The notes under the pieces are model-generated. The model was not told where the DNA came from. It was given only the letters and a program-made list of their open reading frames with translations, and did no database searches. A DNA stretch of 63,974 nucleotides, filler included, from Octopus bimaculoides (lineage: Eukaryota): assembly GCF_001194135.2 (NCBI RefSeq). It is 8 parts of 8 records of this genome, joined end to end, with 100 filler letters (N's around TTAATTAATTAA, not from the genome) between each part and the next. Parts side by side here need not be neighbours in the genome. Positions count along the whole stretch, not along the records: positions 1 to 19,356 come from NC_068981.1; 7 more parts are not named here. One strand, written 5' to 3'. Both the position numbers and the translations under genes were made by a program. Each line of letters starts with the position of its first letter. The stretch's first letter is position 1. This document shows positions 1 to 63,974 of this stretch, piece after piece.

Positions 1-72
1 CATCATCATCATCATCATCACCACCATCACCACCGTCATCATCATCATCATCATCACCACCATCACCACCAC

Positions 73-126
<54 letters not shown>
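1..126. repeat. (CAT/CAC)n trinucleotide microsatellite
   Basis: Direct reading. Confidence 0.97.
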
Positions 127-455
127 TACCTCCTCCTTAGCGAATGCGGAGGTATTGTTTCAGTCATGTTTGTTTGTTCATCCATGGACAAGATATCTCA
201 AGAACCACTGGATGGATTCGGATAAAACTTTCAGGGATGTTTGGCCTTGTGACTGGCACAAACTGATTAGATTTTGGAATTGATCCAGTACCAGACAAGG
301 ATTCTGAATTATTTTTCCAGTTGTTTTGCTTAATTTTTGAGAATGGCTGGGTTCATTTTTAGCATTCCCGTTTCTGAGAGCAGTCGAGTTTATTTCAGAA
401 ATTCTCATTTTAAAAATCATCTCCAGCTAATCTTTGAGAGGATGTTGGTGTTACC
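126..455 (+). mobile_element. Helentron-associated non-autonomous element (HINE/DINE-1 type), 3' end decayed
   Basis: 5' hairpin ACCTCC..GGAGGT (128-153), then GTTTGTTTG, and a body clearly homologous to the copy at 14131-14469. Confidence 0.65.
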
Positions 456-692
456 TTGTTGTTGGTGCTATTATTATTATTATTATTATTATTACAATGA
501 ACTTTGAGGTTGTTTTCAAAACATTGAACATTATACAAATAACATTTAAAATTCTATACAGATTTAAAACCGCATTTAAAATGGATTTGTTCTTTTTTGC
601 TTTACACTGTTTTAAAAGTTATGCTATTATTTTTTTAATACTATTTTCTTTTCCTAAAAGTGTTTTATTTTTAAAATATTTATTTTTTCCAG

Positions 693-790
693 AGGTGTCG
701 ACTACCGAAGGACGATTGGGTTGTTCTGAAGTTCTGTTTGAGAATTCTGGGAGTGCACGGACTCTTGCAGTTGAGCCAGATAGATTAGGA
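693..790 (+). CDS. RNF123: RNF123 coding exon A ([33 protein letters not shown])
   Basis: Polypyrimidine tract plus CAG acceptor at 690-692, GTGAGT donor at 791, phase 0 end fits exon B. Start could alternatively be 695 (tandem AG). Confidence 0.75.
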
Positions 791-1390
791 GTGAGTGTAT
801 TATAGATATTGTTGTTTGTGATTCAATGAACAATCATCAGTGTGTGTGTGTGTGTGTGCATGTGTGCATTTGTGTGTGTGTGTGTGTGTGATATTGTCCT
901 ATCGTAATCACTGCAGCCACTTGACACTAACAGAGCCACAAACTACAAACAAAGAGGATTGATAGAAAGGCACTGAGTTGATTGGATGATTAATAAATGG
1001 TGTGATATCTCACTGCTCTGATAATTTACTTCAACTTAATCAAAACAATCAGATTGGAGAAAGACAAAAAGACATGGCTTTATTGGAAACCTCCCCCCAA
1101 CAATTTGAGAGAAAAAACAACAAACTAAAGACAATAACAAGGAATTGTTATTTCAAAATTGGTTTATGATTGCATGAATAGTCTGAGTTCTCAAATGAAA
1201 CCATCCTTTTGTATTGTCTTTGACAGGCGCAGGAGTGGCTGTGTGGTAAGTAGCTTGCTTACCAACCACATAGTTCTGGGTTCAGTCCCACTGCGTGGCA
1301 CCTTGGGCAAGTGTCTTCTACTATAGCCTCGGGCCGACCAAAGCCTTGTGAGTGGATTTGGTAGACAGAAACTGAAAGAAGCCCGTTGTG

Positions 1391-1425
<35 letters not shown>

Positions 1426-4400
1426 ATATGTTTGTGTCTGTGTTTGTCCCCACAACTTCGCTTGATAACTGAGGCTGGTGAGTTTACGTCTCCATAACTT
1501 AGCAGTTCAGCAAAAAGAGAACAATAGAATAAGTACTAGGCTTACAAAGAATAAGTCCTGGGGTCGATTTGCTCGACTAAAAAGCGGTGCCCCAGCATGG
1601 CCGCAGTTAAATGACTGAAACAAGTAAAAGATTAAAAGAGATAAGTGCAGGCATGGCTTTGTGGTAAGAAGTTCGCTTCCTAACCACATGGTTCTTGGTT
1701 CAGTCCCACTGCATGGCACCTTGGCCAAGTGTCTTCTTGTAAAATAGTGGTTCCCAAACTTGGTGGTATTGCCCTCCCCCTGGATGTGATGGAAAGTTCC
1801 AAGGGGGCATTGAAGAAAAGTGGGGTGATAATGGGGTAGCGAATCAGGTAAAAACAACAAAATAATGGGTTCATTAGGTTAAGTTTTATTTGTGAAATAC
1901 AGTTGCTTTGAATTGGCTTCAGAAAGAGGTGGTTAGTTGGGGCGGGGGTGCTAGGAATGTAGCCTCAGTGTCAAGGGGGCGGTAGCCCAATAAAGTTTGG
2001 GAACTACTGTTCTTAAAGCCTCTGACCGTCTTGCAATTCTGCCAGCTTGCCACCTTTATATAACAGTGGTTTCTTATTCACATCTCTTTTTGCCAAATTG
2101 ATAAGTTAGAGAAACATAAACAAACTAACACCGGTTTTCATGCAGTGGCGGTGGTGGTGGTGGGGGGATGAACACAAACACTGATTTAGGTCCAAGGCCG
2201 GTAATTTTGAGGCGAGGATGTTAATTGATACTATTGACCCCAGTAAATCACTGGTATTTTAAGTCTATTGTGATTACAGGTTGGTGTATATATAATGTTA
2301 TATACGGTCAGTGCTTCATTACCCTTACAATTATTTTAATTTTTATTAGGGTTAGGGTTAGGGGTCTTTGCGAACGGGTATTATTCATTTATTATTTATG
2401 GGGAATGTTAATGTATATTGGATTTTTGGTTTATTATTGGCTTTTTTAGTAAAATTACCTATTTATTTTTTCATTTGTGATTACCTAAAGCTCATGTAGA
2501 GGCTCTGATTTCAGGATCAATAATTTTGGCCAGAGTATTATTAAAGTTGGAGCGGTTATGGAGTTATACGATTAATAGGATTGTTTAAATTTTGGGGGTA
2601 GAGATTATATAATTACATTGATAGTTGTTTGTTTATGAGGAGGGTTATTGACTTCTGGCGAAATTGACCATCATGAAATTTGAACTTAGGGAGTTGAGGC
2701 AAATATAGCAAAGCATTTTTCCAACACTCTAACAATTCTGCCTGCTTGCTGCCTTTAATAATCATTTCTAATTTAGGAACAATGCCAGCAGTTTTGAGAT
2801 GTGAGAGAGAGAGAGTTAGTGGATAGCATCAACACCCTCAGTACTAAACTGCTACTTTATTTTATCAACCCCACTGGGATGAAAAACTGTCAACTTTGGC
2901 AGGATTTGAACTCAGAAACATAAAGAGGTGGAACAGATATCACAAAGCATTTCATCTGACCCTCTAATGATTCTGCCAGAATCCACCTTCATAAAATAAC
3001 AGTTGCTAATTTAGGTGCAAGACCAGCGACTTCGAGAGGCAAGGTTTCCTGATACTGTCAGCCGCAGTACTTGGTTAGTCTCCATTACTCCCTAAGGAGT
3101 ATAGTCCTGGTTCCCAGGTTTCTCTGACATATATTATTCCTCCCTGGACTGGACACTGGTCAGTCGCTTGATTACTCATTTTCCCCAGCTGAGTGGACTA
3201 GAGTAATGTGAAATGAAGTGTGTTGCTCAAGAGCATCATCTGGTCCAGGAATTGAAACCACAATCTTATGATGATGAATCCTGCTCCCTAACCACTAAGC
3301 CATGTACCTCCACACCCCAGTACTTGACTGGTACTTTAGTTTATTAAGTTCAGAGGGATGAACTCAGAACACCAGGAGCTAGGACAAATAACATATGGCA
3401 CTTTTACCAATGCTCTAATGATTCTACGAGCTTGACACTTTAATTTATAGAGATATGCTTGTTTGTCTTGCAAATTACTTGGCAACCTCACTATTGCTGG
3501 TGCCGTGTAAAAAAGCCCCCGTCCCAGTCCACTCTGTTAAGTGGTTGGCATTAGGAAGGGCATCCAGCTATATGAGCCATACAAAAGCCGACATTGGAGC
3601 TTAATGTAGTGCTCCTGCTTGTTGGATTCTGTCAAACTGTCTCATCCATGTCTGCAAGGAAGACAGATGTTCAATGAGGACGATGATGATGATGATGAGG
3701 TTGTGGGTGGTTATTTTAAAATTAACACCTTATAATTATGAACTCTAAATGTATTTTATTGATGAATGACTTTTGTCTTAAATAAACTGAGAATCTTGTT
3801 TTCTTTAACTACAGGTGTCAAGCCTAAGTAACTTCAGTTCAATTCGAGCAAACTGTTGTGTTTATAAAGGTAATAATTTTAATTATTATTATTATTATTA
3901 TTATTATTCTTGTATGTGTCTGTTTGAATGAGAAAAGGGAATATGAAAGTATATTAGATATCAAAGGATAAACTGTTGTCTTTGGTATTTTCTTTAAAAC
4001 AGTTGTTTAAATGTTATGGTTGTTTGATTAAGACAGGTTTGAAATGCTGAGTGCAGGCTATGACTAGGTATTGGTATGGCTGTGTGGTTGTTGAGTTCCC
4101 TTTGTCATCAAATGGTCTAAAGTTCTATTTCACTGTGTGACAACTTGAGCAAGTGGCTTCTACTGTGGCCTTGGGCTGACCACTGACTTCTGCATTGAAC
4201 TGATAGACAAACTGTTTGGAACCCCTACACTTCAGGGATGCAAATTAAGGATTTCTTCATAGAGTAACTGCTGCATTTGTTGATTATATAAACAGTTTGG
4301 CTGCTTATTTCTCTGGAGACACCTCTGATGAGAACACAATAAAGTTTGAAAATCAATTAAGGTCGTTCACTGGCACGTGAAAAAACATTCGAGCGAGGTT

Positions 4401-4637
4401 GTTGCCAGTGCCACTGGACTGACTCCTGTGCAGGCGGCACGTAAAAAACACCATTTTGAGCATGGCTATTGCCAGTACCGCCTGAGTGGCGCCTTTTAGT
4501 CGAGCAAATCAACCCCAGGACTTATTATTTGTAATCCTAGTATTTATGCTATCAGTCTTTTTTGCTGAACTGCTAGGTTACGGGGACATAAACACACTAT
4601 GTTGGGGGGACAAATACAGACATACAAACATATATTA

Positions 4638-4690
<53 letters not shown>

Positions 4691-7600
4691 CAACGGGCTT
4701 CTTTTAGTTTCCGTCTACCATATCCACTGACAAGGTTTTGGTCTGCCCGAGGCTATAGTAGAAGACACTTGCCCAAGGTGCCATGCAGTGGGACTGAACC
4801 TGGAACCATGTGGTTGATAAGCAAGCTACTTACCACACAGCCATTCCTGTGCCTATATAGAAAACAGTTATTTTATTCCACACAGGAATATAGGAAAAAT
4901 AGAAGTTCAAAATGCACTGAGAATAATTCAAATATTTTTTATTAATATAATTAAAGCTTTAACTGGTTTCACAATTTACACTGATTTTCAAAAAGTTGAA
5001 ATAGAAAGATGCAGCTTATGTCACAAATGAGTTAAATGTCTAAACAACAAGAAAAAATGGAAAACAGGAAAGGTAAACACAGAGAAAGGACCCTTCATCC
5101 GTTGTCGGCTGTCTATCTACTCCTCATTTTGAGCATTCAATGACAATATGAGTCTTCAAAGACGGTTGCCCCCATAAATTCTAAAATAGAATTTAGGATT
5201 TATGAAGGGTCAAAGTTGGGAACAAAGACATGACAGTAGACACATACAAGGAAACCGAACGGAAACAAACATGGAGGATCGTTGGACCAGAACGAGAGGA
5301 AAATAGTGAATGCTGGGAGAAATATTTTCTTTGAAAAGAGAAAAGGTAGATGAGAGAGAAAAATATCGTCCACTCTTTTGAATGTCCGTGCAGGAAAAGA
5401 AAGATGGTCACATGAGGAAAAGAAAGATGGAGGTAGTATATATATATATATATATATATAGGTCCCTTTCATTCTTTTCTTGTCTTACCATTTTTATCAA
5501 TATATATATATATATATATATATATANNNNNNNNNNNNNNNNNNNNNNNNNNNNNNNNNNNNNNNNNNNNNNNNNNNNNNNNNNNNNNNNNNNNNNNNNN
5601 NNNNNNNNNNNNNNNNNNNNNNNNNNNNNNNNNNNNNNNNNNNNNNNNNNNNNNNNNNNNNNNNNNNNNNNNNNNNNNNCCTGACTGGCCTTCGTGCCGG
5701 TGGCACGTAAAAGCACCCACTACACTCTCAGAGTGGTTGGCGTTAGGAAGGGCATCCAGCTGTAGAAACTCTCCCAAATCAGATTGGAGCTTGGTGTAGC
5801 CATCTGGTTCACCAGTCCTCAGTCATATCGTCCAACCCATGCTAGCATGGAAAGCGGACGTTAAACAATGATGATGATACACACACACACACACACACAC
5901 ACATACCTGGCACTCCATCAGTTGTGATGATGGAATAACTGTCTCTTGAAATTAATGTGCAAGTGGCTGAGCACTCCACAAATACTTGTACCCTCAATAT
6001 AGCTCTCAGGGAGATTCAGCTTGGTACTGAATGTGACAAGGCTGGCCCCTTGAAATACAGGTACAACTCATTCTTACCAGCTGAGTGGACTGGAGCAGCA
6101 TGAAATAAAATGTCTTACTCAAGGACCCAGGTATTGCCAGGTATTGAACTCGTGACCTTACAGTCATGAGCCAAAAGAATCAAACCACTTAGCTATGTGC
6201 CTTCACTAAGACTAAATTTTGTCTAAAGATTTTCTATGCCAGACCCTCACAAATCAGAAGGTTCACCTATCACTCCAAAACAGCCCCTGTTATCATTTCA
6301 GTGTACAGATTCATGATCACTAACTAATTAGCCAGAAATAGCAGTCAAATCTTCCTCAAATCACACTCTCCTACCTTAAAACTGGACTATGGCTGCAAAA
6401 GGTAGGGTGGTCATGGTAGGAACGTATTTCACCATATCTCTATTTGATTAAAGTTGACATGATACTAAAGAAGATACACAATTACCGATTGCTAACCAAT
6501 ATCTTTCCAAAACAAAATTAACCACGTACACCTCATTCCATTCTCCTCTTGGAGAAATATCTATGAAAGTGAAATGTCCATTTTTCTTCTTGCTTTAACC
6601 AAAATTATTCCAAAATGAATTTCTTTCAGGTAAATGGATCTACGAACTGATGCTGGGTTCAAAAGGTGTGATGCAGGTGGGCTGGTGTACCATAAATTGT
6701 CAGTTTTTTCAAGAGGCAAGTATTTTTTTTACCTTCTATTTCTTTCAGTCATTGAACTGTGGCCATGCTGGGGCACTAGTAGTCTTCCTCACATTCTACT
6801 CTATCGTTGTTTTTTTTCTTCTTTTGCCCTCTCTGTTATGTTACCCTCTGATCCTTTTTCTTTCATTATTCCTACAAATGTATAGAATATGACTTCATGC
6901 CACATTATATCTTACAGAATGGCGTTGGAGATACAATAGATTCTTATGCCTATGATGGTAACAGACTTTGCAAATGGAATGTCAAAACTCAACGGTATGG
7001 AGAGGTGTGTATATCATTAGGTTTCCATATTGAAATTTATGCTCTTAACTTTTCCCTAATAATTATTGTACATTCCTTTATTTATTTATTTTTTTTTTAA
7101 TATTCTTTTGAAAGATCAGGTGATAAACTGGAAGAATCATTAGCATACCAGACAAAATGCTTAGCGGCATTGCATCTGCCTTTACATTCTGAGTTCAAAT
7201 TCTTCCAAGGTGGACTTTGCCTTTCATCCTTTTTGGATTGATAAAATAAGTACTAGTTGAGCACTGAGGTCGATGTAATTGACTCCCCCACCACCTCCCC
7301 CAAAATTGCTGGCCTTGTGCCAAAATTTGAAACCAATATTCTTCTGAAAGATTAATTGCTGGTGGCACGTAAAAAGCGCCATTTGAGCATGGTTGTTGCA
7401 AGTGCCGCCTGATTGGCTCCCGTGCTGGTGGCATGTAAAAAGCATCATTCAAGCATGGTCGTTGCAAGTGCCGGTGGCACATAAAAGCACCCACTACACT
7501 CTTGGAGCAGTTGGCGGTTAGGAAGGGCATCCAGCTGTAGAAACTTTACCAAATCGGATTGGAGCCTGGTGCAGCCTTCTGGCTTGCCAGCCCACAGCCA

Positions 7601-10600
7601 AACCGTCCAACCCATGCCAGCATGGAAAGCGGATGTTAAACGACAATGATGATGATGATGATGATGATGACCATATTTGATGGCATAAAAGTTACACAGG
7701 CATATTAGACATGTCCCTTTGAACAGCATTTATTCAGGTAAACTCCCCCCCCCAAATTTTTAGTGCATTAAAGCATCTAATATTTAAAGTAGGTTTGCAT
7801 ACAGGGCCTTTTTCATTTGTTCCAGTCATTAGACTGCTGCCATGCTGGGGCACTGCCTTGAAGAATGTTTAGTCAAATGAATCGACTTCAGCACTTATTT
7901 TCTCGGTCTCTTTTACTGAACCACTAAGTTACAAGGGCATAAACACACCTACTCTGGTTGTCAAGCAGTGGTAGGGGATGAACATAGGCACAAAGAAATA
8001 TCCACATGCACACACACATGCACACACACACACACATATACGACAGGCTTCTTTCAGTTTCTGTCTACCAAATCCACTCATAAGGTTTTGGTTGGCCTGA
8101 GGCTATAGTAGAAGGCACTTGCCCAAGGTGTCATGCAATGGGATTGAACCCAGAACCCTATGGTTGGGAAGGAAGCTTCTTACCACACAGCCACACTTGG
8201 GGTGAATTTTTTTTTTTTGATACATTTTTTGGTGAGTGGGGGAAGAAGGGCATTTTATATACTTTTGAATATGGTATTAGGTGTTAATTCTTCATTATTA
8301 TTTGATGTCTGGGAAATGAATCAATCTCTCTGTCTCTCTCTCTCTTTCAGTCTTGGTTAACAGGTGATGTGATAAGTTGTGCAATAGACTGTGACAAAGG
8401 AACCATTACCTTTTTCCGGTATGTAATTCTTTAATTCCACTATTTTTGCTTCAAAACTATTTAAAAACTTTGCTTTTGTATTTGGTTTGCAAGATTCTTG
8501 ATGTAAATTCAAATGTTGAAACAAATCTTGTTGTGTCTTGGGAGGGTCAGTATGCCAATAATAATAATAAACACATGCACTGGTTCAATATCACCTCTTT
8601 ATTGTTAGTAAGTTAAATATCTCACCAACTAACTAATCGTTTGTTTAATGTGTTGGTTAGATAATCAATTGAGTGATTGTTTGTCAAAGTCCTTTTATTG
8701 CTATTCGCGATGTTTTGAATTCAATCCCACTTCGTGGCACATTGGGAAACTGTCTTCTACTACAGGCCCAGCTTGTGTCTAGCCCCCATGTCTCTTTTGA
8801 CATGGTTCTTACAGCTGGATACTCTTTGTAATGCCAACACTCTTTACAGAGTGCTTTGTTTCATGCCACTGGCACCAGTGAGGTCACCAAGTAATTCACA
8901 GGGCAAAAAAAAAAAAAGGACCCCTTGACTGAGTGGGGTTTTAGTAAAGTGGGAGGTGGCTTTATACCAGGTGTTGAGGGGTCAAACAAGTAAACGAGTA
9001 TATATATATAGTGCGTGTGTTTATTTGGCTATTCTGAACTATAACAATATCTGTTTGAAGACCCAGTTTCACATGAGGAATCTTGCAAAGCAAATGCATT
9101 TATATATAAACTGCTGAAGAACTTATATATATATGTGATTTTTGTTTTTAAATTCAGGAATGGGAAATGTCTTGGAGAGGCTTTCAATAATGTCAGATGT
9201 GGCCCAGGATATGCCTATTTCCCTGCTGTCAGTTTATCCATGTCGGAAAATGTTCGTGCTAATTTTGGGGCAATCCCTCTTAGATATCCTTTATGAATTG
9301 ATGTTTCTTGTCTGTCATTTATGTCAAATGAAATGTGTGTGTGTGTGTGTTTTTTGCTACTATGATATATGTGTGTGTGTATGTTCTTTTATTCATTGCA
9401 TGTCACCAAGCCTAGCATGTGTATTCATCCTGTCCCCCTTATGTTATATAGCTCTCTCTCTCTCTCTCTCTCTGTGATTGGAGAGAACACCCAACCAACC
9501 AGATTTACATTAGCTACTCTTCTATAGAAATACCTGGTCATAAAATAAGCATTAAAATGAAAATTTGGTAAATTCATAAATTGATGGGTTTGAGGAACTG
9601 TGTGGTTTTTGTTACAAGGACAACTAATTAGGACGCTGTTCTTGTATAAGAAGTTCTTGTGTTTGTTTAAACCCAGATCTGACATCATTAAGTACAGTAG
9701 ATGTATGATCAAAAGTATGCCAACCATGACCAATCCATCTGTTTGTATCTTTAGGACTACTATTGTCCTCTTTCTTTATGACTGTAGAGTGTGATCTGAA
9801 GGAATTTTGGTTCCTATATCTAACAGATTGAGGGGCTATTAAGAGGCTCCGTTCTTAGTTTGTCTGTACAAGACATTCTTGAAGAAGCTGAAATTTGAAA
9901 ACTTACATAGGCACAGGCGTGGCTGTGTGGTAAGAAGCTTGCTTCCAAACCACATGGTTCCAAGTTCAGCCCCACTGCATGGCACCTTCAGCAAATGTCT
10001 TCTACTATAGGTGCAGGAGTGGCCATATGGTAAGAAGCTTGCTTCCCAGCCACATGGTTCCAGGTTTAGTCCCACTGCATGGCCTCTTGGGCAAGTGTCT
10101 TCTACTATAGCCTTGGGTCAACCAAAGCTTTGTGAATGGATTTAGTAGTTGGAAACTGGAAGAAGCCCTTTGTGTATATATATATATATATATATGTATG
10201 TATATGTTTGTGTGTCTGTGTTTGTCCCCCACCATCACTTGGTGGTGTGTTTACGTCCCTGTAACTTAGCGGTTCAGCAAAAGAAACCAATAGAATAAGT
10301 ACTAGGCTTACAAATTCTACTAAAGGCGGTGCTCCAGCATGGCCGCAGTCAAATGACAGAAACAAGTAAAAGGACAGTAATATTTGTTGCATTTATTTAG
10401 CAGTCCCAATTTATCTAGATCAATGATTCTCAACCATTTTTTACCTATGGACCCCTTCGATTACTATTTTATTCTTGTTGACCCCTTTCTCTAGCCAGTC
10501 AATGTTTAAAAACTAATTTTGTTGATAGTTCTTTCAAAATTCCTATTTTGTTTTCCATTCATTTAACTTGTGTCAGTTGGACTATGTAAAACATTAGAGA

Positions 10601-12222
10601 AAGAAACCTTGCAGTTTCTTGCAATAAATACATCTAAAGCAACATTTTTATGGGCCCTTAAAATGATATTGTGGACCCAATTTATCATTTTGCTTATGTG
10701 GACCCCTAAAAATTTCATATGGATCCCAGTTGAGAACTACTGATCTTAGTAAAGATCTAACTAGTTCAGGGTACTACTTTTGCTAACATATATTGATTCT
10801 GTATTTAAAAGTATCTTTCAAGTGTTGGGCCTCATAGAGAGAAAGTGCTTGAGTGTTGGGCCTCATAGAAGCAAAGTGGCTGAGTTCCTTTCGAGCTTTG
10901 AGCCTCGTGGAGGCAAAATGCTTGAGTGTTGGGCCTCATGGAAGCAAAGTGGCTGAGTTCCTTTCGAGCGTTGGGCCTCATGGAGGCAAAATGCTTGAGT
11001 GTTGGGCCTCATGGAGGCGAAGTGGCTCAGTTCCTTTTGAGCATCGGGCCTCATCAAGGCTAAATGACAGTTACTTTCGAGTGTTGGGCCTCATGAAGGC
11101 ATTGACCAAGACCTTTGGCATTATGTTGTGCTTAAGAAGACCCATCAATCTTTGTTCTCCACTTTTTGTATTTAATTTCTTTGTTTTCTTTGTGGCTATC
11201 TGTAACTACAGAATTTTTTATTTATTTATTTATTTTTTTTAAATACTGAGTTTATATTTTATTAGAGAAGCCACTAATTATGAGAGCATTTATCTTCTAA
11301 TCCTTCCTTGACAATAATGAATATATCAGGTTGAAGGATACAAACCTCTGCAAGATCCTCCACATTTAGATCTTGTCCAAGCCCAAATTTTGTTCTGTTA
11401 TTTAGAAAATTTGTTACCTGTCATGGTTGAAGAGGAGGTAAGTTCTTTTTATGTTTTTTAAATACAAAGTTATTAAAAAATAATCTTTCTCTATTTAATC
11501 AACCATATTTCTTCTTTATCAATTAATACCCCCCCNNNNNNNNNNCCGCCATATTCTTTTGTGCCTAATTTTCTGTGCCAGTCTGGATTTTGTAGTTCAC
11601 AGGTTCCTATCACTAATTATACATTTCCAAATGATTTGCTAGAGTAAGACTTTCCACAGTCAGGTTAACCCCACTTTTTAATGGTAGTTGCTGAACTGTG
11701 AAATGTGATAACATTCCTATGAAAATATTCCCATAAACACACAAGTTAAAATCTGTTATATGCAGTATTAGATTAACATAGCAACTTATGTACCATACTT
11801 AATGTAAATGTGAAGGGACATGGCCTAATAGTTAGGGTGTTGCACTCACGGTCACTAGATCATGGTTTCAATTTCCAGACTGAGCAGCACATTGTGTCCT
11901 TGAGCAAAACACTTCATTTCACATTGCTCCAGTCCACTCACTTGTGAATAGGTTCACCCTGCAACGAACTGGTCTCCTGGGACTAGCTTTCCAATCAGGA
12001 GGAATGTTGACTTGCTTGTCCAGCCATCATTCAAGAGCTAAAAATGATGTGAAGTGCATTGTGACCAGCGATGTACAACAACATCCAGTAGTCTGGTCAG
12101 TCACATGATCACTTAATATAAATACATTGTGATAGGCAAAATTTATTGTGGGATTCCTCCAGAGGTAATATCTTCTGCATTATGTTCAAAGCATAATATG
12201 AATATATATGTATGTGTGTGTG

Positions 12223-12254
<32 letters not shown>

Positions 12255-12260
12255 TGTATG

Positions 12261-12347
<87 letters not shown>

Positions 12348-15300
12348 TCACACAAAGGGGTTTGTATGATTGTGTATAGAAGAATATATTACTCAAAGGA
12401 ATTCCAACTCTGTCTGTTTTTCACGTTTTATTTATAATCTTATAATATTGATATAAGATATAAAAATAATATAGTAAAAAGAAATGAAATGAAGTATTAA
12501 TTGTCTATTCTTATTGAACAAATGAAATATTAAATGTCTATTCTTATTGAACTCGTATACTTTCTTGCATTTATGCAATCTTCAGGTTCATATGATGGTG
12601 GTAACAGTCGTGGTCATTGGTTTCAACTGTGGTTGACTGGTTAAATTTTGTCCTTTACATACATTCCTGTGGATAGAAGTAGTAGTTGCTTGGCTATTTT
12701 TTTTAGAAATGATGCCATTCCATTTTCAGTGTTTATTTTTAGAAATGATAACAGCAGTACTTTTTAGAGATTTTTATTTTTTAGATATGGGATAAGACTT
12801 TAAAACTTTAAATAAGATTATTTTTTATCATTGTTTATTAAACTTTGGTCTGAATTATAAAGTCCTTTTCTCTCGATTTCATTCGGATTGTATAGTTTAT
12901 GAAATGGAAGTATTATAAATGTTTTCCGGCCACATGTTGCTAGGGGGTTACTCAGCGATATTTGGCGGACTTCTGGATTTTTAATTTGTTGTCAGTGCAC
13001 ACATTTAAGGTTTAACAGTCTTATCCCCATACCTAAAAAATAAAAATTTCTAAAAAGGTACTGCTGTCATGATTTCTAAAAATAAACACTGAAATTGCAG
13101 ATTTCCAATTTATATATATGAGGGAGATGGACGTCATCCCAGCAGTGGCAAATGAAGATACTGGATGCATTTCTGCCTTATTAGGCACTATCAATAATGT
13201 CTATTCATTATCAGCATGCTTAGGTGGAAGCCATCACCACAGATCTTTTATCTGTTTTAGTCATTAAGGCTGGGGCCATGCTGGGGCACTGCCTTGAAGA
13301 GGTTTTAGTTGAATGCATCGACCCCAGTACTTTTTTCTTTTTAAAGCCTGGTACAGGTGCTTTTTATGTGGCACCAGCACAGGTGCTTTTTGACATGGCA
13401 CCAATGGCGTTACCAAATAGCTTGCAAGACAAAGATCTCTCAGCTGAGAGAGGGAATAGAACCGAGGGAAGTGGGTGTGAGCCAGGGGAGAGGTTAGAAT
13501 ATAATACATAGACAGAGACAGTTGTCTTATTATAGAAAGAATATTTTTACCAATTAAAACAAATCTTTTTGCAAATAATTAAGCACCTTCAATTCATTTA
13601 TTTATTCTTATTAAACATTGATGTCTTTGCTTTCTTTGTATTTCCATTTCTTCTAGTCTGAACGCAAATCCTGGTCTGCTGAGAAGAAAGATTTACAGCC
13701 TCCAGCCCTCGGTGATACTCGCAGCCGTCAATGCAATTTACTTCTAGTTGCTGCGCACTTGTTTAACAAACTTGCCACATTATTGGTTCGTTAAAAACTT
13801 TATTATTTTAATTGGTTAAAACTTATCTTTTTTTTAAAGTTGCAATCAGTTAAAAGATAAGAGATCCATTCTAAAGTTGCAGATGATGAAAAACCATGAT
13901 GGTTTGGTGGTCATTTGCTTCGTTATATCCATTGGAAAGCAAGAAATGATAAAGATTTGATTGATCCAAGCTGGCCATATCTAAGCTGGCCATATNNNNN
14001 NNNNNNNNNNNNNNNNNNNNNNNNNNNNNNNNNNNNNNNNNNNNNNNNNNNNNNNNNNNNNNNNNNNNNNNNNNNNNNNNNNNNNNNNNNNNNNNGGCCA
14101 TATCTAAGCTGGCCATGTCTGGCTCAAATATTATGACCACCGCCTTCGTGAAGGCAGAGGCAGAGGTATTGTTTACAGTCATGTTTGTTTGTCCGTGGAA
14201 AAGATATCTCAAGAACCGCTAGATGGATTCGAATGAAACTTTCAGGACTGTTTGGCCTTGTGACTGGCACATACTGATTAGATTTGGGGACCAATCCGGT
14301 ACCAGACAAGGATTCTGGATTATTTTTCCTGTTTTTTTTTTACTTAATTTTTGAGAGCAGTCAGGTTCATTTCAGAGTTTATTTCATTTAAAAAATAATC
14401 TCTGGCTAATCGTTAAGATGACATTGGTATTGCCTTGGTGGAGGTTTGCACTCTCTGAGTGCTCTTGTTCTACCTGTTTTAAGCTCCAACTAACCAGATC
14501 TCTCCTCTCACACCTACATTACAATGTCATTCGAAAAATATACAATCAGATCATCAAAATCTTGAAGCTACAAGATAATCCATGATTAATTCAAAACGAT
14601 GTGGATAAGTATTACATTTGACAGAGTAATCTGTATGCTGCAGAGTTTTAATCACTGTTTTTATTTCAATACTTCTTGAATTTTTGATTTCATCCATTAC
14701 TAATGTTTTCTATTTCAAATTTTAAACCATATTAAAATTTCTGTTGAAGCATATTCTGTTGTGTCTGGGGAGAGTCACTCTTTTAGTGCCTTATAATTTA
14801 ACACACTCACCAGTAAAGTTATTGAAAAGGTTACAAGACGCAATGAAACTTTTAGAAAAATGAATAAGTAAATGAGTGGAAACCTTACAGGTGAGTGTGT
14901 TAAATTATAAGGTTCCAAAAGAGAATGATTCTCCCCAGATACAACAGAATATGCTTCAACACATGAACTCCCTAAAAGAATCTTGCAAACCAAATCTCAA
15001 AATAAAATTTCTGTTGTTTATATAAAAAAAAAATCCAAAATGATATCAACTGAAATGTGTATTTAATGTTTATTTTTTTCTCATTTTCCTTTCTTCCACA
15101 GAAAAGTGCCTATATCGTAGAAGCTTGCCTCTTAAGGTTCATGTTAAAAGTTTGTGATGCTGAATCTTGCCTGTCTGAACAGCCATACATATCAAAATTA
15201 TTAGACACTATGTGGACACTTATGCAGGTTAATGTCATGGCGTTTTGATTGTTTTGTAAACTATTTTATAAACTATAGGCACAGGAGTGACTGTGTGGTT

Positions 15301-15412
15301 CCAGGTTCAGTCCCACTGCGTGGCACCTTGGACAAGTGTCTTCTATTATAGCCTTGGGCTGACCAAAGCCTCGTGAGTGGGTTTGGCAGATGGAAACTGA
15401 AACAAGCCTGTC

Positions 15413-15466
<54 letters not shown>

Positions 15467-18400
15467 CTGTGTTTGTCCCCCTCATCACTTGATAACCAAT
15501 GTTGGTGTGTTTATGTCTCTGTAACTAAGCAGCTTGGCAAAAAGACTGATAGAATAAGTACTAGGCTTACAAAAAATAAGTCCTGGGGTTGATTTGTTCA
15601 ACTAAAGGTGGTGCTCCAGCATGGCTGCAGTCAAATGACTGAAACAAGTAAAGAATAAAAGAAAAGAAAGAATATAGTTGTAGGCATTGCTGTGTGGTAA
15701 AGTAACTTGCTTCCCAACCACTTCATTCCATATCTGCCCAGTCTATTTAGCTGTAAATGAGGGCCAACTTAGTGCTACAGCCCTCTCTCAATCCATCATG
15801 TTTTCCATGCTAGCATGGGTTAAACAGGGAGATATTTGGGGACAGGATTTAACAGCCAAATGCTTTTCCTGTCACCAACCTTCACCTGTTTNNNNNNNNN
15901 NNNNNNNNNNNNNNNNNNNNNNNNNNNNNNNNNNNNNNNNNNNNNNNNNNNNNNNNNNNNNNNNNNNNNNNNNNNNNNNNNNNNNNNNNNNNNNNNNNNN
16001 NNNNNNNNNNNNNNNNNNNNNNNNNNNNNNNNNNNNNNNNNNNNNNNNNNNNNNNNNNNNNNNNNNNNNNNNNNNNNNNNNNNNNNNNNNNNNNNNNNNN
16101 NNNNNNNNNNNNNNNNNNNNNNNNNNNNNNNNNNNNNNNNNNNNNNNCAAATATAACAAAGAATTTAGTGAAATAACTTAGTTATCATTTAGTTAGTGTT
16201 AGGAACAAAAATTGTGACTAAGGTTTGGTGGAAGATTTTAATTCAAAACTTATGAAAACAAGACATTTGTACTACAGAGCCAGAGCTGGTTTCAGCTGGG
16301 TTGGTATCAAAAGGGTTAAGAATTGTTTCTTTATTACATATTTTAACCCTTTCGTTACTGTACTTATTTTGAGATGCTTTGTGTTTCTTTCAATTAATTT
16401 TAAAAATAACAAAGAATTTAGTAAAATAACTTAGTTATCATTCAGCTAGTGTTAGGAACATAAATTGTGACTAAGGTTTGGTGGAAGATTTTAATTCAGA
16501 ACTTATGAAAACAAAACATTTGTACTTCAGAGCCAGAGACAGTTTCAGCTGGGTTGGAAATCGAAAGGGTTAAAAGACAGTAGACAACAAGGACAGTGGT
16601 ACTTAATGCTATTTATGTTAATTTCTCCCATTCTTCCTTCTCCTATAAGTTTAGTGTTTTATGCTATAATCAATATTGATTGACTTTTGTTATAATTTCT
16701 TTTTTTTCTTTCCTAATATTGATTCCATTCTGTCACAATCAATTAGTTTGAGTCATACCTTATTGATCTGAGAAAAACAATGGGTAATGTCAGCTGTTGC
16801 TGGACTTGAATTCAAAAGTGCAGGAATGGCTGTTTGCTTAAGAAGATTGCTTCACACCTACACTGACTTAGGTTCCATCTCATTGCATGGCACCTTGGCT
16901 TTGTGTCTTCTACTGTAAGAGTGGCTCTCAACGGGGTGGGTGGGGTGCATGTAAGACTTTTCTGTTAAAATTTATGTACAATAAAATGGTTATACTTCCA
17001 CAATGCTCAAAATCATCATCATCATCATTTCATTTAACGTCCGCTTTCCATGCTGGCATGGGTTGGGCAGTTTGACTGAGAATTGGGAAGCCAGGGAGCT
17101 GTGCCAGATCCGATCTGATTTAGCAAGGTTTCTACGAATGGATACACTTCCTAACGCCAACCACTCCGAGAGTGTATTGGGTGCTTTTTATGTGCCACCA
17201 GCATCGGCCATGACTATGGTCTCACTTGGCTTAACAGGTCTACACAAGCACGGTATATTGCCAAAGGTCTTGGTCACCTGTCACTGCCTTCATGAGGCCC
17301 AACGCATGAACGGTGCTTTCTATGTGCCACCAGCACAGACAATTTATTTTACAAATCCTAATAATATTTAGTTATAAAAATGCAGTTGGATTTTTTTTAT
17401 ATATACATCGAATGTCTCTGAGGGTCCACCCAAGTAAAATAGGAACCAAGGTGAAAAAGGGTTGGGAACCACTGGGCTATACCCTTGGGTTAACCAATAC
17501 TGTGTGTAATTTGGTTGATGGAAACTACACAGAAGGCACAGGAGTAGCTGTGTGGTAAGAAGCTTGCTTCCCAACCACATTGTTCCAAGTTCAGCCCCAC
17601 TGGCTGGCACCTTGGGCAAGTATCTTTACTGTAGCCTTGGGCCAACCAAAGCCTTGTGAGTGGATTCAGTAGACGGAAACTGAAAGAAGCCTGTCATATA
17701 CATTTACACTTATATATATATGTATATGTTTGTGTGTCTGTGTTTACGTCCCTGTAACTTAGTGGTTCGGCAAAGAGACTAATAGAATAAATACTAGGCT
17801 TACAAAGAATAAGTCCTGGGATCTATCTGCTCGACTAAAGGTGGTGCTCCAGCATGGCCACAGTCAAATGATTGAAACAAGTAAAAGAGTAATCCTCCAA
17901 AAGTTTCTGTTCTAAGCTGCAGTTTGCCGTGTCCAATCACCTCTTGTAATATTGAGCCTCTCACTTCTACCCTGATCTCTTGTACCACCAAGCAATGGTG
18001 AGTAGAGTGTTTGTCTCAGCAATCGAGTTTCTCCTACTTCTTCGAAGTTCCATCATCATTAAAGTCTGCTCTCCATGCTGGTATGGGTTGGACAGTTTGA
18101 CGGGATCCGATTGGCCAAAGGATTCTACCAAGCTCCAATGTCTGCTCTGGCACGGTTTCTGCAACTGGACACTGTCCTTGGCACCAGCCACTGGGTGCAC
18201 TTTTTGTGGTACCAGCACAAGTGAGGTCACCGAGTAACTTGCAGCACAAGACCCCTTAACTGAGTTGGGGTTTAGTATTAAAGGGGGTGAAAGTATGATA
18301 GAGGGATAAGAACAGGAGACTTGCTGAAGAAGATACATGGCTTCCCCAGCTGGAAAGAGAAAGATGACCCTCAGGGTACAGGTTGAATATGAGAGAGAGA

Positions 18401-19021
18401 GAGAGAGAGAGACCATGGGGATAAAGATACAGAAAAAATGGATGGGTAGGTTTACAAAAGGGTGAAAAGCATGTGACAGATGATTAGAGATGGATGCAGT
18501 GAATAGGGTACATGGGTGGAGGCATGGTCAGTGGAGAAGGGAAGGAAACAGGAGTGGGTCAGGGAGGAGAAGGTGTTAAGTGACAATAATAGGGAATCGA
18601 CTTCAAGGACAAGGGAACAGAAGACACCATTGACCTGAGTGAGTAGCGCCATAGGTGAGTTGTGGGAGAAGACTTAATTGGTTTCATTGCGCCAAATCCC
18701 TTCTAAATTAGGGAGCCTGGCTTTTTCTTGTACAGTGTTGGTCCTGACCCTGTCTTTTAACATAATATCTACGATCTGACCTCATCATGCTATCTCCATA
18801 TCTTGTTTGTCTGTTCATAAAGGTGATATTTGTTTCAATGAGAGGTACTTATATGAAAAGCCAGTACTGTTTCTGTTTGCCATTCCAAGATTTAAAAAAT
18901 GAAAATGTATTTCTGTCCTTCATTTCAGGATTTTGAATTAAAAGCTTGTCTTGAAAATCTAATCATCACACTATTAACAGCTTATCGTTTTTCTCCAATA
19001 ACTGCCGACTTCAAATACCCA
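693..19021 (+). CDS. RNF123: RNF123/KPC1-like E3 ubiquitin ligase, partial multi-exon gene (10 coding exons, SPRY domain and downstream region; 5' and 3' exons absent)
   Basis: Ten exons splice in frame to 983 nt with no stop. Translation includes [90 protein letters not shown] and YRFSPI, which follows the vertebrate RNF123 sequence as recalled ([81 protein letters not shown]). Confidence 0.93.
1225..1641 (+). mobile_element. tRNA-derived SINE family A (CORE-like middle, internal (TA)n(TG)n), full length
   Basis: Head GGCGCAGGAGTGGCTGTGTGGTAAG..GGTTCAGTCCC, GGCACCTTGGGCAAGTG motif, tail CAGCATGGCCGCAG..TGACTGAAACAAGTAAAAGA; more than 14 copies in the window. Confidence 0.9.
1745..2009. mobile_element. 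hAT (Charlie-type) MITE nested in a SINE A head
   Basis: TIRs (T)AGTGGTTCCCAAACT and AGTTTGGGAACTACTG; the SINE head at 1645-1744 stops at the insertion. TSD is degenerate. Confidence 0.72.
3095..3310 (-). mobile_element. tRNA-derived SINE family C (V-SINE-like), partial
   Basis: Reverse complement of the head seen at 55004 (TGGCTTAGTGGTTAGGG...GGTTTCAATTCC...TTGAGCAACACACTTCATTTCAC..CCAGTCCACTCAGCTG). Confidence 0.7.
3480..3700 (+). mobile_element. SINE family B (GGTTGGCATTAGGAAGGGCATCCAG motif, (GAT)n tail)
   Basis: Shared motif and GATGATGAT tail with copies at 5680, 7355, 17010, 18040 and 19100; the motif resembles the MetaSINE domain as recalled. Confidence 0.75.
3815..3869 (+). CDS. 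RNF123: RNF123 coding exon B ([18 protein letters not shown])
   Basis: CAG acceptor 3812-3814, GTAATA donor 3870; phase 1 end joins GT of the next exon to give Gly. Confidence 0.92.
4490..4856 (-). mobile_element. SINE family A, near full length
   Basis: Reverse complement of the 1225 copy, with an internal (CA)n/(TA)n. Confidence 0.9.
5680..5880 (+). mobile_element. SINE family B, 3' part
   Basis: GGTTGGCGTTAGGAAGGGCATCCAGCTGTAGAAAC...GGACGTTAAACAATGATGATGA. Confidence 0.85.
5908..6205 (-). mobile_element. SINE with family C-type tRNA head and a distinct 3' part
   Basis: Head homology (CCAGCTGAGTGGACTGGAGC...GAACTCG); the segment GTGGCTGAGCACTCCAC..GTACCCT recurs near 27699 and 29766. Confidence 0.6.
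6630..6715 (+). CDS. RNF123: RNF123 coding exon C ([29 protein letters not shown]), ends at a GC donor
   Basis: TTTCAG acceptor; SPRY core motif; donor GAG|GCAAGT at 6716 is the only in-frame option. Confidence 0.92.
6716..6917 (+). other. GC-AG intron (202 nt) in RNF123
   Basis: AG|GCAAGT ... TACAG. The GT at 6720 would shift the frame. Confidence 0.88.
6918..7004 (+). CDS. RNF123: RNF123 coding exon D ([29 protein letters not shown])
   Basis: TACAG acceptor, GTGTGT donor 7005; SPRY G.GD...SYAYDG motif. Confidence 0.95.
7117..7340 (+). mobile_element. tRNA-derived SINE family D (GTCGACTTTGCCTTTCATCCTTTCGGGGTCGATAAA motif), CpG-decayed copy
   Basis: Homologous to copies at 28817, 32235, 42585, 42836 and 43685. 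Confidence 0.82.
7355..7670 (+). mobile_element. SINE family B with three internal GGTGGCAC-GTAAAAAG subrepeats
   Basis: Subrepeat starts at 7361, 7427 and 7473, then the family B core and (GAT)n tail. Confidence 0.85.
7810..8196 (-). mobile_element. SINE family A
   Basis: Reverse-complement homology over head, microsatellite and tail. Confidence 0.88.
8351..8418 (+). CDS. RNF123: RNF123 coding exon E ([22 protein letters not shown])
   Basis: Pyrimidine tract plus CAG, GTATGT donor 8419; SPRY W..GDVI.C.ID motif; phase 2 end. Confidence 0.95.
9158..9283 (+). CDS. RNF123: RNF123 coding exon F ([41 protein letters not shown]), ends at a U12 donor
   Basis: TTCAG acceptor; SPRY NG..LG.AF and YFPAVSL motifs; followed by ATATCCTTT. 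Confidence 0.93.
9908..10372 (+). mobile_element. SINE family A with a tandem duplicated head
   Basis: Head at about 9908-10010 immediately followed by a second head and a full body. Confidence 0.88.
10421..10742. mobile_element. hAT (Charlie-type) MITE
   Basis: TIRs CAATGATTCTCAAC and GTTGAGAACTACTG; left 8-bp flank ATCTAGAT fits the Charlie NTCTAGAN preference, right flank ATCTTAGT. Confidence 0.75.
10821..11135. repeat. Minisatellite with alternating 31/42-bp units (73-bp higher-order repeat), derived from a SINE segment
   Basis: G(G/A)GCCTC cores at 10827, 10858, 10900, 10931, 10973, 11004, 11046 and 11086; the end is the reverse complement of the single-copy segment at about 17240-17305. 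Confidence 0.9.
11323..11437 (+). CDS. RNF123: RNF123 coding exon G ([38 protein letters not shown])
   Basis: GY.PLQDPP motif; U12 branch site TTCCTTGAC upstream; GTAAGT donor 11438. The start is inferred from frame. Confidence 0.88.
11815..11990 (+). mobile_element. SINE family C (V-SINE-like), decayed
   Basis: tRNA-like head plus GTGTCCTTGAGCAAAACACTTCATTTCAC..CCAGTCCACTCA. Confidence 0.7.
12721..13096. mobile_element. MITE-like element with about 90-bp terminal inverted repeats
   Basis: 12721-12811 is the near reverse complement of 13005-13096 (CAGTGTTTATTTTTAGAAAT.. and ..ATTTCTAAAAATAAACACTG). Confidence 0.85.
13657..13785 (+). CDS. RNF123: RNF123 coding exon H ([43 protein letters not shown])
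   Basis: Long pyrimidine tract plus TAG, GT donor 13786, phase 0/0; [16 protein letters not shown] resembles recalled VLLTLAHIFHHFAPLL. Confidence 0.82.
13968..14117. repeat. 15-bp minisatellite (ATCTAAGCTGGCCAT)n spanning an N gap
   Basis: Two units left and two units right of the gap. Confidence 0.85.
14131..14469 (+). mobile_element. Helentron-associated non-autonomous element (HINE/DINE-1 type), complete
   Basis: 5' hairpin ACCACCGCCTTCGTGAAGGC..AGAGGT, 3' subterminal repeat CCTTGGTGGAGGT (14433-14445), perfect 3' stem-loop GCACTC-TCT-GAGTGC (14448-14462), T-rich ends. Confidence 0.75.
15102..15227 (+). CDS. RNF123: RNF123 coding exon I ([42 protein letters not shown])
   Basis: Pyrimidine tract plus CAG, GT donor 15228, phase 0/0; YIVEA and LLD.MW.LM match recalled YLVEA and VLDLLWLFME. 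Confidence 0.88.
15278..15660 (+). mobile_element. SINE family A (small deletion in head)
   Basis: Family homology and internal (TA)n(TG)n. Confidence 0.88.
16148..16315. mobile_element. piggyBac-type MITE, copy 1 (left end in gap)
   Basis: Ends AAAAGGG followed by TTAA; homologous to 16347-16569. Confidence 0.78.
16347..16569. mobile_element. piggyBac-type MITE, complete (223 bp)
   Basis: TTAA-CCCTTTCG ... CGAAAGGG-TTAA, i.e. TTAA TSD and CCC/GGG termini. Confidence 0.88.
17010..17345 (-). mobile_element. SINE family B
   Basis: (CAT)n tail at left, CTTCCTAACGCCAACC core. Confidence 0.85.
17536..17888 (+). mobile_element. SINE family A
   Basis: Family homology. Confidence 0.88.
18040..18300 (-). 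mobile_element. SINE family B, decayed
   Basis: CATCATCAT tail and CATGCTGGTATGGGTTGGACAG; segment shared with about 8790-8960. Confidence 0.65.
18929..19021 (+). CDS. RNF123: RNF123 coding exon J ([31 protein letters not shown])
   Basis: TTTCAG acceptor, GTAAGT donor 19022; matches recalled [25 protein letters not shown]. Confidence 0.92.
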
Positions 19022-19099
19022 GTAAGTTGTTTGTCGTTTTTTATTCCATTATTCTCAAAGAGTTTTAGATTTTGCAGATTATGCCAGGCTTATATATTC

Positions 19100-19356
19100 C
19101 TATTCATCATCATCATCATCATCATCGTTTAACGTCCGCTTTCCATGCTAGCATGGGTTGGACGATTTGACTGAGGACTGGTGAAACCGGATGGCAACAC
19201 CAGGCTCCAGTCCGATTTGGCAGAGTTTCTACAGCTGGATGCCCTTCCTAACGCCAACCACTCAGAGAGTGTAGTGGGTGCTTTTACGTGTCACCCGCAC
19301 GAAAACGGCCACGCTCGAAATGGTGTCTTTTATGTGCCACCCGCACAAGCCAGTCC
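19100..19356 (-). mobile_element. SINE family B, young copy truncated by the gap
   Basis: (CAT)n-CGTTTAACGTCCGCTTTCCATGCTAGCATGGG...CTTCCTAACGCCAACC; near-identical to the reverse complement of 5680-5880. Confidence 0.88.
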
Positions 19357-19456
19357 NNNNNNNNNNNNNNNNNNNNNNNNNNNNNNNNNNNNNNNNNNNN
19401 TTAATTAATTAANNNNNNNNNNNNNNNNNNNNNNNNNNNNNNNNNNNNNNNNNNNN
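19357..19456. other. Artificial assembly join N44-TTAATTAATTAA-N44 (1 of 7)
   Basis: Identical 100-nt structure also at 30553-30652, 46105-46204, 51324-51423, 59790-59889, 61461-61560 and 62738-62837. Confidence 0.95.
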
Positions 19457-19463
19457 TCCGTCC

Positions 19464-19501
<38 letters not shown>

Positions 19502-19836
19502 TTGCCTGTCTCTCTCCCTCCTCCTCTCTCTCTCCCTCCTCCTCTCTCTCTCCCTCCTCCTCTCTCTCTCCCTCCTCCTCTCTCTCTCACACGCACTCAC
19601 TGATACTTACATACATATGAATACGTCTGGGTTTGAGCTGCATGTGTGTGCGTGCGTGTGTGCGTGAAGGTGTGTGTGCACGTGTGCTTGTTTTGCCACC
19701 TCTCTCTCTCTCTCTCTCTCTATGTATGTATGTATGTATGTATGTATGTATGTATGTATCTATCTATCTATCTATCCACACACACACGCATTCGCGCGCA
19801 CAGATACATTCATTGTAATGCACATAGCACGCACAC

Positions 19837-19902
<66 letters not shown>

Positions 19903-19925
19903 CTACATATATATATATATATACA
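19457..19925. repeat. Compound microsatellite cluster (TCTG, CT/CCT, TATG, TCTA, CA, TA)
   Basis: Direct reading. Confidence 0.95.
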
Positions 19926-20095
19926 TACGATGGGCTTCTCTCAGTTTCCGTCTAGCTAATCCAGTCATAAGGCTTTGGTCGGCCCGAGGCTATAATAGCA
20001 GAAATAATTGCCCAAGATGCCACACAGTGGGACTGAAACCGGAACCATGTCGTTGTGAAACAAGCTTCTCACCACACAATAGCACCTGCGTCTAT
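19921..20095 (-). mobile_element. SINE family A, head half only, abutting a microsatellite
   Basis: Reverse complement of the head up to the internal (TA)n. Confidence 0.8.
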
Positions 20096-20624
20096 ATGTT
20101 ATTTTTCTTATATATATATATTTTTAACTTTCACTTTCGCTTTCACCTTATCTAGTTTCAGCTCATGAGCTGTGGCCATGCTGGGGCACCGCCATTATAT
20201 GCTGGGCTGTTATGAAGGTCGGATCGTTTATGACTGAGCAGACTTATGATCACAGACACTCCAGCCGTGACCATCCTATCTATTTACCACGATTCAATAC
20301 AAGCAGGATCACATTACTGAAGGTGTCTTCCCTTTTATAAAGATGTTAGTGCATTATCTGAGGGATATTTTGCAGCGCTTTTTTCAAAGTCGAGTGTCTT
20401 TGCATTTATCTATTTATTTATTTGTTGGCTTATTTGTTTGTTTATTTGTTAATTTATTTATTTGTTGATTTATTTGTTTCATTTTGACAGTTTCTGAGAA
20501 ATTTGTAAATGGACGGCAGACTCGCTTTAAACTGAATGTGGTCTAAGGGAGGTTACTCTGCATTAGATTGCTATGATTCCCGCGTCGCTGAGCATAAGAG
20601 CTTGGAAATCAGTGCACGTAAGCA

Positions 20625-20677
<53 letters not shown>

Positions 20678-20701
20678 NNNNNNNNNNNNNNNNNNNNNNN
20701 N

Positions 20702-20766
<65 letters not shown>

Positions 20767-20777
20767 GTAGGTAGGTA

Positions 20778-20905
20778 GTCCACTCAGCTGGCAAAAATGA
20801 GAAACGCTGCGATGGACTGGCGTCCCATCCAGCTGGGGGGAACACATACGCCATTGAAACCGGGAAACTCGTCCCATGAGCTTGGCTAGGCTTTAAAAAG
20901 GCGCA
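20778..20905 (+). mobile_element. SINE family C 3' part (V-domain-like)
   Basis: GTCCACTCAGCTGGCAAAAATGAG..CTGCGATGGACTGGCGTCCCATCCAG resembles the V-SINE domain as recalled. Confidence 0.65.
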
Positions 20906-20989
20906 TTTATTTTTTTCTGGTATTCGAGTACTATTTTTTCCACCTCGTTTCGCATTTATGTGCTTACTTTGGTATACTCCCTTTTTTAA

Positions 20990-21166
20990 AAATTTGTTTC
21001 AGTCCATGCTGGAGCACCACCTTTAGTCGAGCAAATCGACCCCAAAACTTATTCTTTGTAAACCTAGTACTTATTCTATCGGTCTCTTTTGCCGAACCGC
21101 CAAGTTACGGGGACGTAAACACACCAGCATCGGTTGTCAAGCGATGTTGCGGGGACAAACACAGGC
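20990..21166 (-). mobile_element. SINE family A, tail half
   Basis: CATGCTGGAGCACCACCTTTAGTCGAGCAAATCGACCCC... Confidence 0.85.
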
Positions 21167-22489
21167 ATTGTGTTTTGAAACAAAAGCAGTGAATGTTTAA
21201 CAGAAATACGGTAGCAAATCTATCACGCCCTAGTGTCTTAAATTCAAATCAGTATGACATAATTTACTTCGCCTATTCTCAGTCAAAGAAATAATTTCCA
21301 GTTATATGCTGGACCTAAATTTAATTGACAATACCTTTCAATTAGCAATATATAGCTTTTCTTTTGTGCTAATACATAATTTTATCATGAAAAATTGCAA
21401 CGGTAGATTAAATAAACAATAGATTTTATAAAGCTGGTTGAATGTCACGTAAAACGTTATAATTCTCACGTGAACCAAGCGATTTCATCCAATAGTTTCC
21501 TAAATTTCTTTTCGGGAAGACATTAAAACAACCAAATTAAAAATATTTACGTATAATTTGCAGGGGAAAAAACTCTGCAATGAATATTACACAAGGGAGA
21601 TAACTTGACATAATTTTATTGAAATTTAAATCGATTTTTCTTTGATATAGAAATTTATATACACATTACATTTTCATTATACCACAAGGTTCAAATGTAC
21701 ACCAGAAGTAGCTTCTTTTAGTTAGATGTATTGTACATTAAACCCAAAGTGGATATTTTTGTTCTGTACAAAGAAAAATTACAGAAAGAGAATAGCCATA
21801 AAATCGGCTTAATTATCAAAGATTTTTCAAATCTCATTTAGGAAAAGAATATTAGATAGGAACCAGATTTTTTATAATTTTATTTACATACAGCTTGTAT
21901 CACAATTTAGTAAAAAAAAAAAAAAAAAAAANNNNNNNNNNAAAAAAAAAAAAAAAGAAAAGAAAAAAACAGGGGATCGAGTTATTGACACGATGTGACC
22001 AACTGGCAGAATCGGCAAGTGTGTTGTGTAACCGTCCTGCTGTAATGCTTCCAGTAATCTGAGTTCAAATCTCGTTGAATTTAATTTTACCTTCCATGCT
22101 TTCATAGTCGACGACATAATATACCAATCCAGTAATGAAGTCATTTCTTCTTTCTTACTCCTTGAATCGTGCCTGTAATTCAGCGGTATGTATGTATTTA
22201 TACATACTGTATGTATGTGCAGATTTGTATGTTTTGTGTATGTATTCTCATGCATTTAGTTGCATATCTAGACATGCTCATATATACTTAAATGATAAAC
22301 TTCTGTGTAAGTTTTACAAATTTTTACGGTTCTAGTGATGGACTGGATCTGTAGTCTTCGAATTAGCTTTCTCCTTTCTGATTTTGAGAAGCCTAACTTC
22401 TTAAGATTGGTATTTAGACAGTGTTACATATCTCAGGGTCCCAATAATTACAGGTATAAAATTGAATTTGTAATCTGGATAGAGTAACT

Positions 22490-23103
22490 GCACTGTCTTC
22501 GGCGCTTGACATTTTTATAGAGGACCCATTTCTCGTCAACAGTCACTGTTCGGTCCAAAAAAGGTTCATTCGTGAGACGTGACAGCAAAGAAGAACACAC
22601 ATTCACTCTATGCGCGTGATTAGACTCGGGAAGTTTATGAGGAACCCATTGACCCAATTTGCTGACTTTTCGATGGGACGCAGATGTCGATGAATTGTTG
22701 AAGGACCAAATCCAAGATTTTTTGCTAGTTCTTCAACAATTATAATGGCATTTTGTTCCACCAGGGTTTGCAGGACGTCCTCGTCGAGATCTACAGATCT
22801 TCCAGGACGAGGCTCATCTTCTAGGGTGTAGTTTCCGGCTCGAAATTTCTGGAACCACCGTTGACACTGGCTTACGCTTATTGTCCAATCCCCATATACA
22901 GTATTAATATTCCTCGCGCTCTCTGTTGCATTGTTGCTTTTGTTGCACTGATAAAGCAAAATATACAGAATATGCTCCTTTGTCACTTCCATTATAGCGT
23001 TGAAAAAAGAACTGTTAGAATCAAACTTGCAATCTCGTTCCTCTCCAACATTTAGTTCATGCAATTGAAAAAAAAACTGCGTTATTTATGGGATGACCCA
23101 ATA
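22490..23103 (-). mobile_element. Mariner (Mos1-like) element, 5' half with frameshifted transposase
   Basis: TA-TTGGGTCATCCCATAAATAAC left TIR at 23103; ATG at 22992: MEVTKEH..LLYQCNK..CQRWFQKFRAGNYTLEDEPRPGR..STIHRHL, then after a frameshift GQWVPHKL..PFLDRTVTVDEKWVLYKN. Confidence 0.93.
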
Positions 23104-23369
23104 TTTGTTTAAACAACCGACTTCAATAGGGTTACGACCGTACATGTTTGCATGCGCACATGTTTGCATTAATACGTCTGCTCAACATTATACAATGCAA
23201 TTGTATTCCCACAAATTAATGCAAATAACGAAAGCTACATTTTATTTGCATTAATTTGCGAATATATATGTTTCTATGACAGACATCTTGCTCGCAAAGC
23301 ATTTGGAAATATAGGTTCGGTTTGCTTCGCAGCAAGACCGAACGCAAAAGCCCAACCCACCAGGATGAC

Positions 23370-23595
23370 CAGCATCACGACGACGACGACGACCACCACC
23401 ACCACCACCAACACCATCGTCGTCGTCATCGTCATCATCATCATCTCCATGACCACCACCGCAACACCACAACCATCATGGCCATCACCACCTCTACTAC
23501 CGCCATCGACATCATCATTACAACTACCACAACAACAAATAACACTGTTAACAACATTGTCAGCACAACTACTGCTACTACCACCGTTACTACTA

Positions 23596-23635
<40 letters not shown>

Positions 23636-24204
23636 CGTTATCATCGCCATCTCCACCACCACCACCACCACAAATACAACCACTACCATCACAACCACCA
23701 CTACCACCACTACCACCACCAGCACCACCATCGCCACCACCACCACCACCACCACCACCNNNNNNNNNNNNNNNNNNNNNNNNNNNNNNNNNNNNNNNNN
23801 NNNNNNNNNNNNNNNNNNNNNNNNNNNNNNNNNNNNNNNNNNNNNNNNNNNNNNNNNNNNNNNNNNNNNNNNNNNNNNNNNNNNNNNNNNNNNNNNNNNN
23901 NNNNNNNNNNNNNNNNNNNNNNNNNNNNNNNNNNNNNNNNNNNNNNNNNNNNNNNNNNNNNNNNNNNNNNNNNNNNNNNNNNNNNNNNNNNNNNNNNNNN
24001 NNNNNNNNNNNNNNNNNNNNNNNNNNNNNNNNNNNNNNNNNNNNNNNNNNNNNNNNNNNNNNNNNNNNNNNNNNNNNNNNNNNNNNNNNNNNNNNNNNNN
24101 NNNNNNNNNNNNNNNNNNNNNNNNNNNNNNNNNNNNNNNNNNNNNNNNNNNNNNNNNNNNNNNNNNNNNNNNNNNNNNNNNNNNNNNNNNNNNNNNNNNN
24201 NNNN

Positions 24205-24262
<58 letters not shown>

Positions 24263-24602
24263 CACTGGAAGCACGCGCGCACACACACAAAAACACACAT
24301 ACAAACACACACATACATACAGACATACATGCATACATCAATAAGCACACGCACGCACACACATACGCAGATGCACCAAAACACACGCACCCGTACACAG
24401 CACGCATACACACACACACACCTAAGCACGAACACACATAACACACATACATAAATATGCACACGCGCTCCCACATATACAAATACACGCACATGCATTT
24501 GCACATACACGAATTCGCATTTCCATATGTACGCACACACACACACACGAACACGTACACACGTACATAAATACGCACTCACACGTATTAACACGGAGCA
24601 CT

Positions 24603-24640
<38 letters not shown>

Positions 24641-24981
24641 CATCTTCTAGTGGTGGTGGGGTTGTAGTGGTTACTGAAAAGTTCAATGCCTTACGACTAA
24701 CAGTTTCATCTTCGACGAGAATCGTCGGATGTGGTTCTACATAAACATGCATAAAATAATATGTAAATGTATACACACACACATATATACACGCGCACAG
24801 AGGCACGTATGCACCTGCGTCTATATCCATGCATTAAACATATATATACATACACGCACACACACACACACACACACACACNNNNNNNNNNNNNNNNNNN
24901 NNNNNNNNNNNNNNNNNNNNNNNNNNNNNNNNNNNNNNNNNNNNNNNNNNNNNNNNNNNNNNNNNNNNNNNNNNNNNNNNN

Positions 24982-25024
<43 letters not shown>

Positions 25025-25520
25025 GCATCATGCGTCACTATCATTATCACTCATTCTCATACATCCAGCCTCCATCCATTTGTTTTGTATACGCGCATAC
25101 GTATGTACACAACGTATATATACATCGCTATATGTGAATATGTAAATACACATACCTCATATAGATGCTAATGTGAGTAATTGCAGCCACACACATACAT
25201 GTGCATGTATGTATGTATGTATATATATATTTATATATATATGTATGCAAATGTGTGTGTGTATATATATATATATATATACACACACACGCACGCGCAT
25301 ATCTATATAAACAGGTGTACTATTTACACACATGCATATATACAAACGCACACACCAAGATCACATATATATTATATATATATGTATGCAAATGTGTGTG
25401 TGTTATATATATATATATATATATACATACACACGCACGCGCATATCTATATAAACAGGTGTACTATTTACACATGCATATATACAAACGCACACACACA
25501 CACACACACCCATTTACACA
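23370..25520. repeat. Low-complexity field: (ACC/ACT/GCT)n, cryptic (CA)n/(TA)n, a roughly 125-bp tandem duplication near 25215-25500, and two N gaps
   Basis: Direct reading. Confidence 0.9.
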
Positions 25521-27075
25521 CAGAACGAGTGTGAAAAATAGTTTAATCAAATTTTGATTCTTACAGACACAGACACGGCAACATGAAAACGTACGAAGAT
25601 CACACACCAAGATCACACACGGGCCCTCACACAGACAGACAAATTTCACAGACATGGAAGAGGAAGAGGAGGAGGGTGAGAGAGAGAGAGAGAGTGTGTG
25701 TGTGTGTGTGTGTGTGTAAGTGGGGGGTGAGAAAGTGTGAGGAGTGATAGTGAAAGACCTGTGGAAATGATGTAACAGATATCAAAGCAGTCTGCGAGAG
25801 ACGGCAGCCAGCGATTCTTTTAATAGTTCCGTGATGGTAATCCCCCGCCCTATCAGAGTCACGTGGCCTAACATCTGTCAGACAGACTAAGAGAGCGCGC
25901 GAGAGAAAGAGAGAGAGATAGAGAAAGCTGTGAGTGAGAGAGAGAGAGAAAGAGAGAGAAAAAAGCCGTTTGAGAGAGAGAGAAAGTAGAACGGCCAGCA
26001 TAAACACACGTTATATTACATACAGCTAAACACTAACGCATATACAATCGCTCTCACGTACATATAAGCATACAAATAGCCATATACGAATTACACACAC
26101 ACACACACACACGTGTGTACACATTACAAATAAAAGGATAATTTATGTACGCTCACATGTCCACACACACAAAATGTGTATGCATATACGTATACATAAA
26201 TTATCCTTTTATATGTAGTTTGCATTACACGTGTGTGTGTGTGTGTGTGTGTCCCCAGACTACCACCTCCCAACATCATAATTATAAAATTAATCTCCAA
26301 TTGTCTCAGTCACAGTAAATAGAGAAATCTGGACGACGAATATATATATATATATATACCTCCATCTATCTCTATACTAACAGAGAGGGAAATTGAGAGG
26401 TGCATGACTGCACACACACACACACACACACACACGCACGCACACGCACGCACACGCACGCACACACACACACCTGATCGTCTGCCACTTCCCACCCTCC
26501 GCCGTACACATCTTACCTCAATGTACCAAACTACTAACAGACAAACCGNNNNNNNNNNNNNNNNNNNNNNNNNNNNNNNNNNNNNNNNNNNNNNNNNNNN
26601 NNNNNNNNNNNNNNNNNNNNNNNNNNNNNNNNNNNNNNNNNNNNNNNNNNNNNNNNNNNNNNNNNNNNNNNNNNNNNNNNNNNNNNNNNNNNNNNNNNNN
26701 NNNNNNNNNNNNNNNNNNNNNNNNNNNNNNNNNNNNNNNNNNNNNNNNNNNNNNNNNNNNNNNNNNNNNNNNNNNNNNNNNNNNNNNNNNNNNNNNNNNN
26801 NNNNNNNNNNNNNNNNNNNNNNNNNNNNNNNNNNNNNNNNNNNNNNNNNNNNNNNNNNNNNNNNNNNNNNNNNNNNNNNNNNNNNNNNNNNNNNNNNNNN
26901 NNNNNNNNNNNNNNNNNNNNNNNNNNNNNNNNNNNNNNNNNNNNNNNNNNNNNNNNNNNNNNNNNNNNNNNNNNNNNNNNNNNNNNNNNNNNNNNNNNNN
27001 NNNNNNNNNNNNNNNNNNNNNNNNNNNNNNNNNNNNNNNNNNNNNNNNNNNNNNNNNNNNNNNNNNNNNNNNNNN

Positions 27076-27118
<43 letters not shown>

Positions 27119-28734
27119 TGATGGGGGAGAAATTGTAACACATTTTGGTGCCGTGCGACACTGGATTGATGAAACGGTGGCTGTAGTAAGCATTGGTATC
27201 CGTGGTGATTGTGTTGCTAGGGTGAGGGGAAAATGGTGATGGTGGTGGTACTATGTCTGTCTAAACCAGACGCTGCGCTTATTGCCGGGTCATGTTGTGG
27301 TGATGGTGGCGGTAGGGGGCAGCAGCAGCAGCAGCAGGCGAAGGCGGTGATGACGCTGAGTGTTATGTCTGTCTAGCCAGACGCTGCGCTTAATGCCGGG
27401 CTGATGTGGTGTCTGCGTTGCTTAATAACCTGACCCGACCCCACCCCCAAACCCGAAACCTCCCACCCTCTCCAAACTTACATAAAATGTCAAAGTCGGA
27501 TACTTCTGGCTGAGAACACCACCACCACTACCACTACAAACACCACTAGCATCGTCATCATCATCACTCCCACCACCACCATAATTATTACTGTCGTCGT
27601 CATCATGTCACCACCATATTCCTCCTCAATATCATACACATTGTAATCACATATACACACACATAGATATATATACATACAGACGTATATCACAATTAGT
27701 GGCTGAGTACTCCACAGTCGCATGTACCCTTAACGTTATTATCAGGCAAAATCAACATAATATACTGTATGACCTGTATTGTATCTTTTGAATTCCGGGT
27801 ATAATCTACTCGATAGGCTTCTATACAGCCACCGTCTACCCAATTCTATTGAAGGTATTGATCAAAGCGAAACTATAGAAAATAGCTTTTTGCCGAAGGA
27901 ATCGAACCCAGAACCTCTTGGGTTCGATATATTATGTATTAGATTTATTAGGGCTTTTTTGTTTTGTTTTTGTGGGGTACAGTGCAATTTGAAGCTGTTA
28001 TAAATAAATTGTACATTTTGGGTCGAAAATCACTTTGTCGTGGGATTTGAACCCACATCTTCTGTAAACACGACAGACGTTATGCCGCTGGAAGAATGCA
28101 CTCCGTAGAACCCATCTATCTATTTTAGAAACGTTATTCTTACAAGCGAGAATTGTATGTTGATGGAATCATAGGAACTTTATAAACTTTCGGGAGAATG
28201 TGAAAATTTTTTGAATACATCTATTAGGAACTTTGTGAAAATGTTACCCCCCCCCCTCCCAAAAAAAAAGAAACAAAACTATTGGATGGAAAAAAAATCG
28301 AAGGCTGTCGGAGATTTATTGTTTTAGTTAAAACTTTCCGCGTTCGCTAACTAATCTCAAAAAAAAAAAAAAAATTAAACAAAATAAAAAATTCGAAAAT
28401 ATGAAACGAGAAATATTTCAGAATATTTCTGAGTATGCCAGGGTTTAGAACAAATTTCCCCAGAGGGTTTGTGTCGTTAATAATGACACGTGTTTTACTA
28501 ACGACTCCAGCCAATAATTAAACCTCCATTGGACAATTTAGAAAGTATAATTTCATATAAAGAACATCTTCCAGAATTTGAAAGTGTTGATATCACAATA
28601 TATGTGTACATACAAATACATATAACATATATATAGGCCTCTTTGCTAGCAGATATTCGGTCGATGATTAAAATTGAATCATATCGTGTCGTCTTCTGAT
28701 ATCTGGTCTCCGTCTTTAATTCAGATATGCTCTC

Positions 28735-29050
28735 CCCGACCTCAGCGGAATTTGAACTCAGAACGTTAAGACAGACGAAATACCACCAAGTATTTCACCT
28801 AGCGTGCTAACGTTTCTTATTTCTTTATTGCCCACGACGGGCTAAACATAGAGGGGACAAACAAGGACAGACAAAAGGATTAAGTCGATTACATCGACCC
28901 CAGTACGGAACTGGTGCTTAATTTATCGACGCCGAAAGGATGAAAGGGAAAGTCGACCTCGGTGGAATTTGAAATCAGAACGTAACGGCAGACGAAATAC
29001 CACTGAGCATTTCACCCGGTGTGCTAACGTTTCTGCCAGCTCGCTGCCTT
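28735..29050 (-). mobile_element. SINE family D: full copy (28817-29050) plus an adjacent truncated head (28735-28816)
   Basis: AAGGATGAAAGGGAAAGTCGACCTCGGTGGAATTTGAA...TTCTGCCAGCTCGCTGCCTT; CpGs retained. Confidence 0.88.
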
Positions 29051-30243
29051 ATTGAAATCTAATCGATTTCTTTCTTTTCCTGACTAATCAACATGCGTAG
29101 CCTCGTGACAGTGTATTAAAGTTCAAATCCAGTTGACGTTAACTATCGAATGAAAACTGACTTTATATTTTCATTAAGTTTCAATGAGATGTTGATGTAA
29201 TCACTCGATACCAGTTATGTTCTAGGCTGGTATTAAAAGACAGTAAACCTTTATCCAATTCTCAAATACGGATATTTCACCTGTTCTGCTAGAATCGGTA
29301 GCAGAGTGGCAGGTAAAACACCTTGTAGAATTTACATTTATCCTTTTNNNNNNNNNNAAAACTGACTTTATATTTTCATTAAGTTTCAATGAGATGTTGA
29401 TGTAATCACTCGATACCAGTTATGTTCTAGGCTGGTATTAAAAGACAGTAAACCTTTATCCAATTCTCAAATACGGATATTTCACCTGTTCTGCTAGAAT
29501 CGGTAGCAGAGTGGCAGGTAAAACACCTTGTAGAATTTACATTTATCCTTTTAGGATGAGTTATTTTGCTTTTTTGTTTTGTTTAAATCTCTCCCTACAA
29601 ACCGACTAATGAAAAACCGACTAATTCTCCTCGGACATAAAATAATGATTTGAGATTGAAGGTGAGCCTACCGTTCAATACATGAAGACGGTGGATTCCC
29701 TGTCGTTTTCGACAATGATCATTCAGTTCGATAAACTAAACAACCTGCTCATTGTATAAGTGCGTAAGTGGTTGAGCATTTCCCAGACATGTGTACCCTT
29801 AACATTAAGCAGAATCAATGGGGGTGGTTCAAGTTAAATTTGATACAATCCATGTAACGGAATTCTTGACGAGCACCCACAGCTCCACCCCTCTCCAATA
29901 TTCCTACCTCCACGACCCATGGCTAGAGTAACTGCACTGGCCCAAGATGTTACGTAGTGGTCTTGAACCCGGAACTCCATGGGTGCCCACTGGGTCATAT
30001 CTAACATCATAGATTCGTGCCGCCACGTAAAGAAACAATACAATATTTTTTAGTGTCAAGCTGCATGGCAGAAACGGTAGAGAGGTGGCTCAAAATTTCG
30101 CTATGTATTGATGACTTTCGAACCGTAACATTCAGGTTTCAAATCTTAGCAGGGAATTGCATTCTCTCCATCACACATGACTTCATTACTCCGGATCGAA
30201 ACGCAGTAATATATTGAGATTGAATCGACTGATTATAGCTTTT

Positions 30244-30505
30244 CCACTACGGAGAGAGAGAGAGGGAGAGAGAGAGAGGGAGAGAGAGAGAGAGACAGAG
30301 AGAGGGGAGAAAGAGAGAGGAGAGAGAGAGTGTAGAGACAGAGAGAGAGAGAGGAGACACAGAGAAAGAGAGGAGAGAGACAAGAAAGAGGAAAGAAGAG
30401 AGAAGAGAAAGAGGAAAGAGAAGAGAAAGAGGAAAGAGAAGAGAAAGAGGAAAGAGAAGAGAAAGAGGAAAGAGAAGAGGAAAGAGAAGAGGAAAGACAA
30501 GAGAG
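30244..30505. repeat. Polypurine (GA)n grading into an 18-bp GAGAAGAGAAAGAGGAAA tandem
   Basis: Direct reading. Confidence 0.92.
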
Positions 30506-30652
30506 ATTACATTTTGAAACATACTGTGTGAGTGTGTGTGTGTGTGTGTGTGNNNNNNNNNNNNNNNNNNNNNNNNNNNNNNNNNNNNNNNNNNNNTTAA
30601 TTAATTAANNNNNNNNNNNNNNNNNNNNNNNNNNNNNNNNNNNNNNNNNNNN

Positions 30653-30715
<63 letters not shown>

Positions 30716-31569
30716 TCACATACATCATCACAAAAACCCATTATAACGAATCTACAAGTTAATTTTGACCCTGTAATTAAAGTTAGTTTTTTTTTTTAAT
30801 GTTATGTTGCGATTCTATTTATACCTGCTTCGTTGCTAATTTAACTATTTATCGTTTTGATGTATCATAACTGATGTGCTAACAATAACAGCCTTGGTGT
30901 CGTCTGTTTCTGCACATTATCGTATTGCGTTAAGATATAAACAGACTTACTATTGAACGACATTATCATCTGCTTTGTTGAAAACGCTTTCCATACAAAC
31001 ATACAAGAGTAATATATTTATTTTTATCAGTTACTTATCCGGTTTATAACTTAAATCTCATTTTTCTTTGTTACGTGGATTACACTGTTATCACAGTAAA
31101 CGTTTTTTATTTGCACTTTTTTTTTCACTAATTAACAATAAGATGAAAAGGCGGTGACTGTATGGATGTCTTAATACGGGAAGGATTGATGAACGAGAAG
31201 GTTGTCGTTTGTTTTAGCGTCATCATACACTTATTGTTTAAAGCTTGTATTTGAGGTGACGGCTGAAAGAAAAATGACAGCAAAGTAACATCGGATTGTT
31301 CTGCTCGCAGTAATAGTTTATGTGAAGCAAGAATTTTCCTGTGAAAGTAGTAAATATGTTGACAGTTGTTTTTTTTTTTTAAAGTTCAAATATTTTGACT
31401 GTCGTGGAGACTGCCGAATGCAAGAATTGCTTGTCATTACGCTTCTCTGTTCAGGTCACTAATCTCTTGTCTGTCTGTCTGTCTAATCTGTAAATCCAGT
31501 CTTTTAATACACTGTATAACAAATCTGACCAGACAGATTTGCGACAGCGTTAACACTCAAAATTTCTGT

Positions 31570-32015
31570 TACATGTAATCCAATCATTCATCAACAGGTG
31601 CTTGCGTAGTATACTTAAAATCAGATGGCCAGAACACATAAGCAATATGGAGCTATGGCAAAGAACGAATCAAGTTCCGATTAGAGAGCAAATATTTAAG
31701 AAAAAGTAGAAGTGGACAGGTAGCACAATTAGAAAGGACACACCAAATGCAGCGAAAAGTGCTTTACAGTGGAATCCAGATGGATATAGAAAGAGTGGTA
31801 GGCCTAAGAACTCGTGGTGTAGATNNNNNNNNNNCAGTGGAATCCAGATGGATATAGAAAGAGTGGTAGGCCTAAGAACTCGTGGTGTAGATCAACACAA
31901 AAGGAACTAGAGAAAGGGGGACATTCATGGCAGGGTATAAGTACAGAAGCGAGAAATTATGCGACATGGAATTCAATTATTAGTGGCCTATACTCCGAGT
32001 TGGAGAGTTAAAGGC
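31570..32015 (+). mobile_element. RTE-clade LINE, 3' end of the ORF (decayed)
   Basis: Translates to QSFINRCLRSILKIRWPEHISNMELWQRTNQVP..ALQWNPDGYRKSGRPKNSWCRS, typical of RTE C-termini (WP..ISN..LW.RT.Q.P; WNP.G.R..GRP). Confidence 0.85.
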
Positions 32016-32234
32016 AAGAAGAAAAAACATGTAATTTTATTAACCAGATTTTTGCTCACGTCATTACGCAATTTGTCAGAAATCTGGTTGTCGTTAACCT
32101 AAAATTTTCTGATTGAAAACAACAAAATTTTTTGATTGCTGTTTATCAAAACTTTTCTGACTGAAACACTGGGGTCAATATAATCAACTTACTGGCCTTG
32201 TGCCAACATGTGAAGCTAATGTTATTTAGATATT

Positions 32235-32445
32235 TAAGGCGGCGACCTGGTGGAATCGTTCGCACGCCGAGAAGAATGCTTAGCAGCGTTTCGTTGCTGC
32301 TTAAGTTTTAAATTCCCTCCAAGGTCTACTTTGCCTTTCATCCTTTCAGCGTCGATAAAATAACTAGCGGTTGAACCTGGGATCAATGAAATCGATTTAC
32401 TCCCTCACTCGAAATTGCTGGCTTTGTACCAAAAGTTGGAATCAA
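32235..32445 (+). mobile_element. SINE family D
   Basis: AAGGCGGCGACCTGG..CTTTGCCTTTCATCCTTTCAGCGTCGATAAAA. Confidence 0.82.
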
Positions 32446-32737
32446 TATTATTTATATATTTTTGTTAATATTAATAATATTAACCTTATGCAGACATGCA
32501 CGCATTATATCTCGCTACCTTCTTCAATCAGAAATTTCCTTCTCTCAAACTTTTAGCCGTTCTCGGTCAGACACAATCAATTCTAAGATACTGTCGGATT
32601 ATCTTTTTTCCGCTGAGATTTATTCAGTCCTGAGAATAAAAGAAATTTTGTACGTTTTGGAAATAATTAATATTGATAATTTTGATTACTAAATTTATAG
32701 TTTTGGAAATAAATATTCTAAAAAGTTAATCACTTAT

Positions 32738-33095
32738 AAGCATGGATGTATGGTAAGAAACTTGCTTCACAACTATATGGTTTGGGGTTCAATCCCACAG
32801 CGCAAGTGTCTTCTGCTATAACCTCGGACCAACGAAAGTCCTGTGGGCGGATTTGGTAGACGGAAACTGAAAGAAGCCTGTCGTATATGTGAATGTCTGT
32901 GTATGCTGGCGTGTGGATATGTGTAAGAGTGTATGTGTGTGTGTTTGTGTGTGGGTTTCGTGTCTGTTCCCCACCACCGTTTGCCAACCGACATTGGCTT
33001 ATTTACATTCCCACAATTTGGCCGTTCGTGTACGCTGGGGCAAATTTGCTCGACTGACTACTTTAAGATGGTGCTACAGTATGGCCGCAATCCTT
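32738..33095 (+). mobile_element. SINE family A, diverged
   Basis: Family homology with an internal TG tract. Confidence 0.8.
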
Positions 33096-33537
33096 TGAAT
33101 GTCAACAGTAGAACCAGATCTCACATATCAGCTTTTCTTATCGTCAATAACCATTTCAAACTCATTACTTGCAAATATCATTCCATGCAGTTAGTATCGG
33201 CAGCTGAGACAGATTGTTTGAATTGTATAAGTTTCCGAAAATAATAGTTAAAATTGTGAAGAGCATGTAAATATGTATAACAGCAAATTATTATAATTGA
33301 GGCATAACATGGAAGCGAATTAATGGTGGGAATTTACAGGAAAGACAAAGAAAAAAAGAAGTGTATCGGTAACTTCGAGGAGTTTAAATTAAGATATAAT
33401 ACTTTGTAGAAAACTAAGACGCTGATAGCGGTGAATTATACGACTAACAACACTTTGCATTAGCTCATAGCAAAATGAAATTGATAAAAACTAATACTAT
33501 TCATAGCTGGCAGACGTGCATAAAATATGTGTGTCTA

Positions 33538-33572
<35 letters not shown>

Positions 33573-34866
33573 NNNNNNNNNNNNNNNNNNNNNNNNNNNN
33601 NNNNNNNNNNNNNNNNNNNNNNNNNNNNNNNNNNNNNNNNNNNNNNNNNNNNNNNNNNNNNNNNNNNNNNNNNNNNNNNNNNNNNNNNNNNNNNNNNNNN
33701 NNNNNNNNNNNNNNNNNNNNNNNNNNNNNNNNNNNNNNNNNNNNNNNNNNNNNNNNNNNNNNNNNNNNNNNNNNNNNNNNNNNNNNNNNNNNNNNNNNNN
33801 NNNNNNNNNNNNNNNNNNNNNNNNNNNNNNNNNNNNNNNNNNNNNNNNNNNNNNNNNNNNNNNNNNNNNNNNNNNNNNNNNNNNNNNNNNNNNNNNNNNN
33901 NNNNNNNNNNNNNNNNNNNNNNNNNNNNNNNNNNNNNNNNNNNNNNNNNNNNNNNNNNNNNNNNNNNNNNNNNNNNNNNNNNNNNNNNNNNNNNNNNNNN
34001 NNNNNNNNNNNNNNNNNNNNNNNNNNNNNNNNNNNNNNNNNNNNNNNNNNNNNNNNNNNNNNNNNNNNNNNNNNNNNNNNNNNNNNNNNNNNNNNNNNNN
34101 NNNNNNNNNNNNNNNNNNNNNNNNNNNNNNNNNNNNNNNNNNNNNNNNNNNNNNNNNNNNNNNNNNNNNNNNNNNNNNNNNNNNNNNNNNNNNNNNNATA
34201 TACATAGCTCGCGCGTGTGTGGGTGGGGGCGCAGGCAGGCTAGCATCTTGACCGGCCAGTGGCTATCCAACCGTAGCTAAGCGTAGGCAGTTTAAAACAA
34301 TAGTTGCCCAATTGGAAGGAGGAAGTTAACGGTAGTAATTAACCCTCCCCCATTAGCAGCAGAATGGTAGAGCCGTTGGAAGAGGCAACAGGATATCTTA
34401 AACCGCTAAGTTTGAAAGTTTGGCATATTATTGCTGTTGTTGTTGTTGTTGTTGTCACCATCATCGTCACCATCACTGTTATTGCTACTAGAACATTAAT
34501 AACTTGTATAAAATGAACTTCTACATGGAACCTTCCAATATATACAGAAATGACACACAAAACTTCCTTTCTAAAAAACACTTACAGCTTTCTAGATACG
34601 GCTAATAGAGCTGATACCACAAACAACGTATGTGGTGGAATATTTGCTTATAAAAACTTGTATATGCACACATGAGAGTAAGGGGACATCCGAGTAAGGC
34701 TGTGCACACGAACCCACACATATAGATGTGCATTGGAGTGCCTATAGCGACCTATCTATAGTGTTTGTAGGCTTTTTGGGTGCCTTGTATTTTTAAGGTT
34801 TTTTTTTACATATATCTTTTTTATATTTTTGCATGTCCCACATGCTATACCTTCATTTATGTATTC

Positions 34867-34899
<33 letters not shown>

Positions 34900-35907
34900 T
34901 TCCTGCTGTACCCTTATTTNNNNNNNNNNNNNNNNNNNNNNNNNNNNNNNNNNNNNNNNNNNNNNNNNNNNNNNNNNNNNNNNNNNNNNNNNNNNNNNNN
35001 NNNNNNNNNNNNNNNNNNNNNNNNNNNNNNNNNNNNNNNNNNNNNNNNNNNNNNNNNNNNNNNNNNNNNNNNNNNNNNNNNNNNNNNNNNNNNNNNNNNN
35101 NNNNNNNNNNNNNNNNNNNNNNNNNNNNNNNNNNNNNNNNNNNNNNNNNNNNNNNNNNNNNNNNNNNNNNNNNNNNNNNNNNNNNNNNNNNNNNNNNNNN
35201 NNNNNNNNNNNNNNNNNNNNNNNNNNNNNNNNNNNNNNNNNNNNNNNNNNNNNNNNNNNNNNNNNNNNNNNNNNNNNNNNNNNNNNNNNNNNNNNNNNNN
35301 NNNNNNNNNNNNNNNNNNNNNNNNNNNNNNNNNNNNNNNNNNNNNNNNNNNNNNNNNNNNNNNNNNNNNNNNNNNNNNNNNNNNNNNNNNNNNNNNNNNN
35401 NNNNNNNNNNNNNNNNNNNNNNNNNNNNNNNNNNNNNNNNNNNNNNNNNNNNNNNNNNNNNNNNNNNNNNNNNNNNNNNNNNNNNNNNNNNNNNNNNNNN
35501 NNNNNNNNNNNNNNNNNNNNNNNNNNNNNNNNNNNNNNNNNNNNNNNNNNNNNNNNNNNNNNNNNNNNNNNNNNNNNNNNNNNNNNNNNNNNNNNNNNNN
35601 NNNNNNNNNNNNNNNNNNNNNNNNNNNNNNNNTCTTTCTTTCTTTTTCTTTTCTTCCTTTCTTTGTCACTTTTGCTATGAATTAAATTAATGAATTCAAC
35701 AGGATACACCGTCTGCAAGTAGTTGGGTTCAGCATATTATCCTCCATTTTCTAATTGTTACACAAATTCTGGGTAAAACCTCCACTTTTACCCGCTCCCA
35801 TTGATTGCACCTAGGATAGCACTAGTGTAGCAATAATTGGGTACCCTCCCAGCAGTATACTGGATAGATACTATCCCTTAGTTGGTTGAACGCCCAACCC
35901 CTAACTC

Positions 35908-35914
35908 TCTCACG

Positions 35915-35961
<47 letters not shown>

Positions 35962-36475
35962 CATACATACATACATACATACATACATGCACATGTTTAT
36001 ATTTCTCCACTCATACACATAGAAGCATAAACATCTTTATGTACAGATGCAAATAGGTCTACATGCACCCATAAACACGAAAAGAAAATATACTCATCCT
36101 TCCTGGAAGGTATGTGTGTATATACACATACACAGAAGTCCATAAACACATATACACACGCACAACTATATGCGTGTCCATGTATCCGTATGTGTGTGGG
36201 TGTGTATGTGTGTGTGTGTGTGTACGTGTGTGTGTGTGGACGTGTGTGTGTGCGTATGCATATAAATATGTATCAATATATCTTTGTATATGTGTATGTG
36301 TATGTATAGATATGTATACATATATATGTACAGATAGATTGGTAGGTACGTACGTACGTAGGTAGATAGGTAGGTAGGTTGGTAATTCGATAGATAGATA
36401 GATAGGTAGGTAGGTAATTAGGTAGATAAATTAGATAGACAGACAGACAGACAGGCAAACAGATAGATAGATATG

Positions 36476-36542
<67 letters not shown>

Positions 36543-36966
36543 AAAATCACACGTTAATAAATACGATATACAAACAGTACGTCGATAAGCATACTTATAC
36601 ATACTCTGATATATGCACACGTACGTAGAAATGCAGAAATATATATGCACATGCTTGCATTCATACAAATGCTGATGCACAAAAATATATAAGCATTTGT
36701 CAAAACAGAGAAACATTTGTAATGACGTACATAAAAATATATAATGCAAGCTTTGTGAACATGACTACGTATACACACATGGATATGAACAGATGTACAC
36801 ATGCATAGTCATATGTGTATACGCCTTTGTATATATGAATATATGCCTTTACACACATATATACACACACATATATATCTATATATTCATACATATATAC
36901 ATATATATATGCATATATATATATGTATGTATGTATATGTATGTACGTGTATATATATATATATAT
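35908..36966. repeat. Compound microsatellite field (TA, TACA, TG, TAGG, TAGA)
   Basis: Direct reading. Confidence 0.92.
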
Positions 36967-38696
36967 NNNNNNNNNNNNNNNNNNNNNNNNNNNNNNNNNN
37001 NNNNNNNNNNNNNNNNNNNNNNNNNNNNNNNNNNNNNNNNNNNNNNNNNNNNNNNNNNNNNNNNNNNNNNNNNNNNNNNNNNNNNNNNNNNNNNNNNNNN
37101 NNNNNNNNNNNNNNNNNNNNNNNNNNNNNNNNNNNNNNNNNNNNNNNNNNNNNNNNNNNNNNNNNNNNNNNNNNNNNNNNNNNNNNNNNNNNNNNNNNNN
37201 NNNNNNNNNNNNNNNNNNNNNNNNNNNNNNNNNNNNNNNNNNNNNNNNNNNNNNNNNNNNNNNNNNNNNNNNNNNNNNNNNNNNNNNNNNNNNNNNNNNN
37301 NNNNNNNNNNNNNNNNNNNNNNNNNNNNNNNNNNNNNNNNNNNNNNNNNNNNNNNNNNNNNNNNNNNNNNNNNNNNNNNNNNNNNNNNNNNNNNNNNNNN
37401 NNNNNNNNNNNNNNNNNNNNNNNNNNNNNNNNNNNNNNNNNNNNNNNNNNNNNNNNNNNNNNNNNNNNNNNNNNNNNNNNNNNNNNNNNNNNNNNNNNNN
37501 NNNNNNNNNNNNNNNNNNNNNNNNNNNNNNNNNNNNNNNNNNNNNNNNNNNNNNNNNNNNNNNNNNNNNNNNNNNNNNNNNNNNNNNNNNNNNNNNNNNN
37601 NNNNNNNNNNNNNNNNNNNNNNNNNNNNNNNNNNNNNNNNNNNNNNNNNNNNNNNNNNNNNNNNNNNNNNNNCATAAAAATATATAATGCAAGCTTTGTG
37701 AACATGACTACGTATACACACATGGATATGAACAGATGTACACATGCATAGTCATATGTGTATACGCCTTTGTATATATGAATATATGCCTTTACACACA
37801 TATATACACACACATATATATCTATATATTCATACATATATACATATATAAGTAAAAGTAGAACGTTGGAATGAGTGCTAAACACCGCATTGGTGGATGA
37901 ATAATTTCTTTATTTGTGAATTAAGGCTACCGTTGGTTTCATGTTAAGAGGAGTGGGAAAATATCCAAGTATCTTAACAATTTTTCAAGCCGATCACAAG
38001 GAGAAAGGTGTCCGCCTCCATTTTGAAAAAACAATCTCGGAATTTCTTGTAAATTCGCGTTAGTTAAAGAATGAAGCAATCAATCCAGGAACGCTACTCT
38101 AGAAGGTATTTTTGGAGTTTGTAAGATCCAGGGAACGAGGTGTAGGAAGAAAGTTAGTTTCGAGCAATCCGTAGTAAATATAAAAAAACATATTTCAGGA
38201 ACAATAGTGGTTTATTGAGACGGAAGGTTGCGGATTATTTTTGTTTATCGAAGAACGATGAGCCAAAAAAAGTTCTTTTTATATTCCATGGTAGGCAACC
38301 ACGGTTGTACGAAAAAGAATACAAGAGTTACGGAATGAAGTAGGGAAAATCTGGGCTACATTTGTTTCATAGCCAGTGGAACATCAGACGTGGTAAAATC
38401 TAAGTGAGGTGTATACCGCCGGCTATTCTTCAGGCCAAGATTACCTTGATTAGATTAAAAGCTGCATTGTTGTAAGGAGGTATATGTTGCCGCAAAGAGT
38501 ATTCAATCGAATGTGTGGAGGGCACAGTATGTGAGGGGTATATAAATGTAGGAAAAAATAAGTATTAGAAGGGAAGAAAGAAGAGAAACAAAAAATAAAT
38601 AGATAAATAAAATAGAATAAACTATAGGGGAGTGAGGGAAAAGGGGAATTGGGCAGGTCAGTAGTAGATACTATAATAGTATACCACAATAATAGA

Positions 38697-38729
<33 letters not shown>

Positions 38730-38824
38730 GCATGACAGGCTTCTTTCAGTTTCTGTCAACCAGATCCAATCACAAGCTTTGGTTGACAAGTGCTATAATA
38801 GAAGGCACTCACCCAAGTTGGCAC

Positions 38825-38867
<43 letters not shown>

Positions 38868-39566
38868 NNNNNNNNNNNNNNNNNNNNNNNNNNNNNNNNN
38901 NNNNNNNNNNNNNNNNNNNNNNNNNNNNNNNNNNNNNNNNNNNNNNNNNNNNNNNNNNNNNNNNNNNNNNNNNNNNNNNNNNNNNNNNNNNNNNNNNNNN
39001 NNNNNNNNNNNNNNNNNNNNNNNNNNNNNNNNNNNNNNNNNNNNNNNNNNNNNNNNNNNNNNNNNNNNNNNNNNNNNNNNNNNNNNNNNNNNNNNNNNNN
39101 NNNNNNNNNNNNNNNNNNNNNNNNNNNNNNNNNNNNNNNNNNNNNNNNNNNNNNNNNNNNNNNNNNNNNNNNNNNNNNNNNNNNNNNNNNNNNNNNNNNN
39201 NNNNNNNNNNNNNNNNNNNNNNNNNNNNNNNNNNNNNNNNNNNNNNNNNNNNNNNNNNNNNNNNNNNNNNNNNNNNNNNNNNNNNNNNNNNNNNNNNNNN
39301 NNNNNNNNNNNNNNNNNNNNNNNNNNNNNNNNNNNNNNNNNNNNNNNNNNNNNNNNNNNNNNNNNNNNNNNNNNNNNNNNNNNNNNNNNNNNNNNNNNNN
39401 NNNNNNNNNNNNNNNNNNNNNNNNNNNNNNNNNNNNNNNNNNNNNNNNNNNNNNNNNNNNNNNNNNNNNNNNNNNNNNNNNNNNNNNNNNNNNNNNNNNN
39501 NNNNNNNNNNNNNNNNNNNNNNNNNNNNNNNNNNNNNNNNNNNNNNNNNNNNNNNNNNNNNNNNNN

Positions 39567-39671
39567 GAGAGAGAGAGAATTATATATATATATATATAAA
39601 TGCATATTTATATATATATATATGGATATATTTATATAATATGTGTGTGTATAAATATATGTATATATATC

Positions 39672-39703
<32 letters not shown>

Positions 39704-39994
39704 TATGTATATGTATACATATATATACATACATATATAATTATACGTATATATGTGTATATATATATAAATATATCTATGAGTATACGTATATATGTAT
39801 ATATATATACATATATTTATATATATGTGTATATGTATATCTATGTATTTACACACATTCATATATATAAATATATGAATATATATGCATGTATGTATGT
39901 ATGCATGTACGTACGTATGTATGTAACTGTGTCTCCGTACATCTATACAGATAGATAGATGTGTATACATACATATATATGTGTGTCTGTATAC

Positions 39995-40035
<41 letters not shown>

Positions 40036-40045
40036 NNNNNNNNNN

Positions 40046-40083
<38 letters not shown>

Positions 40084-40446
40084 TGTATGTACATACATAA
40101 ATGATATATGTGTTTATATATAAATATATATACATATCGTGGAATCTTTATTTTCTCTCTTTCCCTCTCTCCTAACTCTTCTTCTTTCCTCGTCTCCCTC
40201 TCTGTCTCTGTCTTTCTCACACTATTTATCTCTCTCAACATATGTGTGTGTATGTGTGTGTGTGTGATGTTAGCTTTAAAACTCTGTATAAATTAAATTA
40301 AACAATTAAATTTATAAATTTATATCCGATAAGATAGGGGAGTCGAGACAGTTTAACTAAAACTTTGGCAATACCAAATAATTTTGTGACATTTTTATTG
40401 CTGAAAACATAATAATTTCTATACAGTAATTGTATTCTTATCATTC

Positions 40447-40490
<44 letters not shown>

Positions 40491-40846
40491 TACTTATTTA
40501 TTTATTTATTTATTTTCGTTACTATTATTATTATTGTTATTATTATTGTCATTATTATTATTATTATCATTATTATTATTATTATTATTATTATTTTAGT
40601 TTTATTTCTATTTTTACTGTTATTAATATTTTATTATTTTTATCACTATTATTATTATTATTATTGTTGTTGTTGTTGTTGTTGTTGTTGTGTTTGTTGT
40701 CTTTTTCGTGACACTATTCAATATAATTGTATTTATAACTGAATAACTCTATTCTATATTCAGTTGTATATTCTCTTCATTCATTGTTCGTTTCTCTTTT
40801 GTCACTATTTATATCTATTATTGTTATTTTATTATTATTTTTATTA

Positions 40847-40900
<54 letters not shown>
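39567..40900. repeat. Cryptic (TA)n field and (ATT)n/(GTT)n tracts
   Basis: Direct reading. Confidence 0.9.
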
Positions 40901-40901
<1 letters not shown>

Positions 40902-41534
40902 GACTTTGAATTCTTCTTATCCTCAAAAGGTGGTGGGAATTAGAAGTAATGCTACTCTTAGCTGGCTAGTTTATCTAACTTAATTTCGATATCTTTTATT
41001 TCGTATTTTAAAATCTTACCGGGTTACGACCAAGCTGAACTGTTTGTTGTTTTCTGTTGTTGTTGCTGTTTTAGAGGGTTTCATTGTCATTTTTGTTCTA
41101 TTGTTGTTGTTGTCATCGTCGTCATTGTCGTTGCTGCTGCTGCTGATACTGATATACACGAGAATGAGGTTGTAGGAAAAAATTAAGTTTAAGTTAAATA
41201 TTTGCACAAGATAATATTTTTTTATCTTTCTTTAATTTCGAGCTTTCTTAAATCCGTAATTTCAAACTTCACCGGGTCCATCCATTGTGCTTATGTCACT
41301 CTTTTCCTCTGGGGTCAATAAATTCGTATCAACAACGAGCAAATATGATAGCCTTTATATGATCTCTGAAAGTGCTTGTGATAACAGCGGAATCGTCGTC
41401 AAATCACACTTCACTCTATTAACTGTAGAAGCTTACATCAAATATAATTTATAAGCTGCTCGCAGAAGAGCGTGAATCCAAAGGATAACGTGTGTGCGTG
41501 CGTGCGCGTGTTTGTACGTGTTTGTGTGTGTGTA

Positions 41535-41775
41535 TATACAACGACATGGTTCTGTGTTCAGTCCTACTGCATGGCACCTTGAGCAAGTCTCTTCTACTAT
41601 AGCCTCAGATCGACCAAAGCCTTGTGAGTGGATTTAGCACACGGAAACTGAAAAGAAGCTGGTCGTATACATATGTATACATTTATGTGTGTGTGTCTTT
41701 GTATCTGTGTTTGTCCTCTCACCGTCGCTTGACAACTGATGTTGGGGCTGTTTATGTCCCCATTATCTGTAAAGA
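41535..41775 (+). mobile_element. SINE family A, partial
   Basis: CATGGTTCTGTGTTCAGTCCTACTGCATGGCACCTTGAGCAAG...GTTTATGTCCCC. Confidence 0.82.
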
Positions 41776-42584
41776 TAACCTTAGAAAAATGATTTAATCG
41801 CACTGCTAACACAGGAAGACACAGTATTGATTTATAAGGTGTTTCATACACATTGTTGTATATTATAGTTGCATAACGAAATACGGTGTCCCTACAAGTA
41901 ATTAACTTGCCCGAGTTACTGCGCGGTTGGACTGAACCGATACCACGTAGTTACAAAGTGAGTTTTCTAACCACACATACATATCTACGCCTATACATAT
42001 TTTTCTACCCACACATTACTCTTGTAACTAATTCGTATACTTAATTCAGTAGCGTTTACCAACATCAACTTCTACTTTTTATGCTCCCAATTTAGTATGT
42101 AACTAGCATTTGTTTCAAAATCACATTCACCTATATATCTATTGACAACATACACACACACACACCTATAAATTAATTATATCTACATATGTTATGTAAC
42201 ATCTTTCGTTCCATTGTCCAAATCTAATCTTACTTATCTTTACATAGTTTTATTACACTTCGCCTCTTTCATAGACAGAACACAATTACAAACCAGACCA
42301 CACCTTTTGTTCGAATCTACCTTCTACTTCATAAACAAATAAACGCCTATAACACCTACTTATAGCAGTAAAGGTCAGAACCATAAACTTGCATTTAAAA
42401 TCTAATAATTTTATTCAGAATACACTTTGTTCTTAGTTTTATTGCGAAACTAATAGTCACATTTTGTTATGTTACTCTAAAGCAAACACGAACACACGTA
42501 TATACAATTCTATTTTTATTGCAGCATCTATGCTTGAGATGCAACCGATTTTTTATTGTATTTCGACACTCCTGGTACAAGCAG

Positions 42585-42958
42585 TTAATACTGGTTTTCA
42601 AATTTTGGCACAAGGCCAGTAAGTTCGGTGGAACGAGTAAGTCGATTACATCGATCCCAGATCTCAACTGGTACTTATTTTATCGATCCCGAAAGGATAT
42701 AGGGCAAAGTCGGCCTCAGCAGAATTTGAAATCAAAATGTAAAGACACACCAAATGCCGCTAAGTATTTGGCCCGGTGTACTAACGATTCTGACAGCTCG
42801 CTTCCTTATACAAACAATTAATATTGTTATTCCTCCTAAGGCGGTGAGCAGGAAGAATTGTTAGCATGTCGGACAAAATTCTTAGTGGCATTTCGTCCGT
42901 CTTTATTTTCTGAGTTCAAATTCCGCCGACGGCAATCTTACCTTTCATCCTTTTGCGG
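42585..42958. mobile_element. Two divergently oriented SINE D copies (minus 42585-42810, plus 42836-42958), the second running into (TAG)n
   Basis: Family D motifs on opposite strands; (TAG)n at 42965-43121. Confidence 0.8.
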
Positions 42959-42961
42959 TGG

Positions 42962-43077
<116 letters not shown>

Positions 43078-43078
43078 A

Positions 43079-43121
<43 letters not shown>

Positions 43122-43684
43122 TCATCCTCATCAACATAATCATTATTAAATAAAGAAAACATTTAATGAAATTTGTATATCAAATGATCACAACAATGTA
43201 AATAATGGCAACTCGTAAATATAATGATAAATATAATAAAACTGACAACACATCAACAATACGAAAAGTGATGTCAAGAGATTCGAAAAAAATCGTGTCC
43301 AGTAACAGAAATGGAATAAAATAATGATGAAAAAAAATAACATTTACGTAAAAAAATAATAAATATTGAAAATGATGACACGAGATAAATAAATAAGGGG
43401 AACATTAATTGATAAAAATTTCGTACTTTAGGATTTATATGTAAAAACAACGCTCCAAACACCATCAGGCGACTACTAGACATGGTGTTTCGATGTGAGT
43501 TAGCCCCCTCAGTGATACATACTGTTATAAATGTGTTATAAATGTGTGGTATTCGTCAAATTATATATATACGTATATATAGTCAAATTATTAAAACAAG
43601 TAAAAGGATAAAAGAATACATTTATATATATATATATGTGTGTGTGCGTGTGTGTGTGTGTGATATAAGAATAATCTTTTCTAC

Positions 43685-43890
43685 TCTAAGAACAAGGCCC
43701 GAAATTTTAGGGGAGGGGGCCACAGTCGATTAGATCGATCGCAGTACGCAACTGGTACTCAATTTATTAACCCCGAAAGGATGAAAGGTAAAGTCGACCT
43801 CGGCGGAATTTGAACTCAGAACGTAAAGAGGGACAAAATACTGCTAGCATTTCGCCTGACGTGCTAACGTTTCTACCAGCTCGCCACTTT
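43685..43890 (-). mobile_element. SINE family D
   Basis: CGAAAGGATGAAAGGTAAAGTCGACCTCGGCGGAATTTGAACTCAGAACG. Confidence 0.88.
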
Positions 43891-45460
43891 GCGGTATAGG
43901 AATAATACATGACGGTTAGTTTATGTATTAATCGAAGAGAACGGTTTATTCATGCAACCATCTATAAGTAGGTGGGCAAACATCAACCTCTGTATTTATG
44001 ATAGGAAGTGTATATGCTAATGTGTGCATTTAGCTTATATTTCTCTACTTATAATCTTTTACCATCTAACTTTATGGTAATTTTTGAATTGTTAATTCTT
44101 TCAGTATTTATTTTACTTTTGTTAACGTTGGTGACTGGCAATCTTAATAATGTATGTATGTGTAAATGGAAATATATATACATTCATATATACATATATA
44201 TACATATATATATANNNNNNNNNNNNNNNNNNNNNNNNNNNNNNNNNNNNNNNNNNNNNNNNNNNNNNNNNNNNNNNNNNNNNNNNNNNNNNNNNNNNNN
44301 NNNNNNNNNNNNNNNNNNNNNNNNNNNNNNNNNNNNNNNNNNNNNNNNNNNNNNNNNNNNNNNNNNNNNNNNNNNNNNNNNNNNNNNNNNNNNNNNNNNN
44401 NNNNNNNNNNNNNNNNNNNNNNNNNNNNNNNNNNNNNNNNNNNNNNNNNNNNNNNNNNNNNNNNNNNNNNNNNNNNNNNNNNNNNNNNNNNNNNNNNNNN
44501 NNNNNNNNNNNNNNNNNNNNNNNNNNNNNNNNNNNNNNNNNNNNNNNNNNNNNNNNNNNNNNNNNNNNNNNNNNNNNNNNNNNNNNNNNNNNNNNNNNNN
44601 NNNNNNNNNNNNNNNNNNNNNNNNNNNNNNNNNNNNNNNNNNNNNNNNNNNNNNNNNNNNNNNNNNNNNNNNNNNNNNNNNNNNNNNNNNNNNNNNNNNN
44701 NNNNNNNNNNNNNNNNNNNNNNNNNNNNNNNNNNNNNNNNNNNNNNNNNNNNNNNNNNNNNNNNNNNNNNNNNNNNNNNNNNNNNNNNNNNNNNNNNNNN
44801 NNNNNNNNNNNNNNNNNNNNNNNNNNNNNNNNNNNNNNNNNNNNNNNNNNNNNNNNNNNNNNNNNNNNNNNNNNNNNNNNNNNNNNNNNNNNNNNNNNNN
44901 NNNNNNNNNNNNNNNNNNNNNNNNNNNNNNNNNNNNNNNNNNNNNNNNNNNNNNNNNNNNNNNNNNNNNNNNNNNNNNNNNNNNNNNNNNNNNNNNNNNN
45001 NNNNNNNNNNNNNNNNNNNNNNNNNNNNNNNNNNNNNNNNNNNNNNNNNNNNNNNNNNNNNNNNNNNNNNNNNNNNNNNNNNNNNNNNNNNNNNNNNNNN
45101 NNNNNNNNNNNNNTTTAAAGAATCAAAGAGATTCAGAAATATTATCTGCAATCTCAGGGGATTAAGGTACATTTTAAAAATAACGTCGACCACTAACGTG
45201 GACAATTAATGCGCTAGAAATAGATCACATCTTGTGTCTATTAAGACCTAAAAAGTTCTCAACATGAAATATAGCAGCATACCAAAAACGTGAGCGGGCA
45301 AGACATTTAAAATCACCTAAAAAAAATCATTATTAAACAGGAACCAGGTTTCGGATTTAGCAAATTCTTACCATTTGTCTATTCCTCATCAGCCTGATTT
45401 GTAATGAAGTAGCAATTTTCAGAATTGTATACATAGTTGCCCACCGCCATGTGTTGTCAT

Positions 45461-46060
45461 GACGATACCTGCTCGGAGGCCCGCGCAAAGTTGCAGGAAG
45501 TGTATGGAGAGGAGTGTATGAGCCACACACAAATGTATGAATGGTTCTGACGGTTCCAAGATTTCAATGAACCTTCTGGGAGACTCGAAACCAGTAGAAC
45601 TGAAAAAAATCATCGCAGATGTGCATGCACCTGTGAGGGGAAATCGTCGAATCACCATCCGTGAGTTATCAGAGGATGTGCAGATTAGTTACGGTACTAA
45701 CCATTATCGCTGAAGATTTGGGTATGAGACGCGTGTCTGCCAAATTTGTGCCAAAACTGCTTTCAGCTAACCACAAATACATCATGATATCAGTTGCACA
45801 AAATCTCCTTGATTGTGTCGAGAACTATGAAAACCTTTTGAAAACTTTGCGTAGGCCTCTGAGCAGGTATCGCCAAGCTTTTGGCAAAATTTGATGCAGA
45901 TTCTTTGCTCAACTTTCTCTGTCATGGTCAAAGCGACGATCACACGCTACACACCTTTCTTCCAAACACTGCTGTAAACAGTAGAAGTGAGCTACAATGC
46001 TGTTATACATGAAACAACAATGATAACGAAAGAAGGGAGGTATCTCTTTTTTTGACCAGA
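45461..46060. mobile_element. Rearranged mariner transposase remnant (plus-strand HTH region; minus-strand 5' end)
   Basis: Plus: DTCSEARAKLQEVYGEECMSHTQMYEWF..RRITIRELSEDVQISYG..EDLGMRRVSAKFVPKLL. Minus, from ATG 45925: MTEKVEQRICIKFCQKLGDTCSEAYAK. Confidence 0.85.
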
Positions 46061-46494
46061 CTGACGCAAATTTTGATAACGCCATCGGAATAAAGTATAC
46101 TCTANNNNNNNNNNNNNNNNNNNNNNNNNNNNNNNNNNNNNNNNNNNNTTAATTAATTAANNNNNNNNNNNNNNNNNNNNNNNNNNNNNNNNNNNNNNNN
46201 NNNNCACACACACACACACACACACACAAGCATATACAAACACGTATACATATACTCGCAGACATGCATACATGCAAGGCAAGTGCGTCGTATGTATTCC
46301 GGCTTGGTTGTCATTACCAATGACGAAAATTACTGCCAACAAATTATTTCCTTATTCACTCACACATATTCTTTCCACCAGGGTAGGAAAGGTCGGCTCA
46401 ACCGGTTTCTACTCTTATAACGTTTCTTCAGTAGAAGAATACGATTTGCTGTCCACGGACACATAAATAAGTTTAGCTATTTTTAGTGGATACA

Positions 46495-46665
46495 AAATAG
46501 CACATTATGTATAGTGTACATAATTGACGGATATTTATCCATCTTTTTTGTTGTTAACACAACGTTTCGGCTGATATAACCTCCAGCCTTCATCAGGTGT
46601 CTTGGGAAATTTCGAACCTGGGTTCTCATTCGTAAGGTATTTTTGATGTTGTTTTTGTTGTTGTT
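46495..46665 (-). mobile_element. Inverted copy of the 3' (Penelope-like) module of the hammerhead SINE
   Basis: Reverse complement aligns with 46880-47030 and also contains a segment (CCAGGTTCGAAATTTCCCAAGACA) deleted from the plus copy. Confidence 0.85.
46556..46601 (-). ncRNA. Minimal type I hammerhead ribozyme motif (Penelope-type), intact
   Basis: GACAC CUGAUGA A GGCUG-GAGGUUAUAU-CAGCC GAAAC GUU GUGUU: stem I GACAC/GUGUU, stem II GGCUG/CAGCC, palindromic AACGUU in place of stem III. Activity not shown. Confidence 0.72.
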
Positions 46666-46788
46666 AGGACACAACAACCTCCGAAGCAGACCGAGTGCAG
46701 ATATGAACAGCATATGGGAACAGGTATTAAGGAAGGATAGGAGAATATTAGATTTATGAGCCCTAAAATTCACTCCATAATTACCTAC

Positions 46789-47047
46789 GGGCATATGGCG
46801 TAGTGGTTAAGAGCGCGGACTACTAACCCCAAGATTCTGAGTTCGATTCCAGACAGTGACCTGAATAATAATAATAATAATAATAATAACAACAACAACA
46901 TCGAGAAATACTTTAGGAATGAGAACCTGATGAAAGCTGGAGGATACATCAGCCGAAACGTTGTGTTAACAACAAACAAGATGAGGACAAATATCCGTCA
47001 ATTGTAAATAATGTACATAATTCCTCATCTCTTAAATATAGAACTGA
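46789..47047 (+). mobile_element. tRNA-derived SINE with (AAT)n linker and a hammerhead-bearing Penelope-like 3' module
   Basis: A box TGGCGTAGTGG 46796-46806, B box GAGTTCGATTCC 46839-46850, (AAT)n, then CTGATGA..CAGCCGAAACGTTGTGTT at 46927-46967. Confidence 0.78.
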
Positions 47048-47560
47048 ACTGGAACATTATTTTTAATGTCTACAAAATAGGTCACTATTTATAGCGTACA
47101 CAAACTAGGACACTATTTATAGGTATACAAACTTGGTCACTACATATAGTGTACACAAACTAGGACACTATTTATAATGTATACAAAATAGGTCACTACT
47201 TATAGTATACATAAACTAGAACACTGTTTCTAATGTATACGAACAAGATCACTATTTATAGTGTACACAAACTAGGACACTGTTTATAATGCATACGAAC
47301 AAGGTCACTATTTATAGTATACACAACTAGGACACTATATATAATGTATACAAATTAGGTCACTATAGCGTACACAGACTAGGACATTATCTATAATGTA
47401 TACAAACTAGGTCACTATTTTAGTGTACACAAACTAGAATATTATTTGTAATGTATACGAACTACGTCACTATTTATAGTGTAGTGAAACTAGGACACTA
47501 TTTATAATGAATACAAACTAGGTCACTGTTTATAGTCTATACAAACTAGGACACTATAGT
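47047..47560. repeat. 28-bp minisatellite (about 19 units) with 56-bp dimeric higher-order structure
   Basis: Units alternate AAACTAGGACACTATTTATAATGTATAC and AAACTAGGTCACTATTTATAGTGTACAC. Confidence 0.93.
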
Positions 47561-48093
47561 GAATAAAAGCTTAGACAAGCCAGTCTAATTTGCATAGCAG
47601 TGCACACACTGACAACGTGGACAAATCATTTATATAGCTCTACGTAGTTTCTTTCTTTGGTAAATTAATAATGTATTGACTAGCATTTAATATATATATT
47701 CACCATTCTTTCTACTGCAATATGTGACCAAATTATCCGGCATTTCATATTACCAAAAAGCAAACAAATCTACGACATATTAAAGTAGTTTAAGAATGGT
47801 TTCATCGATTTTATGGGTTCACAATCTATTCTCTCTCGCGCGCGCACACATACACACATAATATACATGCACCTTCAGTGGTTTTAGTGATCGATAAGGC
47901 GTCATCATTTTCATCTCATCGTCATCATCACAGTGACCATCAGCATCATCATCATCATCCCCGACATCACTGACGTCACCATCGGCGTCATATTTTTATC
48001 GTGGCGATGAAGATAATGAGAATTATTACGATCATCGTTCTTAACACCACTCCAATACCACCACCAACACCACCGTCGTCGTCATCCTCATCC

Positions 48094-48150
<57 letters not shown>

Positions 48151-48374
48151 CAACCACGTGTACAATTCCACTTCAATACCAACATATAAAATAAACTTTG
48201 TCTTTCTTTCACTTAATTAACCAAATTAATTTAATCAATAAACTCCTTCATTCTTTCTCTTATTTATTTACTTAACCAACATCATACGCCTCACCCTTGT
48301 AATTAAACATCGTTCACAGCTCCTCTTTCTCGCTTTCTCTCTTTCTTTCCTTCCCTCCTTCTTTCCTTACTTTT

Positions 48375-48425
<51 letters not shown>

Positions 48426-48721
48426 TTTCCTTTCTTTCCTTCTTTCTTTCTTTCTTTCTTTCTTTCATTAATTGTTTCTTTATCTCTCTCCTTCCTTCCT
48501 TCCTTCCTTCCTTCCTTCCTTCCCTCATTTCCGCCAAATTATTTGTCCTTTCTTCATACATAAACTTCCTTCCTTTCCTCTTGCTTGTCTTCTCTTTCCT
48601 TTTTCTTTCTTTCATTCATTCCCTCATCCTTTTTCATTCTTTTCTTTCCGTCATCATTCTTCTCCATTCTTCACAAATTATTTTTTTCGCTCCTTTCTGT
48701 TTTTTCTTCACTTTATTCTTT

Positions 48722-49127
48722 TATTCTTTTACTTGTTTCAGTCATTTGACGGCCGCCATGCTGGAGTACCGCCTTTAATCGAACGAATCGACCCCAGGAC
48801 TTATTCTTCGTAAGCCTGGTACTTATTCTATCAAACTCCTTTGCCAAACCGCTGCGTTACGGGGAACGTAAACACACCAACACCGGTTGTCTAGCGATGC
48901 TGGCGGAGACAAACACAGATATACATACAAGTACACACAGCCACACACACACACATATATATATACGACGAGCTTCTTTCAGTTTCCGCCTACCAAATCC
49001 ACTCAAGGCTTTAGCCAGCCCGAGGCTATAGAAGACACTTGCCCAACGTGCCGCACAGTGGGACTGAACCCGAAACCATGTGATTGGGAAGCAAGCTTCT
49101 TATCACACAGTGACTTCTGCGCCTATA
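48722..49127 (-). mobile_element. SINE family A, full length, CpG-rich
   Basis: Reverse-complement homology from tail to head. Confidence 0.9.
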
Positions 49128-63448: not shown

Positions 63449-63974
63449 AAAAAGGAAAGGGTGGAACCTCCGCATGGGTTGATTAATGATACATCTAGTG
63501 ATGGTGTCACAATAAAACACTGGTAATTGCGTAATCTGATAATCGTTACCCCATATGAGTGACAATGGAAAAACAGAATATTGTGAATAACGGTGGTAAT
63601 GAAACTGAAGCCAATGATGGTGACAGTGTTACACCCGGTAGGCTCAGAGATACTCGTCCGGCTTCAGCCTGTCGATATCCAGAAAGGGACCACCACACAC
63701 GGCGTAGATGGAGCAAACAAATCAATGCTGTGGTCATGGAGTGTTACTACCTGAGCAGCCCGGTAGATGAAAATGGTGCTCAAATTAGGGGTTACCGACA
63801 ACGTATGTATGATCATTGGAGAGAAAAGGGACTGTTTCAACTCACGCAACAGAGACAATGTGATCAAGCTAGAGCAATAAGAAAAAATGGTTGGTTCACA
63901 GAAGTGGAACTCGAAGCTATCAATAGACGGGTCATGGAAAATAGCAACAGAGATAACAATGAAAATACAGTTCT
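63449..63974 (+). mobile_element. 5' end of an R4/Dong-like non-LTR retrotransposon; ORF open from ATG 63565 to the window end (136 codons)
   Basis: MEKQNIV..RRRWSKQINAVVMECYYLSSP..RGYRQRMYDHWREKGLFQLTQQRQCDQARAIRKNGWFTEVELEAI matches the recalled N-terminal motif of R4-clade (Dong/Rex6) ORFs (W...N..VMECYY..P..GYR.RM..W; EQRL.DQ.R.I..N.W...ELE.I). Confidence 0.72.

Follow-up and report, generated by a model that had tools for sequence, protein, structure and literature searches.

The window analysed here, a stretch of 63,974 nucleotides of Octopus bimaculoides DNA, contains on its plus strand a series of exons whose best named homologs are all RNF123/KPC1. The orthologous loci encode TPR_RNF123 and a RING finger further downstream; the RING part lies outside the window. 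By this homology the gene is RNF123/KPC1, a ubiquitin-ligase gene, and the name given to it in an earlier sequence-only reading is thus upheld. Among organisms with named relatives, the sequence stands closest to molluscs. A PDB sequence search found SPRY homology (RyR, RanBP9/10 and DDX1) but returned only SPRY-domain relatives and no RNF123 chain, and so did not help in naming the gene.

Six exons could be delimited. Two SPRY-domain exons (6918-7004, 87 nt, and 8351-8418, 68 nt) and two downstream exons (13657-13785, 129 nt, and 15102-15227, 126 nt) have AG...GT borders. Between these pairs, the exon at 9158-9283 (126 nt) codes for NFGAIPLR at its end, its final two bases being positions 1 and 2 of the Arg codon, and the exon at 11323-11437 (115 nt) ends in VMVEEE and is followed by an ordinary GTAAGT donor. 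RNF123 queries from molluscs, fish and arthropods also detect the former by tblastn, and its protein contains NGKCLGEAF. Upstream exons are placed approximately by tblastn blocks at 698-802 (borders unrefined) and 3809-3871. A third upstream block, 6629-6733, likewise has unrefined borders; its exon probably stops at about 6712, and the EASIFFT at the end of the block looks like intron read-through. The longest block (18923-19030, borders unrefined) marks an approximate downstream exon.

The 2039 nt between the exons 9158-9283 and 11323-11437 (9284-11322, plus strand) are, judged by their splicing signals, a U12-type intron that is AT-AT as assembled. The 9283|9284 boundary reads CTTAG|ATATCCTTT, and this 5' splice site (9284-9292) is a perfect consensus of the AT subtype, matching at nine of nine positions the U12 pattern /RTATCCTT. 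The branch-point sequence TTCCTTGAC (11304-11312) places the branch A at 11311; its last eight bases, TCCTTGAC (11305-11312), agree with TCCTTRAC, a form of the U12 pattern TCCTTRAY, at all eight positions. The window contains the donor a single time (0.32 expected, both strands) and likewise TCCTTRAC (1.3 expected). From the branch A to the intron end there are 11 nt, and the published optimum for U12 introns is 11-13 nt (PMC3584512). The intron tail runs through AATAATGAAT to 11322, with the terminal dinucleotide AT at 11321-11322, and the following exon opens with ATATCAGGTT at 11323. As the sequence-only reading noted, there is no distinct polypyrimidine tract (three pyrimidines among the 10 nt between branch site and 3' end), which is a soft criterion for the U12 type. 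Of the five U2-type acceptors in the window, four contain 13-16 pyrimidines in the final 20 nt and one contains 12; all the remaining introns have GT-AG ends and acceptors rich in pyrimidines. When the window was scanned against Rfam, nothing matched, and no snRNA genes were detected.

Much of the evidence on this intron comes from a deeply diverged related genome (L001; ENA ERZ21867824, contig ctg74420l). The six exons have identical lengths in the window and in L001 (87, 68, 126, 115, 129 and 126 nt), and the exons flanking the intron correspond to positions 10117-10242 and 13826-13940 (115 nt) of L001. The blastn blocks between the two sequences stop at 9292, after covering all nine donor bases, and resume at 11323. 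As the donor and the branch motif are each unique in the window and each lie exactly at the break in homology, a chance origin of these signals is not credible. In L001 the intron ends ACCTTAACAATGGGTTAC|ATATCAAGTT, a canonical AT-AC intron with an identical junction and the same R-Y-Q-V product, and TTCCTTGAC of the window aligns to ACCTTAAC with the 11-nt branch spacing kept in both.

The comparison was extended to a limpet (Patella), a freshwater mussel (Potamilus), a reindeer (Rangifer) and medaka (Oryzias). Introns of the form ATATCC...AC are present at the same RNF123 codon in five of five loci (these four and L001), and the donor ATATCCTTT recurs unchanged in L001, Patella, Potamilus and Rangifer. 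The check proposed with the sequence-only reading, a comparison across mollusc and vertebrate RNF123 genes, thus finds the position conserved and the termini to be AT-AC there; the window differs from the five orthologs by a C-to-T change at the last intron base (T at 11322). The human RNF123 minor intron is catalogued in MIDB with the 5' splice site GCG|ATATCATTT and the branch-point sequence GCTGGCTTAACT, both of which match the reindeer ortholog (CTGCG|ATATCCTTT...GGCTTAACGCGGTGGTAC|). Because AT-AC U12 introns sit at the same codon in five genomes and the human intron is in MIDB, the RNF123 U12 intron is, on this comparative evidence, an old bilaterian intron dating at least to the common ancestor of molluscs and vertebrates, and the window holds a mollusc-type copy of an already catalogued intron. 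The human and mouse introns (MIDB; Olthof et al. 2019, PMC6717393 Table S2) share with it the gene, the PLR|Y codon, the A-start U12 subtype and a branch site near the 3' end. They differ in size (about 370-430 nt in vertebrates versus 2039 nt), in the residue after Tyr (Pro in vertebrates, Gln in the window) and in their last base, since the mammal, fish, limpet and mussel introns end in AC whereas the window intron ends in AT. RNF123 is absent from the supplement of the IAOD paper (PMC7367187), and a literature search for RNF123 with U12 or minor introns retrieved only a paper on a WBP11-dependent retained RNF123 intron; that paper does not show whether the retained intron is the U12 intron.

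The intron lies immediately behind the SPRY domain, in phase 2, where it splits the arginine codon of the conserved motif PLR|Y. Joining 9283|11323 keeps the frame and gives the R-Y-Q-V product, and in both the window and L001 one open frame of 217 amino acids across the six exons is obtained only with this junction. The intron and the next exon share ATATC, so that, as the sequence-only reading pointed out, the junction can slide by up to 5 nt, with 9283|11323 through 9288|11328 giving the same spliced sequence. The same reading named 11322 as the only end to keep both the frame and the protein alignment; as regards the frame this proved too strict: the donor at 9283|9284 has five in-frame, stop-free ends (AT-TG 11319, AT-AT 11322, AT-TA 11325, AT-CA 11328 and AT-GT 11331). 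Among these, 11322 alone matches the junction and exon length of the ortholog, and when branch distances of 10-15 nt were enumerated, the conserved junction appeared only at 11. The reading's statement that the nearby AC and AG both break the frame is borne out. The AC at 11311-11312, only 1 nt past the branch A and outside the enumerated range, was read from the sequence; an acceptor there leaves 17 nt to the GTT codon at 11330, whereas the frame requires 1 mod 3, and an end at the AG 11328-11329 is also out of frame. dN/dS is about 0.03 on both sides of the intron (downstream about 0.025; pS 0.69), which indicates a constrained gene that needs in-frame splicing. We infer that splicing uses 11322|11323, as the sequence-only reading proposed and the canonical AC of L001 fixes, and that the T is real.

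AT-AT is a rare but well-documented and tolerated U12 subtype. Six such introns are known in human and six in mouse; among 671 human U12 introns, six are AT-AT against 169 AT-AC, in line with the rarity assumed at the outset, and AT-AT makes up about 3% of the A-start U12 introns of human (6/189). In animals it is the second commonest non-canonical minor terminus. Switches between AT-AC and AT-AT are documented in human and mouse orthologs of ERCC5, Gpaa1, Zc3hdc6 and Slc9a8 (Sheth et al. 2006, PMC1557818). The AT-AT introns described there (human ERCC5; mouse Gpaa1, Slc9a8 and Zc3hdc6) likewise combine an ATATCC consensus at the 5' site with a U12 branch-point sequence, and they carry a terminal C-to-T change where the ortholog in the other species is still AT-AC, the same pattern as between the window and L001. 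The mammalian cases are backed by RefSeq transcripts, whereas the octopus intron is known from genome sequence alone. With its termini read from the assembly at the junction set by frame, exon length and ortholog, we consider it probable that the intron is indeed AT-AT, a judgement that takes in the whole reading of an old RNF123 U12 intron spliced at 11322|11323 with a real T.

The same conserved intron could in truth be AT-AC, the T at 11322 being either an error of assembly or base calling or else a minor allele carried by the sequenced individual. C stands at this position in all five orthologs, the window comes from a draft assembly with N gaps, and the protein collection and metagenome contigs hold no second copy of the locus from the same species. 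A single-sequence search across the junction in the collection of 5.8 billion protein clusters yielded just four relatives, and a spliced product from this species or a near one was not among them; in the metagenome contigs, the exact cephalopod-type exon start ATATCARGTTGAAGGATA occurred at 84 loci, all by chance, none encoding exon 4. However, there is no mark of low quality in the bases flanking 11322, and the closest N run begins only 214 nt further downstream than the acceptor. Per-base error in finished consensus sequence is typically very low. It would fall far below the share of AT-AT introns given above, so that a real substitution is likelier, and ortholog switches of exactly this kind are on record. 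We therefore regard an erroneous or private T as unlikely.

Two further accounts place the splice elsewhere. The U12 intron may be real with its main 3' cleavage moved to the AA at 11320-11321 or the AG at 11328-11329 (branch-A distances of 10 and 18 nt), yielding frameshifted transcripts; RNF123 function would then be reduced or lost, or the splicing would be a regulated, unproductive one. Among non-canonical U12 introns, the AT-AA and AT-AG types are no rarer than AT-AT, and U12 3' site selection is error-prone (PMC3584512). Yet both sites shift the frame and meet stops within about 5-13 codons of the junction, while the downstream exons stay open, keep their L001 lengths and show the low dN/dS given above. 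L001 itself has an AG (CAAG) 8 nt past its AC acceptor, one base further than in the window, so an AG shortly after the acceptor is no novelty in the lineage. Such a shift seems very improbable. The other account denies the U12 type and joins 9290|11330 through an unconventional TT-AG intron, giving PLRYPVEGY (cDNA reading AGATATCCTGTTGAAGG); this join is in frame and restores the Pro of vertebrate and other mollusc RNF123. To our knowledge, TT is a donor for neither spliceosome. The equivalent join in L001 is out of frame, as its exon starts ATATCAAGTT with the AG one base later, and the canonical AC acceptor of L001 independently yields R-Y-Q-V, which makes Gln the true residue in this lineage. 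Contradicted by L001, the RYPV product was rejected, and we give it next to no credence.

For the AT-AT intron spliced at 11322|11323, the established mechanism of the minor spliceosome would apply. The U11/U12 di-snRNP would jointly recognise ATATCCTTT at the 5' site and TTCCTTGAC at the branch point, the 3' cleavage site would be measured off mainly from the branch A (11 nt) instead of being marked by a pyrimidine tract and AG, and the exon ending in CTTAG would be joined to ATATCAGGTT. Canonical AT-AC U12 introns share the 5' splice site, the branch-point sequence, the short distance from it to the 3' splice site and the lack of a strong pyrimidine tract, and presumably this mechanism; the window intron differs from them in its last nucleotide alone. 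It is conceivable, though quite improbable, that the T at 11322 is real and weakens or loosens the choice of 3' site in this lineage, with a share of RNF123 pre-mRNA cut at the AA or AG and destroyed. RNF123 output would then depend to an unusual degree on how active the minor spliceosome is, and a non-canonical U12 terminus would have gained a regulatory use specific to the lineage.

The intron raises no new splicing question. Its main value is practical. The expectation that gene predictors would truncate or mis-join the gene here is confirmed by three public annotations that split RNF123 into two models at the intron, and across published genomes from molluscs to mammals, RNF123 is split in two, truncated or frameshifted at this U12 intron. 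The true junction would allow a correct RNF123 model in the Octopus bimaculoides genome, and the locus would supply, from a protostome and in a conserved U12 intron, a further case of the known change of termini from AT-AC to AT-AT.

The upstream exon ends at 9283 with ...AATTTTGGGGCAATCCCTCTTAG and is followed by ATATCCTTTATG, and the 3' side of the intron (9284-11322, + strand) reads ...TAATCCTTCCTTGACAATAATGAAT/ATATCAGGTTGAAGGATACAAACCTCTGCAAGATCCTCCA. The U12 donor ATATCCTTT (9284-9292, + strand) has a single copy in the window against 0.32 expected over both strands, and the branch-site motif TCCTTRAC (11305-11312, + strand) is likewise present once, against 1.3 expected. Chance placement is not credible, because each motif lies exactly where the homology in coding sequence breaks off or resumes. 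When 9283 is joined to 11323, the product reads NGKCLGEAF.... As the sequence-only reading had pointed out, ATATC begins both the intron and the exon after it, and junctions from 9283/11323 to 9288/11328 yield one indistinguishable product. Within the intron are tandem repeats (a 100-bp unit in two copies with 84% match at 9907-10110, and a 73-bp unit in 3.5 copies at 10815-11100 that scores also as 31-42-bp sub-units) and (TG)n and (TC)n microsatellites near 9338-9352 and 9455-9475.

All named relatives found by profile search (alignment A2) are RNF123/KPC1, from scorpion, tick, fishes, hagfish and coral and including the JGI 'Kip1 ubiquitination-promoting complex protein 1'. The closest named matches of the exon-3 region come from one bivalve and one gastropod (79% identity), thus the window RNF123 is mollusc-like.

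A protein search across the junction detected gene call P0004 (93% identity), which lies on an ENA contig of 22.5 kb (ERZ21867824, ctg74420l; here L001) and translates through the same donor (...PLRYPFFFF). The two loci have six conserved blocks in common (blastn), which after splice-site refinement correspond to six exons of equal lengths (87, 68, 126, 115, 129 and 126 nt). Each locus gives a single open 217-aa frame, with 91% identity between them. All other intron borders in both are AG...GT with pyrimidine-rich acceptors; only the U12 intron differs. The orthologous intron in L001, CTCAG/ATATCCTTTTTT ... TTACCTTAACAATGGGTTAC/ATATCAAGTTGAAGGATAT, is by its motifs a textbook AT-AC U12 intron, with branch site ACCTTAAC and the same 11-nt spacing as in the window. 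Its canonical AC acceptor lies exactly at the position proposed for the window, and the product R-Y-Q-V-E-G-Y is common to both, which bears out the junction 9283/11323.

The upstream blastn block covers the nine donor bases and stops at 9292, the downstream block starts at 11323, and no alignable sequence was found between the two introns outside the donor and a CCTT[GA]ACAAT island. Synonymous sites are saturated (pS 0.69) and dN/dS is ~0.03 upstream and downstream of the intron alike; therefore the species are deeply diverged, the intron islands are held by selection and in-frame splicing is needed. Three non-coding window stretches (4610-4692, 5868-5906 and 17711-17746) match L001 at 7826-8172 and 8313-8358 (72-92% identity), on a tandemly repeated region and partly in reverse orientation. 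Since synonymous sites are saturated, these short matches look like a common repeat or mobile-element family. Two U2-type donors are weaker in the window than in L001 (13786-13791, GTTCGT vs GTAAGT; 15228-15233, GTTAAT vs GTAAAT).

We read the intron directly in four further orthologous loci. The donor, the sequence from branch site to 3' end and the next exon are CTCAG/ATATCCTTT, CTCCTTAACAATTGTAAC and ATATCCAATAGAAGG in the limpet Patella; CTACA/ATATCCTTT, TTCCTTAACTTGGTGGAAC and ATATCCTGTGGAAGG in the freshwater mussel Potamilus; CTGCG/ATATCCTTT, GGCTTAACGCGGTGGTAC and CTACCCAGTGGCAGG in reindeer (Rangifer); and CTCAG/ATATCCTCT, GACCCAC and ATACCCCGTAGAAGG in medaka (Oryzias). All four are AT-AC at one common codon position, so the comparison of termini and position proposed earlier returned U12 introns at the matching codon in both molluscs and vertebrates. 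The intron is therefore at least as old as their common ancestor. RNF123 is listed as a minor-intron gene of mouse and human in MIDB (Olthof et al. 2019, Table S2, PMC6717393), thus this minor intron is already catalogued; the human entry (5'ss GCG/ATATCATTT, BPS GCTGGCTTAACT) is, judged from these motifs, clearly orthologous to the intron in reindeer. The same table lists a second minor intron in mammalian RNF123, which belongs to the GT-AG subtype (mouse chr9:108067514-108068121; 5'ss CCT/GTATCCTGT, BPS TCTTCCTTGACA). No second U12-like donor is present on the window + strand, and a counterpart of this second intron in the present species, if any, lies outside the window.

The flanking exons are fused, with RYP[LM]EGY uninterrupted and the U12 intron absent, in several contigs (...PL[RH]YP[LM]EGYRPLQD[PA]P...; L002 801-1205, L003 50-433, L004 340-582, L005 213-455; proteins P0024, P0025 and P0027), which suggests loss of the intron in particular lineages. 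L002 still contains the upstream U2 intron, as an in-frame read-through. In the mollusc-type genomes the intron start recurs at the start of the next exon as ATATC in the window and L001, ATATCC in Patella and ATATCCT in Potamilus (window 9284-9288 and 11323-11327; locus L006 20981 and 21864; Potamilus locus L007 27824 and 30969). Coding of (R)YP demands A-TAT-CCN at the exon start, and ATA is the preferred triplet at the start of exons that follow U12 3' sites (Sheth et al. 2006, PMC1557818). Vertebrate exons start with CTACCC or ATACCC, thus the identity is not universal; chance, a preference in splicing or a remnant of how the intron arose may each account for it.

The window's sole departure is its last intron base, T vs C in the five orthologs. 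Among 671 human U12 introns, 469 are GT-AG, 169 AT-AC and 33 non-canonical; six of these 33 are AT-AT, with six more in mouse, and human/mouse orthologs switch between AT-AC and AT-AT at one position each in ERCC5, Gpaa1, Zc3hdc6 and Slc9a8 (PMC1557818). According to Turunen et al. 2013 (PMC3584512), the 5'ss and BPS define U12 introns, a distinct pyrimidine tract is lacking, and the distance from BPS to 3'ss is optimal at 11-13 nt; non-canonical termini are tolerated, though often at reduced efficiency, and 3' site choice is error-prone. The window intron appears to fit all these features. The motifs, L001 and the orthologous AT-AC introns together support the U12 interpretation as a whole.

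The main rival is that the T at 11322 is an erroneous base or a minor allele. The window comes from a scaffolded draft assembly with gaps (N runs at 5527-5679, 11536-11545, 13996-14095 and 15892-16147), and the variant acceptor is followed by one of these runs 214 nt downstream. No second copy of the locus was found by protein-collection search and metagenome-contig scan. Against this rival, AT-AT termini make up about 3% of A-start U12 introns, a share that we infer to be far above the typical per-base consensus error rate; we therefore rank error or minor allele below a real substitution and regard it as rather improbable.

With the donor held at 9283/9284, five intron ends are in frame and stop-free: AT-TG at 11319, AT-AT at 11322, AT-TA at 11325, AT-CA at 11328 and AT-GT at 11331 (8, 11, 14, 17 and 20 nt from the branch A), so describing 11322 as the only frame-keeping end was slightly overstated. 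The two nearby dinucleotides do break the frame as stated: the AC at 11311-11312, also 1 nt from the branch A, loses it, and the AG at 11328-11329 (18 nt) causes a frameshift and early stop. It is unlikely that the main 3' site has moved to a neighbouring out-of-frame position, given that the downstream exons are intact and constrained. A TT-AG join (9290/11330) gives RYPVEGY, bringing back the Pro of most other taxa; it is contradicted by L001, where the equivalent join is out of frame.

Motifs, spacing, exon lengths, orthologous junctions and constraint are observed. For the AT-AT intron, established U12 knowledge predicts that U11/U12 would bind ATATCCTTT and TTCCTTGAC jointly, the G within the BPS agreeing with the consensus R. 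Cleavage would then be set by distance, falling directly behind the T of position 11322 at 11 nt from the branch A, and would allow ...CTTAG to be joined to ATATCAGG....

The expectation that gene predictors fail at this intron holds in other genomes. Public annotations of Potamilus (L007, 10001-27857 and 31069-37857), Rangifer (L008, 6001-11923 and 12159-17923) and Oryzias (L009, 8001-13403 and 13597-21403) divide RNF123 exactly at the U12 intron, leaving a SPRY fragment followed by a second gene model with TPR_RNF123 + RING; in reindeer the N-terminal model also shifts frame after RYPF. Many annotated fragments, among them those from Potamilus, Patella, Larimichthys, Oryzias, Channa, Myxine and Albula, break off or become incorrect immediately behind ...PLRYP[LF], and the models of Patella, Larimichthys, Channa, Myxine and Albula end in read-through junk past PLRYP. 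Such broken ends are what translation through A/TAT CCT T.. would yield. The RNF123 minor intron and the AT-AT variant are both of known kinds, and the interest of the window intron is low and mostly a matter of annotation.
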